From Chloroflexota bacterium (GTDB lineage: Bacteria > Chloroflexota > Dehalococcoidia > Lucifugimonadales > UBA3495): 64,000 nucleotides of DNA. A program made the translations under genes and the position numbers. The stretch is taken from NCBI GenBank assembly GCA_009840165.1, contig VXOG01000028.1:57139-121138 (forward strand). Reading direction: 5' to 3'. Under the pieces are notes generated by a model. The model searched no databases and was not told the origin of the DNA. It saw only the letters and a list, made by a program, of their open reading frames with translations. The number at the start of each line of letters is the position of its first letter. Within the stretch, counting starts at the first letter, position 1. Below are positions 1 through 64,000 of the stretch, piece by piece.

Positions 1-151
1 GAATATCATAGCCCGCACTGCAATTCAAAGCAAAATTTCGCCCGCGCAATCCGAAACCGTCGGTGTGGCAATCCGCTTCCCCGGCGGCAACGTATGTCAA
101 GCGTCGGCAGTGGCGACCTAACCCAAACGCAACCCATGACCGGAAATTCCC

Positions 152-1165
152 ATGAGCGCTGAATCCATCCCTGTCAACGGCTCCCCCGCTGGTGAAATCG
201 CCGCAGAGGACGCTATGATCGAAGTGCGGGATCTGACGCATTACTACGGCCCCATGCCCGCGGTGGAAAACGTGAACTTCACAGTGCGGCGGGGTGAGAT
301 TCTCGGTTTCCTGGGCCCCAACGGCGCCGGCAAGACTACCACCATGCGCATACTGACCGGGTTCATGCCGCCCACTCGCGGCTCGGTGACCCTGGACGGG
401 TTCGACGTGGTCGAAAAGTCTCTGGAAGTCCGCAAACGTGTGGGCTACCTGCCGGAATCGGTGCCGCTGCATACCGAGATGACCGTTACCAACTACCTGA
501 AATACATGGGCACCCTTCGCCGGATGAACGGGCGGCAGATTCGCCGGCGCACCGAAGACGTGATCGACGTTTGCCGGCTGGGCGATTACCGCAAAACGCT
601 TATCGGCAAGCTTTCCAAGGGTTTCCGGCAGCGGGTGGGCATCGCTCAAGCGATCCTCCACGAGCCGGAAGTGCTGGTCCTCGATGAGCCAACCATCGGC
701 ATTGACCCGATACAAGTGGTTGAGACTCGCGGCCTGATCCAGGAACTGGGCCGGGAGCAGACGGTGGTTCTGAGCAGCCACATATTGCCCGAGGTCAGCA
801 TGATCTGCGAAAGGGTGCTGATCATTCATGAAGGCCATATCGTGGCGGCTGACACGCCCAACAACCTGGCGCAACACCTGCGCGGCGTCGAGCAACTGGA
901 GGTTGAGATCGGCGGCCCGCCGGCTGAGGTATTGCCCGTATTGCGCGGTATCGAAGGCGCAACCGAGGTGAGTCATCATCCCCGACCCGGCGTCAACGCT
1001 TACCGGGTGCAATTCCTGGAAGGACTGGACCTGCGGGACGAAATTTCCCGCACGGTGATCAACCATGATTGGAGCCTGCTCAGCATGCAGGTCAACAGCA
1101 TGAGCCTTGAGGAGATATTCCTGAGGCTCACCACGTCTGAATCCGATGAAGAGGAACTGGTATAG
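152..1165 (+). CDS. ABC transporter ATP-binding protein (GldA-like/ABC-2 type)
   Basis: Walker A GPNGAGKTT, signature LSKGFRQR, Walker B LVLDEP, H-loop SSH; first gene of a 4-gene module. Confidence 0.93.
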   Translation: MSAESIPVNGSPAGEIAAEDAMIEVRDLTHYYGPMPAVENVNFTVRRGEILGFLGPNGAGKTTTMRILTGFMPPTRGSVTLDGFDVVEKSLEVRKRVGYLPESVPLHTEMTVTNYLKYMGTLRRMNGRQIRRRTEDVIDVCRLGDYRKTLIGKLSKGFRQRVGIAQAILHEPEVLVLDEPTIGIDPIQVVETRGLIQELGREQTVVLSSHILPEVSMICERVLIIHEGHIVAADTPNNLAQHLRGVEQLEVEIGGPPAEVLPVLRGIEGATEVSHHPRPGVNAYRVQFLEGLDLRDEISRTVINHDWSLLSMQVNSMSLEEIFLRLTTSESDEEELV

Positions 1166-1171
1166 CAGACG

Positions 1172-1888
1172 ATGCGAACGATCCGCGCGGTAGCTTTCAA
1201 AGAGATCCAGATCTATTTCAGCAGCCCGGTGGCCTACATCGTGGCGCTTATCTTTATGGTGGTAGGCGGGGCCTTCTTCGTAAGTGATCTGGGCAACCCC
1301 TTCCCCGAGGCCTCGCTGAGCAATTTCTTCCAGGGCGCCACACTGGTGATGATCCTGCTGGCGCCGGCTCTGACGATGCGCCTGCTGGCAGAGGAACAAA
1401 AGCTGGGTACTATCGAGCTTTTGCTCACTTCCCCGGTGCGCGACTGGGAGGTTATCCTCGGCAAGTACCTTGCCAGCGTGGTCTTCTTCCTCTTTCTGCT
1501 GGCGCTCACGTCGTATTACGTCGTACTGTTGGTGGTGTTCGCCAAGCCGGACCCGGGACCGATTTACTCGGGCTACCTGGGGTTGGTGCTGTACGGGATG
1601 GCTGCTCTCGCCGTTGGAATCCTCACGTCCACGTTGACCAGCAACCAGATCATCGCGGCGGTAGTGGGTTTCGGCATCCTCCTGGTTCTCTCCCTCGGTT
1701 CTTCCTTCATCAGTAGCGCATTGACGGGAACGTGGGCCAACTTCTTCGATCAACTCGGTTTTGGCGGCCATTTCAACGACTTCGACCTGGGCATCATCGA
1801 TTCGGCCAACATCGTTTATTTCGTCAGCGTAACCGCGCTGTTCTTGTTCCTCTCAATTCGCGCCCTGGAATCGCGTCGTTGGAGGTAG
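1172..1888 (+). CDS. ABC-2 permease (GldF-like)
   Basis: About 6 hydrophobic segments; motif LAEEQKLGTIELLLTSPV...GKY typical of GldF-type permeases. Confidence 0.88.
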   Translation: MRTIRAVAFKEIQIYFSSPVAYIVALIFMVVGGAFFVSDLGNPFPEASLSNFFQGATLVMILLAPALTMRLLAEEQKLGTIELLLTSPVRDWEVILGKYLASVVFFLFLLALTSYYVVLLVVFAKPDPGPIYSGYLGLVLYGMAALAVGILTSTLTSNQIIAAVVGFGILLVLSLGSSFISSALTGTWANFFDQLGFGGHFNDFDLGIIDSANIVYFVSVTALFLFLSIRALESRRWR

Positions 1889-1889
1889 C

Positions 1890-3683
1890 ATGAGCCAGCA
1901 GCCTATGGATGACAGGCCGAGAGACTGGCGCCGGCGCCGGGGCAGGGATCGCCAAGCCGCCGTAGGAAACGAGGCAAGCCTCGCCGCCGAAACGGATGCT
2001 CTGGAAGAACAGTCGCGGACGCTTTTCTCTTTCCTGGAGCCGGCGTTCGACTTTATCGGGATCTTCTACGTTCCCATCCTGATCGCGGGCGTGGTGGGCC
2101 TGATAGCAGGGGCGGCGCTATTAGCCTTCGTCGGTTCGCTGAAACTTTACGGCGGAATCGTGCTTGGCATCGGCGGCGTGCTGGTGCTGTTGGTGGCGCT
2201 TTCATACTTCAGCCAGGTAATCGCCGCTTTCTTCAGCCGCACTGGTCGGTACGGAGTCAACACAGTTGTGATGACGGCGGCTTTCATCGGTCTGGTAGTG
2301 CTGGCGAACTACGTCGCCTTCGAGAACCATTTCCGAGCCGACACCACCGCCACCAACCAGTTCTCGCTGGCCAACCGGACCAAAGACCTGCTGGACAACC
2401 TGGACCGGCCCATCAACGTCATCGCCTACTACCCCGATGAAATCCCCAATATCGATATGCTGACCCGGCGCGGCAAAGTGGACACCATGCTCAGCGAGTT
2501 CAGCAACCGTAGCGGTAATTTCTCCTACCAGTTCATCGACCCCCAAAAAGAGGCCGACCTGGCGCGCAGCCAGGGCATCACTTCATACGAGACTCTCTCG
2601 GTCTCCGCGGTGGGAACCGACATCATCGACCTGGTTCAGCCCACCGACGGGGCGTTCAGTCGCCTGGAACAAGACCTGTACACAGCGTTGCTGGTTGCCA
2701 CAGAAACGGAACAGAAGAAAGTATATTTCCTAGCCGGCCACGGAGAACGGGACATCAATCGTGCGGAAGACGACGGTTACCAACAGATCCGGGATGGCCT
2801 GGAAGTTGACAACTATGCGGTGAAAACGCTGCTTTGGTCCACGCAAGATGAGGACGTAAGAATTCCCGATGATGCTGCGTTGCTGGTAATAGCCGGACCC
2901 ACCGGCGAACTGCCTCCCGCTCACGCCGACGCGCTGAACTTCTACATGGCTGGCAAGCAACCGGATGGCACGCCACGTCGGGAAGGGGCGAGGTTGATCT
3001 TTTTGGCCGAACCGGATACGCACGACTCCTTCAGGGCATTTCTGGCGCTCTGGGGTGTGATAGTGACGGACAGCTACATCAGGGACCCTGAAGGCTCGCA
3101 GCCCAACGCTCCACGCACGTTGCGGGTTGGCATCTACAATCCGCAGGCGCCTCCCGAAATCGTGGCGCCGAGGGGTCAGCAATTGCAGGTGTCATTCATG
3201 CCGGGAGCGGCTGCTTTGGAACCGGTCATTGAGGAATCCGGCGCCCGCCTTCCCGTACCTATTGCTGCCACCACTTCGTCGGCTCGCCTGATTAGCGATA
3301 TTGAACGGACTGATCCCATCGACAGCGATCCGCTGGGAATCTACTTCCCCGCGCTGTACCTGGACATCGCTGGTCCCGTGGGAGCGGCAGCGCCCACCCA
3401 ACGGCCTCCGGACAACGAGATCGCAGAAATGGCGGTGTTCGGGGATTCCGATTTCATCACCAACCGCAATGTCCAGCGTGGCTCCAGCGCTGCCCTCTTC
3501 CTCAACTCCGCCAACTATCTGATGGGCGACTTTTCACTGGTGTCGATCCGCGACCGTGAGTTCGTGTACCGGGAATGGAACCTGGACGCCAACGAGTTCA
3601 ACTTCGTCCGGTTCTCCACCTGGCTGCTGTTGCCGGGTCTGATGGGCATAATGGCCGTGGTGGTCTGGTGGGTACGGCGTTAG
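1890..3683 (+). CDS. GldG-like ABC auxiliary (GIFT domain) membrane protein
   Basis: N-terminal TMs, DTTATNQFSLA, YFLAGHGE, LLVIAGP, VFGDSDF and a C-terminal TM ending WWVRR. Confidence 0.85.
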   Translation: MSQQPMDDRPRDWRRRRGRDRQAAVGNEASLAAETDALEEQSRTLFSFLEPAFDFIGIFYVPILIAGVVGLIAGAALLAFVGSLKLYGGIVLGIGGVLVLLVALSYFSQVIAAFFSRTGRYGVNTVVMTAAFIGLVVLANYVAFENHFRADTTATNQFSLANRTKDLLDNLDRPINVIAYYPDEIPNIDMLTRRGKVDTMLSEFSNRSGNFSYQFIDPQKEADLARSQGITSYETLSVSAVGTDIIDLVQPTDGAFSRLEQDLYTALLVATETEQKKVYFLAGHGERDINRAEDDGYQQIRDGLEVDNYAVKTLLWSTQDEDVRIPDDAALLVIAGPTGELPPAHADALNFYMAGKQPDGTPRREGARLIFLAEPDTHDSFRAFLALWGVIVTDSYIRDPEGSQPNAPRTLRVGIYNPQAPPEIVAPRGQQLQVSFMPGAAALEPVIEESGARLPVPIAATTSSARLISDIERTDPIDSDPLGIYFPALYLDIAGPVGAAAPTQRPPDNEIAEMAVFGDSDFITNRNVQRGSSAALFLNSANYLMGDFSLVSIRDREFVYREWNLDANEFNFVRFSTWLLLPGLMGIMAVVVWWVRR

Positions 3684-3702
3684 GCGGGGTTAACTCTCCC
3701 CT

Positions 3703-4839
3703 ATGAATATCCGACTTACCATTCTGCTGGTCTTCGTGCTGGTCATATTCGGCGCGTTGGCGCTGTACTTCAGGCCCTGGGATCAGCAAGATCCCAGGGA
3801 TGAACCGCCCTGGGCCTGGCGTATCGATGATGACGCCATAGTTCATATCGAGGTCACGCACCGAGGTCAGGCCGGCGATCTGATCGAATGCTCGGATGAC
3901 CCTCCCATCCAGGTAACGGGGGAGGAACGTTTCATCGCCTATGAAAAAGACCTCGGACGCGGGAAATGGTTTATCGAAGACGGCAACGAGCGGACAGAGG
4001 TCTATCAGAATAAATGGGCAGGAACTCCGTTGCTGCTGAGCGGGCCAAAGGTAAACCGCGTGCTTGGAGAGACCATTGAAAACCCTGCCCAATACGGTCT
4101 GGAACCGCCACAGAGCACCATCAAGATTACAGAAGAAACCGGATTGTCCTACGAGTTCTGGTTGGGGAACGGCACGCCGGACCGGGACGACGAAGGGAGA
4201 TCCAACTACAACTACATGCGCCTGGTCGGTGATTCGCAGCTGTTCACAGTCCCGGAGATTTGGGCAAGGGTGGTGAACTGCCTGGCAGTCAACCCCCCTT
4301 ACGTCCCGCCGCCCCTGGAACTGGGTTACTTCTACGACGTCGATTTCCGTGACATCCAGGAGCTGGAAGTTACCCACCAGGACACAACGGTAACCTACTC
4401 TCCCAACCCGCAGGAACGAACCTGGTACGCCACGGTTGACGGCGAATCGATGCCGGTGGTCCAGCCCGATTGGTGGCCCCTGCAACTCCAGTGGTATGCT
4501 CAACCGGGCAAACCCGGCGGACCGGATACCTTTGGCGGTTGGCACGTGGACGAAGATGGAGCGGATGATCCTGCTTATGGCCTGTCGCCGCCCGAAACCA
4601 CGGTTCGCGTCAAAACCGACGAAAAGAGCTTCGAGTTTTACATCGGCGGCGAGCACATCGAAGTCGATCGGGAGGGCAAGCCTATTCTCGATGACGCCGG
4701 CAACACGCAGGTATTGGTGCGCTACGCCGGCGTACCCGAGGATCCCATAGTTTATGTAATCAACGCCGTTCGCGCGGAGCGGACGATCTGCCTGGCGACT
4801 CAACCGCCCGTCAGCAAACCCTACGACTGCCCGCGATAG
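3703..4839 (+). CDS. DUF4340-like membrane-anchored protein
   Basis: N-terminal anchor; YGLxPP motif occurs twice (QYGLEPP, AYGLSPP); usual fourth gene of GldAFG-like modules. Confidence 0.7.
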   Translation: MNIRLTILLVFVLVIFGALALYFRPWDQQDPRDEPPWAWRIDDDAIVHIEVTHRGQAGDLIECSDDPPIQVTGEERFIAYEKDLGRGKWFIEDGNERTEVYQNKWAGTPLLLSGPKVNRVLGETIENPAQYGLEPPQSTIKITEETGLSYEFWLGNGTPDRDDEGRSNYNYMRLVGDSQLFTVPEIWARVVNCLAVNPPYVPPPLELGYFYDVDFRDIQELEVTHQDTTVTYSPNPQERTWYATVDGESMPVVQPDWWPLQLQWYAQPGKPGGPDTFGGWHVDEDGADDPAYGLSPPETTVRVKTDEKSFEFYIGGEHIEVDREGKPILDDAGNTQVLVRYAGVPEDPIVYVINAVRAERTICLATQPPVSKPYDCPR

Positions 4840-4850
4840 GGACAGTCTTA

Positions 4851-4885
4851 CCCTTACCCTAGCCCTCTCCCTTTATGGGAGAGGG
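4851..4885. repeat. Palindromic intergenic repeat family C (CCCTCTCCC-N-GGGAGAGGG)
   Basis: Hairpin; related copies at 34130-34164, 38553-38586 and 39797-39831. Confidence 0.8.
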
Positions 4886-4902
4886 AATTTTTGGAGGTTG
4901 TT

Positions 4903-6138
4903 GTGAACGCTGAAATCATCTCCATCGGGACCGAGTTGTTGATGGGCGAGCTTACTGACACCAACGCCAGTTGGATCGCCGGGCGTTTGCCCGCCCTGGG
5001 CATACGGCTTCAGCAGGTGAGCATCATTGACGACGACCTGCCCAAGCTCACCGAGGCGTTCCGCCGGGGCATGGAGCGTTCCGACATGATCTTCACCACC
5101 GGCGGCCTGGGCCCGACCCAGGACGACCTGACGCGCGAAGCCGTGGCTGCCGCCCTGGAGGAAACTCCGACAGTTCAGGAGGAGGAACTGGAGAACCTGC
5201 GACAGTGGTTCCGCAACCGTGGTCAGGATATGCCGGCCCACAATGTTAAGCAGGCGTATCTGATTCCGTCGGCCCAGTTCATAACCAACCGCAACGGAAC
5301 GGCGCCGGGCTGGTGGGCGGAAAAGGACGGCAAGCACATCATCATCATGCCGGGCCCGCCGGGCGAAAACCGGGCCATGTGGCAGGATGAAATCGACGCC
5401 AAGTTGAAAACGCTGATTGACACCGAGGTCACCATCACTCGGAACATCAAAACGTTGGGGTTGGGCGAGGCTTCAGTTGACGAGATAATCTCCGAGTATT
5501 TCGGCTTGGAAAACCCGTACCTGGGCATCTATTCCAAGGCCGACGGCATCCACCTCCGAATTATTGCCCGTGCCAATGATGAAAACTCCGCACGCCATAT
5601 GATCGCGCCGGTGGAAACCGCGATTCACGAACGCCTGGGACAGTACATCTGGGGTTACGACGACGAGACGCCGGAACTCTCGGTGGGCGCGGCCCTCACC
5701 GCCCGGGGGATGACGCTGGCCACCATGGAGTCGGTGAGTGGAGGATTCCTCGCCAACACCATCACTGAGGCCCCGGACAGCGACCGATGGTATCGCGGCG
5801 GCAATGTGGCTTATACGGCCGCCGCCATTATCGCGTCAGGCGTGCCTGCGGAGGTGCTGGACGGACACGGCGTCGTAAGCCAGCCGACGGCCAACGCGAT
5901 GGCGCTGGCGGCACAGCAGACCGCCGCGTCCGATTTTGGAATCGGCGTTACCGGCGTGCTGGGGCCGGAGGAGTTTGAGGGGCACCGGCCCGGCACCATT
6001 CACATCGCCATCTGTCACGGCGAAAACGTGCATGAGTTTCCCCTGCGCACGCCGCCGCGCCGGCTGGTGATCAAGCGCCGCTCCTGCAACACGGCGCTGA
6101 CCGAGCTGAGGAAGCTGATTACGGAGGTGGCGCCGTAG
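4903..6138 (+). CDS. cinA: CinA competence/damage-inducible protein (MoCF-like + PncC-like domains)
   Basis: AEIISIGTELLMG, TGGLGPTQDDLT, PGPP motifs; GTG start at 4903 after GGAGG. Confidence 0.9.
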   Translation: MNAEIISIGTELLMGELTDTNASWIAGRLPALGIRLQQVSIIDDDLPKLTEAFRRGMERSDMIFTTGGLGPTQDDLTREAVAAALEETPTVQEEELENLRQWFRNRGQDMPAHNVKQAYLIPSAQFITNRNGTAPGWWAEKDGKHIIIMPGPPGENRAMWQDEIDAKLKTLIDTEVTITRNIKTLGLGEASVDEIISEYFGLENPYLGIYSKADGIHLRIIARANDENSARHMIAPVETAIHERLGQYIWGYDDETPELSVGAALTARGMTLATMESVSGGFLANTITEAPDSDRWYRGGNVAYTAAAIIASGVPAEVLDGHGVVSQPTANAMALAAQQTAASDFGIGVTGVLGPEEFEGHRPGTIHIAICHGENVHEFPLRTPPRRLVIKRRSCNTALTELRKLITEVAP

Positions 6139-6164
6139 CCGTCACGCTCCTATGCCGGTGAAAC

Positions 6165-6191
6165 CTGGATTCCGGCTTTCGCCGGAATGAC
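6165..6191. repeat. Palindromic repeat family A (GTCATTCCCGCGAAAGCGGGAATCCAG-like)
   Basis: Copies at 6165-6191, 18662-18688, 23269-23295, 26981-27007, 39358-39384, 52961-52987 and 56285-56310; all intergenic. Confidence 0.9.
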
Positions 6192-6203
6192 AATGCAATA
6201 AAT

Positions 6204-6229
6204 GGGGCGGGTTTCAAACCCGCCCCTAC
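6204..6229. repeat. GTAG-type REP repeat family B
   Basis: GGGGCGGGTTTCAAACCCGCCCCTAC, same core at 40947-40975; variants at 36256-36283 and 40877-40904. Confidence 0.85.
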
Positions 6230-6252
6230 GACGTTGGACGTATCTACTTCTG

Positions 6253-9200
6253 CTACCGCACCATGGTGAGGGAGCGGTAGAGCATCGGCAATCGCTCCGG
6301 CAAGGCCCAGATGTCATCCAGCACCTCGTAGTTGAGGTCGCCGCACATGGTCTTGAGGTAGTCGTGTCCGGCTTTGTCAACGGTGAGGCAGAAGGGGGTG
6401 ATCTCCTTGCGCTTGGCTTCCACCAAGGCCTGGTGCGTGTCGTGAACGGCGTATTCCTTCTCCACGCCTTCGCGGCTGTAACCCCGGTCCTGCGGCCGGC
6501 CGTCACTGATCAGGAACATGATCTTGGTGGCCGCGTCCTGGTTTTCCAGCTTGGTGATGGCATGGCGAATCGCCGAACCCATGCGGGTGGCGTGCAGGGG
6601 CGTCACTTTGTCAATGCGACGCTTGATCTTGTCGTTGAACTGCTCCTCGATGTCCTTGATGACGTAGAACTCAACGTTCTCTCGCCCGTAGCCCGAGAAG
6701 CCGTAAATGCCGTAGGTATCCCCGATGGATTCCAGGGCGTTGATGAGCAGGGCGCAGCTCTCCCTTTCCAGGTCGATGATGCGCTTGTAGTGGCGGCGCA
6801 CCAGACCCTCCCGGCGCCGGCGCAGCCACACCATGTATTCCACCGGGTCGTCCGGCGCGTCCCGGTCATCCACCGAGTGGCGGCCTTCATCGATGGCTTC
6901 GGCTGTGGAGGCGGACATGTCCAGCAGGAACACCACGGCCACGTCGCGTTCCACGCGGTTGCGGCGCCAGTAGATCTTTTCGTCCGGCGGCACGTTCATG
7001 CGCAGGTCGGCCCACGCTTCCAAAGCGGAGTTCAGGTCGATGTCCTCACCGTCGATGAGGCGGTACGTTTTGCGCCACGTCTCGGGCATGATGAGTTCAA
7101 ACTGCCGCTTGATGTGCGCCAGCAGCGACGAGTAATTCCGCAACGAGTCGTTGTAGAAATTGACGTCGCCTTCGTCCAGGATTTTTTCCTTGACGATGCA
7201 CCAGCGCGGCTTGTAGTCGTTGGCGCGGAAGTCCCATTCGTCGTACACGTAGGTCTTGGGTTCCAGTGCCTCCAACTCGCCGCCGGCGTCGTCATCGTGC
7301 AGTATTGGGCCGTAACCCCGGCCGGGGTCGTTGGACGGTGGCGGAACGCCGGCCTCCTTCATTATGTTCTGCGCGAACATCGCCATGCTCTGGTCAACGT
7401 CGCCCTCCTGGGCATCCAGTTCCAGCTCGGCGCTGTCCTGTAGCAGTTGCTCCAACTCCTCCTGGGTCATGGGTTCAGCGTCGCCCATTTGGCTCTGGTC
7501 CATTTGCAGCTTGGTGAGCAACTGGACCATCTCGGGCTTGAAATCGCCGCGGTATTCAACCGGCTCTGGCGATTCATAGGGGTCACCCTCGCCCTGTTCG
7601 CCCTGTTGTTCGTCCATCTGCGCCTGGAGTTTATCAAGCAGCGCTTCGTACTCCTCTTCGGAGAACTCGCCCGGATCGTCCAGATCCTCGGGTTGGTACT
7701 CGTCCTCTGGCTGCTGCTGGTTTTGCAGGCGGGAGATGATCTCATACGCACGGAGGGACGCTTCGGCGGTGTCCTCGATGGAGGAGCGAATAGTGCGCAG
7801 CCGGTGCATGATGCGGGCCAGCATGTACGCTTCTTCGCGATATTCCTGGGGCACCAGCAAACCCTCGAACCGGTCGAGGCTCATGTGTACCAGGAGCTCA
7901 ATCAGCGCCTCTTGCAAAGGGAGTTCCTCAACCCTGGGCCTCTGTGCCAGCGCGTCCCGCTGCACGTCCAGCGCCGGCCTGCGAATGCCCGGGTAGTCGG
8001 TCTTGATGAGATAGTCCAGCCGGCAGTCTTCCAGCACGCTGAACAGGTCAAACGCCATGCGGCGGTCTTCAAACAGCGCCAGGAAACGGCCGATGTCGGT
8101 ATAAACGCGCATTGTCCCGCCCGGTCCTTCATTCATTTCCGGGGACGATACGACGCTGGCGTCCTGCAACTGGAAATGCTCGGCCGCGGCCGTTTGGATG
8201 GCTGCCATGCGCGCCTGCAGCGCCTCTTCCATCACGATCCGGCGGTCATCAAAGATATTGGCCGGCCGGTCGAAGGCAAACTCAAAGCTGCCGAATTCCA
8301 AGTGGGAAACCTGGTGGGTAGCCACCACTTTGAACCAGGCGAAGTTTTGCGACTTGTCGTTGTAATTGTCGATCATAGGCGGCAGGTACACCTTGGTGCC
8401 GTCAGTGGACGCGGTGTCCTGGTCCACCCAACCGATCTGGCGGCGCACCAGCTCCTCGGTGCTCATCACCTCGATGTTGGTGCCGGAGAGCGCGCGGGTG
8501 TAAAGCCGCATAATGCCCTTGACCCGCTCCAGGTCCAGGCTGGAGGACAGCGTTTCCAGCATGGCCTCCGAGGTGTTGGACTCGATCTTGAAGAACGCAA
8601 TCCCGCTTTCAGGATTTTCGTTGAGCAGCTCTACGCCCTGCTGGTACCACTGGTCCAGCTGAGGTAGGGTGATGCGGTTCAACACCGGGTCCAGACTCTT
8701 GAGGAACGGCGGCACTGCATCGGGAGTGGTGGCCAGCAGCCCCTCGCACAGGTCCAGTATGTGCCCCTGGGAACCGGCGGAAACGTGGGACAACGCCTGC
8801 GCTCCGTCGTACAGGAACCGCGAGGTGTCCCGAAGCCCCATTTTGGCCAGCCTTTCACCCAGCCGCAGGAAACGCCCGGTCTGCCCCTCCTCTACGTGTT
8901 GCAACGCCCGGGGCGCCATTTCCAGGCACGCCTTGACCTCGCGCCAACTGGAATCCGTGAGCGCCCGGGACATGGAGAGGAATGCCTCTCTTTCCCGTCC
9001 CATGCCCGGAAGCACGTCCCGGCCCAGCACCAGGCACTCCGCAGCCACGTCATACGATTTGTACGACAACGCTTCGATCAGCGACGCAAAGACCTCGACG
9101 TCCCAAAAGGGAAGGTTCCGCACCAGGTCGGGACTAACCTCAAAGAACCTGGCGGCCAGCGTGCTGGATTTCCACGTACCCTTGTACAAGGAGCGGCCCA

Positions 9201-9567
9201 GGCCGGCCCAGCGCGGGATGTACTGCGGTCGCAGGTTGGTTACGATGGTGGGACTGGCCTTGAAAAACGCGACGGCCAGCGTCGGGGAATCCTGGGACAG
9301 ATAGGTGCCGCAACGGGCCCACTGCATGAACGAAGCGAAAGCCAGCGAACGCGCCACCTCCGGACTAACCCGGTAATACTCTACCGCAGATTCCCAGGAC
9401 CGCACGGTTTGCGTCCCGATGGCAACCCCTTCCTTGGCCCACAGCGCCAATTCCTCTTCGCTGAAGGAGTCGCCCATTGCGTCGGCGACGGCTTCGTAAG
9501 CTTCCGTCACCGCCGGGGGTAGTTTGGACAGTTCGGCTAGAAGCTCGCCGGTTGCGGTATTAGTCAA
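6253..9567 (-). CDS. Large VWA-domain protein, CbbO/NorD family with N-terminal helical extension
   Basis: YDEWDFRANDY, DGEDIDL, MIDAS LLDMSAST, TRMG, ISDGRPQD, PFCLTVD; 1104 aa. Confidence 0.88.
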   Translation of the reverse strand: MTNTATGELLAELSKLPPAVTEAYEAVADAMGDSFSEEELALWAKEGVAIGTQTVRSWESAVEYYRVSPEVARSLAFASFMQWARCGTYLSQDSPTLAVAFFKASPTIVTNLRPQYIPRWAGLGRSLYKGTWKSSTLAARFFEVSPDLVRNLPFWDVEVFASLIEALSYKSYDVAAECLVLGRDVLPGMGREREAFLSMSRALTDSSWREVKACLEMAPRALQHVEEGQTGRFLRLGERLAKMGLRDTSRFLYDGAQALSHVSAGSQGHILDLCEGLLATTPDAVPPFLKSLDPVLNRITLPQLDQWYQQGVELLNENPESGIAFFKIESNTSEAMLETLSSSLDLERVKGIMRLYTRALSGTNIEVMSTEELVRRQIGWVDQDTASTDGTKVYLPPMIDNYNDKSQNFAWFKVVATHQVSHLEFGSFEFAFDRPANIFDDRRIVMEEALQARMAAIQTAAAEHFQLQDASVVSSPEMNEGPGGTMRVYTDIGRFLALFEDRRMAFDLFSVLEDCRLDYLIKTDYPGIRRPALDVQRDALAQRPRVEELPLQEALIELLVHMSLDRFEGLLVPQEYREEAYMLARIMHRLRTIRSSIEDTAEASLRAYEIISRLQNQQQPEDEYQPEDLDDPGEFSEEEYEALLDKLQAQMDEQQGEQGEGDPYESPEPVEYRGDFKPEMVQLLTKLQMDQSQMGDAEPMTQEELEQLLQDSAELELDAQEGDVDQSMAMFAQNIMKEAGVPPPSNDPGRGYGPILHDDDAGGELEALEPKTYVYDEWDFRANDYKPRWCIVKEKILDEGDVNFYNDSLRNYSSLLAHIKRQFELIMPETWRKTYRLIDGEDIDLNSALEAWADLRMNVPPDEKIYWRRNRVERDVAVVFLLDMSASTAEAIDEGRHSVDDRDAPDDPVEYMVWLRRRREGLVRRHYKRIIDLERESCALLINALESIGDTYGIYGFSGYGRENVEFYVIKDIEEQFNDKIKRRIDKVTPLHATRMGSAIRHAITKLENQDAATKIMFLISDGRPQDRGYSREGVEKEYAVHDTHQALVEAKRKEITPFCLTVDKAGHDYLKTMCGDLNYEVLDDIWALPERLPMLYRSLTMVR

Positions 9568-10156
9568 GGCTATTGGCCTCCTTTGTCAGCCCGTCCTCGA
9601 CGACCTCGAGGAACTGGTCAAGGATTTTTGCGGTCGCGCCGTACACCAGATGCTCCTGGTAGCCGTAAGATCGCACCGCGATACGTTCACCGTCTTCAAT
9701 GCGCGAGTCCCAACGCCAACTGGCGGGGTCTCGCAGAATGTCCAGCGGGATCTCCACCACCTCGGCGATCTCATGAGAGCTGGGTCGAAACTCGTAGGGA
9801 TACGGAATGGTTCCCACGAATACCTTCACGAGGAAATTCGACCGCGTCACATTGTCGTCCAGCCGTCCCAATATGGTTATGTCATCCCGCGCGATGCCCA
9901 TCTCCTCGTAGGTTTCCCGTCGGGCGGTATCCTCAAAGTCAGCGTCCTCGGGATCCCTGGCTCCACCGGGGAAGGACATTTCACCTTTGTGGTATTCCAC
10001 AGTCATGGACCGCTTGTTCAGCAGAACGCAGTAATCATCGCCCTTTCGATACAACAATAGCATTACTGCCGCCGGCATCAATCCCTCCGGAGCGGCAGTA
10101 ATCGCCTCGCGTCGCCTCAGTGCGTCGCGGATCAAGTCAAGGGTGTTTTCACCCAT
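9560..10156 (-). CDS. Nudix hydrolase, CoA pyrophosphatase (NudL/PCD1) type
   Basis: AAVMLLL, NKRSMTVEYHKGEMSFPGG, Nudix box ARRETYEEMGI, VYGATA. Confidence 0.88.
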   Translation of the reverse strand: MGENTLDLIRDALRRREAITAAPEGLMPAAVMLLLYRKGDDYCVLLNKRSMTVEYHKGEMSFPGGARDPEDADFEDTARRETYEEMGIARDDITILGRLDDNVTRSNFLVKVFVGTIPYPYEFRPSSHEIAEVVEIPLDILRDPASWRWDSRIEDGERIAVRSYGYQEHLVYGATAKILDQFLEVVEDGLTKEANSLD

Positions 10157-10187
10157 GCAGCCTCCACTGCTATTGGGAGCGCCGGGG

Positions 10188-11099
10188 CTACTCGAAGATG
10201 GAGTACACCACCTCTTCGATGCTGCGCTGCAACTCTTGCTCGTCGGTCAGTGTCCAGACGATGGCGACCTGACACGCTCGGCGTGCCGGAATGCCCTGCT
10301 GCATCAATCGGCCGGCGTAGATCAGCAGCCGCGTGCTGGCTCCTTCGGCGAGACCGTGTTCCCTGAGATTCCGGATCTTCTCGCCCAAGCGGGCCAGAGC
10401 GTGGGCCTGCTCGTCGTTGCAGCCGCTTTCCTTGGCCACGATCTCCGCTTCAACGTCCACCGGCGGGTAGTCGAACTCGATGGAAATAAACCGCTGCCGA
10501 GTGCTGTGCTTGAGGTCCTTCAGCGCGCTCTGATAGTGGGGGTTGTAGGAGATGCACAGCAGGAAGCGGTCATCGGCCTCAATGATGTTCCCCGTCTTTT
10601 CCACCGGCAGGATCCGGCGGTGGTCGGTCAGCGGGTGGATCAGCACCGTGGTGTCCTTGCGCGCCTCAACCACTTCGTCCAGGTACAGGATCGCCCCGGC
10701 TTTGACGGCGCGAGTCATGGGGCCGTCAATCCAGCGGGTGCCGTTGGCGTCCAGCAGGTATCGACCCACCAGGTCGCTGGCGGTCAAGTCTTCATGGCAT
10801 GCAATGGTTACCAGAGGAACCCGTACTTCCCCTTCATGCATTTCCTGGGCCGCCTCGTTCCTGATCGTGGTGATCGGCCGCCCGAGTTTCCAGGCCATGT
10901 ATTCGACGAACCGGGTCTTGCCGCAACCGGTTGGCCCCTTCAGCAAAACGGGAATGTGCTGCTCATAGGCAGCCTCGAACAGTTCCAGCTCGTCGCCTAC
11001 TGCTCGGTAGTAGGGCTCGCTACGAACCAGGAACTCCTCAATGGCAAATTCCTTGAAACTGGGTTCGTCTTCCATCAGTTCGATGTTCGCTTCAACCAT
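10188..11099 (-). CDS. CbbQ/NirQ/NorQ family MoxR AAA+ ATPase
   Basis: [53 protein letters not shown]. Confidence 0.93.
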
Positions 11100-11709
11100 T
11101 GCTTTGATTTACCTGTCCTTTCACTCGGGCCTGCCACAGTTCGCGCACTCCGCGTTCCAGCGCGGCCAGGTCCGATGAATTATCGACCACCACGTCGGAG
11201 CGCCGGTTGCGTTCTTCGACAGACATCTGTGAGTTGATTCGTTTCCTTGCTTCTTCTTCGCTGAGCCCGTTGCGGGCGTGCAGACGTTCAACCACCCTTT
11301 CTATCGGGGCGGAGGTCGTCCAGACCTCATCTACCAGGGAATCCCAACCGGCTTCAAACAGCACGGCGGCTTCAACGACGGTTACTGTTTCACCGGCCGC
11401 CGCCAAGTTCGCTTTCCGTTCTTCCACCATGCGCGCCATCAGGGGGTGCATAATGCCGTTCAAACGGGCCAGTTCCGCCGGATCCGCAAATACGATGGAC
11501 CCCAGTTTTCGCCGGTCGATTTCGTCCTCGGGAGTCAGTATCTCCTTGCCAAACGCCGCCACAACTTGCTGCCACGCTTCGGAATTGGGGGTATAGGCTT
11601 CGTGCCCCAGTCGGTCTGCGTCGATAATCGACGCGCCTAACTGCCGCAACAGGTCCGCGACTGCGCTTTTGCCGCTCCCTATCCCTCCCGTTAGACCGAT
11701 GGTAAGCAT
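11092..11709 (-). CDS. coaE: Dephospho-CoA kinase
   Basis: [39 protein letters not shown]; ATG at 11709. Confidence 0.95.
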
Positions 11710-11885
11710 GACTACCCAAACGTTAAGACTGCCGGCGATTCTAGCAAGGCGCGCGGAATCGGTCAACCGACGCGACCCAACGTCCCCCATTCCGAGTTAG
11801 CGGGCAATCCTGGTGAAGGACCTCGGTGTTATGCGGTTGCTGGCCCCGAACGACCGCAAATTCGCCGAAAATAAGCTGTATGCAA

Positions 11886-11948
11886 CGTAATCTTGACAAA
11901 TAATCTTACTGGTGTAGATTACCAATCGTGAATACCATCAAGATTACG
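11886..11948 (+). promoter_or_regulatory. Sigma70-like promoter embedded in nested inverted repeats (putative operator)
   Basis: TTGACA 11893-11898, 16 nt, TAGATT 11915-11920; CGTAATCTTGA (11886-11896) and TCAAGATTACG (11938-11948) form a perfect inverted repeat. Confidence 0.6.
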
Positions 11949-12038
11949 AAGGACGCAACGCTGCAACTACTCGCCGCGTAACGACATATTTCGTCCGATA
12001 TTCTCCCCGCTATACGCTTGTTCAGAAGGAGTGATGAC

Positions 12039-13895
12039 ATGTCGGCTTTCATAGGTGTCAAACCCATCGTGTCAGTGACGTTGGCCTTGTTGCTGGCGCT
12101 AGTGTTGGCTTGTGGGGGAACGGCGCCCGCAGAACCACAACAGCAACAGCAGGCGCCCGCCGCTCCGCAGGCTCAGGCGCAACCCGCCGCTGCTACTGCG
12201 GCGCCGGCGGCGCAGACCGCCCCCACCGCGATGCCCAATGAAGAGCCTACCGCAACTCCTTTCGCTACGGCTGTTCCCACCGTTCCGCCCAAGGTTCAGG
12301 CGGAAACGCCGCGTCTTATGCTTAAGGCCCCCGAGGCCAACCCCAAGCGCGGCGGCGTAATGCAGTGGGCCGGTCTTTCCGACTCGCCCCACTTTGACAT
12401 GCACCAGTGCAACACTGCGGCGTGCGCCCAGCCCCAGGGAGTCTATTTCGACAATCTGCTGCGCTACAGCCCGTTCGACGGTGGCGTAGAGGTTATTCCC
12501 GACCTGGCCTATGCCTGGGAAGTGTCCGACGACGGTCTTGTTTATACCTTCCACCTCCGCGAAGGCGTGATGTTCCATGACGGCGCCGAACTGAGCTCCG
12601 AGGACGTCAAAGCCACCTTCGACCGCATCATCTTCCCGCCGGTTGGCATGATTTCGCCCCGCCAAAGCGTTTTCCTTGCGGTTGACGAAGTCCGCACCGT
12701 CGATCCCTACACCGTCGAATTCGTCCTCAGCGCGCCCCGAGGTTTCATGCCTGCCGCTATCGCGAACGGCTGGAACGTCATCGAACGCAAGCAAACTCTG
12801 GATGACAACAACCTCGACTTGAAAAAACTCAAGCCGGGCACCACAGTCCATCCCGGAACCGGCCCATTCATCCTCGAAGATCACCAGGCCGGCGAATTCT
12901 GGAAGGCCTCTCGCAACCCCAACTATTGGAACCCCGAACTTCCCTACCTGGACGGCATACAGCATAACCACCTGGCCTACGGCCCGGCCACCGGAGCCGC
13001 CCTGATTGCCGGGCGCGTGGACTACGTGTACGGCGCCGGAGCAGACCTGCGCGACGACATTCGCCAGAATTACTCGGATACCCACACCGTCGTGGTGTAC
13101 CCCATCCCGTCCATCGGGGGAATGTTCGTCAATCACGAAAGCGAAGGTGTATCCGACCCCAGGGTGCGCCGCGCCATCTCCATGGTGCAGGACCGCTGCG
13201 CCATCAAGGTCGCCGTGGCTGCGATCCGCGAAATCGAAGTTGGCACGTGGATAGTACCCAACGACCCGGATTTCGGCGCGTCCTACCGCGAAGAGACGCT
13301 GAATCAGAAACCCGGCTATAACTGCCCCGCCACCGCCGATGACGTGGCGATGGCCCAGCAACTGTTGGCCGACGCCGGTTATCCCAACGGCGAAGGCTTC
13401 CCGACGCTCGACCTGATGGTGCGCGACATCAACTTCTTCGTGTCCCCGATGGCCCCCATGATGCAGGCGTTCATGAAGCAGAACCTCAACATCAACAGCG
13501 AGATACGGGTAGTGCATACCTCCGTTTGGCAGGAAGACCGCGATCAGGGCAACTATGACCTGGCCGTTAACGGTACGCCCACCCCGCTGGCCTCCACCCC
13601 CGCATACTGGGGTTCCTGGTTCTCCACCGGCAGCGGCGGCAACTGGAACCGTGGTTCGTCCAACCCCGAGTTCGACACGCTGGTTAACGAATTGATTGGC
13701 GCCACCGACCCCGCTCGCCAGGAAGAGCTGACTCATCAAGGCGCAGCCATGCTGGAAGAGTGGACCCCCATGATTGTGATCAACCACTTCACCATCATCG
13801 ACGGGTTCGCCAACTACCTGAAGGGACACGGGCGGGCGAATCGCGTAACTCTGTTCAACGACATCCGGTTCGACACCGCCTGGCTGGACAAGTAA
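12039..13895 (+). CDS. ABC transporter substrate-binding lipoprotein, family 5 (Dpp/Opp-like)
   Basis: Lipobox LVLAC, Ala/Pro linker, PDLA..W..S.DG..YTF.LREGV.FHDG, GTGPF; ATG after AAGGAG. Confidence 0.92.
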   Translation: MSAFIGVKPIVSVTLALLLALVLACGGTAPAEPQQQQQAPAAPQAQAQPAAATAAPAAQTAPTAMPNEEPTATPFATAVPTVPPKVQAETPRLMLKAPEANPKRGGVMQWAGLSDSPHFDMHQCNTAACAQPQGVYFDNLLRYSPFDGGVEVIPDLAYAWEVSDDGLVYTFHLREGVMFHDGAELSSEDVKATFDRIIFPPVGMISPRQSVFLAVDEVRTVDPYTVEFVLSAPRGFMPAAIANGWNVIERKQTLDDNNLDLKKLKPGTTVHPGTGPFILEDHQAGEFWKASRNPNYWNPELPYLDGIQHNHLAYGPATGAALIAGRVDYVYGAGADLRDDIRQNYSDTHTVVVYPIPSIGGMFVNHESEGVSDPRVRRAISMVQDRCAIKVAVAAIREIEVGTWIVPNDPDFGASYREETLNQKPGYNCPATADDVAMAQQLLADAGYPNGEGFPTLDLMVRDINFFVSPMAPMMQAFMKQNLNINSEIRVVHTSVWQEDRDQGNYDLAVNGTPTPLASTPAYWGSWFSTGSGGNWNRGSSNPEFDTLVNELIGATDPARQEELTHQGAAMLEEWTPMIVINHFTIIDGFANYLKGHGRANRVTLFNDIRFDTAWLDK

Positions 13896-13898
13896 GCC

Positions 13899-14858
13899 AT
13901 GCTGCTCAAGTACATAGGCCGGCGGCTGCTGTACTCGATTCCGGGGCTGATCGGCATCACCATCATCATCTTTTTGGCCTTGCGCATACTGCCGGGGGAC
14001 CCCCTTGCCATCCTGTACGGGGAGGGCGGACGGGAAAACTTGACCGCCGCCGACATCGCTGAGATCAAGCGGCAGTTGGGCATCGACCGGCCGCTCTACA
14101 TCCAGTATGCCGATTGGATGAAGGATGTTTTCACCGGCAAAATGGGGGAATCATTCTGGCGTGGCGATTCGGTTTCGGAGTTGATCATCCGGCGCGGCCC
14201 GTTGACTGCGGAAATAGCCGTCGTGGCCGTGCTCGTTTCTTGGATCATTGGGTTGCCGGTGGGGATCCTGGGCGCTATCAAGCAAAATAGCGTTGCAGAT
14301 TACGTGTCCAGATTCCTCACCATTATCTTTTTGGCAGTGCCCAGCTTTTGGGTTGCCATCCTGGTTGTGGTGGTTTCGCTGCTGGCGTTCAATTACCGCC
14401 CTCCATTGGGCATTATCCAAATTTGGGAAGACCCGTTCACGAACCTGCAAATCGTGATCGCTCCGGGGATAGTGCTGGGACTCGCCACCTCGGCTTACAT
14501 TGCGCGAATGGCCCGCACTACGCTGCTGGAGGTTATCCGCGATGACTACGTGCGCACCGCCCGCGCCAAGGGGCTCCCCGAGCGGCTGGTTGTGCTCCGC
14601 CACGCCCTGCGCAACGCCTTGCTTCCCGTGCTGACGCTATCCGGGGTTCTGTTTGGACTCCTCCTCGGCGGGTCGGTGGCGGTGGAAACGGCCTTTACCG
14701 TCCCCGGCCTGGGAACCGCGCTGGTTCAGGCTTTCACCGAGCGGGACTTCGTGGTAGTCCAGAACCTGGTGCTGCTCTATGGAATCATATTCGTTCTGGT
14801 CAACCTCTCCATAGATGTGATGTACGCGGTCCTGGACCCCAGGATCCGGTACGACTGA
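13899..14858 (+). CDS. ABC permease DppB/OppB-like
   Basis: LPGDP, DYVRTARAKGL EAA loop, ends DPRIRY. Confidence 0.93.
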   Translation: MLLKYIGRRLLYSIPGLIGITIIIFLALRILPGDPLAILYGEGGRENLTAADIAEIKRQLGIDRPLYIQYADWMKDVFTGKMGESFWRGDSVSELIIRRGPLTAEIAVVAVLVSWIIGLPVGILGAIKQNSVADYVSRFLTIIFLAVPSFWVAILVVVVSLLAFNYRPPLGIIQIWEDPFTNLQIVIAPGIVLGLATSAYIARMARTTLLEVIRDDYVRTARAKGLPERLVVLRHALRNALLPVLTLSGVLFGLLLGGSVAVETAFTVPGLGTALVQAFTERDFVVVQNLVLLYGIIFVLVNLSIDVMYAVLDPRIRYD

Positions 14859-14913
14859 GACAGCTGTCGTTTAAACGACCTGACTCTCTCAAAACACCCA
14901 CAGGGGCATTCAC

Positions 14914-15825
14914 ATGGCCGGTCAAGCAGACTTGCAAGTTTCGTTGGCTACCCCTGAAGCCAGCCCCCTGCAACGCACGCAGGATGCAGGGATGGCTATC
15001 TGGATTTTCTTCCGGCGGTATCCGGTTGGCGCAGTCGGGGGCGTGATGCTGTTGCTCATCACGGTGGTGGCTGTTTTCGCCGGCGTGTTCTCGCCCCACG
15101 ACCCGTTGTACGTGGACTTTCTCAGTCTTGGCGCGGCGCCGTCCGCCACCTACCTGCTGGGTACGGACTACGAAGGCCGCGACATCCTCAGCCGGATCAT
15201 CTACGGCGGCCGGGTTTCGCTCCAGGTATCGGTTTTGTCCGTATTGCTGGGTTCTACTATAGGCGCGCTGTGGGGAATCGCCAGCGCATTCCTCGGCGGC
15301 CGTTTCGACATCATCAGTCAGCGGGTGGTGGAAATCGTTATGTCGTTTCCGGCGCTGGTCCTGGCGATGGTGCTCCTCGTCGCGCTGGGTGGTGGCATCT
15401 GGACAGTCATCATCGCCATCGCGGTAACGCGCTTGCCTTACGGGGTACGGGTGATCCGGTCGGTAGCCCTCTCGGTCAAGGAACTGGCCTACGTGGACGC
15501 AGCTAGGGCCATGGGCGCGTCCAACTTCCGTATCATGGCCAAGCACATTGCTCCGCAGTGCTTCGCCGCCTACGTGGTGTTGGCTACGGCTCACCTGGGC
15601 GCGGCCATCGTCATCGAGGCATCCCTGGGATTCCTGGGCGTGGGCATCACGCCGCCGACGCCCAGTTGGGGCAACATGTTGGGCGGGGTGATTGCCAACA
15701 CCTACAAGCCGATCTGGTGGCTGGTGGTGTTCCCCGGCCTGGCGATCTCAATCACGGTGCTGTCGTTCAACCTGCTTGGCGACGCCCTGCGCGACGCTCT
15801 GGACCCCAAGCTGCGGGGGAGATAG
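14914..15825 (+). CDS. ABC permease DppC/OppC-like
   Basis: LLGTDYEGRDILSR, YVDAARAMGA, PPTPSWG, GDALRDALDPK. Confidence 0.93.
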   Translation: MAGQADLQVSLATPEASPLQRTQDAGMAIWIFFRRYPVGAVGGVMLLLITVVAVFAGVFSPHDPLYVDFLSLGAAPSATYLLGTDYEGRDILSRIIYGGRVSLQVSVLSVLLGSTIGALWGIASAFLGGRFDIISQRVVEIVMSFPALVLAMVLLVALGGGIWTVIIAIAVTRLPYGVRVIRSVALSVKELAYVDAARAMGASNFRIMAKHIAPQCFAAYVVLATAHLGAAIVIEASLGFLGVGITPPTPSWGNMLGGVIANTYKPIWWLVVFPGLAISITVLSFNLLGDALRDALDPKLRGR

Positions 15826-15843
15826 CAAGCAGGATGGAATCCC

Positions 15844-16494
15844 TTAAATCTCGATCTGAACCTCGCCATATCGCTCAAAAAAACGTTCCTGCAAGGCGTT
15901 GAATTTCTCGCGATAGGCGCTGGCGTGAATGCGGTCGGTCGTCATGATTACTGCGTCTTCTCGGTTGTCGGCGTAGTAGTTTTTCCTGATGCCTACCTCG
16001 TTGAAGCCGTACTTGTCGTAGAGTCGTTGGGCAATGAAGTTTGACACTCGCGCCTCCAGGGTAACCTCTTCCAGTCCCTGTTCATAAGCGGCGCGCACCG
16101 TTCCTATAATCAGCAACTCGCCAATGCCCTGGCCGCGGAGCGAACTCCGCACCGCTACCTCCGTGATGTGCGCCTGGTCTCCCTGAAACCAGATTCCCAC
16201 GTAGCCGGCTACCCGATCGCTTTCACCGCTGCCAGACCCGCCAAAAGCTGATTTTACGCTTCTCACCATCCTCCCCCACATTGATGAGTCGGCTGGCTCG
16301 CCCGCCTCAGAAACTTCGGAGCATTGCGACGCAACCCCGTCGCCGGTGAGATACGCCACCAGGAATCGGCAATGCCGGCTGTTCAGCTCGCGCCGGAACC
16401 GGGTGCCCACCCAGCCAGGCGAGAAAGCCTCATGCTCAATCTCGACAACCTGTGAAATGTCCTCAACGCGCATCCGGCGCAACGCGACGTCCAT
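15844..16494 (-). CDS. rimI: Ribosomal protein S18 alanine N-acetyltransferase
   Basis: AHITEVAV, RGQGIG, TLEARVSN..AQRLY.KYGF...GIRKNYY.DN.EDA. Confidence 0.9.
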   Translation of the reverse strand: MDVALRRMRVEDISQVVEIEHEAFSPGWVGTRFRRELNSRHCRFLVAYLTGDGVASQCSEVSEAGEPADSSMWGRMVRSVKSAFGGSGSGESDRVAGYVGIWFQGDQAHITEVAVRSSLRGQGIGELLIIGTVRAAYEQGLEEVTLEARVSNFIAQRLYDKYGFNEVGIRKNYYADNREDAVIMTTDRIHASAYREKFNALQERFFERYGEVQIEI

Positions 16495-16517
16495 AGCTAA
16501 CTAGTCCGAACCGGCGT

Positions 16518-17792
16518 TCACAGCAAACTCAATTGACCTGCCGACGACTCGCCTGTAGTCGGCTTTACCGTACCGTACACACCGTCGTATCCCGGTTCCA
16601 CGCTCACTTCTCCGGTACGCGCCCGCATGATCGCCTCGGTGAGGGTCTCCCCTGCCACGGGCAGCAGGGCGCTTTCCGAAGCGTACAACAACGCGGCAAG
16701 CTCGCTCCCCACGTGGTCAATCACGGTATCGTACTCCCGCATCACTTTGCGAGTGTTGACCCCCACGTTTCGGATGGCCGCGATAACTTCTTGCAGGGGT
16801 ATCAGACGGGCAAAGGGGGGATGCCCATCTCCCGAGTCGATCAGGCCGTATGAATCGGGTTGCCAGTCATCATCTAGGGGACGCTGCGCCAGCCGCGAAA
16901 CCCGGTGCAACACTCCCAGCGTCAGCGCGCGCCCACAGACCGGGCAGTCAGTTCCGTTGGCCGCCTCCTCGGCTGGCCCGTAAACTACGCCACAGTTACG
17001 ATGCCCGCTGTAATGGTACTTGCCTTCCTCAGGGTAAAACTCCACGGTGAACGCCACTCCCGCGTCGCGCAAGCCGGCTGCTAGGCCATCCCAGGAAAGC
17101 TCGCCGGAAAACGCAGTCAGTTCCCGGCCCAGGCGACCCAGCGAGTGCGCGTCGGAAAAGGAAACTATGGAGCGGTTCTCCAACTCCGGTACGGCGCGGT
17201 TCATTGCCGGGTCCGACGACAGTCCCGTCTCAACTGCGGTTATCAGGTGCGACAAATCCCCAAAGCATTCTTCGAGGCTATCGAACCCACTTTTGGAACC
17301 ATAGACACCATACCAGGGAGTCCATGCGTGAGCCGGCATAACAATGGCTTCCGGGTGGCAGTCCAGCGCCAGGGCCAGCAGGTCCCGTGCCGACAGGCTC
17401 ACCGTGGGGCGTCCGTCGGTTGACAGGTTGCCGTATTGGGACAGCCGACGGGTAAGGTATTCCGCCGCATCTAGCGTCGGCATCAGCGTCAACATGTGGA
17501 TGCGCCGCACCCGCCCGCCCTGGCGGTACACGCAGCTGATTTCCGTTCCCGGGACAAAGCGAACACCGCCGTATTGGTACAGCCCGTCCTGGCCGGAAAC
17601 CAGATTCGCCCGTAGTTCCACCGCCCATGTGGGGTGGGTAAAATCCCCGGTCGCCAACAGGTCAATGCCCTTGCGCCGCGCCCACGTCGCCAGGTTGTCC
17701 AGCGTCAATGCCTTGCTGCAAGCGAAGGCGTATGGGGAGTGGATATGCAGGTCGGCGACAAAAGACGCCAGCTCGGCCGGAGACTGGTTCAT
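16518..17792 (-). CDS. Endonuclease Q family PHP-domain protein
   Basis: DLHIHS, TGDFTHP, PAHAWTPW, ETGLSSD, FSDAHS, GKYH, CPVCG, PGYDGVYG. Confidence 0.88.
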   Translation of the reverse strand: MNQSPAELASFVADLHIHSPYAFACSKALTLDNLATWARRKGIDLLATGDFTHPTWAVELRANLVSGQDGLYQYGGVRFVPGTEISCVYRQGGRVRRIHMLTLMPTLDAAEYLTRRLSQYGNLSTDGRPTVSLSARDLLALALDCHPEAIVMPAHAWTPWYGVYGSKSGFDSLEECFGDLSHLITAVETGLSSDPAMNRAVPELENRSIVSFSDAHSLGRLGRELTAFSGELSWDGLAAGLRDAGVAFTVEFYPEEGKYHYSGHRNCGVVYGPAEEAANGTDCPVCGRALTLGVLHRVSRLAQRPLDDDWQPDSYGLIDSGDGHPPFARLIPLQEVIAAIRNVGVNTRKVMREYDTVIDHVGSELAALLYASESALLPVAGETLTEAIMRARTGEVSVEPGYDGVYGTVKPTTGESSAGQLSLL

Positions 17793-18547
17793 TGGACCGC
17801 CAGCAACAACTCGGCCAGTTCCCGGGGTTTCTGCGTCGCGGCCTGATGCGCGGCATCCAGTTCAATCACCGTCGCGTTCGGAATGCGAGCAGCCATGCTC
17901 CGCTGCTGTGATGGAGAGATCAGCCGGTCATCTCCCAGCACAATGTAGGTAACCGGGCAGGACAAAGCATCCAGATTCAAAGTAACCGATTGGGTCAGCA
18001 TCCGGAGTGGGAGCGGACCAAGATGACCCACCGTTTCCACCCGTTGCATCGGATCCAAACCCCGGCACATGTAGCCGGAGATCAGGCCCCTGGGAACCTG
18101 AATGTCCCGTCCAACTAGCGAACCCAACGCCCGGCACAAGCTGATAGTGCAACGCGCAAGCAATGGGTACGCCGACACCGGGGTTCCGCGATTCGCCGGA
18201 ACTATCCCTGCCAGCAGAACCACCCGCTTGGGAGCAACCGGCAATTCGGTTGCCGCCTGTAATGCGACAGTTCCCCCCAACTCATGCCCCGCGATGATGT
18301 AATCACTGAAGCCTTCTCGCTCGACGACGCGGGCAATGGCCTGCACTCCTTCCGAAATATCCACCAATCCGGCGTCATCGGCAGCATCCGAACCCTGCCC
18401 CGGCAGGTCCACCGCGCGGACTCGCACCCCTTGTCTGGGGCGGTACAACCGGGGCGGATGCTCCACCGGCGCGGTCATGTGCCCCCAGACTTTTCCCCAG
18501 CTCCATGCGCCTTGACCCGCTCCATGTACCAACAAGTAGTCAGTCAC
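17789..18547 (-). CDS. Alpha/beta-fold hydrolase-like protein (elbow GHELG)
   Basis: LLVHGAGQGAWSW, DLPG, GHELGG, D and H triad positions kept; start uncertain (GTG 18547 or ATG 18580). Confidence 0.8.
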   Translation of the reverse strand: MTDYLLVHGAGQGAWSWGKVWGHMTAPVEHPPRLYRPRQGVRVRAVDLPGQGSDAADDAGLVDISEGVQAIARVVEREGFSDYIIAGHELGGTVALQAATELPVAPKRVVLLAGIVPANRGTPVSAYPLLARCTISLCRALGSLVGRDIQVPRGLISGYMCRGLDPMQRVETVGHLGPLPLRMLTQSVTLNLDALSCPVTYIVLGDDRLISPSQQRSMAARIPNATVIELDAAHQAATQKPRELAELLLAVQ

Positions 18548-18698
18548 TTTCTCACCAGCTAATTCAGAGTTGAGTTGCATTCCGCGCCATTCGTCACATT
18601 TCCCGTCAATCGTGGCGCTTACCGTCAATCGTGGCGTTTACCGTCATTCCCTACATTTTCCGTCATTCCCGCGAAAGCGGGAATCCAGAAAGCCGCTG

Positions 18699-20084
18699 TC
18701 ACAAAGCCAGTGTCTCGGTCACTCCCATTATTATGTCATTATCCTGCTCAGGCAAGACAGTCCTCGGATCCAGCCGCACCGCGTCGTCTTCAATGCGGGC
18801 GATTACCGGAGTCGAGCGTCCCCGCAGTGTCGAGAGCAGCGCCTCCAGGCTTTTCCCCGTGCCATTGGCTGATATGGATAGCGCCCAAGAATCCAGCGTT
18901 TCCCCCGGCAGGCTTCCGCCGCCGATGGCCGACCGAGCCGGCACAACCGCTGTTTCATAGCCCCACGACGCGCCGATAGCATCCCTCCAGCGTTCCGCAC
19001 GGGCCTTTATTGCCTCGGGAGTCGCGGAGATCATGCGCCAGACCGGTACTTCCGACTCCGCGTTCCCGCTGAGGTAGTGAGTGAGCGTGGCCGTGAGGCT
19101 GGCGAGGCTCATCTTGTCGATGCGCACCGCCCGGGCCAACGGATGCCGTTCCAGTCGGCCGACCAAATCCCGTTTCCCCACCACTATGCCGGCCTGTGGC
19201 CCGCCCAGGAGCTTGTCTCCGGAAAAGAACACCAACCCGACGCCCGCGTCTATCGCTTCCTGCGGCATTGGCTCGTGCGCCAACCCGTACCGCTCTGTAG
19301 GGAGCAACGCCCCGCTGCCCACGTCATGCAGCACCGGTACGCCCGTCCGCTCTCCGAGGTCCACCAGGTCCCTTTCTTCAACGCCGGCGGTAAATCCTTC
19401 TACGCGGAAATTGCTGGCGTGCGCCTTGAGAAACGCTGCGGTGTCCTCGGTCACTGCGTCTGCATAGTCACGGACGTAGGTGCGGTTCGTCGTGCCAACG
19501 TCCACCAGCGTGCAGCCGCTTTGCCGCAGCACGTCCGGGATGCGGAAACCGCCGCCGATTTCCACGGCCTCGCCCCGCGCCACAATAACCTCCCGCCCGG
19601 AGGCCAGTGTCGACAGGCCTAGGAGCAGCGCGGAGGCGTTATTGTTCACCACCAGCGCGGCTTCTGCGCCGGTGATCTGCCTCAACAGCGACTGCAAGTG
19701 CGCCTGCCGCGAACCTCGCCGACCAGTGGCCAGGTCGATTTCAAGGTCCGAGTACCCGCCGGCTACCGCGTCAGCCGCGGCGATGGCTGCCTTGCTGAGG
19801 GGCGCGCGGCCCAAGTTGGTGTGAATCACCACTCCGGTCGCGTTGATCAAAGGCCGCGGCGACGGCGTCACAAGTTCATCGACGGTGCGCTTGACCGCCT
19901 CAGCAATATCATCCAGGCAACGCGGCTCACCGCCCGCCAGAATATCCCGGCGGGCCTCCGCCAGTGCCTCGCGGGTAAGGTCCACCAGCCACTCCCGGCC
20001 ATGCGTTGCTACCGCAACGGACAAAATGTCGCTGCTTACGACGCGCTCAACGCTGGGCAGGTTGCGTAGTAGTTGGCTGGTCAT
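18699..20084 (-). CDS. selA: L-seryl-tRNA(Sec) selenium transferase
   Basis: INATGVVIHTNLGRAP, VVNNNA, EIGGGFRIP, GTTNRT, PLP lysine motif FSGDKLLGGPQAG. Confidence 0.97.
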   Translation of the reverse strand: MTSQLLRNLPSVERVVSSDILSVAVATHGREWLVDLTREALAEARRDILAGGEPRCLDDIAEAVKRTVDELVTPSPRPLINATGVVIHTNLGRAPLSKAAIAAADAVAGGYSDLEIDLATGRRGSRQAHLQSLLRQITGAEAALVVNNNASALLLGLSTLASGREVIVARGEAVEIGGGFRIPDVLRQSGCTLVDVGTTNRTYVRDYADAVTEDTAAFLKAHASNFRVEGFTAGVEERDLVDLGERTGVPVLHDVGSGALLPTERYGLAHEPMPQEAIDAGVGLVFFSGDKLLGGPQAGIVVGKRDLVGRLERHPLARAVRIDKMSLASLTATLTHYLSGNAESEVPVWRMISATPEAIKARAERWRDAIGASWGYETAVVPARSAIGGGSLPGETLDSWALSISANGTGKSLEALLSTLRGRSTPVIARIEDDAVRLDPRTVLPEQDNDIIMGVTETLAL

Positions 20085-20268
20085 GGAAACTGATGGGGCG
20101 CCTTGATTGACATTTTCCGTGTGGGCGGCTGTATTTTATCACCGATTAATTGAAGCCGTGAGTCGCATCCGTCCTGGCGCACTCCCTGCGGGTTTGCACT
20201 ATAATTGAAACCGAAACTCACCGTGCTCCAACCGGATATGCGGGAGATTTCTGTAGGAGGCCAACCAC

Positions 20269-20475
20269 ATGAACACTAAACTCATTGGCCTCTGTATCGT
20301 TACCGTGTTCGCGATTTCCATCATCCTGGGCGGCGTGCATTCCGCCATCATGGTGATCGAGGCAACAAACGCCCCCGCAGAACCCGCAACCGGCGAATAC
20401 GTGCCTCGCCTAGCCTCCGACGACGAGCAGGACCCGGCGTTGGCAGCGCTGAGATACGTCTGCCCGTTCCACTGA
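20269..20475 (+). CDS. Small membrane-anchored hypothetical protein ending in CPFH
   Basis: Strong RBS TAGGAGG, upstream TATAAT near 20200, N-terminal hydrophobic helix. Confidence 0.6.
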   Translation: MNTKLIGLCIVTVFAISIILGGVHSAIMVIEATNAPAEPATGEYVPRLASDDEQDPALAALRYVCPFH

Positions 20476-20531
20476 TGGGCAGGATTTGTGGGACCGTGGA
20501 CACCCAAATTTAAAGACCAAACGGAGTGAGA

Positions 20532-21770
20532 ATGACCACCGAGATCGGTTTGCCACCGGCGCTTGACGCGCTCAAAACTACGGTTCGCCAGATTGTCCGG
20601 GATGAGTGCATACCCCTGGAACCCGAGTACCTGGCGCACCCGCCACAGGAAGGCGAACCGGAAAACGGCGCACCCCGGGGCGTCCTCGAAACCGTCCCAG
20701 GCGTTTTGGGCACCCTGTCGTCCGACCAGTGGGGTCGCCTGAACCACCTGTCCCAGCAAACCGGAATCTACACGTCATTCGTTCCGGAAGAATACGGCGG
20801 CGGCGGAATGGGCGCGCTTGGGCACCTGGTCCTGGAGGAAGAGGTCCACCGCAGCATCGTGCATCTGCCCACCTCGCCGGTGCCCATGTTCATGATCGGC
20901 GCCTGCACTCCCGAGCAGGAGGAAAAATACCTCTACCCGGCAATCAACGGCGACCTGTACTATTCCTTCGGTCAAACCGAGCCCCAGGCCGGTTCCGACC
21001 CCGGCGGCATGATGCAAACCCGTGCCGTCCGCGATGGCGACGACTGGATTCTGAACGGCACCAAGATGTTCATCTCCGGCGCGGCCTCCGCTGATTTCCT
21101 GCTGGTTCAGGCTGTAACCGACCCGGACAAACGGCAACGCGGCGGCATCACGATGTTCATCATCGACAATCCCACGCCGGGCGTCACTTTTGAGCCGATC
21201 CGTGTCTGGATTGTCCCCACCAAGGCACAGCAGCACTACATCCACCTGGACAACGTGCGCGTTCCTCAAACCCAGGTTCTCGGCGAAGTCGGTGAAGGCT
21301 TCAACCTGGGACAGCAGTGGCTGGTGCATCACGACCGGCTGCTCCGGGGCGCGATGGCGTTAGGCATACTCACCCGCGCCTTGCAGATGGCCATTGACTG
21401 GTCCCAGGAGCGCGTAACTTACGGCCGGCCCATCGCCGACCGCCAGGCCATCCAATGGATGCTGACCGACGTATATACCGACATCATCGCCCTGCGCGCC
21501 GTGGCCCGGGAAACCGCCGCCCGCGCCGATGCCGGGGAGGATGTACGCGTGGAGGCGTCAATGGTCAAATACGCCGCCGGTGAATGGGGTTGGCGCAGCA
21601 TCGACAAGATCATGCAGATTTTCGGCGGCGTCGGCGAAACTCTCGACATGCCTATCCCCCACTGGTATCACATGCTCCGCCACGCCCGAATCGGCGGCGG
21701 CACCTCGGAAATCCACAAATTCGTCATGGCCCGGGCCTTGCTCGGCGGCCGGGTCAACTTCCAGGGATAA
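20532..21770 (+). CDS. Acyl-CoA dehydrogenase family protein
   Basis: PEEYGGGG, GQTEPQAGSD, LNGTKMFIS, R.TYGRPIADRQAIQW, QIFGG, IGGGTSEI. Confidence 0.93.
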   Translation: MTTEIGLPPALDALKTTVRQIVRDECIPLEPEYLAHPPQEGEPENGAPRGVLETVPGVLGTLSSDQWGRLNHLSQQTGIYTSFVPEEYGGGGMGALGHLVLEEEVHRSIVHLPTSPVPMFMIGACTPEQEEKYLYPAINGDLYYSFGQTEPQAGSDPGGMMQTRAVRDGDDWILNGTKMFISGAASADFLLVQAVTDPDKRQRGGITMFIIDNPTPGVTFEPIRVWIVPTKAQQHYIHLDNVRVPQTQVLGEVGEGFNLGQQWLVHHDRLLRGAMALGILTRALQMAIDWSQERVTYGRPIADRQAIQWMLTDVYTDIIALRAVARETAARADAGEDVRVEASMVKYAAGEWGWRSIDKIMQIFGGVGETLDMPIPHWYHMLRHARIGGGTSEIHKFVMARALLGGRVNFQG

Positions 21771-21836
21771 GACGCGAGCGGCCAACCCGCCCGGCTCAAC
21801 AATGACCGGGCCAACTATTTCCGCAAGGAGAGATAA

Positions 21837-22640
21837 ATGTCCTATCAGAACGCAACAAAATACCTGGTTCCAGCCCTGGCTGCGGCGCTGGTGATACTCA
21901 TCGCGGCTTGGGCATTCAATCTCCCTCCTGTGTCCGCCCTGACCGACCGGGGTAGTGAACCCCTCGAATTGTCGCTCCAGCCCAGCGGTCAGGTGACAGG
22001 ATTCCCCTATGACGTGGTACAGGTATCAGGTCAAGGCACCGCCACCGGAACGCCCGACTTGGCGCAGCTCAGACTCAGTGTACAGGTTACGTCCGACACC
22101 GCGGTCGACGCTTGGACCACAGCTGCACAAAAGATGACTGCGGTTCGCAGCTCGCTAACGACCAACGGAGTTGAAGAAACCGACATTGGTACCAGCCGCA
22201 TCAGGATCCGCCCGGACTACGATTACGGCGACGATGGACGTATGCTGATTGGCTACATTGCCACCAACGGATTGAACGTAACCATTCGGGATACCGGCAC
22301 GGTTGGGACTATTCTCGATGCAGCCGTAACCGCTGGCGGCGATGATATTCGGTTGGACGACTTGGATTACCAGATCTCCGATACCACGGATTTGGAACAC
22401 GACGCCCGGGCCGCCGCTGTGCAGAACATGGAAGCCAAGGCGAAGCAGATCGCGGAATCATCCGGGCGTACTCTGGGCAACCTTAAAGTAGTCAGTGAAT
22501 TTCCCGGCGTCGGCATTGGCGGAGGAGACCAGATTTTCGCATTCGCCGCCCTCTCCGACTCCGCCCCTTACGATACCCCGGTCTCTACTGGCGAGGAAAC
22601 CATTACCGTCAGCGTTTACGGCGTGTACGAACTGCGGTGA
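21837..22640 (+). CDS. SIMPL (DUF541) domain protein
   Basis: Signal/TM, VSGQG....PDLA, GY.ATN...V, ARAAAV....AKA..IA. Confidence 0.85.
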   Translation: MSYQNATKYLVPALAAALVILIAAWAFNLPPVSALTDRGSEPLELSLQPSGQVTGFPYDVVQVSGQGTATGTPDLAQLRLSVQVTSDTAVDAWTTAAQKMTAVRSSLTTNGVEETDIGTSRIRIRPDYDYGDDGRMLIGYIATNGLNVTIRDTGTVGTILDAAVTAGGDDIRLDDLDYQISDTTDLEHDARAAAVQNMEAKAKQIAESSGRTLGNLKVVSEFPGVGIGGGDQIFAFAALSDSAPYDTPVSTGEETITVSVYGVYELR

Positions 22641-22646
22641 TCCTCC

Positions 22647-23213
22647 ATGGTTCTCAGCGACCGCACCATCCGCCGCGAACTTGACGAAGGCCGAATCGTC
22701 GTCGATCCCATAGACTTCGACGACATCCAGCCGGCCAGCATCGACCTGCACCTGGACAATCGATTCCTGGTCTTCTCAAACTCCCGGCGCCCGTACATCG
22801 ACGTGCGGGAATCCCAGGCCGATCTCACCGAAGAGGTCAAAATCCAGGGCGACGATCAATTCATACTGCACCCCGGGGAGTTCGTCCTCGGCAGCACCCT
22901 GGAGCACATTGAGCTGCCCGATGACCTGGTAGCGCGGCTGGAAGGCAAGAGCAGCCTGGGACGCATCGGCCTGCTGATCCACAGCACTGCCGGCTTCGTG
23001 GATCCGGGCTGGCGCGGCCGGCTGACCCTGGAACTGAGCAACGTCGCCCGCCTGCCCATCGCCCTGTACCAAGGTATGAAAATCGGACAGATCTCGTTCC
23101 TCCGTCTCTCTGAACCAGCCGAAAGGCTCTACGGTTCTCCGGAACTTGGCAGCAAGTATCAGGGGCAATCCGGCCCCACCGCCAGCCGCTTCCACCAGGA
23201 TTTTGCGAGCTGA
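22647..23213 (+). CDS. dcd: dCTP deaminase
   Basis: [45 protein letters not shown]. Confidence 0.96.
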
Positions 23214-23328
23214 TTTCCAGACCCCACCATCATTCCCGCACCCTAACCGTATTCTAGTATCCCTAACCGTCATTCCCGCGAAAGCAGGAATCCAGAAAGC
23301 ATTTGATTCTCCCGCTCCGTCAAATTAG

Positions 23329-24456
23329 ATGACCACGACAATCAATCCCATGACCCGCGCAATCGAGCTGGCGCGCTCGGCACTGGGCAGCGCCAGCCCC
23401 AACCCGGCCGTCGGCGCCGTGGTCGTCCAAAACGGCGCGGTGGTCGGCGAGGGATACACCCTGCCCCCCGGACAGCGACACGCCGAAATCGGAGCATTGG
23501 CGCAAGCCGGTTCCTCTGCGCGGGGCGCGACTTTATTCTGCACTTTGGAACCCTGCTGCCACTACGGGCGCACGCCACCCTGCACCGACGCCATCATCGC
23601 CGCCGGGGTCAGCCGCGTGGTGTACGCCGTCCGCGACCCGAATCCGCGGGTTTCCGGGGGTGGTGAATCCGCCCTGCGCGCGGCCGGCGTCGCTGTTGAG
23701 CGGCAAACTAACCCGGAAGCCGAGGAACTCCACGAAGCGTTCGCCAAGCACATCACTACTGGTCTTCCCTTCGTTGTAGCCAAGTTCGCAATGAGCCTGG
23801 ACGGAAAGATCGCAACCCGCACCGGCTCATCCCAATGGATAACCGGATCCGCTGCCCGCGCGCGCGTCCAGCGGATGCGCAAAGAAATGGACGCCATCAT
23901 GGTCGGCATTGGCACCACCCTGGCCGATGATCCCCAGCTGACCGCCCGCGACGCGCAGGGCGAGCCGTTGCCCTCCAACCTGCAGCCCGTCCGCATTATT
24001 GTGGACAGCAGCGCACGTACTCCGCCCACCGCCCGGATGCTGAATCAACCCGGGCGCACGATAATCGCGACGGCTGCCGGCGTGCCTCGTGACCGGGTCG
24101 CCAGGCTTGAAGACGTTGGAGCAGACGTGCGTGAGTTCCCCGGATCGGATGGCCGTGTGGATCTGCGCAAGATGTTGAAATTCGTCGGCGGCCAGGGAAT
24201 CGTTAGCGTCCTTGTGGAAGGTGGCGGCTTGGTACTCGGCGCAACTCTGGACGTTGGGCTGATTGACAAGGTATGCGCGTTCGTCGCGCCAATGCTGATT
24301 GGCGGGGCCGGCGCACCCTCACCCGTAGCCGGCAGCGGCGCAGCCGTCATCGCCGACGCCTTGAGACTCGAACGCACACGCATTGAACCCATCGGACCGG
24401 ACTGGCTGATCACCGGTTATCCCATGACCGGGTATCCAATAAATGGAGGCGGCTGA
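23329..24456 (+). CDS. ribD: Riboflavin biosynthesis deaminase/reductase
   Basis: PNPAVG, HAE, TLEPCCHYGRTPPC, SLDGKIA, VEGG. Confidence 0.96.
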   Translation: MTTTINPMTRAIELARSALGSASPNPAVGAVVVQNGAVVGEGYTLPPGQRHAEIGALAQAGSSARGATLFCTLEPCCHYGRTPPCTDAIIAAGVSRVVYAVRDPNPRVSGGGESALRAAGVAVERQTNPEAEELHEAFAKHITTGLPFVVAKFAMSLDGKIATRTGSSQWITGSAARARVQRMRKEMDAIMVGIGTTLADDPQLTARDAQGEPLPSNLQPVRIIVDSSARTPPTARMLNQPGRTIIATAAGVPRDRVARLEDVGADVREFPGSDGRVDLRKMLKFVGGQGIVSVLVEGGGLVLGATLDVGLIDKVCAFVAPMLIGGAGAPSPVAGSGAAVIADALRLERTRIEPIGPDWLITGYPMTGYPINGGG

Positions 24457-25041
24457 ATGTTCACTGGAATCGTCGAAGAAGTAGGCCGCGTATCCGGCCT
24501 GAATGACTATCGTTTCGTCATCAACGCCGAAAAAACGCTGACGGACGTAAAGGTCGGCGACAGCATATCCGTCAACGGAGCCTGTCTCACCGTCGTTGAG
24601 TTTGATGACAGCAGTTTTGCGGTTGACCTGGCCCCCGAAACCCTGCGGCGCACGTCGCTGGGCGAGGCCGGGTCGGGATCGGCCGTCAACTTGGAGCGCG
24701 CGTTGTCGGCCAGCGACCGGATGGGCGGCCACATCGTGCAGGGCCACGTGGACGGAACCGGAGCCATCACCGGCCTCACTCCCGAAGCCGACTGCTACAT
24801 CATGGAGATCGAGTCCTCTGAATCGCTGGTCCCCTACATCGTCGAGAAAGGCTTTATCGCGGTTGACGGAATCAGCCTTACGGTGGTACAAAGAACGGAG
24901 CGCCGCTTCACAATATCTGTCATACCCTTCACGATGCAGAATACTAACCTGCACGAAAAATCGGTTGGCGATCGGGTTAATTTGGAAGCGGACATTTTAG
25001 CCAAATACGTGGAAAGTCTCCTCCAGTCCAGATTGAGTTGA
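24457..25041 (+). CDS. ribE: Riboflavin synthase (alpha chain)
   Basis: MFTGIVEE, GDSISVNGACLTV, GGHIVQGHVD, KGFIAVDGISLT, VNLEAD. Confidence 0.96.
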   Translation: MFTGIVEEVGRVSGLNDYRFVINAEKTLTDVKVGDSISVNGACLTVVEFDDSSFAVDLAPETLRRTSLGEAGSGSAVNLERALSASDRMGGHIVQGHVDGTGAITGLTPEADCYIMEIESSESLVPYIVEKGFIAVDGISLTVVQRTERRFTISVIPFTMQNTNLHEKSVGDRVNLEADILAKYVESLLQSRLS

Positions 25042-25074
25042 CTTCCAAACCGTCCGACGGAAATTGCTACCTGC

Positions 25075-25698
25075 ATGCAACTGGCGAGCATCGAACAGGG
25101 TCTCGAGGACCTGAAAGCCGGTAAATTCCTCATCGTTGTTGACGACCAGGATCGCGAAAACGAGGGTGACCTTGTCATGCCGGCGGAGCATGTCACTGCG
25201 GAGTCCGTCAATTTCATGGTGACCCACGCCCGCGGTCAGCTTTGTATGCCCATGATGTCCGAGCGACTTGCCGAATTGGACATACCGCTATTGCCCAGTC
25301 GCAACTCCGACTCTGACATGCCCACCGCTTTCACCATGCCGGTGGATTACGCTATCAACACGTCCACAGGCATTTCCGCTGGAGACCGCGCCGCAACAAT
25401 CCAGGCGCTAATCAATCCCGATTCGCGCCCGGAGGATTTCATTCAACCGGGCCACCTGTTCCCGCTGCGCTATCACGAGGGCGGCGTACTCGTCCGGCCC
25501 GGTCATACTGAGGCCATCATCGACCTGTGCCGTCTCGCCGGCCTTTACCCCGCGGGCATAGTATGTGAAATCATGAGGAAAGACGGCTCCATGGCCCGCC
25601 TCCCCGACCTCATCCCCATGGCCGAGGACTTCTCCCTCAATATCCTGTCCATCGAGGACCTGATCGCCTACCGCCGGCAGCACGACCCGGAGGAATAA
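25075..25698 (+). CDS. ribB: 3,4-dihydroxy-2-butanone 4-phosphate synthase
   Basis: DDQDRENEGD, TAFT, TGISA.DR, PGHLFPL, GHTEA, CEI. Confidence 0.93.
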   Translation: MQLASIEQGLEDLKAGKFLIVVDDQDRENEGDLVMPAEHVTAESVNFMVTHARGQLCMPMMSERLAELDIPLLPSRNSDSDMPTAFTMPVDYAINTSTGISAGDRAATIQALINPDSRPEDFIQPGHLFPLRYHEGGVLVRPGHTEAIIDLCRLAGLYPAGIVCEIMRKDGSMARLPDLIPMAEDFSLNILSIEDLIAYRRQHDPEE

Positions 25699-26930
25699 TG
25701 CCCCTATGCAGCCTTGATGAGGCTCTGGAAGATCTTACCTCCGGAAAATTCGTGATCGTTGTGGACGACGAGGGTCGTGAAAACGAAGGCGACCTGTTCC
25801 TCCTTGCGCAGCATGCGACCCCGGACGCCATCAACTTCATGGTGACCCATGCTCGGGGCCTGGTTTGCATTCCCCTGTCTGCCGAGCGCTTGGACGAACT
25901 GCGGATACCCATGTTGCGGAGCCGTAATTCCACGTCTTCCCAGCCGACCGCGTTCACGACATCTGTGGATTACAAACTCGGCACCACCACCGGAATATCT
26001 GCCTTTGACCGCAGCGCGACCATTCGCGCCCTGATCGATCCTGATTCTCTACCCGAGGACTTTATCCACCCTGGGCATATGTTCCCGTTGCGCGCCAGTC
26101 AGGGCGGCGTTTTGCGCCGTCCGGGACACACCGAAGCCATCATCGACCTGTGCAAACAGGCGGGCGCATATCCCGCCGGCGTGATCTGCGAAATCATGAA
26201 TCCCGACGGCACCATGGCGCGGATGCCCGAGCTGGAGTTGTTTGCTCAAGAGCACAACCTGAACATATTCAGCATTGCCCAACTCATCGCCCACCGGCGC
26301 ATGAGCGAAAGGCTGGTGTCCCGCGTCGCCGAGGCCAACCTGCCCACCAAGTACGGCGTCGCTCGTATCATCGGATACGGTAGCGCTATCGATAGCGGGG
26401 AACACGCCGCCCTGATCGTTGGCGATTGGTCGCCAGGCGACGAGGTGTTGGTGCGAGTCCACAGTGAATGTCTTACCGGCGACGCTTTCGGCAGCCTGAA
26501 ATGCGATTGCGGCGAACAGCTCGACATGGCTTTGCGCATGATCTTCGAGAACGGCTCCGGAGCCCTGATCTACCTACGCCAGGAAGGCCGGGGAATTGGC
26601 CTGCACAACAAGATCAAGGCCTACGCGCTACAGGACGTCGGTATGGACACCATCGAGGCCAACGTTGCCCTCGGCTTCCAGCCCGACGAGCGCAAGTATG
26701 ACCTGGCAGTGCAAATCATGCAGGACTTGGGAATAACTCGCACCCAACTGGTTACCAACAATCCACATAAGATGGCCGGCATCAGCGGCTTGGGTGTGGA
26801 GGTCGTGGGGCGAGTGAGCCTTGCGGTGCCGCCCAACGAGTCCAACGAAGGCTATATGCGAATCAAGCGCGAGACCATGGGGCACCTGCTCTCTCCGGCC
26901 CAAGCCAGACCCCCCAACGTCTCCGGCTGA
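25698..26930 (+). CDS. ribBA: Bifunctional DHBP synthase / GTP cyclohydrolase II
   Basis: RibB motifs plus RVHSECLTGD.FGS.KCDC, QEGRGIGL..K, TNNP.K. Confidence 0.95.
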   Translation: MPLCSLDEALEDLTSGKFVIVVDDEGRENEGDLFLLAQHATPDAINFMVTHARGLVCIPLSAERLDELRIPMLRSRNSTSSQPTAFTTSVDYKLGTTTGISAFDRSATIRALIDPDSLPEDFIHPGHMFPLRASQGGVLRRPGHTEAIIDLCKQAGAYPAGVICEIMNPDGTMARMPELELFAQEHNLNIFSIAQLIAHRRMSERLVSRVAEANLPTKYGVARIIGYGSAIDSGEHAALIVGDWSPGDEVLVRVHSECLTGDAFGSLKCDCGEQLDMALRMIFENGSGALIYLRQEGRGIGLHNKIKAYALQDVGMDTIEANVALGFQPDERKYDLAVQIMQDLGITRTQLVTNNPHKMAGISGLGVEVVGRVSLAVPPNESNEGYMRIKRETMGHLLSPAQARPPNVSG

Positions 26931-27016
26931 GCCTCTGCCACCTTTCCCACCCGCCGCATCACGTCATTCCGTCCCACCCCGTCATTCCCGCTTTCGCGGG
27001 AATCCAGGCGGCGCGC

Positions 27017-28124
27017 TTAACCGTCATCGCCCAGCTTGCTCACCAGGTAGGCCTCGATGAAGCCGTCGATCTCCCCGGCCAGCACCGCATCGGTATTTCC
27101 GGTCTGGTGATCGGTCCGGTGGTCCTTCACCGATCTGTACGGGTGCAGGACGTAGCTTCGTATCTGATTGCCCCACTCGGCGGACACCCTCTCTCCGCGT
27201 AGCGTTGACAGTTCCCGCTCCCGTTCTTGCTCTTGCCGCGCCAGCAGTCTAGCCCGCAGGATCCGCATGGCGTAATCTCGATTCTGGTGCTGCGAACGCT
27301 CCGTCTGGCAGGACACCACGATTCCGCTGGGAACGTGGGTCAACCGCACCGCCGACGCCACCTTCTGCACGTTCTGTCCGCCCGGGCCGCTGGACCGGAA
27401 AAAGTCCATCTTAATGTCTTCGGGACGCACCTCCACCTCGGTATCCTCCCCCACCACCGCCGGCAAAACTTCGACCCTGGCAAAGGACGTCTGCCGGCGC
27501 CGCGCCGGGTCAAAGGGCGACATCCGCACCAGCCGATGCACGCCTACCTCCGCGTTCAGGTATCCGAAGGCGTGCTCCCCGCCAATCTCCATGGTGCTGG
27601 TACGCAACCCAGCCTCGTCGCCGTAGGCCGTGTCCAGCACCTGCACCGACCGGCCATCGGAGCTGGCCCATCCGGCGTACATACCGGTTAACATCTCCAC
27701 CCAGTCGTGGGAATCTGTGCCACCGGCCCCTGAATGTATGGTGAGGATCGCCGGCCGGTCGTCGTATGGCCCCGACAGCGTCAATTCCATCTCGGCACGG
27801 GCCAGCCGGCTGGCCACATCCTCGGTCTCGGCGGCCAGTTCATCCGCGATACTCTCATCGCCGGTCTCCATGGCAAGCTCGGTCAGCTCAGCAAGATCGC
27901 CCACCTGGGCTTGCAGGCCCCGCCATAGCTCTACCGACTGCTGCAACTTGCCTAGTTCCTGCATCTTGCGCTGGGCCGAAGCGGGGTCATCCCAGAAACC
28001 GGTTGCGGCCGCCTCAGCCTCCAGTTCACCTATGGATTTCTCCCTGCCGGCAAGGTCAAAGACGCTCCACGACCGCCTCAACCTTGACGGCCATGTCGGT
28101 TAGTTGCTGGCGTAGTTCATCCAT
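27017..28124 (-). CDS. prfB: Peptide chain release factor 2 (programmed +1 frameshift)
   Basis: SPF and GGQ motifs; upstream frame ATG 28124 MDELRQQLTDMAVKVEAVVERL ends in CTT-TGA-C (28061-28055) preceded by SD-like GGAG. Confidence 0.96.
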
Positions 28125-28255
28125 TGGTGGGTTCCTCCTGTCCCGCGACGAGTGTCTCGCCGCAGCATTGCGAGAATAATTATACATGGGATGGGCTATA
28201 ATCAATTCCTATCCATTCCGAAAACCGTAATCATAAACTAGGCAGGTAGCCCCCG

Positions 28256-30025
28256 ATGCTGGATCACGGAACCCCCGAACACGTCGTTGACGATCCCATT
28301 GAATCTCTGCGCCACCGTATGCGCCACTCGGCTGCCCACGTGATGGCAGATGCCGTCGTGCAACTCTTCCCGGAGGCCAAGGTGGCCATCGGTCCTCCCA
28401 CCGCCGATGGTTTCTACTACGATTTCGAGGTCGAGCGGCCCTTCACACCGGAGGATCTGGAACGCATCGAGGCGCTGATGCTCGACACCATTAAGTCCAA
28501 CGCGCCCTTCCTGCGGGAAGAGTTGAGCCGCGAGTCCGCGCAGTCCATGTTCTCAGCTCAGCCCTTCAAGCAGGAAATCATCGACGACCTGCCCGACGAA
28601 ACCACGCTCAGCATCTACCGCCACGGCGAGTTCACCGACCTCTGCCAGGGGCCTCACGTCGCCAGCACCGGCGAGATTACCGCCGTCAAGCTGCTGCACA
28701 CCGCCGGAGCCTACTGGCGCGGCGACGAAAACCGCCCCATGCTCCAGCGCATCTATGGCACCGCCTTCGAGTCGCAAGAGGCATTGGAGGCGCACCTGGA
28801 ACGCCTGGCCGAGGCGGAACGACGCGACCACCGCACGCTGAGCCGACAGCTCAACCTGTTCACCATCCACGACGAAATCGGCCCTGGTCTCATCGTCTGG
28901 CAACCCAAGGGTGGGATCATACGGTCAATCATCGAAAACTACTGGCGCGACATCCACTACCGCCGCGGTTACAACATCGTCTATTCGCCCCACATCGGGC
29001 GGGCGCGGCTCTGGGAAACCAGCGGACATCTGGATTTCTACCGGGACAGCATGTACGCCCCCATGGAGATCGACGAGCAGGAATACTTCCTCAAGCCAAT
29101 GAACTGTCCGTTCCATATCCAGATTTACCGCTCGGCGCTGCGCAGCTACCGGGAGTTGCCGCTGCGGATTGCCGAACTGGGCACCGTGTATCGCTACGAA
29201 CGCAGCGGCGTGCTGCACGGCATCACGCGGGTGCGCGGATTCACTCAGGACGATGCTCACATCTTCTGCCTGCCCGGCCAGGTTCCGGACGAGGTGGGCG
29301 GCGTGCTGGACATGACTTTTGATATTCTGGCCGCCTTTGGATTCGATGACTACGACATTATGTTGTCCACCCGTCCCGAAAAATACGTGGGCGAACCGGA
29401 AATGTGGGAGCACGCCACCGAATCGCTGCGGCAGGCCCTGGTGTCCCGGGGGCTGACTTACGACATTGACGAAGGTGGCGGCGCGTTCTACGGCCCCAAG
29501 ATCGACATCAACATTACCGACGCCCTGGGCCGCGCCTGGCAATGCACCACCGTCCAGTTCGACTTTAACCTGCCCGAACGCTTCGGCCTGGTGTACCAGG
29601 ACGAACACGGCGACCGTGTGCAGCCGTACATGGTCCACCGTGCCATATTGGGCTCACTGGAGCGATTCTTCGGCGTCCTCGTGGAGCACTACGCCGGCGC
29701 GTTTCCGCTCTGGCTGGCTCCCGTGCAGTCAGTCGTTATCCCCATTGCCGACCGCCACAACGAGTACGCCGAGCAGGTTGCCAGCCAGCTGCGCGATGCC
29801 GGCTTCCGCGTGGAAGTGGACGACCGCAGTGAGCGCATGAACCAGAAAATCCGCCAGGCCCAGTTGCAGAAAACGCCATACATGCTCGTCGTCGGTGACC
29901 GCGAGGCCGACGCCAACGCCGCTGCCGTCCGCACTCGAGACGGCGACAACCACGGCGCAATGTCCCTCTCCGACGTCAAGGCGATGCTCGCCGCTGACCT
30001 GGTCGGCACCCCGGCGGCAAGGTAG
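28256..30025 (+). CDS. thrS: Threonine--tRNA ligase
   Basis: HSAAH, DLCQGPH, RDHR, KPMNCP, YRYERSG, GFTQDDAH, GAFYGPK, HRAI.GS.ERF. Confidence 0.98.
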   Translation: MLDHGTPEHVVDDPIESLRHRMRHSAAHVMADAVVQLFPEAKVAIGPPTADGFYYDFEVERPFTPEDLERIEALMLDTIKSNAPFLREELSRESAQSMFSAQPFKQEIIDDLPDETTLSIYRHGEFTDLCQGPHVASTGEITAVKLLHTAGAYWRGDENRPMLQRIYGTAFESQEALEAHLERLAEAERRDHRTLSRQLNLFTIHDEIGPGLIVWQPKGGIIRSIIENYWRDIHYRRGYNIVYSPHIGRARLWETSGHLDFYRDSMYAPMEIDEQEYFLKPMNCPFHIQIYRSALRSYRELPLRIAELGTVYRYERSGVLHGITRVRGFTQDDAHIFCLPGQVPDEVGGVLDMTFDILAAFGFDDYDIMLSTRPEKYVGEPEMWEHATESLRQALVSRGLTYDIDEGGGAFYGPKIDINITDALGRAWQCTTVQFDFNLPERFGLVYQDEHGDRVQPYMVHRAILGSLERFFGVLVEHYAGAFPLWLAPVQSVVIPIADRHNEYAEQVASQLRDAGFRVEVDDRSERMNQKIRQAQLQKTPYMLVVGDREADANAAAVRTRDGDNHGAMSLSDVKAMLAADLVGTPAAR

Positions 30026-30060
30026 AGGAGGCGAAAAAGCGCGACGAACGCCTGCGGGCA

Positions 30061-30413
30061 ATGCGCCCCGAACTGATCAAAAAGTACCCCGACAAGTGGG
30101 TCGCAATCACTGAGACTAACGTGTTCATCGTCGCAGACTCAGTGAAGGAACTCGTCGAGAAAGCCGAAGAACTCGGCGCGCGCCCTGGTTTTTCAGCGCG
30201 TGAGTTCCTGAACACTAAGACGCGCCGGCTGTGGTCTCCTTCTACGACGGGCAGGCCCGGAATGATTTTCGCATCGATCTCCACATCGGCAAACCCCATC
30301 CCATAACCGATGGCCTGGACTCGCTGCTTGGACGCGACGTTCTGAACGAGTTGGAGATGCGGTATGCCCCTCGGCGTGGCGAGTTAGGTTTCTCCCCGGA
30401 TGGGGAACCGTAG
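30061..30413 (+). pseudogene. Remnant of a DUF5678-like gene plus retropepsin-like aspartyl protease gene
   Basis: ELIKKYPDKWVAI (DUF5678-like) overlaps a second-frame fragment SLLGRDVLN (clan AA protease C-terminal motif) that lacks the catalytic DTG. Confidence 0.55.
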
Positions 30414-30427
30414 GCAGGCCAGACCGC

Positions 30428-31285
30428 CTAACTCCCTGCCAACTCCCGCAGCGCTCCTACAAAATCCCCGCCTCCGCCATAGCCCTTGCGAAACGTAATC
30501 ACTCCGTTTGCGTCCATGGCGATCATGGACGACTGGCTGGTAATTCTCAGGTCCGCCAGCATGGATCCCACCGGTTGGGTGGCGATCATGTCCGAGTATC
30601 CGTTGTCTTCGATGTAACCCTCCAGACGGCTCGCGCTTTCGCTGAAAGAGACCAGGTAAAAATCGACTTGTCCTGCCTGCTCAGATACGAGGGGGGCCAG
30701 CGTCCGCAACTCGGCGCGGCAGGTTGGTCACCAGGTCGCGAAATACATCATAAACGCCGGCCGGCCCGCCAACGTCAGATCCGTCAACGCAATCACCGTT
30801 CCGTCCGAACCCTCCATGGTGAAGGCCGGCGGTATCTCGCCGACATTCGTACCCACCGGCGCGGCTGGAACCGACGGAGCCTCTGTTGCAAGTGCCGTGG
30901 GTGTCTCTGCCGGCGGAAGCGGCGTATCAGTTGCAGCAGCGGCCAACGTCGGCGCTGATGTGGCGGTAGCTGCCGTTGTGTCCGCGGGCGCCGCAGTCAC
31001 AGTCGGTTTGGAAGTCTCAGTCGTCGCCGTGGGCGCTTGACTTGCCGGCTGAGAAGCAGCGGTAGGAGCTTCGGTAGCAGCAGCGGCTGTTGCTGCCGGT
31101 CGAGTGGCCGTAGCCATCTCAGCAGCGGAAGCCTGCGTGGCCTGCGGATCGGCGGTGGCCGGCGCGGCAGCAGGTTGCCCCGGCGCTGCTGGAGCCGGCG
31201 GCGCTTCCGATGCGCACGCCGAGAGAATCACCACCATCCCGGCGCCGATTGCAAACGCCAATGTTCTGCGAACTCTGTCCATCAT
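30428..31285 (-). CDS. Selenocysteine-containing TlpA/redoxin-like lipoprotein (WUPTC)
   Basis: ORFs 30728-31285 and 30428-30709 are in one frame joined by TGA at 30728-30730 (FATW-U-PTC-RAEL); lipobox LSAC; selA present. Confidence 0.88.
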
Positions 31286-31325
31286 CTTGTGCTTTCGGCG
31301 TCAACGACGCCGCCGGCTACCCTCA

Positions 31326-31937
31326 TCAACTGGGCAGCTGCATATCCATTTGCCGCTGCTCTTTCTGCTGTTGACCTTCCTGTTGAGATGGAACCGCCAG
31401 AGGGTCAGTCACCAGACGGTCAAGATACGCCGGCCATTCCCCGGCATTCCCCATGGTCTGACGGTGCAGGATTCGTCCGTGGGCGTTCAAAGACATGAAT
31501 GATGACTGCCTGGTAACCTCCAGGTCGGCCAACATATTGCCGACGGGTTGGGCGGGAATCATGCCCTGGTAGTTATGTTCGGCAATGTAATCCGATACGG
31601 TGGCGGCGTCTTCGTTGAAAGAAACCACGTAGAAGTCAATCTCGTCGTAATCGGATGCGAAAGTGTTCAGCGTCTGCAACTCAGCGCGACAGTGGGGTCA
31701 CCAAGTAGCGAAGTACATCATCAACACAGGTTGCTGATCGTCCACCAGGTTCTTCAGGGACACCTCCGAGCCGTCAGTCAACTGCATTGTGAAAGGCGGG
31801 GCGAGGTCTCCGGCCTCAACGCCGGTGGCGCTACCGCCTGTCGTCCCCCCGGTGGTTGGGGCGCACGCAGTGGCGAGAACGGCCAGCATCGCCGCAATCA
31901 GCAGCCCCGGTGTCAATTTGTTAATGCCAGTTCTCAT
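31326..31937 (-). CDS. Selenocysteine-containing TlpA/redoxin-like lipoprotein (WUPHC)
   Basis: ORFs 31698-32006 and 31326-31679 are in one frame joined by TGA at 31698-31700 (FATW-U-PHC-RAEL); lipobox LATAC; ATG 31937. Confidence 0.88.
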
Positions 31938-32075
31938 ATCCTTACGGTTGTCTCTCCAGAGTCGGGCATCTGGTATGCTGACGAGAAGTAGGCCCGATTC
32001 TAGCACTCATTCGGTTGTTTTAGAATACGCTGCGCTCCAGTCGCCGGCTTCACCCCTTTTGAGGAGTTCTCCCTG

Positions 32076-34127
32076 ATGCCCAATCGCCTTGCCAACGAGA
32101 CCAGCCCCTACCTGCTGCAACACGCCGAAAACCCGGTGGACTGGTATCCCTGGGGCGAGGAGGCCCTCGATCGCGCGCGCGACGAGGACCGCCCCATCCT
32201 CCTCAGCATCGGCTATTCAGCCTGCCACTGGTGCCACGTCATGGAGCGCGAGTCTTTCGAGAACGACGATATCGCGGCCCTGATGAACGAGCATTTCGTC
32301 AACATCAAGGTGGATCGGGAGGAACGCCCCGACCTGGACGCCGTGTATATGGAGGCCGTCCAGATGCTGACCGGCAGCGGCGGCTGGCCCATGACCGTGT
32401 TTCTAACCCCCGAGGGTCACCCCTTCTACGGAGGCACCTATTTCCCTCCCGATGACCGCCAGGGGATGCCCGGCTTTCCCCGCCTGCTCGCCGCCGCCAG
32501 CCAGGCGTATCAAACCAATAAGAGCGAAATCGAGCGCGTCACCCGCCAACTCTCCGAACAAATGGGACGCAGCGGCCAGATGCCCCGGGGATTCACGCCA
32601 TTGACCACCGAGGTAATGCACAATGCCTACTCGCAACTCGCAACTCAGTTCGACCACCTCAACGGCGGTTTCGGCAACGCCCCCAAGTTCCCCCAGCCCA
32701 TGACACCCGAGTTCCTGCTGCGTTACTACCGCCACGGCTTCAACGCCCGCGCCCTGGAGATGGTCGAACTGACCTTGCAGAAGATGGCCTACGGCGGTAT
32801 GTACGACCAGGTGGGCGGCGGCTTCCACCGCTACTCCACCGACGCCTACTGGCTGGTGCCCCACTTCGAGAAAATGCTTTATGACAACGCGCTTTTGGCC
32901 CGCCTGTATCTCCACGCCTGGCAAGTCACTGGCAACCCGCTGTATCGTCGCATCACCGAGGAAACCCTGGATTACGTCCTCCGTGAAATGACCGACCCGG
33001 CCGGCGGCTTCTACTCGGCACAGGACGCCGACAGCGAAGGCGTCGAGGGCAAATTCTTCGTCTGGACCCCCATTGAACTGCGTCCCCTATTAGGCGACGA
33101 CGCCGACCTCATCATGGGCTACTACGGCGTCACCGAGCGCGGCAACTTCGAGGGTTCCAATATCCTCAACGTCCCGCGCCCGTCCGCAGACTACGCCAAC
33201 CAGCAGAGCATATCCGAGGAAACGCTGAGCGATGCCATCGCCCGCGCCCGCACCACCTTGCTGGAAGTACGCGAGCAGCGCATCCACCCGCTCCTTGATG
33301 ACAAGGTGTTGACATCCTGGAACGGCCTCATGCTCCGAGCCTTCGCCGAAGCCGGCGCCGCTCTGGACCGTCCCGACTACCTCGACGCCGCCCGCAACAA
33401 CGCCGCTTTCTTGCTCGATAACATGCGCGACGCCGACGGTCGCATCCTGCGCACCTGGCGCAACGGCGAGGCCAAGCTCCTCGGCTACCTGGAAGATTAT
33501 TCCTGCCTGACCGACGGCCTGCTCTCTCTCCACGAGGCGACCCTGGAACCTCGCTGGCTCCAGGAGGCCGTGGCCGTCGCCGACGGCATGAACGCACTAT
33601 TCTGGGACGACGCCGTCGGTGGTTTCTACGACACCGGCAGCGACCACGAGCAACTGGTGATCCGTCCCCGCGACGTGTTCGACAACGCCCAGCCCTGCGG
33701 TGGTTCCGTAGCCACCGACGTGTTACTCCGCCTCGGCGTAATCACCGGCAACGAAGACTATTCGTCCAAAGGCGCAACCCCGCTGCGCGCGTTGCAGCAG
33801 CTTCTGGGCCGCGCTCCGGCAGCCACCGGCCATTGGCTCGCCGCCCTCGACTTCTACGTTTCCCTACCCCGCGAAATAGTCATCGTGGGTCCCGCCGATT
33901 CCGATTCCACCCAGGCAATGCTAAGGGAAATCAACGGACGGTTCATGCCCAACAAGGTCGCCGTCGGCATGGCCGATCCCGCCACCCCGCCACTGAAGGA
34001 CTCTCCTCTTTTGGAACAGCGCGTCATGCAGGGCGGCCAGCCCACCGCCTACGTCTGCGAAAACTACGCCTGCCAACTCCCGGTCACCGACGCGGCAGCA
34101 CTGGCCGCCCAACTCGACCGTCAGTAA
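32076..34127 (+). CDS. Thioredoxin-domain protein YyaL/SPATA20 (DUF255)
   Basis: [51 protein letters not shown]. Confidence 0.95.
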
Positions 34128-34205
34128 CTCCCTCTCCCTTGATGGGAGAGGGTTGGGGTGAGGGTGAAATCCTCCCGTCTCGCACGGAAGAACCGTCACC
34201 CAAGC

Positions 34206-35606
34206 CTACCGCGCCGGAACCAGCCCCGCGGCCATCACCGTATCCCGGTTGATGGTGTCGGGCAGCTTATAGCGCGGCCATAGTGAAAAGCCCAGCAGCA
34301 CCAAGCCCCCTGCTAGCAACGGCGCCAACCGTATGCCCATGGGATTCTCCGGCGAGTCTCCCAGTTGCAGCACCAGGCTCAACAACAGCGGTGGCAGCGC
34401 GTAGGTGACTTTTTCAAAAAAGTTCTGCGTGGCGTAAAACAGCGCCTCACGTCGCTCGCCTCGCAACAGGGCGTCGTAGTCCGCGATGTCGGCGGTCAGC
34501 CCTTTGGGTAGCAGGAAAACTGCCGCCATGGGCATCCCGGCAATAAACATTACGACGAATCCCTGTAGCAACAGGCCGCCGCTCATCGCCAGCCCGACCA
34601 GTCCAATCAGCGGGAACAGCAATGCGCTGGTCACCAGGCATACCCCATAAATCCGACGCTTGGTGACCCGACCGGCGGCAAACAGCATCCAAATGGCGAT
34701 GCCGGCTACGACTACCCCGGCGATAACGCTCATGGACAGGAAACTTGTGGCCGCGCCGTCCCGCTCTTGCAGCAGCACGCCGACTGCGAAAAACGGCACC
34801 CAGCCCTGCAACACCCCGACCCCGGTGGTGAACATCACAAAGGTCGGCAGAAACGCCACGAACTGCGAATTGCGCAGCGTGTCCTTGAATCCCTGCCAGA
34901 AGTGCACTTCTGCCGGCGAAATGTCTCGCGGCGCTCGGTTCCACACCGCGCGCAGCGATAAGTAGCGAAATACCAGCGCCACCACCGCGAAAAAGGTCCC
35001 GGCAACCTGGAACCCAAAGGCATCCTTGATGAACCCTCCGGCCACTAGCCCCAGCCCGGCGCCGCCAACGGCGAACAGGAAGATCAGGCTCACCACGCTC
35101 ATGCGGTCGCGCGCCGTCCTGGTCAATTCCGGCACCAGTGCCTCCAAAGCGCCGCTGGACATCGTCGCCGCCGTGAAGAACAGTTCCAGCATCAGCACGA
35201 AGTACAGCGCATTCCACCAACTGCTGCCCTCCACGGGCAGCGACCAGATCAAAGCTCCGAACAGCGCATAAAACGGAGTGGAGAACATGATGAACGGAAT
35301 GCGCCGCCCCCACCGGCTCCGCGTCCGGTCACTCCACCAGCCAATCAGCGGATCCGTGAATGCGTCGATGAAGCGTCCCGCGAAAATCAGAACTCCCGCC
35401 AACACCCGGGCGTCTATGTCGAAACCCAGCAACGACACGTCAGGAACCCGGCTCATTCCCTCAATTGCCGGCGGCGCCAGGAAAAATAGCACCCACTGTT
35501 GCCGAAAATAGCTTATTGCCTGCAAACCCACGTGATCCGCAGAGAAAAGCATTTTGTTAAGCAGCGGCATTCGCGGCGCCGCTTGTCCCGCCGTATCCGT
35601 AGTCAT
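34206..35606 (-). CDS. MFS transporter, glycoside-pentoside-hexuronide family
   Basis: DAFTDPLIGWWSDRTRSRWGRR, ADIADYD....GERRE; about 12 TMs. Confidence 0.9.
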   Translation of the reverse strand: MTTDTAGQAAPRMPLLNKMLFSADHVGLQAISYFRQQWVLFFLAPPAIEGMSRVPDVSLLGFDIDARVLAGVLIFAGRFIDAFTDPLIGWWSDRTRSRWGRRIPFIMFSTPFYALFGALIWSLPVEGSSWWNALYFVLMLELFFTAATMSSGALEALVPELTRTARDRMSVVSLIFLFAVGGAGLGLVAGGFIKDAFGFQVAGTFFAVVALVFRYLSLRAVWNRAPRDISPAEVHFWQGFKDTLRNSQFVAFLPTFVMFTTGVGVLQGWVPFFAVGVLLQERDGAATSFLSMSVIAGVVVAGIAIWMLFAAGRVTKRRIYGVCLVTSALLFPLIGLVGLAMSGGLLLQGFVVMFIAGMPMAAVFLLPKGLTADIADYDALLRGERREALFYATQNFFEKVTYALPPLLLSLVLQLGDSPENPMGIRLAPLLAGGLVLLGFSLWPRYKLPDTINRDTVMAAGLVPAR

Positions 35607-35754
35607 TGCATAAGCTGCCAACCACTCATTCGGGCCGCAATGTACCACATCCGGGTTGTCCCGCAAGCCGGTGTGATAAGATAACTACCGTCGTTTTCGA
35701 GTCAGATCGACTGCTTATCAACCTCCCTAATCAGCGCCCAACAGAGGTTTCAAC

Positions 35755-36228
35755 ATGGCCATCACCGTAGGACAGCCCGCCCCCGACTTCACTCTCCACG
35801 AAAACCCCGCCACACAGCACAGCCTCAGCGACTACCGTGGCAAGAACGTCGTTATCGCCTTCTTCCCCGGCGCTTTCACCGGCGTCTGCACCACCGAGAT
35901 GTGCGCCTTCCGAGACCGGATTGACGATTTCAACGGCCTGAACGCCGTCGTCCTCGGAATCACCGTTGACCCACCCTTCGCCCAAGCCGCTTGGAAAGCC
36001 GCCAACAACGTCGAGTACACCTTCCTCAGCGACTACAACCGCGAGGTCGTCAACGCCTACGATGTCGCCCTGCCCGGCCTCGCCGGAATGCAGGGTTACG
36101 TCGCCGCCAAGCGCGCCGTTACCATCGTGGACGGCGAAGGCGTCGTCCGCTATCACTGGGTATCCGAATCGCCCGCTAACGAGCCGGACTACGACGAGGT
36201 GCGCGCCGCCGTCGCCGCCCTCAGCTAA
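35755..36228 (+). CDS. Peroxiredoxin (BCP/AhpE-like)
   Basis: APDFTL, FFPGAFTGVCTTEMC, FLSD, KRAV.IVD. Confidence 0.93.
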   Translation: MAITVGQPAPDFTLHENPATQHSLSDYRGKNVVIAFFPGAFTGVCTTEMCAFRDRIDDFNGLNAVVLGITVDPPFAQAAWKAANNVEYTFLSDYNREVVNAYDVALPGLAGMQGYVAAKRAVTIVDGEGVVRYHWVSESPANEPDYDEVRAAVAALS

Positions 36229-36297
36229 ACTACTCGCCGGCTGGAACCATTCGGCGTAGGGGCGAATAATCATTCGCCCCTATTTTCATATCGACTG

Positions 36298-37260
36298 TCA
36301 CGAGTGGCTGACCAGCCGCTCCACCACCATCTCCGTCAACCGTCCCGCATCCACCCCCAGGCACACGTTCACGTTCGCCTCCCGCCCGGTCATGCTGTAC
36401 CAGTCCACCACCGTCTGCCCCCGCGTCAGTTCGCCGCCCGTATCCACCGCCACTGCCAGCCGTTCCGTCTCAAACAGTGTCGGATCTACCGCGTATGCCA
36501 CTGCTGGCACGTCGTTGTAGCGCACTGCCTCGCCCTCCGCCAGCCGGCCCAATCGCCGGTACGCCGCCCGCGTATATTCCGACGCCGACACCAACAGCCG
36601 CACCGCCGGGGCCGGACATTCAACCAGCCGAGCGAACTGTTCATCGGAAAACCCGCAGTGGTCGCAAACGTCCAACCCCACCTGCACGATCCGCACTCCG
36701 GAGTCATACAGAATCGCCGCCGCTTCCGGGTCCTCGTGTATGTTGGCCGTCGCTACGGGCGATACGTTGCCCGGAACTCGCACCGCGCCCCCCATCACCA
36801 CCACCTCCGCCAGCGCATCCGCGATCTCCGGCGCCAACCGCAACGCGAGGGCCACATTAGTCATCCTCCCCAACGCCAGCAGGGTAATTTCCCCGGGCGA
36901 TTCCGAAGCCCGCCGCGCAATCTCCACCGCCGCGTGCTGCGTAATTCCATCGCCGTCATCCGAACCTCGTAAATCGCCCGCCGTCGCTCCTCCCAGCGCA
37001 TCCCCGCCGTGAATATGCGCGGCCCAACCTTCGTTGGCCTTACGCAGCAAGGGCCCTTGGGCGCCCGGATACACCGGCACGTCGCCTCGGCCTGCAACCT
37101 TCAGGATGTGCCGCGCGTTGGCCGCGCACTGTTCCATCGACCCGTTGCCGTAGCTGATGGTCAACGCCTCTACCTGCAATTCCGGGCTGGCCAACGCCAG
37201 CAGAATCGCAGCCAAGTCATCAACGCCGGGATCAGTATCAATTATCACGCGCTTGGGCAT
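36298..37260 (-). CDS. Nucleoside hydrolase (IU-NH family)
   Basis: IIDTDPGVDD, IHG.D.LG, MGG....GN....TANI..DPEAA, GLDV; ATG 37260. Confidence 0.92.
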   Translation of the reverse strand: MPKRVIIDTDPGVDDLAAILLALASPELQVEALTISYGNGSMEQCAANARHILKVAGRGDVPVYPGAQGPLLRKANEGWAAHIHGGDALGGATAGDLRGSDDGDGITQHAAVEIARRASESPGEITLLALGRMTNVALALRLAPEIADALAEVVVMGGAVRVPGNVSPVATANIHEDPEAAAILYDSGVRIVQVGLDVCDHCGFSDEQFARLVECPAPAVRLLVSASEYTRAAYRRLGRLAEGEAVRYNDVPAVAYAVDPTLFETERLAVAVDTGGELTRGQTVVDWYSMTGREANVNVCLGVDAGRLTEMVVERLVSHS

Positions 37261-37415
37261 TGATCTCGTCTCCTCCGCCGCCAATCCTGTGAATCTTCCA
37301 ATCCGGCAAATCCTGATTCTGACAATCCCCGGCCTTTTGACGATGCTACCGGGTTGAGGCATTATAGCCGCTGCAATTCGCTCGCCATCGGCGGACGATT
37401 TCGGAGGGAATATTA

Positions 37416-38504
37416 ATGGCGGTTAATGAAGTTAAAGGTGTCATCTCCAGGGCCAAAGGCGCGGGCGTCGAGTTGGTCACTATCCACGTGCCCGACCCCG
37501 GCGAGGGCGAGGCTCTCGTGCGCGTTCAGGCTTGCGGCGTCTGCCACACTGACCTGCACTACCGGGAAGGCGCAATCAACGACGACTTCCCCTTCCTGCT
37601 CGGACACGAAGCGGCGGGAGTCGTCGAAAAAATCGGCGACGGCGTAACCAACGTGCAGCCCGGCGATTTTGTGATCCTCGCCTGGCGCGCCCCTTGCGGA
37701 AACTGCCGCTCCTGCTACCGCGGTCGTCCGTGGTACTGCTTCGCCAGCCGCAACGCCCAGCAGAAAATGACCCTGCCCGACGGCTCGCCCCTATCGCCCG
37801 CCCTCGGCATCGGCGCATTCTGCGAGCTCACCCTCGTGGACGCTTTGCAGGCCGTGAAGGTTGACCCGGCCGCCAGCCCGCTGGCCGCCGGCCTTATCGG
37901 TTGCGGCGTCATGGCCGGCCTGGGCGCTGCCATGAACACCGGCGGCGTCGGCCGCGGGGATTCCGTCGCCGTCATCGGATGCGGCGGCGTGGGCAACGCC
38001 GCAATCGCCGGCTCCCGGCTCGCCGGCGCCCACACCATCATAGCGGTGGACATCGACGACCGCAAGCTGGAGTGGGCCAAGGGCTTCGGCGCAACCCACA
38101 CCGTCAACTCCACGCAGACCGACGCTGTGGAAGCCATCCGCGCGCTCACCGATGGCAACGGCGCCAACGTCACCATCGAGGCCGTCGGCAATCCCGCCAC
38201 CTATGAGCAGGCTTTCTACGCCCGCGACCTGGCCGGAACCGTCGTCCTGGTAGGCGTGCCGGATCCCACCATGAAAATTGAACTGCCCTTAATCGAAGTA
38301 TTCGGACGCGGCGGCTCTCTGAAATCCTCGTGGTACGGCGACTGTCTCCCCACCCGCGACTTCCCCATGCTCATCGACCTCTACATGCAGGGGCGGCTCG
38401 ATCTCGATGCCTTCGTCAGCGAACGCATCGGCATCGGCGACGTGGAAGAAGCCTTCACCAGCATGGAGCGCGGTGAAGTCCTCCGCTCCGTCGTAGTTAT
38501 GTAA
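37416..38504 (+). CDS. S-(hydroxymethyl)mycothiol dehydrogenase-like Zn-dependent dehydrogenase (MscR-like)
   Basis: [71 protein letters not shown]. Confidence 0.85.
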
Positions 38505-38610
38505 AGACACCACAACAAACTCCCTCTCCCCTGCCACATCGCGCCATTTGCTCCCTCTCCCCTGGTGGGAGAGGGTTGGGTGAGGGGGAAATCCTGTTAA
38601 GGAATCGAGT

Positions 38611-39348
38611 ATGGCAACCTTCCTCCTCGTCCACGGCGCATGGCACGGCGGCTGGTGTTGGTGGAAAACCGCGCCGCCGCTGCGCGACGCCGGTCATCTC
38701 GCCTACGCGCCCAGCCTCACCGGCCTGGGCGACCGCGAGCACCTGGCACGCCTGATACCGCCGGCCGTCCTGAATCTCGACCTCCATATCCGCGACATCG
38801 TCCAGCTGCTGGACTCCGAAGATCTTTCAGATGTGGTTCTGGTTGGCCACGCCTACGCCGGCATGGTAATCACCGGGGTTGCGGAACTGCGACCGGAACG
38901 CATCGCCGCGCTGGTTTATGTCAACGGAGTCGCCCCGGCCGACGGCGAAGCGATGATCGACCAACTGGCCGCCGTCCGCGGCCCCGAGTTCGTCGCCCGA
39001 ATCCGGCAGCATATCGACGATGGCGAGCCGTTCATGGCCCAACCCACAACGGCCCCGGAAATCGCCCAGCGATGGGCCATCACCGACCCGGCTGACCAGG
39101 CATTCGCCCTGCCCAGGCTCTCGCCACAGCCCACCTTGACCTTCGCCCAGCCGGTCCGCACGGGCCGCGCCGAGGCCGCCAGTATCCGCCGTGAGTTCAT
39201 CCTGTGCAGCGAATCCGGGTTTGAATCGGTGGCCGAACACGCCGCCGCCAGCGGCTGGGGCGTCCACCACATCGACACCGGCCACGACCCCATGGTCACT
39301 GAACCCGAACAACTATCCCAAATCCTGCTCAACATTGCCGCCGACTAA
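38611..39348 (+). CDS. Alpha/beta-fold hydrolase-like protein (elbow GHAYAG)
   Basis: FLLVHGAWHGGWCW, APSLTGLG.R, VLVGHAYAG, DTGHDPM. Confidence 0.87.
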   Translation: MATFLLVHGAWHGGWCWWKTAPPLRDAGHLAYAPSLTGLGDREHLARLIPPAVLNLDLHIRDIVQLLDSEDLSDVVLVGHAYAGMVITGVAELRPERIAALVYVNGVAPADGEAMIDQLAAVRGPEFVARIRQHIDDGEPFMAQPTTAPEIAQRWAITDPADQAFALPRLSPQPTLTFAQPVRTGRAEAASIRREFILCSESGFESVAEHAAASGWGVHHIDTGHDPMVTEPEQLSQILLNIAAD

Positions 39349-39457
39349 TGTCCGTCCGTCATTCCCGCGAAAGCGGGAATCCAGACACCCCATACACAGG
39401 CAGTGCGGAGGGAAACATCGGCCCAAATGAACCAACATCCCGAATCTCCGAAATCCC

Positions 39458-39506
39458 AAAATAACGTCACCACGTACTTGATACGGGGCCAGTAAATACT
39501 GATTCA
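39458..39506. repeat. Composite repeat (CCCCGTACTTGATACGGGG hairpin + AATCCTGATTCA), second direct copy at 40017-40063
   Basis: Two ~48-nt near-identical direct copies flank the structured element. Confidence 0.8.
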
Positions 39507-39559
39507 GAGAAATGACACCCGCCTGTTGCGCCAAACCGTCCATACGTTCTATCCTACTT

Positions 39560-39952
39560 GTGTCAGGTTTCCCGCCGGGCCCTCGAGAACCCGGCGGAAC
39601 TAGCCGCATCGCATGCAGCGGCAAGCCACCGAAACTACTACACATAGCGAGGTGTCATCGGTTCGGGTCGCTCAACGGCCTGTCGGTTACCCAAAAGCAG
39701 AATTCGGTTCCCCAGGAGCCTAGAGTCGGTCTATTCCCCGACCAAGCTCCCGGAACCCGGCGGGTGCCATCACCGCCCCACGAGGGCCGTCAATAGCCCC
39801 CTCCCCTGGTGGGAGAGGGTTGGCGAGGGGGCAAAAGCCCTCGCCACTAGGGCGGCCAGCACGTGGAAGTCTAGGGCTATATCTCTCTGCGCAAGCAAAA
39901 AACAGTGTTGGCCGTGCTCCGACACGCAACCCGAACCGCAAACCTGACACCA
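39560..39952. ncRNA. Unidentified large structured element (candidate ncRNA or non-autonomous mobile element)
   Basis: Terminal 11-bp inverted repeat GTGTCAGGTTT/AAACCTGACAC, nested 13-bp long-range helix, many hairpins; no credible ORF. Confidence 0.5.
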
Positions 39953-40118
39953 AAATCCTCAAAACCCAAGCAGCCAAGCCCAGTTGAGGTGAACCTGAGC
40001 AAATTCCCCATCCTTGAAATAGCGTCACCCCGTACTTGATACGGGGCCGTAAATCCTGATTCAAACAATCCTGTGCTACGATACTTGGTGTAACCCATAC
40101 GCTAAGGAGAATCCCAAC

Positions 40119-40844
40119 ATGGCCGACTCAGCTTTGGGCCTGGACGTCCGGGCCTGCATTTTCGATGTCTTCGGCACCGTCGTCGATTGGCGTTCCAGCA
40201 TCACCGAACAGTGCGCCAACATGGGCCGCATCAAGGGTATCGACCGCGACTGGGGCGCATTCGCTGACGCCTGGCGCGGCAAGTATCGCCCCTACATGGA
40301 CAAGGTACGCAACGGCGCGTTGCCCTGGACCAACCTGGACGCTCTGCACCGTATGTCGCTGGACGAGGTTCTCGACGAGTTTGAGATCAGCGGCTTCAGC
40401 GACGACGAAAAGATGGAAGTCGCTTATTTCTGGCACAACCTCCGTCCCTGGGCCGACAGCGTGCCCGGCCTCTACCGCCTCAAAAACAAGTTCGTCATCG
40501 CGCCCATGTCCAACGGCAACATCGCCCTGATGACCAACATGGCCAAGAACGGCGGTATGCCGTGGGACTGCATCCTCGGCGCAGAGGTCGCCCAGCACTA
40601 CAAGCCCGACCCGGAAAGCTACGGCACCGCCGTTAAACTGCTCGGCCTCAAAGCCGAACAGGTGATGATGGTCGCCGCCCATCAGGGCGACTTGCTGGCC
40701 TCCGCCAAAGTCGGCCTTCGCACGGCGTTCGTCCCCCGGCCACGCGAGCACGGCCCCGACCGCACGCCGGATCCCACTCCGGACCCGTCCTTCAACGTCG
40801 TCGCCGAAAACTTCGTTGACCTCGCCGCCAAGCTCGGCGCATAG
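40119..40844 (+). CDS. Haloacid dehalogenase type II (HAD)
   Basis: FDVFGTVVDW, WHNLRPWAD, SNGN, YKPDPE.Y, MVAAH..DL. Confidence 0.92.
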   Translation: MADSALGLDVRACIFDVFGTVVDWRSSITEQCANMGRIKGIDRDWGAFADAWRGKYRPYMDKVRNGALPWTNLDALHRMSLDEVLDEFEISGFSDDEKMEVAYFWHNLRPWADSVPGLYRLKNKFVIAPMSNGNIALMTNMAKNGGMPWDCILGAEVAQHYKPDPESYGTAVKLLGLKAEQVMMVAAHQGDLLASAKVGLRTAFVPRPREHGPDRTPDPTPDPSFNVVAENFVDLAAKLGA

Positions 40845-40989
40845 AAATCCCGGCTCAAGGATCTGCCCGGAACTCCGTAGGTGCGAGGCATGCCTCGCAC
40901 CTACCTTTACCGACAACATCCAAGAGGCAAATAGCGTCAGGGGAGCGTAGGGGCGGGTTTCAAACCCGCCCCTACTTTTCTCACCGCGC

Positions 40990-42030
40990 TTACGCCTCCG
41001 CCATAGGCTCCAACCCGCACACCTCGGCCACCAGCTCATAAGAACGCAGCCGGTCCTCAAAGTGGTAGCAGATGGTCACTACGCTCAGGTCTCGCGTCTG
41101 GTAGTCTTCTGCCACCTTTTCCAACCCGGTCTTCACCTGTTCCGGGTCTCCGTCCACGCAGTTCCGCATGTACTGCTGGATGAACTGCCACTCGTTGGTC
41201 AGGTACTTGTAATTCGCCGCCAGCTCGGGGGATGGGATACCCTTGGCGCGCCCGGTTACCGAACGCAGCCGACCAAGGTTCCGGCTTGACGCAATGCGCA
41301 CCGCTTCTTCCTCTGTCTCCGCACATAGCACCTGCACTCCCACGTTCACCAACGGCTCTGACAGGTATTCTGAAGGCTCAAAATTCTGGCGGTAGGATTC
41401 CACAATCTGCGGCCCGTCCGTCGCCCCCATCCCGAAGAAGTGGGCATACGCGAACGGCAGACCCATCTTGGCCGCCATGAACGCCGATTCGTACCGCGAC
41501 CCCAGCAGCCATACCTGCGGCGCAGTGTCCGTCTCTTCGTCCGGCGACGCCATCACCTCATTGAATGGATGGTCGTCCGGCTGCGTGTCTTCCAGGTAGT
41601 TGATCACGTCCCGCACCTGCTGCGGAAAATGCCGCACGTCCTTGGGCATGCTCGGGTACGCCAGCGCCGCCGCCGTTATATGGTCGCTCCCCGGCGCCCG
41701 GCCAATGCCCAGGTCAATCCGGTCCGGGTACAGTGAATCCAGTATCCGAAAAGTCTCCGCCACCTTCAGCGCGCTGTAGTGCGGCAGCATCACGCCGCCC
41801 GAACCTACCCGTATCCGCTTGGTGTGGGCCGCGATCTGTCCCACCATCACCTCCGGGGCCGTGCCGGCAAAGTTGGGCAGGTTGTGGTGTTCCGCCACCC
41901 AGTACCGTTGGTAGCCTAGCCTTTCCGTGGCCACGGCCAACTCGATGGTCTCCCTCAGCGCCGTGCCGGAGTTGCTGCCCTCCCGCATCGGCGACTGGTC
42001 AACCACGCTCAGTTGCAGTTTCTCGCTCAA
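40990..42030 (-). CDS. LLM-class (luciferase-like) flavin-dependent oxidoreductase
   Basis: LSVVDQSP, YWVAEHH, RVGSGGVMLPHYS..KVAE, DLGIGRAPG, WLLGS. Confidence 0.92.
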   Translation of the reverse strand: MSEKLQLSVVDQSPMREGSNSGTALRETIELAVATERLGYQRYWVAEHHNLPNFAGTAPEVMVGQIAAHTKRIRVGSGGVMLPHYSALKVAETFRILDSLYPDRIDLGIGRAPGSDHITAAALAYPSMPKDVRHFPQQVRDVINYLEDTQPDDHPFNEVMASPDEETDTAPQVWLLGSRYESAFMAAKMGLPFAYAHFFGMGATDGPQIVESYRQNFEPSEYLSEPLVNVGVQVLCAETEEEAVRIASSRNLGRLRSVTGRAKGIPSPELAANYKYLTNEWQFIQQYMRNCVDGDPEQVKTGLEKVAEDYQTRDLSVVTICYHFEDRLRSYELVAEVCGLEPMAEA

Positions 42031-42222
42031 TTTTTACCCCTGTTCGCCCCGAATCCGCAGTCGCACGACGGCAATTGTCCGGCGGCGCTATCTGGTTTAT
42101 TTGAAATTCGCAGGTTGCCGAAACTAACCCGCCGGCTTATTATAGTATTGTCAAACGGCATACGCAGTGGCTGGAATCGAACCCGACCCCGAAAGCTGCC
42201 CTTCTTGCTCTTCGATAAAATT

Positions 42223-43539
42223 ATGCGCGCGAAACCGGGAGTGACCAAAACCCCGGCTGTCGAAAAACCGCTAACCGCCAGCGGTAGCAAGTACCTACTT
42301 GAACGTATCGTCAAGTGGGTGCTTTTTCTTTTGGCGACCGTTTCCGTCCTGACCACCGTCGGCATCATATCCGTCCTGCTCTACGAGGGCATTCAGTTCT
42401 TCACTTCCGACTTCTACCAGGAGAAGCACAGCGAGCTGGAGGTCACCGGCGAGGCGGCTGGGCTCGCCGCCGAATCGGCTCCAACGACCCTGGCCCCCGG
42501 CATCGTGCCCAGGGTGGTCGTGCGTTCAACCACCGATGCGCTGATCTTCGTCAACTGGGATGCGCCGACCGTAGGCCGGGCCCCAGTCTATTACGACGTA
42601 GCCATCACTCCCAACCTCGGCCTGGACTTGACCGACTGCGCCAATCTCTCCGCCGAGCGCACCTCGTGCGTTATATCCGACGCCGGTCTCGGCCGTTCCT
42701 ACAAGGTCTCGGTGGCCGCGGTCGCCGGCGTGAGCAAAGGAGTCGCGCTGGAAACTGAGTCCTTCCAGGTCCCCGAAAAGGTCCGATGGCACCGCTACTT
42801 CACCGACACCAAATGGCGTACCCTGCTGGTGCCTCGTTCCTACGGAATCTGGCCCCTGCTGGTCGGCACCATGATGATCGCCGTCCTCGCCATGCTGGTC
42901 GCCGTCCCCCTCGGCCTCCTCAGCGCCATCTTCCTCAGCGAATATGCCCATCCCAGGCTGCGCGCCATCGCGAAGCCAATACTGGAAGTCCTCGCCGGCG
43001 TTCCTACGGTCGTTTATGGCTTCTTCGCCCTCTTCTTCATCACCCCGCTGCTCCGGACCATCAGCGACGACGTGGGCATCTTCAACGCCCTGTCCGCCGC
43101 CATCGTGATGGGCGTGATGATTGTTCCCATGGTCTCCAGTTTGAGCGAAGACGCCATGCGTGCCGTTCCCATCTCCCTCCGCGAGGGCGCTTACGCCCTC
43201 GGCGCGACCAAGGTGGAAGTTGCCACCAAGGTGGTGGTTCCCGCCGCCCTCTCCGGCATCGTCGCCGCCTTCATCCTGGGCATGTCCCGCGCTGTCGGAG
43301 AAACCATGATCGTTTTCATCGCCGCCGGCCAGAACGAAAAACTCACCTTCAACCCTCTCGACCCGGTCAACACCATGACCGGCTTCATGGCCACCACCAA
43401 CTTCAGCGACAACGCCATACCCGGAACCGCCCAGTTCCAGGCTCTGTTTGCCGTTGGCATCACCCTGTTTGTCATCACCCTGTTGATGAACCTGCTGAGC
43501 CAGTTACTGGTCGCCCGATTCCGTGAGGTTTACGAATAA
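42223..43539 (+). CDS. pstC: Phosphate ABC permease PstC with inserted fibronectin type III-like domain
   Basis: GIWPLLVGT, AIFLSEY, LAGVPTVVYG, EDAMRAVP..LREGAYALGAT, SRAVGETM; extra ~125 aa after TM1; start ATG 42223 or GTG 42241. Confidence 0.9.
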   Translation: MRAKPGVTKTPAVEKPLTASGSKYLLERIVKWVLFLLATVSVLTTVGIISVLLYEGIQFFTSDFYQEKHSELEVTGEAAGLAAESAPTTLAPGIVPRVVVRSTTDALIFVNWDAPTVGRAPVYYDVAITPNLGLDLTDCANLSAERTSCVISDAGLGRSYKVSVAAVAGVSKGVALETESFQVPEKVRWHRYFTDTKWRTLLVPRSYGIWPLLVGTMMIAVLAMLVAVPLGLLSAIFLSEYAHPRLRAIAKPILEVLAGVPTVVYGFFALFFITPLLRTISDDVGIFNALSAAIVMGVMIVPMVSSLSEDAMRAVPISLREGAYALGATKVEVATKVVVPAALSGIVAAFILGMSRAVGETMIVFIAAGQNEKLTFNPLDPVNTMTGFMATTNFSDNAIPGTAQFQALFAVGITLFVITLLMNLLSQLLVARFREVYE

Positions 43540-44441
43540 TGGCAGTCGTGCTTGAACAGGACTACAATCGCCGGCTTTCGGCCCGGAAGCGCAGGGCCAG
43601 GATGTTCTACGCCGTCTGCGTGGCTGCCGTCGTCATCGCCCTTGTTATGCTGGTCGCGCTGCTCTACAGCGTGATTTCGGAGGCCGTCCACTGGTACAGC
43701 CTGGAAGGTACCTCGTTGAACACTCTGTTCACGGAAGGGCCGTCCAGCAAGGCCATCAAGTCGGGTCTTTTCCCCGCCATCATAGGGACCCTTTGGGTCA
43801 TGGCAATCTGCGTGTTCGTTTCGTTCACCGTTGGCGTTTCTGCGGCGGTCTATCTCGAGGAGTATTCCGGCGGCAGCCGCATCGCCGAGTTGATCCAGAT
43901 CAACATCCAGAACCTGGCCGCCGTCCCGTCAATCGTGTATGGTATCCTCGGGCTCAGCATATTCGTGGCCCTCTTTGCCCTCGGCAAGAGCACCCTCGCC
44001 GCCGGCCTTACCCTGGCTCTGCTGATCATGCCCGTGGTGATCGTGTCGTCCCAGGAGGCCATACGCGCTGTGCCGTCGTCCATCCGCGAGGGCGGCTACG
44101 CTCTGGGCGGAACCCGATGGCAAGTCATTTGGCGTCTAGTCCTTCCCCAGGCCATGCCAGGCATCTTGACCGGCATCATCCTTGCAGTCAGCCGCGCTAT
44201 GGGGGAGGCCGCGCCATTGGTCATCATGGGCGCCCTGTCCTTTGTGTCCTTCGCGCCCGCCCATCCGCTCGACCGCTTCACCGTGCTTCCCATTCAGGTC
44301 TACGTGTGGATTTCCAAACCGCAGGAGGAGTTCCACCAACTGGCCGCCGCCGGCATCATCGTGCTGCTCATCATGCTGCTCGGCATGAACGCCTTTGCCA
44401 TCTTCCTTCGCAACCGACTCCAAAAGAACCAACGGGGGTAG
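43539..44441 (+). CDS. pstA: Phosphate ABC permease PstA
   Basis: AVYLEEY, NIQNLAAVPSIVYG, QEAIRAVP, SRAMGEAAP. Confidence 0.95.
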   Translation: MAVVLEQDYNRRLSARKRRARMFYAVCVAAVVIALVMLVALLYSVISEAVHWYSLEGTSLNTLFTEGPSSKAIKSGLFPAIIGTLWVMAICVFVSFTVGVSAAVYLEEYSGGSRIAELIQINIQNLAAVPSIVYGILGLSIFVALFALGKSTLAAGLTLALLIMPVVIVSSQEAIRAVPSSIREGGYALGGTRWQVIWRLVLPQAMPGILTGIILAVSRAMGEAAPLVIMGALSFVSFAPAHPLDRFTVLPIQVYVWISKPQEEFHQLAAAGIIVLLIMLLGMNAFAIFLRNRLQKNQRG

Positions 44442-44447
44442 TCCCAA

Positions 44448-45233
44448 ATGGCTGCAAGCGCAGTTGCAACCCGTCCCGCTATTCGCGCCATCGACGTCGG
44501 GGTCTATTACGGCTCTAACAAGGTCATCGAAGGCGTGACGATGGACATGCCGGAAAACGAAATCACCGCCATCATCGGCCCCAGCGGCGCCGGCAAAAGC
44601 ACTCTGCTCCGCTGCATCAACCGTATGAACGACCTAATCGAAATCTTCCGCATGGAGGGCGAGATGTGGTTCGGCGATTTCAACCTCTACGCGCCCGATT
44701 CCGATCCCACCCAGATCCGCTACCGCATCGGAATGGTGTTCCAGCGCCCCAACCCTTTCCCGAAGTCAATCTACGAAAACGTAGCTTTCGGGCCCAAGAT
44801 CAACGGGTTCACCGGCAGTATGGACGACATCGTGGAGCAGTCCCTACAGGGTGCGGCCCTTTGGGACGAGGTCAAGGATCGCCTCAGGGAGTCGGCTTTG
44901 GCGCTTTCCGGCGGCCAGCAGCAGCGCCTGTGCATCGCCCGTGCGTTGGCCGTCGAACCCAGCGTCATCCTCATGGACGAACCTTGCTCGGCCCTGGACC
45001 CCATCGCCACCCTGGCCATCGAAGAGCTGATGCAGGAGCTGAAAAAGCGCTACAGCATCGTCATCGTAACCCACAACATGCAGCAGGCGGGCCGCGTCTC
45101 CGACAAGACCGCGTTCCTGATGCCAGACGAGAACCGGGTCGCCCACCTCATCGAGTTTGGCGACACCCGCACCCTTTTCACCAACCCCTCCTACGAACGC
45201 ACCGAAGCATACATCACCGGGCGGTTCGGCTAA
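44448..45233 (+). CDS. pstB: Phosphate ABC ATPase PstB
   Basis: [57 protein letters not shown]. Confidence 0.97.
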
Positions 45234-45288
45234 CCTTCCACTCGCCGGGCCGGCCGCGCAGACACGGGAACCATCGGGAGACGCTGAA

Positions 45289-45963
45289 ATGCTACGCTCC
45301 GACTACGACCGCAATCTGACCGACCTGCAAACTGACCTGGCCGAAATGGGCAGCCTGGTGGAATCGGCTACCCAATTGGCTCTTAGTGCCCTCGAATCCC
45401 AAAACGTCGGGCTGGCTCAACAGGTTATTGACGCCGACGACGACATCGACCGCCTGCAAGACGCTCTTGAAAGCAAGTGCGTCATGCTCTTGGCTACTCA
45501 GCAGCCGGCCGCCACCGACTTAAGGGCCGTTTTGTGCGCTGTCCACATCGCCGCCGAGCTGGAGCGCATGGGAGACTACGCCGAGGGCATCGCAAAAATC
45601 TGCATCCGCATCGGCGATCAGCCTCTGGTCAAGCCGCTGATTGATATTCCGCGAATGGCTGAACTCGCGTTGAAGATGCTTGACGAGAGCTTGCTGGCGT
45701 ACACCAGCCGGGACGAATGGCTGGCCCGCAAAGTGTGCGCCGATGACGATGCGATTGACGACCTGTACAATCAGATCTACCGCGAATTGCTGACCTACAT
45801 GCTCTCCGATCCCAGGACCATTGAGCGCGCTACCTATTTGCTGTGGGTCGCCCACAACCTGGAGCGCATCGCCGACCGGGCCACCAACATCGGCGAGCGC
45901 GTTCTATGGCTGGTCACCGGCAATACCGTGGGCAATCGCCCCGAAAACCGGTCGTTGCGGTAG
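45289..45963 (+). CDS. phoU: Phosphate signalling protein PhoU
   Basis: QQPAATDLR, LERMGDYA, KPLIDIPRM, LERIADRATNIGE; ATG 45289 after GGGAG. Confidence 0.95.
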   Translation: MLRSDYDRNLTDLQTDLAEMGSLVESATQLALSALESQNVGLAQQVIDADDDIDRLQDALESKCVMLLATQQPAATDLRAVLCAVHIAAELERMGDYAEGIAKICIRIGDQPLVKPLIDIPRMAELALKMLDESLLAYTSRDEWLARKVCADDDAIDDLYNQIYRELLTYMLSDPRTIERATYLLWVAHNLERIADRATNIGERVLWLVTGNTVGNRPENRSLR

Positions 45964-45989
45964 ATCCGAAAAATTCGCTCCGGCCAGCG

Positions 45990-46018
45990 TTGACAATTCC
46001 CGACCCCGGCAGTATAGT
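45990..46018 (+). promoter_or_regulatory. Sigma70 promoter of the sulfite reductase leader
   Basis: TTGACA (45990-45995), 17 nt, TATAGT (46013-46018). Confidence 0.8.
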
Positions 46019-46026
46019 TTTCGCAA

Positions 46027-46101
46027 ATGCAAAGTAGTTGCAAAACCGTCGCCTTCTGCACTTGTTCTTGTCCACGCACATTGGGGGCAGGACTACCCTA
46101 A
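46027..46101 (+). CDS. Cys-rich leader peptide (attenuator uORF) MQSSCKTVAFCTCSCPRTLGAGLP
   Basis: ATG 8 nt after the -10 box; 4 Cys codons, 3 clustered as CTCSC; followed by a terminator hairpin. Confidence 0.75.
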   Translation: MQSSCKTVAFCTCSCPRTLGAGLP

Positions 46102-46126
46102 CTTGACCCGTACAGGCGCCGCCCGC

Positions 46127-46163
46127 TCCCACCGATTTTGCCATTGGCACGGTGGGATTTTTT
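46127..46163 (+). terminator. Intrinsic terminator of the attenuator
   Basis: TCCCACCG (46127-46134)/CGGTGGGA (46150-46157) stem with inner TGCC/GGCA, then T6; lies upstream of the reductase RBS. Confidence 0.8.
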
Positions 46164-46186
46164 GTGTCACAACCGAGGAGGACACC

Positions 46187-48022
46187 TTGACCACCCAAGC
46201 CCAATCCCCCAGCCTGGAAGACATCCACGCATCCAGCCTCAAGCTGGCGGAAGACGCCGGCGCCATCATCCCGTTCATGGAGGATGAAATTCAGCGTTTC
46301 GACGGTGAGGTCGATCGCTTCCGCACGGGCGAGCTGGACAACACTGTCTTCACCCCGTTCCGCCTGCGTCAAGGCGTGTATGGCCAGCGCCAAGCCGATG
46401 TGCAGATGATCAGGGTCAAGTTGCCCGGCGGCATCATCTCCGCGGATATGCTCGACTGCTTCGGGGAAATCTCCGAAAAATACGCTCCCCTGAAGAAGGG
46501 GCACATCACCACCCGCGAAAACATCCAGCTCCACCACATCCCGCTGGAGCAAACCTCTGAAGTGCTGCTCGAACTGGGCCGCGTGGGCCTCTCCACCCGC
46601 GAAGCGTGCGGCAACACCGTTCGCAACGTGGTCGGCCCCGCCACAGCCGGCGTGAGTCCAGAGGAAGTGTTTGACCCCACGCCCTACCTGACCGCATACG
46701 TCCGTTTCGGCGTCCGTCACCCCATCACCCAGAACTTCCCCCGCAAGTTCAAGTCGGCTTTCACCGGCAACGACAAGCGGGACGAAGTGGCGGCGGCGAT
46801 CCAGGACTTGACCTTCGTTTCGCAATACCAGGAAGTGGACGGCGAGCAGCGTAAGGGCTTCAAGGTCTATTGCGGCGGCGGAACGTCCATCATGCCCCGG
46901 CTGGCCAAGCCCCTCTACGAATGGGTATCCGAGGACGACTACCTTCGCGTAGCTCTCGCGGTATGGACCGTTTTCAACAACGCCGACATCCTCCGCAAGA
47001 ACCGCATGATGGCCCGCCTCAAGGTGTTGATCGACAAGATCGGCCTGGACGAGTTCCGCACTATGGTGGACGCCGAGTTGGCCAACATAGGCCCCATCGA
47101 CTTCCGGCCCCTGATGGCCGCCGAAGAAATCCAGCGCGAAGACCCGCCCACGCAGCCTGCTTCATCCAACGGCAATGATTCCAGCCCGGAATACCAGGCA
47201 TGGCTCAACTCCAACGTGGAATCGCAGCGGCAGGATGGCTACCACGTCATCTACATTAAGGCCGTCCGCGGCGACCTCAATCCGGCCCAGTTCCACGGCC
47301 TGGCGGATATAGTCCGCAAGTACACCGGCGGCAAGGCCCGCACCACCCAGGAACAGAACATCGTCCTCCGCTGGGTTCCCACGGGATACCTGCACGACGT
47401 GTGGGAAGCGCTCAAAGAACTGGAACTCGCCGAAGCCGGCCACAACCACATCAGCAACGTGGTCTCCTGCCCCGGCACCGACAGCTGCAAACTGGGCATC
47501 ACTGCGTCAATGGGATTGGCTAAAGCCCTCCGGGATGAAATGTCGAACTGGAACGGCCTCGCTGATGACGCCGGCGTCGGCGACATCAAAATCAAAATGA
47601 GCGGCTGCCCCAACGGCTGCGGCCTCCATCACATCGCCAACATCGGGTTCCACGGCGCGGCGGTCAAGGGCGTGGACGCCCAGCAGATACCGTCCTACGA
47701 ACTGTTCCTTGGCGGCAACTACGGCGACAACCAAGTTGAGGACTCTCGGATTGGCACTCGCGTCCCCAAGGTCAAGGTGCCCGCGAAGTTGGTCCCGTCG
47801 GTGCTGAAAGACATCGTCACCTACTACAAGGACAACCGCAGCGACGACTCCGAGAGTTTCAACGACTTCCTTGACCGCGTGGGCCTCGAAGAGCTTACTT
47901 CGGTCGCTGCCCGCGCCCAGGAAGTTGGACACGAAGCCGAGGGCGGCGGCGAGATGTACTTCGACTGGGAGCGCACCAATCAGTACGTGCTGGAACGCGG
48001 CGAAGGCGAATGCGCCGTCTAG
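46187..48022 (+). CDS. Ferredoxin-dependent sulfite (or nitrite) reductase, siroheme-[4Fe-4S]
   Basis: GVYGQRQ, HITTRENIQ, REACGNTVRN, PRKFK, CPGTDSC, SGCPNGC; TTG start after GAGGAGG. Confidence 0.92.
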   Translation: MTTQAQSPSLEDIHASSLKLAEDAGAIIPFMEDEIQRFDGEVDRFRTGELDNTVFTPFRLRQGVYGQRQADVQMIRVKLPGGIISADMLDCFGEISEKYAPLKKGHITTRENIQLHHIPLEQTSEVLLELGRVGLSTREACGNTVRNVVGPATAGVSPEEVFDPTPYLTAYVRFGVRHPITQNFPRKFKSAFTGNDKRDEVAAAIQDLTFVSQYQEVDGEQRKGFKVYCGGGTSIMPRLAKPLYEWVSEDDYLRVALAVWTVFNNADILRKNRMMARLKVLIDKIGLDEFRTMVDAELANIGPIDFRPLMAAEEIQREDPPTQPASSNGNDSSPEYQAWLNSNVESQRQDGYHVIYIKAVRGDLNPAQFHGLADIVRKYTGGKARTTQEQNIVLRWVPTGYLHDVWEALKELELAEAGHNHISNVVSCPGTDSCKLGITASMGLAKALRDEMSNWNGLADDAGVGDIKIKMSGCPNGCGLHHIANIGFHGAAVKGVDAQQIPSYELFLGGNYGDNQVEDSRIGTRVPKVKVPAKLVPSVLKDIVTYYKDNRSDDSESFNDFLDRVGLEELTSVAARAQEVGHEAEGGGEMYFDWERTNQYVLERGEGECAV

Positions 48023-48043
48023 CAACTCCCACACGGTAACGCA

Positions 48044-48868
48044 ATGGCTGCGGCATCCCTGAACGGAAGAGTGCTGGCCTTTGTCGAGGCTCGAATGCCC
48101 GACGAAATGGCCAGCCTCATTCGCCGGCATGGTGGCGTCCCCTATGGCGCGCCTGTCCTCCAGGAACACTACCTCAAGGACAGCCCGGAGGTTCAGCAGG
48201 CGATCACGGATGTTTGCGAAGGTCGGGTTGACACCGCCGTCTTTCTAACCGGCGTGGGCGCTAACGCCATGATGGGCATCGCCGAGGCGATGGGACGCCT
48301 GCCGGAGTTTGAGGACGCGCTGCGCGATATTACGGTGGTAGCGCGCAGTCCCAAGCCCGGCCGTGTTCTGCGACGCCACAAAATCCCCATTACCATCATG
48401 CCGCCCGAACCCTACACTTCCTCGGATCTGACTGCTGCCATGGCGGCGCTGGACCTCAGCGGCAAGAGGGTAGTTTTCCAGCGATACGGCGGTCCCGACT
48501 CCGAGCTACCGACATACCTGCGCGAACAGGGAGCGAACTACCAGGAACTGACCCTGTATGATTGGGGTCTGCCCGACGACACCAGCCCGGTCGTCAAGTT
48601 GATCGACCGCATAGAACGCGGAGAGGTGGACGCCCTGGCGTTCACCAGCCGACCCCAGGTGCCCAACTTGTTGGACATCGCCACCCAAGCCGGCAAGGAG
48701 GAGTCGCTCAGGAGCAGCCTTGCCGGCTCCGTTGCCGTCGCGTCGGTGGGGCCCGTCTGCACCCGCAAGCTTCTGGAGCAAGGAATCAACGTTGACATCG
48801 AGCCGGAGCACCCCCACATGGGCAACCTGGTAATGGCCGTAGCCGACTATTTCGACGGCCGCTCCTAG
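48044..48868 (+). CDS. hemD: Uroporphyrinogen-III synthase
   Basis: FLTGVG, VARSPKP, YDW, AFTS..QV, SVGPVC. Confidence 0.88.
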   Translation: MAAASLNGRVLAFVEARMPDEMASLIRRHGGVPYGAPVLQEHYLKDSPEVQQAITDVCEGRVDTAVFLTGVGANAMMGIAEAMGRLPEFEDALRDITVVARSPKPGRVLRRHKIPITIMPPEPYTSSDLTAAMAALDLSGKRVVFQRYGGPDSELPTYLREQGANYQELTLYDWGLPDDTSPVVKLIDRIERGEVDALAFTSRPQVPNLLDIATQAGKEESLRSSLAGSVAVASVGPVCTRKLLEQGINVDIEPEHPHMGNLVMAVADYFDGRS

Positions 48869-49197
48869 TATTTGAACTCTTCCCGCACCGGGCTGAATAT
48901 GTCCAGGGCGATGGCTTTGGTTTCCTGCCCTTTGGCATAGTGCTCCACGTCGCCGGGGATTATGTACATATCCCCCGGCTTGAGCACTCTCACCTCGCCG
49001 CCGATTCCCATTTCCAGCTCGCCCTCGACTATGATGCCGCCCTGTTCATGCGGGTGGGTGTGCAACGGCACCAAGGCGCCGGCCTCCACTTCCACCAAAG
49101 AGAACAGCATCTGCGCCCCCCAGAATGTCCGCGTGCGCGCGCCCTCCGCCAACTCTTTGTAGCCACGGCCGCTCGGCTCCAGAAAATACTTGCTCAT
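48865..49197 (-). CDS. Cupin-domain protein
   Basis: HTHPHEQ and IPGDVEH metal motifs, DIFSPVRE. Confidence 0.9.
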   Translation of the reverse strand: MSKYFLEPSGRGYKELAEGARTRTFWGAQMLFSLVEVEAGALVPLHTHPHEQGGIIVEGELEMGIGGEVRVLKPGDMYIIPGDVEHYAKGQETKAIALDIFSPVREEFKY

Positions 49198-49221
49198 AGG
49201 TCGTCTCCTTATTGGTTGCAG

Positions 49222-50097
49222 TCAGTCAAACCCCAACCCTTTTTCCTTCAGGCTGCTGAAGCGTCCGCCCTGTCCTATTATCAAGTGGTCCAGCAGTTCA
49301 ATGTCCATCAATTTGCCGGCGGATACCAGGTCGCGGGTAACCGCCACGTCCTCGGCGCTTGGCGTCGGGTCACCCGATGGGTGGTTGTGCACCACGATGA
49401 TCGAAGGGGCGTTCTCCCGCACTGCCGGCCGTAGAACCTCCGCAGGGCGTACCGCGCTGCTGTTCACGGTGCCGATGTAGATTTGACGCTTGGCTACAAC
49501 CTGATTGCGCGTATTCAGCAACAGGACAACCAGGTGCTCTTGCGCCAAAAGCGACATCTCCGCCGCCACCAGGTTCGCGGCGTCCTGAGGACAGGAGATC
49601 TGCGCCCTTTCCTCCGGCGCCAGCGACGCGATGCGCCGGCCCAACTCCAGGGCCGCCAGGATCTCGCAGGTCTTGGCGTCGCTCAGGCCGCGCTGGCTAT
49701 TGAGTTCAGCGTAGCCCACTCGCGCCAGCCCTCCCAGCCCCTCAAACTCCGCCAGCACCCGCGTCGCCAGGCTGATGGCGTTTTCCCCGGCGATACCCGT
49801 CCGGAGCAGAATCGCAACCAGTTCGGCGTTGTTCAGGTAGCGCGGGCCGTGCTCCCGCAGTCGTTCCCGTGGCCGTTCCTGCGCCGGCATTTGCCGAATA
49901 GTGGGCTGGTAGGAAGGACGCTCCGGGCGACGGGGCGCTGGTTTAGCAGGGGAGGAACCCACCGGCCCGGAATTGCCGGGAGCCTCGGGATCCTTTGCTG
50001 AGACGCCGGCGATGATTTCCTCAAGATAGGCCCGGAAATCATCCAGCGCAGCGGCTTCGGCGGCCGATCCAGCTATGACCATCGTCTTCTCCGGCAC
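49222..50097 (-). CDS. radC: RadC family JAB-domain protein
   Basis: ERPRERL, ELVAILLRTG, ELGRR, HNHPSGDPTPS.ED, LLDHLII; start uncertain. Confidence 0.93.
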   Translation of the reverse strand: MPEKTMVIAGSAAEAAALDDFRAYLEEIIAGVSAKDPEAPGNSGPVGSSPAKPAPRRPERPSYQPTIRQMPAQERPRERLREHGPRYLNNAELVAILLRTGIAGENAISLATRVLAEFEGLGGLARVGYAELNSQRGLSDAKTCEILAALELGRRIASLAPEERAQISCPQDAANLVAAEMSLLAQEHLVVLLLNTRNQVVAKRQIYIGTVNSSAVRPAEVLRPAVRENAPSIIVVHNHPSGDPTPSAEDVAVTRDLVSAGKLMDIELLDHLIIGQGGRFSSLKEKGLGFD

Positions 50098-50142
50098 AAA
50101 ATAGCGTCGCCGGCCAGTCTAAATCGGCTCCCTTCCATTGCG

Positions 50143-51264
50143 CTACAGTGTGCTGTCATCAATGTATCGGCCCGGCAAAAATTCGTGGGCGTCCAGGTCA
50201 TCGATGGCGGTCAAGGTGCGAGTCAAGAATACTTCGGCCAGTTGTAGGCTGCGGTCGCTAGAGAAGTCGAGCTGCCCGCCGGCGACAATCGGAGTCAGGA
50301 AGCACCCCAGCATAACCTGGCGATAGCTGCGCCAGCATTCCTCGAACGTGAAGTCTTCCACCCCGGTACTGCGAAGGACTTGGTGGTATTCGGACAGTAC
50401 CTCCCGCTCAATCTCCCGGCGAACTCCGGGGGCAACGCTGGATGACAGGAAGTAGGCCACGTCGTACAGCCCACTGGATATGCCGCAAACCTGCCAGTCA
50501 ACGACGGCGAAATCATCGCTGTCGGCGCTGAAGAACATGTTGTCCAGCCTGAAATCGCCGTGGGAAAACGTTCTCGACCCGGCGGCTACGGCGTCCAGGT
50601 GCTCAACGATACTTCGCCCGTATTCCTCGGCGAGCCACCGCATCGGGTCCGGGAAAAGGTGCCCGAAACGGTTGAGAGCGGCCGGCAGGCTGGCCTGATA
50701 TACCGCGCGAACCAGCGGACGGCGTTCCGGGCTCGTGGAATCATGAAAACCCGATATGGGCGGTTCGTCCACCTTGTTCCAGTAGCGTCCGTGCAGGCGG
50801 GCCACCGCCCGGATGGCGGTCTTCGCCTGCTCCGGGCTGGCACCGTCGAGCTGGTCCACCGACGCCATCTCGCGTAAATCCTCCAACACCAGCACAAAGC
50901 GATGACTGCTGTCATCGAAGTCGCCATACAGGAGGGCCGGTGATCGGACCGGGACATGGTGCGCCACCTGGCGGTAATAGGCATACTCCCGGTAGTACAA
51001 CCCCAGCGTGCGCGCGGTCTGTGCCGTTTCCGGGTGCGAACTGGGCAGTTTGACGATGACGGTTTGGGGGCCGGCGGAGTCAACATCCCGGTACGACAGG
51101 TGACAGCGCAGGATTTTCCCCACCAGGCCAACGCCGCTGCCGATTTCCTCGACAACGGCGTTTTGGATTTCCGGCGAATCACTGTCGCCGCCGTCGGACA
51201 ACGCCCGCGCCAGCCAGTCAGTGGTTAGTTCGCTTTCCGTTCCGGGTATGCCGAGGCTGACCAT
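50143..51264 (-). CDS. Aminoglycoside/choline/ecdysteroid kinase-like phosphotransferase
   Basis: VIVK, REYAYY, LVLEDL, HGDFRLDN, VVDWQ, YDVAYF. Confidence 0.88.
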   Translation of the reverse strand: MVSLGIPGTESELTTDWLARALSDGGDSDSPEIQNAVVEEIGSGVGLVGKILRCHLSYRDVDSAGPQTVIVKLPSSHPETAQTARTLGLYYREYAYYRQVAHHVPVRSPALLYGDFDDSSHRFVLVLEDLREMASVDQLDGASPEQAKTAIRAVARLHGRYWNKVDEPPISGFHDSTSPERRPLVRAVYQASLPAALNRFGHLFPDPMRWLAEEYGRSIVEHLDAVAAGSRTFSHGDFRLDNMFFSADSDDFAVVDWQVCGISSGLYDVAYFLSSSVAPGVRREIEREVLSEYHQVLRSTGVEDFTFEECWRSYRQVMLGCFLTPIVAGGQLDFSSDRSLQLAEVFLTRTLTAIDDLDAHEFLPGRYIDDSTL

Positions 51265-52910
51265 CAGTCAAATCGGAACTTGGAGAACGTGCCTTCTTCC
51301 TTGGTAATGAATTCCAGCAGCGCCGGCCGGCCCTCGGCGTTGGCCTGCATCGCCCGCTGCATGGCCGGCTTGATTTCGTCCGGTGTGTGGATCTGTTCCG
51401 CGTAAGCGCCCAGGGCCACGGCCACCTGGTAGAAATCGCCGCTCAAGTCCTTGAGGCCGTAGCGTTCCACTGCTGTCGGAATGCGGCTGTCGGGGTAGAT
51501 GGCCATGGTGGAGTTATTCATCACCACCGTGGTAATCGGGATGTTGGCGCGAACCGCGGTTTCCACGTCCAGCCCCACCATGCCAAACGCGGCATCTCCC
51601 ATGAAGTTGATAACCATTTTTTCGGGGGCCGCCATCTTTGCGCCCATGGCCAGGCCCAGGCTGTAGCCCAGCTGCGTGGACTTGCCCCATCCGATGAAAC
51701 TGCGCGGCGCGCGGGCTTCCCAGAACGGCGACACCTGTTCGCGCGGGCTGCCGGATTCATGGGTGACGATGGTGTTATCCAGGTCAACGGTGTGCATGAT
51801 GTCCCACACCACCCGGTACGGGTTCAGCGGCACCTCGTCGCTGGTGAGCCGGGGCAGCCACTCGGCCATCCAGGCTTCCCGGCTGGCGGTGATTTCGCCG
51901 GCAAGCTCCTGGTTCGGGGCACGTTGCTGCGCCCCTTGCGCCTTCAATTCATCGATGAACTGGCGCAGTGCCAGCTTGGCGTCGCCGAGGATGGGATACT
52001 CCGTGCGGTAGTCCTTGTTTATGTCGCCGTCGCCGTTGGTGAGGTGGATCAGCGTTTTGCCTGCGGGGATCGGCACCGTGAAACTGCTCTTGGTGAAACT
52101 GACGCCAGCCCCAAACACCACGTCGCAGTTGGTGAGGAACCGATGCACCGGCCCGGTTTGGCTGGAACCGCCCACTCCCAACGATAGCGGATGATTCTCC
52201 GGGAAGGCGCTCTTGCCTTCCAACGTGGTCAGCACCGGAATCTGCAAAAACTCGGCCAGTTCCAGCAACTCGTCCGTGGCCTCGGCATACAGAACCCCCT
52301 GGCCGGCCATTATCACCGGACGCTGCGCCGTCAGGAATCCGCGCGCCGCGCGGGTCACCGCCGCCGGGTCGGCCGCCACCCGCATCTGCACCGGCGGCAC
52401 GTAGTCGAAATCCTCTTCGCTGATCTGATCGGACACCAGGTCCGACGGAATTTCCAACAGCACCGGCCCCGGCTTGCCCGAGCGCAATTTGGTGAAAGCC
52501 TGTCGAAACAGTTCCGGCACCCGGTCCGCAAAGTTCACGTGGGCGGCCCACTTGGTGATCGAGTCGTAAGCCTGCACCGGGTGAAAGTTGGGCTCGACTC
52601 CAAGACGATTCCGGGCCACGCCGGCCGGCAGGACCAGGATAGGCACCGAGTCCGCATACGCCTGGGCAACCCCACCGAATGCGTTTTCCGCGCCCGGTCC
52701 GTTCTGGGCCAGGAAAATTCCGGTCTTCTTGCCGTTGGTGATCCTGGAGAATCCATCGGCCATGTGTACGCCGGTGCGTTCCTGGCGGCAAACCACCGGC
52801 CGGATACCGGCAATGGCGGCGGCTTCGATGAGGGGATTGGACGGCATGACTGCGATCCAGTCCACGCCCTCCATCTTCAATACGTTGGCTACAGCGGTAA
52901 CTCCGTCCAC
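51264..52910 (-). CDS. Thiamine-diphosphate-dependent enzyme (acetolactate synthase-like superfamily)
   Basis: RQERTGVHMADG, QNGPG, PGPVLLE, GKSAFPE.HPL, GDAAFG..., MNN; GTG 52910 after AGGAGG. Confidence 0.9.
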   Translation of the reverse strand: MDGVTAVANVLKMEGVDWIAVMPSNPLIEAAAIAGIRPVVCRQERTGVHMADGFSRITNGKKTGIFLAQNGPGAENAFGGVAQAYADSVPILVLPAGVARNRLGVEPNFHPVQAYDSITKWAAHVNFADRVPELFRQAFTKLRSGKPGPVLLEIPSDLVSDQISEEDFDYVPPVQMRVAADPAAVTRAARGFLTAQRPVIMAGQGVLYAEATDELLELAEFLQIPVLTTLEGKSAFPENHPLSLGVGGSSQTGPVHRFLTNCDVVFGAGVSFTKSSFTVPIPAGKTLIHLTNGDGDINKDYRTEYPILGDAKLALRQFIDELKAQGAQQRAPNQELAGEITASREAWMAEWLPRLTSDEVPLNPYRVVWDIMHTVDLDNTIVTHESGSPREQVSPFWEARAPRSFIGWGKSTQLGYSLGLAMGAKMAAPEKMVINFMGDAAFGMVGLDVETAVRANIPITTVVMNNSTMAIYPDSRIPTAVERYGLKDLSGDFYQVAVALGAYAEQIHTPDEIKPAMQRAMQANAEGRPALLEFITKEEGTFSKFRFD

Positions 52911-53012
52911 GGTACGGTTCCTCCTATCCTTCTGCTCTGTTGTTCCGGTCCTTCTCATCTGTCATTCCGGCGAAAGCCGGAATCCGGAACGTATTTCGCA
53001 ATCAAAATCCCG

Positions 53013-53726
53013 TCAGCCAATCTCGGCGAGGAAAGCGTCCATCGCGGCGTTGAATTCGCCGGGCTTTTCAACCATGGGGAAGTGGCCCGCGTCCTTCATC
53101 TTGATGAGCTTGGAGCCGGGAACGGCGCGGTGAATTTCCTCTTCATAATCGCCAGTGGCCAACGGGTCGTCCACGCCCTGGATTAGCAACAGCGGAGTTT
53201 CTAGCGTGTGGATGCGGTCACGCACGTCGAACCGATCAATCACTACCAGGTCGTGGTGTTGCGCCGCCGGGCCGACCTCACGATGCCGTTGCAGCAGTTT
53301 CTCGCGCAGTTCCGGTTCGATGAAGTGCATAATGCCGTCCATCATCCCCAGCCACTTCTCATACGTTGCTGCGTCGGCGGCCGCGTCAAGACGGAACTGC
53401 AAGTCTTCGGGACGCCTCCGCTTGGGCCGCATGGCAATCGTCATCAAGGCCAGCCCCTTTAATTCTTGGGGATAGTCAAGGGCGTACTGCAACGCGATAC
53501 ATGCCCCCAGCGTGAAGCCGCTCAACACGAGGTCGTGGTCGTGTCCTTGAGCGTGCAGCCAGCCACGCAGCCAGTCGGTGTACCGCTCCACGCTGCTACA
53601 GGGAGTCCCACCTAGGTGGCCAGGTAAATGAGGGGCCAAGCTGCCCGGATAATGCGCCAACTGGTTGACGTAGGAATCCGCGCATCCGCCCGCGCCGGGG
53701 CCGTGAATGAAAACCAATTGCGCCAT
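53013..53726 (-). CDS. Alpha/beta-fold hydrolase-like protein (elbow GFTLG)
   Basis: VFIHG, LPGH, SGFTLGA, P.LLIQG.DD, AGHFP.VE.P. Confidence 0.85.
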   Translation of the reverse strand: MAQLVFIHGPGAGGCADSYVNQLAHYPGSLAPHLPGHLGGTPCSSVERYTDWLRGWLHAQGHDHDLVLSGFTLGACIALQYALDYPQELKGLALMTIAMRPKRRRPEDLQFRLDAAADAATYEKWLGMMDGIMHFIEPELREKLLQRHREVGPAAQHHDLVVIDRFDVRDRIHTLETPLLLIQGVDDPLATGDYEEEIHRAVPGSKLIKMKDAGHFPMVEKPGEFNAAMDAFLAEIG

Positions 53727-53781
53727 CGTAACCTCGCCGGCGTAAGGGCTGCGGGCATTCTAGGCGCGGGGGCGAATCGGG

Positions 53782-54225
53782 TCAACTCCCGGACCACCCC
53801 GTAGTTCGCTCCGGAGTAATCTTGATTACCGGGTTGCTCTCCAGATCCATCTCACGGTACTGCGGATACTTAACACGGAGCAAGGCGAGGGCATCCGCCT
53901 GTTCCGCGCCGGGCTCCAGCAACTCGGCGCGGCCCTGCACCAGCAGATACCACAGTCTCGACCAGTCCGCTTCATAATGGTCAATCACTACTGAAACCTG
54001 TGGGTTTTCCAGGATGTTGCGGACCCGACGCAGTCCCCTCAAATTTCCGCTTTTCGGTTTGGCGTCCAGCGCCGAGTAAACGCTCTGACCATCGCAGGCG
54101 AAGCAGAACGGGATGACGTGGGGCCGTCCCGCATTATCGGCGGTAGCCAAATGACCAACCGGGATTTGATTCAACAATTCAACTTGCCGTTGGCTAAGCA
54201 CCGCCTCATCGCGTTTTCCTGCCAT
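53782..54225 (-). CDS. PPOX-class putative F420-dependent protein (Rv0121-like)
   Basis: HLAT....G.PHVIP.CF, D.KPK, L.RVRNI.ENP.V...DHY..DW..LW, KYPQY. Confidence 0.87.
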   Translation of the reverse strand: MAGKRDEAVLSQRQVELLNQIPVGHLATADNAGRPHVIPFCFACDGQSVYSALDAKPKSGNLRGLRRVRNILENPQVSVVIDHYEADWSRLWYLLVQGRAELLEPGAEQADALALLRVKYPQYREMDLESNPVIKITPERTTGWSGS

Positions 54226-54226
54226 A

Positions 54227-55795
54227 TCACCCTCGCAGCCGCTCAATAATCATAGGAATATGCAGCAACAGGTCACTCGCCACGACGCCCGCCCTGCCCA
54301 TACTGTTCCGCGCTACCTCGCCAGCCGTTCCATGAAGGTAGCCCCCTAGCGCGGTGGCGTCGTATGGTGCTAGGCCCTGGGCCATCAGGCCGCCGATAAT
54401 GCCGGTCAAAACGTCCCCGGTTCCGCCGGCGGCCAGCGCAGGATTGGCGAAAGGCAAGATACATTGCGCGCCGGTCGGCGATGCGACGATGCTGTGGGCT
54501 CCTTTCAGCAGCACTGTTTGGCCCCACTTATCCGCCGAACTGCCGGCAATGCCAAGTCGGTCTGCTTGCACTTCGATAGTGGATTGGCCGGTAAGCGTAG
54601 CCATTTCGCCGGGGTGTGGTGTCAGCACTGTAGGGCCGCGCAAACGGGCCGGCCAAGCGTCGCAGCGGGCAAGGTTGCTCAACCCGTCGGCATCAATCAC
54701 CGACGGCGGCATAGGCAAGTCGGCGTTGGCCAATAGCAGCCGCTCCACGAACGCCGTCGTTCCTGGCGACAAGCCAAGTCCACAACCTACCGCCAATGCT
54801 GAGTACCCCCCGAGACGTTCCCTGATTAGCTCCGCAGCTGTGGCATCAATACGCCCGTCGGAATCTTCCGGCAGGGGCAGATGGATAGTTTCAGTCAGTT
54901 TCGAGGCCGCTATGGGGTACACGGACTCCGGCGTTGCCAGAGTAACCAGCCCGGCGCCAACCCGGTGCGCCGACATTGCGGCCAGAACCGATGCGCCGAC
55001 GAAGTTCCGGGAACCGGCGACGATCAAGAGGTGTCCGTAGGTGCCTTTATGTGAATCCAGCGGGCGGGCGGGCAGCAAATCAGCGGCTGCCGAATCAGAC
55101 ATCCACTCGACCGACAGGTCAATGCCGTCAAGGGCTCCTGTCGGCAACCCGATACCCAACACAACTATCCGGCCGGCATAGGCGGCGCCAGGAAAGGTGG
55201 CGATACCCAACTTGGGGTAACACAAGGCCAGCGTTACGTCGGCAACGAGCGTGTTCTCGTCCGCTGATCCGGTATCTGGGTTCACGCCGGTGGGCAAATC
55301 CACGGCCACCACGCGCAAATCTGCGCGGTGGCGACGGTGCCGATTGGCCAATGCGGCAACATCGCTCATCACCCCTTCCAAAGGACGATAGCGACCCGCT
55401 CCCAGGATGGCGTCAACTACTACATGACAACTTGCCAGCAATTCGCCTAACTTTGACAAGTCGGCGTCGTCAGCCGCGTCCAATACCGCCACGTCGTAGG
55501 ACAGGGCGTCAGCCATCTTGGGATCGTGGTCAGGGCGGCCCCGAACGACGTAGCAGTAAACCTCGGCGCCCCAACGCCGGAGATGTCGCGCTATCACCAG
55601 GCCGTCCGCGCCGTTATTACCCGGTCCAATCAGGAGAAGGGCTTTGCGACCTGCTGTGCCGCCCATACCCTGGCGTATCTGCTGCGCGCAGGCCAGGCCG
55701 GCGTTTTCCATCAAAGTGTCTTTGCTTATGCCGACCCGTTCCGATGCGTCCTCCAGCGCCTGCATCTGGGCGACGGTTACGACTTTGACTGTCAT
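54227..55795 (-). CDS. nnr: Bifunctional NAD(P)H-hydrate epimerase/dehydratase
   Basis: LMENAG, GPGNNGADG, AVDLPTG, HKGTYG, IDADG, LTPHPGE, GGTGDVLTG. Confidence 0.95.
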   Translation of the reverse strand: MTVKVVTVAQMQALEDASERVGISKDTLMENAGLACAQQIRQGMGGTAGRKALLLIGPGNNGADGLVIARHLRRWGAEVYCYVVRGRPDHDPKMADALSYDVAVLDAADDADLSKLGELLASCHVVVDAILGAGRYRPLEGVMSDVAALANRHRRHRADLRVVAVDLPTGVNPDTGSADENTLVADVTLALCYPKLGIATFPGAAYAGRIVVLGIGLPTGALDGIDLSVEWMSDSAAADLLPARPLDSHKGTYGHLLIVAGSRNFVGASVLAAMSAHRVGAGLVTLATPESVYPIAASKLTETIHLPLPEDSDGRIDATAAELIRERLGGYSALAVGCGLGLSPGTTAFVERLLLANADLPMPPSVIDADGLSNLARCDAWPARLRGPTVLTPHPGEMATLTGQSTIEVQADRLGIAGSSADKWGQTVLLKGAHSIVASPTGAQCILPFANPALAAGGTGDVLTGIIGGLMAQGLAPYDATALGGYLHGTAGEVARNSMGRAGVVASDLLLHIPMIIERLRG

Positions 55796-56235
55796 ATTTC
55801 AGTCGGCGCGAGGGGTGCAGTATCATCGCCCCGCAGGATAGCTGCGGCGGCTTGCCGCGATTCTTCAGTGTCGGGTCGGGAGGCAACGGCGACCACCATG
55901 GCGTAGCCGCGGGAATGGGTCAAGCTGATTGCGATTTCGGTCACGCCGAGGCGTTCGGCCCGGCGCAAAGCCCTACCGTGTAACCTGGGACTGGGCGCGC
56001 CGCTGGGCGCCCGCACCACTTCAACATCCCGCCAACCGACGCCGCGGAATCCGGTGCCCAGTGATTTCATCACCGCTTCCTTGGCGGCGAAACGAGCGGC
56101 CAGGTTGGGGGCGCGGCCACGACAGTAGGCTATCTCGCCGGGGGTGAACACACGCCGCAGAAACCGGTCGCCATAGCGGTCCAGCACGCTGGCAACCCGT
56201 TCGATTTCGATGAAATCCACTCCGGTAGTGAGCAT
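55792..56235 (-). CDS. acpS: Holo-ACP synthase
   Basis: GVDFIEI.R, FT..E, AARFAAKEA..KSLGTG, ISLTH. Confidence 0.95.
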   Translation of the reverse strand: MLTTGVDFIEIERVASVLDRYGDRFLRRVFTPGEIAYCRGRAPNLAARFAAKEAVMKSLGTGFRGVGWRDVEVVRAPSGAPSPRLHGRALRRAERLGVTEIAISLTHSRGYAMVVAVASRPDTEESRQAAAAILRGDDTAPLAPTEI

Positions 56236-56337
56236 TTTTTACATCGATGGATAGGATGGACAGGATTTTGGCCGAACGCGGCTGTGGACTTCCCGCTTTC
56301 GCGGGAATGATGGGGCAAGGCAGGAATGCTGGGGGTG

Positions 56338-57216
56338 TTATTCGCCGGTGTGCCCGGCGATGTTCAAGTCTCTCAGGATGTGGGACACGGAATAACGCCG
56401 GTTCAGCACGTAAAAATGAATGCCCGGGACACCGTTGGCCCAGAGGTCTTCAGCTTGGCGCGTAGCGTGTTCCACTCCGATTTCGCGCACGGCGCGGTTG
56501 TCGTCGGAGAACCGTTCCAGGCGCTCGTCCAATTCCGCGGGGATGGTTGCTCCACAAAGCGAAGTGAACCTCCGAATCTGGGGAGTGCTGAGGATGGGGA
56601 GAACGCCGGGGATCACGGGTACTGTGATTCCGGCGGCGGCGGCTCGCTCCTGGAAGCGGTAGAAGTAGTCGTTGTCATAGAACAGCTGCGTGATCAGGAA
56701 GTCTGCGCCCAAGTCCTGCTTCATGCGGGAGTATTCGATATCCGTGTCCAGATCCGCGGATTCGGTGTGTCCTTCCGGGTAACAGGCTCCCGCGATCCCA
56801 AAATCGAAGTTATCCGTGATGTGGGTTATCAAATCGGTGGCGTGGGGAAATTCGTCAACTCCCGGCGCGGTCTCGTTGCTGTCCGCCGGCCGGTCACCGC
56901 GCAGGGCGATCACGTTTTCGATTCCCGCCCCTTGCAGTCTCTCCAGAACGCCGTGGACCTCGCCGCGAGTCTGGGCCACGCAGGTGAGGTGGGCCATCAC
57001 TTCGAGATCAGTCTCGGCCCTGATCCTCATGGTGATTTCTTCGGTGAAGGCGCGGGTGCCCCCTCCGGCGCCGTAGGTAACCGATACGAAATCGGGACTG
57101 AACTGCTGCAATCCCTTGATTACATCTATGACGGCCGGAACGCCGTCCGCCTCTCTGGGCGGGAAGAACTCGAATGAAATGGTACGTCGTTCGTTTAGTA
57201 TTTTTTTGATCTTCAA
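56338..57216 (-). CDS. metF: 5,10-methylenetetrahydrofolate reductase
   Basis: SFEFFPP, VSVTYGAGG, AHLTC, ALRGD, YPEGH, ITQLF, HFYVLN. Confidence 0.96.
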   Translation of the reverse strand: MKIKKILNERRTISFEFFPPREADGVPAVIDVIKGLQQFSPDFVSVTYGAGGGTRAFTEEITMRIRAETDLEVMAHLTCVAQTRGEVHGVLERLQGAGIENVIALRGDRPADSNETAPGVDEFPHATDLITHITDNFDFGIAGACYPEGHTESADLDTDIEYSRMKQDLGADFLITQLFYDNDYFYRFQERAAAAGITVPVIPGVLPILSTPQIRRFTSLCGATIPAELDERLERFSDDNRAVREIGVEHATRQAEDLWANGVPGIHFYVLNRRYSVSHILRDLNIAGHTGE

Positions 57217-57244
57217 ACCGTCTCCTGGTGTTGTGTCGTTTGGT

Positions 57245-58024
57245 TCAAAATTCGGGCTGGCGCTTTTCCTTGAACGCGGTGATGCCTTCCCTGGGATGCG
57301 GCGACGTTCCGAAAAGGTGTGTGAACGTCGCTCCTTCCAGCGCTATGCCATCGCGAAGAGGAACGTCCTGGCTGGCGCGGGCGAGGGATTTCATCAGCGC
57401 GAGGCCAGTGCGACTCTTGGTTCGCAAACCGGCAAGGATGGTTTCCAGCTCAATATCCAGCGATTCCGCCGGCGCCGACCGCAGGGCAAGCCCCCATGCC
57501 ACGGCTTCGGAACCGGAAAGCCAGCGTCCGGTGGTCAGCAATTCCATGGCTCGCGGCATTCCGACGCGGCGCGGCAGCCGCTGGGTCGAGCCGCCGCCGG
57601 GGATCAGGCCGAAATTAGCGTGCTGGTCGCCAATACGAGCGTCTTCGGCGACGACCGCCATGTCGCAGGCCATCATCAGCTCCATGCCGCCCGCCAGGGC
57701 GTAACCATGCACCGCCGCTATCGTCGGTATGGGCAATTCCTCCAAAGAGAATAGCGCGGCGTTCAAGTCCCGCACGTATTCCGGCAGCAGCGACAGGTCG
57801 TCCAATGCCTGGTCAAAGTAGAGCAGATCGGCTCCGGCGCAGAATCCCCGTCCTTCTCCCCGCACAACCAGCGCTTTGAGGGTTCGGTCTTCGGATACTT
57901 CCTCGGTAGCCTGCGAAAATTCGCAAAGCAAATCGGGGCTCAGTGCGTTCAGCGCGTCGGGTCGATTCAATCGAATCGTTGCAACCCTATCGTTCCGTGC
58001 CAGTGTAATATTGCTATACTGCAT
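57245..58024 (-). CDS. Enoyl-CoA hydratase/isomerase family protein
   Basis: LNRP..LNAL, FCAGADL, HGYALAGGMEL...CD, PGGGSTQRL, AF.EKR.P.F. Confidence 0.93.
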   Translation of the reverse strand: MQYSNITLARNDRVATIRLNRPDALNALSPDLLCEFSQATEEVSEDRTLKALVVRGEGRGFCAGADLLYFDQALDDLSLLPEYVRDLNAALFSLEELPIPTIAAVHGYALAGGMELMMACDMAVVAEDARIGDQHANFGLIPGGGSTQRLPRRVGMPRAMELLTTGRWLSGSEAVAWGLALRSAPAESLDIELETILAGLRTKSRTGLALMKSLARASQDVPLRDGIALEGATFTHLFGTSPHPREGITAFKEKRQPEF

Positions 58025-58153
58025 CCAGTGCTCCAGTCGCTACGGGCATGGTAGCGTGCCCGCAGCCAATACTATACCAGACCTTGAATTCGCTGGTTTA
58101 TGCCCAAGCTACACGCAGCCCCCCTGAAGCTGCATATTGATTCGGAGAGGCCC

Positions 58154-58633
58154 ATGCAAGACAGTTTCCGCAACTTCAGCTGGATTTTACACGGTTCACT
58201 GGCCGGCTCGATGGGTCCAATGGACCGTCGTCATCTCATTTACTTCGAACGGCATGACATCACGGCCCTGGTACGCATGGAAGAGAATACCATCTCAGGC
58301 GAGCCCTGGGGTTTCACGGAACTCTTTGAGCCGGTGCCTGATTTCCAGGCGCCCACCATGGAGCAAATCGACCGGATTGTGAACTTCGTCGAGCAGCAGA
58401 TCGAGACCTGGGAGCGTCCCACGGTGGTTACCTGCGCTGCCGGCATCGGGCGCACCGGTACGATTCTGGCCTCCTATCTGGTGAACACCGGATACGATCC
58501 CGACGAAGCCATCGCCTACATTCGGCAATTGCGGCCGGGTTCCATACAGACGCCGGACCAGGAAAATGCGGTCCGGGAATACGCGAAATTCGTGCAGGAG
58601 CGAAACGCCAACCGGCCGCGGCGTTACCGATAA
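58154..58633 (+). CDS. Dual-specificity protein phosphatase (CX5R)
   Basis: NFSW, VPDF.AP, CAAGIGRTG, R..RPGSIQT..Q. Confidence 0.9.
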   Translation: MQDSFRNFSWILHGSLAGSMGPMDRRHLIYFERHDITALVRMEENTISGEPWGFTELFEPVPDFQAPTMEQIDRIVNFVEQQIETWERPTVVTCAAGIGRTGTILASYLVNTGYDPDEAIAYIRQLRPGSIQTPDQENAVREYAKFVQERNANRPRRYR

Positions 58634-58700
58634 AGCAAATCATACGGGGCCGACTCGCCAATGCGGTCAGCCCCGATGTATGATTCCGGCTCCCGGGGGA

Positions 58701-58943
58701 TCAGGCGATCATAAGCTCCTCGCTCACTCGCTCTGCCGGGCGAGTTGCAACCGCCTCATGGAGCGTCGCCGTCAACTCCGCCGGCTCAACCTCCCGGCTG
58801 CACTGTAGGCACTGCAAGTAAGCTCCGTAGATGTCGCGAATCTTGCGCACGTTGCCGCCGCAGTGTGGGCACGCGCGCAGTTCTGCGCGGCGGCGACGCG
58901 CGCCCTGGGAAAACCGTTCGATGCTGACTCTGCTCTCCATCAT
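58701..58943 (-). CDS. Small Zn-ribbon protein
   Basis: CPHCGG...YLQCLQC; RBS TAAGGAG. Confidence 0.75.
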   Translation of the reverse strand: MMESRVSIERFSQGARRRRAELRACPHCGGNVRKIRDIYGAYLQCLQCSREVEPAELTATLHEAVATRPAERVSEELMIA

Positions 58944-59046
58944 GCGTCTCCTTACTTGATGGTGAATGTTGAAAGCGCTAGGTCAGGTGGTCGTCGTTAT
59001 CGGGTTTCGTTCTGAGGTTGAGCGGTCAATCTACGGTTAAATTGAA

Positions 59047-59076
59047 AACGGCCTCGGAGACAAGTCCGAGGCCGTT
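59047..59076 (-). terminator. Intrinsic terminator downstream of the second Zn-ribbon gene
   Basis: 12-bp stem AACGGCCTCGGA/TCCGAGGCCGTT followed by a T-rich tract on the minus strand. Confidence 0.7.
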
Positions 59077-59106
59077 GCCTGCGGGTTGTCTGTCCGTCTG
59101 CGATGG

Positions 59107-59322
59107 TCACACCATCACTGGCTCTTTATGTTCGGTCGGATTGGTCGGTGCGTCGATGGTCGTGGGCGGTACTGTCGCCGTTGTCGGTCGGCGGAACTCG
59201 CGTCCACATTGGGCGCACTGGTGATAAAATCCGAAGGTATCCCTCATCCGGCAAACGTCGCCGCCGCAACGTGGGCACGCCTTGCGCAATAGGGACTTGC
59301 GGGTACTGATCTGCGTCTGCAT
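59107..59322 (-). CDS. Small Zn-ribbon protein (paralog of 58701-58943)
   Basis: CPRCGGD...FYHQCAQCG; ATG 59322 after GAGG (alternative 59331). Confidence 0.72.
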   Translation of the reverse strand: MQTQISTRKSLLRKACPRCGGDVCRMRDTFGFYHQCAQCGREFRRPTTATVPPTTIDAPTNPTEHKEPVMV

Positions 59323-59483
59323 TTTCCTCATTCCTGGTAAATTGCCGATACCGCTGTTTCGCGCCGCTGGCTCCCACGGTGATTTCATTTTACCGCCACT
59401 GTATTACCGGAGTATTACGGCTATACCAGCAAAAGCGCGCGAATCAGCATATCATCTTACGCATTTCGTAACAAGGGGGTTTA

Positions 59484-59978
59484 ATGACGAATTTCACGAA
59501 TCCGATGCACATACCCGGCCAAGTCCTGTTAGCGGTGTATCGAGAAGCGCGCGCGGCGTTCCCGGCGGAGTGTTGCGGGTGGCTCACCGGCCCCGCTGCC
59601 GGCGACGGTGTGGACTCCATCAGGCCGGCGGAAAACGCCCAGGACGCCGATGCCCTCATTCCTATAGCCGGCAGAACCAGCGAACGGGCCTACTCTTTCA
59701 ACTTCGATGACGTTCGCGCTCTCGATGAAAGTTTCGCGTCCGCGACGCCGGCTAGAATCATCTACCATTCCCATCCCAACGGCCAGGCGTATTTTTCCGA
59801 AACCGACCGGCAATTGGCTACGCAGCCGCCGGGGTGGGGTGAAGGCCCGGTATTTCCCGTGCAGCAACTGGTAGTGGGAATAGACGCTGAGCGAGTGGTG
59901 GAAGCCGCGCTGTTCGGTTGGGACGACGACGCCGCAGGGTTCGTAGAACTGGCCCGCTACGAAGGATCTGAGATCTAG
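59484..59978 (+). CDS. JAB/MPN metallopeptidase (Mec-like)
   Basis: FPAECCG, IYHSHP...AYFSETD JAMM motif. Confidence 0.88.
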   Translation: MTNFTNPMHIPGQVLLAVYREARAAFPAECCGWLTGPAAGDGVDSIRPAENAQDADALIPIAGRTSERAYSFNFDDVRALDESFASATPARIIYHSHPNGQAYFSETDRQLATQPPGWGEGPVFPVQQLVVGIDAERVVEAALFGWDDDAAGFVELARYEGSEI

Positions 59979-60991
59979 GCGGTAGGCGTTCCCAACATGG
60001 CGACCCAGACTGCTCCAACTATGTAGGCGCCGGCCATCAGGGCCAATCCGCCCAGCAGCAGCGGTTGCGGCAGGCGGTTTCTTCCCCACAACAGCAACCC
60101 GCCGAACAAAATCAGGCAGACGGCGAAGATTCCGGCCACAAAGTGCTCCGGTTCGGGGTGGTTCAGTATGATGCCTTTCCGGTAGAACGGGTCGGCGAAG
60201 GACAGGATAGTAACGTTGAAAACGCAACTGCCGTACAATCCGGCCACTCCGAGGTCGGCGGCGCCCATCCGGGCCGCTGCGACCGTAGCCGAAGCTTCCG
60301 GCATCGTGGTCACGATGGATACGGCCAGGATGCCGAGGACGCCGGAGGAGATGCCGGTCAAATCCGCAACCCGGTCCACGCTCTGGGCCAGGAACACGCC
60401 GGCGATGATAACGCCGATGGAGACCAGGCTGAACATCAGCCACGCCTTGCTCAGCGTCATGCCCGGGTCTTCCACTTCCTCGTCGTCCCCGACGGCCGGA
60501 CGGCGCTGGTACACAATCCACATTCCGGCTACATAGACCGCGAGCAGTATGATGGACGACAAGCCGATTTGCCAGACGTTAACCCCGTTCTTGACGCCGG
60601 CGAACAGCACGGCCAATCCGGTCAAAACAGCCGCCAGCACTATGAGGTAGCCCTGCTCCGGGGCAACCCGCTGGAGGAACCGTTTGCCCCCGAACACCAG
60701 CGCCACCATGGCCATGGTGAACATATTGATCATGTTGGCGCCCACCACGTTGCCCAACGCCAACTGTGGGTTGTCGATCTGCACCGCCGTGATGTTGTTG
60801 GAAAGTTCAGGCAGCGATGTCGCCAGCGCCACCAGAATGCTCCCAACGAACAGGCGGCCCCAGCCGGTCAAGGACGCCAACGCATCCCCATACTTGGCCA
60901 ACTGGACGCCGAGGAATACCACCGCCACGGCGCTGGCGAGGAAAACGACGATGGCAACGGTGAGGCCAACGCTGCCCAGCAAGTTGAACAC
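59975..60991 (-). CDS. Sodium/calcium exchanger family antiporter
   Basis: Alpha repeats ATSLPE...GNVVGAN and TTMPE...GS..FN. Confidence 0.88.
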   Translation of the reverse strand: MFNLLGSVGLTVAIVVFLASAVAVVFLGVQLAKYGDALASLTGWGRLFVGSILVALATSLPELSNNITAVQIDNPQLALGNVVGANMINMFTMAMVALVFGGKRFLQRVAPEQGYLIVLAAVLTGLAVLFAGVKNGVNVWQIGLSSIILLAVYVAGMWIVYQRRPAVGDDEEVEDPGMTLSKAWLMFSLVSIGVIIAGVFLAQSVDRVADLTGISSGVLGILAVSIVTTMPEASATVAAARMGAADLGVAGLYGSCVFNVTILSFADPFYRKGIILNHPEPEHFVAGIFAVCLILFGGLLLWGRNRLPQPLLLGGLALMAGAYIVGAVWVAMLGTPTA

Positions 60992-61008
60992 GGTCCGGCT
61001 CCGCAGCT

Positions 61009-62100
61009 CTAGCCAATGGCCTGCGCGATGAGATCACCCATGCCTACGGTGCTGGTAACCGTTTCGCCGGACGTAGCGATATCGGCGGTTCGATAGCCAT
61101 TCTCCAGAACGCTCTGCACTGCCCGGTCGATGGCCGCCGCCTCTTCGGTTAAACCGAGCGAATAGCGCAGCATCATGGCAGCGCTGAGGATGGACCCGCA
61201 GGGGTTGGCAATACCCTGGCCGGCGATGTCGGGCGCCGTACCGTGTATCGGCTCGTAGAATCCCGGCGTGGTGGCTCCGGCCTGGGGAACTCCGGACAGG
61301 CTGGCAGAAGGCAGGAGGCCCATGGATGCCGCCAGGATCGCTGCCTCGTCGGTCAGTATGTCGCCAAAGGTGTTCTCCGCTACGATCACGTCGTAAGATG
61401 ACGGGCGCAACACGATCTGCATGGCGCAAGCGTCCACCAGCGCGTGCTCCAGTTCAACGTCGGGGTAATCTGCCGCCACCCGGGTCGCGGTGGCCCGCCA
61501 CAGCCTTGACGTTTCCAGGACGTTGGCCTTGTCAACAGAGGTCAGCTTTTTCCGCCGCCCTCGGGCTAGTTCAAAGCCGACGCGAAGCACACGCTCGATT
61601 TCGGCTTCCGAATATCGCATGGTGTCAACGCCAACGATGCCCTGCGGCGTTTCAGTCCGTCCCTTGGGCTGTGCGTAGTACAAGCCGCCGGTAAGTTCCC
61701 TCACCACCACCATGTCCACGTTCTCAAGGACGTGGGGCTTCAGTACGCTGGATCCCGTGAGTTCCGGATATACCTTTACGGGCCGGATATTGGCAAAGAC
61801 GTTAAGGTGAGCGCGAAGGGCTAAAAGCCCGTCTTCCGGGCGGGTTGGAGCCGACGGGTCATCCCATTTGGGTCCGCCGACGGCCCCGAACAGCACCGCG
61901 TCGGCGTCAGTAGCCAGGTCTCTTACCGTGTCGGTAAGGGGGGTTCCGTGGCGGTCAATGGAAACACCGCCCACGTCCCCGTATTCCAATAAAAAGTTAT
62001 GTCCGAAGGCGCGGCCCACGGCTTCCAGGGCCTTGACCCCCTCCGCCGTAACTTCGGGCCCGATGCCGTCGCCGCCGAGAACGGCGATGTTAAAATCCAT
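61009..62100 (-). CDS. leuB: 3-isopropylmalate dehydrogenase
   Basis: [56 protein letters not shown]. Confidence 0.97.
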
Positions 62101-62164
62101 AGAAATCTGCTCCTGGCCACCGGCCCATTATGTAAAAAAGCCAAGCCGGAACGAGCCGACGGGT

Positions 62165-62193
62165 AGTATAGCCTACGGGTTGGCGGGTATCAA
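62165..62193 (-). promoter_or_regulatory. Putative sigma70 promoter of leuB
   Basis: Minus strand TTGATA, 17 nt, TATACT. Confidence 0.6.
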
Positions 62194-62395
62194 ACGCCAG
62201 GGCAATTGTGTTGTTCACACACCATAGGGTTATGGGGACAGTTTACCGGACCACCGGACGCCGTTAGGGTCGCTTTACTTGGCGGACACTACGCAGATTT
62301 ACCCGTAGACACGCGGTTCAAACCATTCGGTGCGAATGGAGCGGTAGGTAGCCCGAATGGTGATGGGCGACACCATCGGCCAGATGGTGTGCTTG

Positions 62396-64000
62396 CTACG
62401 GATTGCCTGCCGGTGGCACAGCTTGACCGTAATAATCGTTGGTGCCCCTTTTGGTATATCGGTAGGCGTCGTTGTTTGCGCCCCAGCAGATAGCGCGGCC
62501 GTCGGTTCGGATTCCGCAAGTGTGCACTCCACCGGCCGCCACGGTAAGGAATGTTCCTGGCGGCGGGTCGGCTTGGCCGTAGTGTGTTTCAGAAACGTGA
62601 CTCGTTGAAAATGCCCAATCGCTAGTGCTGGTGATCCGGATCTTGTTCGGCCCCCAGCAGGCAAGAGTATCGTCAACCTTGATGCCGCAGGCATGCGCGC
62701 TGCCGACGCTGACCGATCTGAACTTGCCCCGAGGCGGAGAGGTGTTCCCGTCCACATCGTAGCCCCAGCAGGCGACCTTTCCAGAAACCCGGATGGCGCA
62801 GGCGAGGGCACTTCCGAGGCTCACGGACTGGTACTGGCCGTCCGGGGGCGGCCGCGTGATCGCGCCGTGGCGCTGGCCCGCGAGAGACTGGTACTGGCCG
62901 TCCGGGGGCGGCACTTCCAATTCTCCAAATCCGTACTGCCAGCAAATCAGAGAATTATCGTTCCTGACGCCGCAGGCATTGTTCCCATGTACGCTGATGT
63001 GTCGGAATGTTCCCCTCGGTGAGCGTCTCGGATTGCTGAAGCCATATCCCCAGCAACGAACCGAATCGTCGGATAGGATTCCGCAGAAGGAAGGCGGTCT
63101 GTTGTAAACCTGTCCCCCGCTTACGGAAGAAAACTCCCCGGATGGTGGTGCAATCCCGTCTTCGAGAAGGTCAGGATGCCAGCAGGACAAAGCCCCGTCC
63201 ACTGTTACCGCGCAGCCGTGGGCTATGGATTTGAACGTGCCTTCCGGCGGAGTGTTGGTTTGACCCCAACAAACGATGGTGGCGGAGTCGGTCAAGGCGC
63301 ATGTGTTCGCGTCGCCGGCGATGATGTCAGTGAACCCGTTGGGGACCGGTATCCCCGGCGGCGTGTCGGAGTTGGGCACGGCGTTTTTGTTCCAGCAAAT
63401 GCCAACTGGCGATTGTTCACAAAGATAATCGGCGCCGTTACTGGACATGGCGACGTAACCGGGTGCGTTGTTCTGCAATGAAGCGCTGTAACCCCAGCAA
63501 ATGACGGTCCCATCCTGCCGAACAGCGCAGTTGTGGCTGATGCCGGCGCTAACGGAGCGGAACGCGCCGTTGGGCGGAGTCAGCTGTCGTTCGCTGATGG
63601 GAGGCTCTCCTTCCCACGCCCTGAGGGAACCCCAACAAGCCAGAGAGCCATCGGTCTTGATGCCGCAAGTGTGGTCAAAACCCGCGCTGACAAGTTGGAA
63701 CGGGCCGGCGGGAGGTAATGCCTGGCCTTCCTCGACAGTGGCTTGCTCCGGAACAGATGTCGTTGTGTCCTGATTCTGGACGCCGGCTGGCTTTGTCGCC
63801 GGGCCAGGGTTGCGTTCGAGCAAGTCCCCAGCCGGTTCATTGCTGCCCCAGCAGACTACGGAGCCGTCGGTTTGCACTCCACAGGTGTGGCGACTGCCGG
63901 CGCTAACGGAGCGAAATGAGCCCTCGGTAGGGCTTGACTGGCCGAATTCGTTATCTCCCCAGCAGAGCGCGGCGCCATCGTCTGTTACCCCACAGGTGTG
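62396..64000 (-). CDS. RCC1-like/crinkly beta-propeller repeat protein (5' end beyond the window)
   Basis: Repeats of F.SVSAG..HTCG...DG...CWG; the frame is open from 64000 through 63877 to the stop at 62396. Confidence 0.88.
   Translation of the reverse strand, partial: HTCGVTDDGAALCWGDNEFGQSSPTEGSFRSVSAGSRHTCGVQTDGSVVCWGSNEPAGDLLERNPGPATKPAGVQNQDTTTSVPEQATVEEGQALPPAGPFQLVSAGFDHTCGIKTDGSLACWGSLRAWEGEPPISERQLTPPNGAFRSVSAGISHNCAVRQDGTVICWGYSASLQNNAPGYVAMSSNGADYLCEQSPVGICWNKNAVPNSDTPPGIPVPNGFTDIIAGDANTCALTDSATIVCWGQTNTPPEGTFKSIAHGCAVTVDGALSCWHPDLLEDGIAPPSGEFSSVSGGQVYNRPPSFCGILSDDSVRCWGYGFSNPRRSPRGTFRHISVHGNNACGVRNDNSLICWQYGFGELEVPPPDGQYQSLAGQRHGAITRPPPDGQYQSVSLGSALACAIRVSGKVACWGYDVDGNTSPPRGKFRSVSVGSAHACGIKVDDTLACWGPNKIRITSTSDWAFSTSHVSETHYGQADPPPGTFLTVAAGGVHTCGIRTDGRAICWGANNDAYRYTKRGTNDYYGQAVPPAGNP

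Follow-up and report, generated by a model that had tools for sequence, protein, structure and literature searches.

The window analyzed here, a 64,000-nucleotide stretch of DNA from an uncultured bacterium of the Dehalococcoidia (Chloroflexota), contains a gene for a siroheme reductase preceded by a promoter, a short cysteine-rich open reading frame (ORF) and a hairpin, all on the forward strand. The question raised by this locus is whether these elements form a switch that makes expression of the reductase depend on the supply of cysteine. Leader peptide attenuation is a textbook mechanism, exemplified by the Escherichia coli trp and Salmonella his operons, and an initial annotation of the locus proposed that a cysteine version of it operates here.

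The promoter is of the sigma-70 type and lies at positions 45990 to 46018, with a -35 box TTGACA (45990 to 45995), a spacer of 17 nt and a -10 box TATAGT (46013 to 46018), matching the consensus at 11 of 12 positions. It is one of only two promoter-like sites within 6 kb, and its spacer contains a second box, TTGACC/CCGACC, 10 nt past the -35 box. The leader peptide ORF, MQSSCKTVAFCTCSCPRTLGAGLP (46027 to 46101), comprises 24 codons and a TAA stop codon at 46099 and is conserved both in the genus and in orthologous loci. Because its ATG at 46027 is only 8 nt downstream of the -10 box, the ORF is near-leaderless, with no space to accommodate a Shine-Dalgarno sequence. Transcription is predicted to start at approximately 46025 to 46027, which would put the ATG at the transcript's 5' end or no more than 2 nt from it, so that it would be translated without a Shine-Dalgarno sequence. 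Four of the 24 codons encode cysteine (46039, 46057, 46063 and 46069), in a C-x-C-x-C pattern without a CC pair; some relatives have CC or CCC.

Three helices can form in this region, and they are mutually exclusive because their sequences overlap. Region 1 (46066 to 46073), identified in the free fold, overlaps the last Cys codon and, when free of a ribosome, pairs with 46085 to 46092 of region 2 (TGGGGGCAGGA, 46082 to 46092; defined from sequence and folding). Alternatively, region 2 pairs through 46082 to 46088 with 46125 to 46131 of region 3 (46122 to 46134), and folding places this antiterminator within 46122 to 46131, with a possible extension between 46090 to 46091 and 46122 to 46123. 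Region 3 also provides the 5' arm (46127 to 46134) of an intrinsic terminator (46127 to 46163), in which the stem TCCCACCG/CGGTGGGA, formed with region 4 (46150 to 46157), is combined with an inner stem at a predicted energy of approximately -16 kcal/mol and is followed by six T residues (46158 to 46163). The antiterminator reaches only five of the eight bases of the terminator 5' arm. Counted from the first base of the final Cys codon, region 2 begins 13 nt downstream, immediately beyond the assumed footprint of a ribosome stalled at that codon. The partner of the Cys tract is region 2 (46085 to 46092) and not the Shine-Dalgarno sequence of the reductase, GAGGAGG (46175 to 46181), which is located past the terminator and takes part in none of the three helices; together with the TTG start codon at 46187 (46175 to 46189), it is conserved in the loci of the genus. 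No further terminator was found between the stop codon of phoU (45963) and the leader. The initial annotation had described a consensus promoter, a near-leaderless 24-codon ORF with clustered Cys codons, and three mutually exclusive stems ending in a terminator hairpin with six T residues, and each of these was confirmed.

Conservation of the Cys ORF upstream of orthologous reductases and covariation of the stems in relatives had been named in the initial annotation as checks on the proposal; both were found, the covariation being strong for the terminator and modest for the antiterminator. In the genus, the promoter, Cys ORF and terminator were present together in 25 of 25 genomes, with the promoter unchanged in all 25 loci. 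We defined a leader signature as a promoter matching at least 9 of 12 consensus positions, a start codon 6 to 12 nt downstream of the -10 box and a short ORF containing CC or CxC. This signature was carried by 67 of 106 distinct regions upstream of orthologous reductases, compared with 0 on the reverse strand and 0 to 1 in ten dinucleotide shuffles; because related sequences are not independent, these and the other survey counts overstate significance. A stricter criterion of at least three Cys in seven codons recovered 55 of the 106 regions; it recovered 10 on the reverse strand and, on average, 3.95 in shuffles. The arrangement TTGACA-17-TAnnnT recurred in almost every one of the 67 loci that bear a leader, and the spacing from the -10 box to the start codon was 8 nt in 44 of them. 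Between the leader stop codon and the reductase, a hairpin of -10 kcal/mol or better with a T-run was detected for 61 of the 67 leaders, compared with 7 of 39 loci lacking a leader and 6 of 67 reverse-strand sequences. Whereas phoU is located upstream in 23 of 25 loci of the genus, it is upstream in none outside the genus. Because the upstream gene changes while the leader and reductase stay together, the leader belongs with the reductase and not with phoU. Conserved with the reductase across the Dehalococcoidia, the leader occurs in uncultured lineages, some with records that bear the title SAR202 cluster; the host lineage was detected in sponge and marine metagenomes. A search of positions 45500 to 46700 with Rfam covariance models gave best matches with E values of at least 1 and scores far below the gathering thresholds, none of them in the leader.

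Every one of the 67 leaders encodes two to six Cys residues, and across the 72 promoter-proximal short ORFs detected, 19.7% of the residues are cysteine. The N terminus M[QH]SxCK is kept within the genus; outside it, the peptides have only a Cys cluster near the stop codon in common, and N-terminal lengths and sequences differ among leaders, yet the Cys codons and the stop codon remain in frame. Cys codons lying outside the stems are conserved as well. The peptide tail ..GAG originated through loss of a TAG stop codon and is accounted for by region 2 at the RNA level. Of the leader Cys codons, 53% are TGT, a rare codon that accounts for 8% of Cys codons in the adjoining reductase genes, and the genome encodes one tRNA-Cys, with the anticodon GCA.

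Alignment of the leaders showed that the terminator helix is 97.9% paired, with compensatory changes in five of its eight pairs, while the helix between regions 1 and 2 is 81.9% paired (alignment A3) and the antiterminator 77.9% paired in an alignment of 69 sequences. Across genera the antiterminator covaries modestly: we counted 13 double-change cells versus 6.9 in shuffles (13 was reached in 2 of 500 shuffles), and the covariation score was 0.114 versus 0.091 (0.114 was reached in 0 of 500). No compensatory change in the antiterminator was seen within the genus, where the helices barely vary and covariation is therefore uninformative. Regions 2 and 3 (GGGGGCAGG and CCTGCGCCC) are strongly conserved as sequence.

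The folding energy of the whole leader was no better than that of shuffled sequences (z = 0.11), and the single-sequence fold was uninformative. Further folds were constrained by ribosome masks extending from base -15 to +12 relative to the A site, an assumed footprint. When such masks were applied to full-length transcripts, the minimum-energy fold retained the terminator in 44 to 49 of 51 leaders in every state, so antitermination would have to be kinetic; since the folds with a full terminator gave no antitermination, transcripts ending before region 4 were used. Constrained folds of these shorter transcripts yielded the three predicted states. Pairing of the terminator 5' arm averaged -5.6 kcal/mol when a ribosome occupied the Cys cluster, compared with -1.4 kcal/mol without a ribosome and -1.3 kcal/mol with a ribosome at the stop codon. 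The stalled state was better than the free state by more than 2 kcal/mol in 38 of 48 leaders, and the stalled-state antiterminator of 18 of the 48 outdid 95% of its own shuffles. For the window leader the values were -4.4 (stalled), 0.0 (free) and 0.0 kcal/mol (ribosome at stop), which represents a weak to moderate antiterminator, as shuffled sequences gave -1.2 ± 1.7 kcal/mol and 8% of them equaled it. These folds support, in kinetic terms only, the earlier suggestion that stalling at Cys codons frees region 2 for the antiterminator, and the comparative and folding evidence together supports the trp operon attenuation geometry.

Taken together, these observations suggest, with a probability that we place at roughly 80%, that the element is a classical ribosome-mediated transcription attenuator sensing the supply of charged tRNA-Cys. 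When Cys-tRNA is ample, the ribosome would reach the stop codon at 46099 and cover region 2 or, alternatively, region 1 would re-pair with region 2 after release of the ribosome; region 3, left free, would then pair with region 4, and the resulting hairpin and its six T residues would stop RNA polymerase near 46160, short of the reductase. With Cys-tRNA in short supply, the ribosome would stall when a Cys codon within the CxCxC cluster occupied the A site, covering region 1 and leaving region 2 exposed. Region 2 would pair with region 3 once the latter had been made, blocking the base of the terminator, and RNA polymerase would continue into the reductase-hemD operon. The most likely role of the leader and its switchable terminator would be to turn sulfur assimilation on when cysteine is short. 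RNA-library contigs X4, X5, X9 and X12 span the leader and bridge the terminator, with exact matches at 46037 to 46210 and 46039 to 46199; such contigs carry no information on start, end, strand or level. Contigs from a related strain contain the promoter together with the end of phoU; they therefore reflect read-through or DNA carry-over and have no bearing on the start site or termination.

The downstream genes are consistent with this role. The gene at 46187 to 48022 encodes a 611-amino-acid NirA/SirA-type siroheme [4Fe-4S] reductase (Pfam NIR_SIR and NIR_SIR_ferr), which matches the NCBIfam NirA family below the cut-off and has as its best PDB match 1zj8, Mycobacterium tuberculosis NirA, the closest solved structure. 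It is followed by hemD (48044 to 48868; Pfam HEM4 and NCBIfam), encoding uroporphyrinogen-III synthase for siroheme supply, which is probably cotranscribed with the reductase because the gap is only 21 nt. The mycobacterial locus Ms4527 is presumably that of the sulfite reductase ortholog. By its sequence, the reductase of the window is most likely an assimilatory sulfite reductase. That it acts on sulfite rather than nitrite had been argued previously from the leader, and this gains support from the NirA match and from one orthologous locus (L077), in which the reductase is followed by a Cys-rich ORF and terminator and then by cysH-cysC. No PF01507 (CysH) match was found in the host's own genome, which is 96% complete; as regards the supply of sulfite, this counts against the proposal. 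The set of candidate regulated genes, namely, the NirA/SirA-type reductase with hemD, the ThiF-like gene with a CysK-like gene described below, and cysH-cysC at L077, fits the cysteine pathway. As a marker of function, the leader would point to a sulfite and not a nitrite reductase behind it.

A first genome-wide scan, which required an ATG, a terminator at or below -12 kcal/mol and at least three Cys in seven codons, returned the window leader alone; it missed a second leader with two Cys codons, later found by covariance model. This model (R1) detected a second copy in 31 of 37 genomes of the genus, including the host's own. In 21 of 21 copies examined, the promoter/ORF signature was present, with the peptide end ..CACPxT, and a ThiF-family gene followed. 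In the host genome, where the second leader occupies positions 37814 to 37979 of contig C84, the two genes after it are a ThiF-family gene and then a PALP (CysK-like) gene, and a gene for an Rrf2-family regulator adjoins the leader. The second copy may thus control a ThiF-like/cysteine-synthase-type operon in this genome. On inspection, no leader was seen directly upstream of the ATP sulfurylase gene (C88) or the CysK-like gene (C84), the leader of the latter being located one gene further upstream. On balance, we lean towards a broader proposal, in which the Dehalococcoidia would run sulfur assimilation by class-wide leaderless Cys leaders with intrinsic terminators, a transcriptional "Cys ribulon" comprising the sulfite reductase, the ThiF-like/cysteine-synthase-like operon and, in some lineages, cysH-cysC. 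Tuning would come from the rare wobble codon UGU and from a stop-adjacent proline, which would hold the terminating ribosome over region 2. If this proposal is true, it would be the first family of terminator-based cysteine attenuators and a candidate new RNA family. The leader would allow sulfur assimilation regulons to be predicted from sequence in unculturable genomes, and it offers a compact, portable candidate cysteine-responsive switch that is open to in vitro work.

Several other explanations share parts of this evidence. The leader might sense cysteine but act on translation or mRNA stability, as Ms5788A does, with the hairpin and T-run not being a regulated terminator. The only Cys short ORF to have been characterized experimentally acts, as the preprint presents it, by sequestering a ribosome-binding site (10.1101/834739), and in full-length folds the terminator is the constant thermodynamic winner; nevertheless, we consider an output of this kind unlikely, as the Cys tract pairs with region 2, the Shine-Dalgarno sequence at 46175 to 46181 lies outside all stems, and a hairpin with an immediate T-run recurs in 61 of 67 leaders with a covarying stem. 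We judge it just as improbable that the true sensor is a metabolite-binding, riboswitch-like RNA or a transcription factor acting at the promoter spacer, with the short ORF incidental. There is no Rfam family match, the distance from the -10 box to the start codon is fixed, the Cys codons and stop codon stay in frame despite varying N termini, Cys codons outside the stems are kept, and the signature was found 0 times on the reverse strand and 0 to 1 times in shuffles. The strong sequence conservation of regions 2 and 3, the second TTGACC/CCGACC box and the Rrf2-family gene beside the second leader do speak for such a sensor, but a transcription factor could add to attenuation without replacing it.

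Still less probably, the ORF product is itself a functional Cys-rich micropeptide, for instance one that binds metal or serves a redox role, and the terminator ends the pst-phoU or micropeptide transcript. Beyond the genus, only the Cys cluster near the stop codon is common to the peptides, and there phoU is not a neighbor while the leader is still found with the reductase. The conserved N terminus within the genus and the lack of another terminator between phoU and the leader would fit a micropeptide, but the ..GAG tail, which arose by loss of a TAG stop codon, is explained by the region 2 RNA, and two other sulfur operons are headed by this device as well. Finally, single-sequence statistics are weak, as would be expected for a chance coincidence of a promoter-like site, an ORF and hairpins; the comparative data, with the signature at 67 of 106 loci versus 0 to 1 in controls and a covarying terminator, in practice already rule this out. 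Attenuation by a ribosome stalled at Cys codons remains our preferred reading.

In agreement with the initial annotation, our literature search found no such attenuator described in Chloroflexota, although the supplementary tables of 10.1101/834739 and PMC4007540 may hold closer cases. A terminator-based cysteine attenuator is thus of a known kind but apparently undescribed in this phylum. In mycobacteria, Cys-rich leaderless short ORFs sense cysteine and head several sulfur and cysteine operons per genome, from which the idea of a "ribulon" arose (Canestrari et al., bioRxiv 10.1101/834739); according to that 2020 preprint, cysteine upstream ORF-mediated attenuation was previously unknown, and at least two consecutive Cys codons served as the criterion. 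The present locus resembles the mycobacterial system, as outlined there, in having a leaderless Cys-rich ORF through which charged tRNA-Cys would be sensed by ribosome stalling. In the mycobacterial case as described in the preprint, however, consecutive Cys codons base-pair with the following gene's Shine-Dalgarno region, and control is translational, without a terminator, whereas here the codons follow a CxCxC or CxC pattern and an intrinsic terminator forms the end of the switch; neither consecutive Cys codons nor pairing of the Cys tract with a Shine-Dalgarno sequence was found in the window leader. Predicted Cys leader peptides of Actinobacteria lack terminators according to their authors (Seliverstov et al. 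2005, PMC1262725), while for the cysS leader of Deinococcus deserti, which has an ORF at the transcription start and two Cys codons, transcription attenuation was proposed, the account in PMC4007540 presenting no alternative structures. Like these leaders, ours is a short ORF with Cys codons near the stop codon, but theirs are located upstream of cys, cbs or cysS, and the cases as reported concern neither Chloroflexota nor a sulfite reductase.

The terminator-based cysteine version of attenuation has apparently been undescribed hitherto, and the locus would provide a complete classical device of this kind in a phylum whose regulatory genetics is almost unexplored. As in E. coli trp and Salmonella his, a short ORF rich in codons for the end product is combined with helices 1:2, 2:3 and 3:4, an intrinsic terminator precedes the first structural gene, and the regulatory codon cluster is located approximately 90 to 100 nt before the end of the terminator. 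In contrast to those systems, the amino acid sensed would be cysteine, the ORF is near-leaderless and without a Shine-Dalgarno sequence, starting 8 nt after the -10 box, and the host belongs to the Chloroflexota, with a putative sulfite reductase as the target in place of a multigene amino acid operon.

The element described in the initial annotation, comprising a promoter, a near-leaderless ATG, a Cys-containing open reading frame (ORF), three stems and a T6 run, was recovered in full where it had been placed. A promoter scan of 6 kb identified TTGACA-17 nt-TATAGT (45990-45995 and 46013-46018; 11/12 match) as one of two sites. The leader ORF (46027-46101), encoding MQSSCKTVAFCTCSCPRTLGAGLP, starts with an ATG (46027) 8 nt past the -10 box and has Cys codons at 46039, 46057, 46063 and 46069. 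The stems are 1:2 (46066-46073 with 46085-46092), the antiterminator 2:3 (46082-46088 with 46125-46131, extendable by pairing of 46090-46091 with 46122-46123) and the terminator 3:4 (46127-46134 with 46150-46157), which is followed by T6 (46158-46163), the reductase SD sequence GAGGAGG (46175-46181) and its TTG start codon (46187). Two of the Cys codons (11 and 13) are outside every stem. Region 2 starts 13 nt downstream of the last Cys codon's first base, just beyond the assumed ribosome footprint. An Rfam search returned no family matching the leader. Immediately 3' of the start codon is a small hairpin, UGCAA/UUGCA (46028-46042), with 4/5 pairs invariant throughout the genus; this hairpin and the conserved M[QH]SxCK may both have a role in leaderless initiation or pausing. 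The promoter spacer (45990-46005 in the window, with its counterpart in relatives) is conserved well beyond spacer needs. The -35 TTGACA is followed 10 nt later by a second box, which reads CCGACC within the genus and TTGACC outside it; this may be a transcription factor site acting in addition to attenuation.

Orthologs of the reductase were present in 24/24 other genomes sampled from the genus, and all 25 genus loci, own genome included, share a nearly unchanged promoter, an ORF that fits M[QHR]xxC[KE]...CxCxC(P/T)... and a terminator. Adding 80 loci from beyond the genus to 30 earlier ones gave 106 distinct upstream regions, 55 of which contain a short ORF with three or more Cys in a stretch of 7 codons, compared with 10 on the reverse strand and a mean of 3.95 (maximum, 7) in dinucleotide shuffles. 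A combined signature (promoter matching at least 9/12, start codon 4 to 12 nt past the -10 box and an ORF of 8 to 45 codons with CC or CxC) was detected in 67/106 regions but in 0/106 reverse complements and in 0 or 1 region in each of ten shuffles. Since related genomes are not independent, such locus counts are to be read as a description of distribution, not as a measure of probability. The spacing from -10 box to start codon in these 67 leaders is 8 nt in 44, 9 in 11, 10 in 7 and 6, 7 or 12 in five. Between leader stop and reductase, 61/67 have a hairpin (≤ -10 kcal/mol) with a T-run, compared with 7/39 signature-less loci and 6/67 on the reverse strand; the 5' end of the hairpin lies a median of 32 nt past the leader stop codon. 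The upstream neighbor phoU is limited to 23/25 genus loci and 7 further close relatives (30/110 loci), indicating that the leader belongs to the reductase. The combined signature was absent from all loci titled Tepidiformaceae, Solirubrobacterales, Thermoleophilia or Binatia.

Outside the genus, the peptides (leader length, 12 to 33 codons overall) share only a Cys cluster 0 to 7, mostly 2 to 4, codons before the stop. The stop is TAG in 39/67 leaders, and in many lineages this TAG lies inside the loop of hairpin 1:2 (..TGTCCGCCCACATAGGGGGCGGG..). Within the window's own genus, the loop TAG has changed to TCG or TTG and the frame continues through region 2, so that the conserved tail ..GAG is explained as RNA and not as peptide. 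Among Cys codons, TGT accounts for 53% (137/260) in the leaders, 8% (41/501) in the reductase genes at these loci and 22% in long ORFs across the own genome; all rows of a 42-sequence leader alignment have TGT as the final Cys codon. The only tRNA-Cys of the own genome has anticodon GCA, and TGT is therefore read by wobble. Wobble reading could raise sensitivity, or the TGT excess could be a mere effect of U-G pairs in stem 1:2. Proline follows closely after the Cys cluster in leaders outside the genus, within 4 residues in 26/39 and as the last residue in 13/39. Termination after proline is slow, and a proline before the stop could keep the ribosome over region 2, but the C-rich codons are required by stem 1:2 as well. 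A related leader type, MRFEDDLFHLC.., possibly in decay or tuned in another way, carries two Cys in L040 and L053 and only one in L026 and L052.

The helices are almost invariant in a genus-only alignment. In the 42-sequence MAFFT alignment across genera, the terminator was 97.9% paired, with compensatory changes in 5/8 pairs, and stem 1:2 was 81.9% paired, with mostly one-sided G-U changes. The antiterminator was 77.9% paired, with a score of 0.101 versus 0.078 in shuffles (reached by 4/500). We also aligned 69 sequences with a covariance model of the leader fitted to the OFF structure, from which the antiterminator was excluded. Antiterminator pairing was again 77.9%, falling to ≤67% when the partner was slid; double-change cells numbered 13 versus 6.9 ± 1.9 in shuffles (2/500), and the score was 0.114 versus 0.091 (reached by 0/500). 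Two of the 10 antiterminator positions are mismatched in most sequences.

When the complete terminator was in the transcript, the minimum-energy fold retained it under any ribosome mask (44 to 49 of 51 leaders in every state), and the stability of the whole window leader was no better than that of shuffles. Antitermination must therefore be kinetic, which is the accepted view for trp. We thus folded transcripts cut at the end of the terminator 5' arm, masking an assumed ribosome footprint that extends 15 nt upstream and 12 nt downstream of the first A-site base. In the window, hairpin 1:2 was present and region 3 unpaired without a ribosome, region 3 was likewise unpaired with the ribosome at the stop codon, and UGGGGGC.GG paired with CC.GCUCCCA whichever of the last three Cys codons the ribosome occupied. 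The same three states arose from unrelated sequences in leaders L008, L027 and L042. The stalled-state pairing also formed in L030 and L065, although in L065 it was already in the unmasked fold, leaving that leader without a clear switch. Across 48 leaders (the 51 with a terminator, less L060, L076 and L077, for which the start of the ORF or the terminator call is doubtful), mean pairing of the terminator arm was -5.6 kcal/mol stalled, -1.4 free and -1.3 at the stop. Stalled pairing was more favorable than free pairing by >2 kcal/mol in 38/48, while 10/48, including L007, L024, L045, L046 and L051, misfit the switch model; 18/48 were better than 95% of a set of 60 shuffled versions of the intervening segment. 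The stalled value of the window, -4.4 kcal/mol, was equaled by 8% of its own shuffles.

A search of 61 genomes with the covariance model gave matches in 37/37 genus genomes, double in 31, and in one other genome of the order (G028), for which earlier sampling had given no reductase match. The second match in the own genome (contig C84, 37856-37979; locus 37814-37979, or L128:1815-1980) has TTGACA-18-TAAACT-8-ATG, an ORF encoding MLPTRRLILTCACPGT with a TAG stop in the hairpin loop, the same region pair GGGGACGGG/CCTGTGCCC and then a hairpin with TTTTCTTTT. Immediately upstream is an Rrf2-family regulator gene (L128:1288-1767), and downstream are a ThiF-family gene (L128:2053-2904) and a CysK-like PALP gene (L128:2929-3879; 306 bits against the CysK model, under the cutoff of 351). 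Among 21 second copies examined (own and 20 of the other 31 second matches), all have the promoter/ORF signature, peptides ending ..CACPxT or similar and a ThiF homolog behind them. A further match, in a Dehalococcoidia record (L077), is a Cys-rich ORF (..GTCSCMCSCCF..) with hairpin and T-run (3231-3425), preceded by the reductase and followed by cysH (PAPS_reduct; 3445-4170) and cysC (APS_kinase; 4167-4739); its start overlaps the reductase gene end, so this ORF may be translationally coupled and not leaderless. That one device type precedes three sulfur/cysteine operons argues most strongly for cysteine as the signal and for sulfite as the substrate of the reductase, as the initial annotation had proposed.

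The 611-amino-acid product has NIR_SIR and NIR_SIR_ferr domains, and hemD follows. Among NCBIfam models it is closest to the NirA family, yet under every cutoff, and its best solved relative is Mycobacterium tuberculosis NirA (1zj8), a sulfite reductase. Relatives occur in records titled Dehalococcoidia, Chloroflexota or SAR202 cluster bacterium, and near-identical DNA occurs mainly in runs labeled sponge metagenome. The own genome (3.76 Mb, 115 contigs, 61% G+C; 96% complete) has an ATP sulfurylase on contig C88, behind an enoyl-CoA-hydratase-like gene, and no PF01507 (PAPS/APS reductase) domain, which was found in 14/14 control genomes. The sulfite may therefore have a source other than sulfate reduction; organosulfonates are a speculative example. 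One of the 51 tRNAs predicted by ARAGORN is a tRNA-SeC (anticodon TCA), suggesting selenocysteine use by the organism. Upstream of the leader in the window is pstCAB-phoU, and the stretch from the phoU stop (45963) to the leader has no terminator, so transcripts from pst-phoU may end at the attenuator hairpin as well; on such transcripts the leader ORF, having no SD, would be poorly translated. RNA-library contigs of a relative run across the phoU end and the leader. Contigs from four RNA-library runs span leader and terminator into the gene; these may contain some DNA, lack ends and indicate presence only.

The comparative and folding evidence supports the interpretation as a cysteine attenuator, and we consider it probable (roughly 0.8), from sequence and modeling, that the element is a ribosome-mediated (leader-peptide) transcription attenuator for cysteine. 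Searches of full-text literature, largely outside subscription journals and supplements, turned up no such element, be it in Chloroflexota or ahead of a sulfite reductase, in agreement with the initial remark that none of this kind had been described in the phylum. According to Canestrari et al. (bioRxiv 10.1101/834739), mycobacterial leaderless polycysteine short ORFs sense cysteine, the characterized ORF hides a ribosome-binding site, and the authors regard upstream-ORF attenuation for cysteine as previously undescribed. Earlier predictions concern Actinobacteria, with Cys leader peptides "without obvious terminators" (Seliverstov et al. 2005, PMC1262725), and Deinococcus deserti, in which a predicted leaderless leader peptide with two Cys precedes cysS (De Groot et al. 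2014, PMC4007540). At the sequence level, the window element has the features of classical leader-peptide transcription attenuators, whereas it falls outside the mycobacterial translational class. What appears to be new here is cysteine for the terminator-based type, the phylum (Chloroflexota) and the near-leaderless start.
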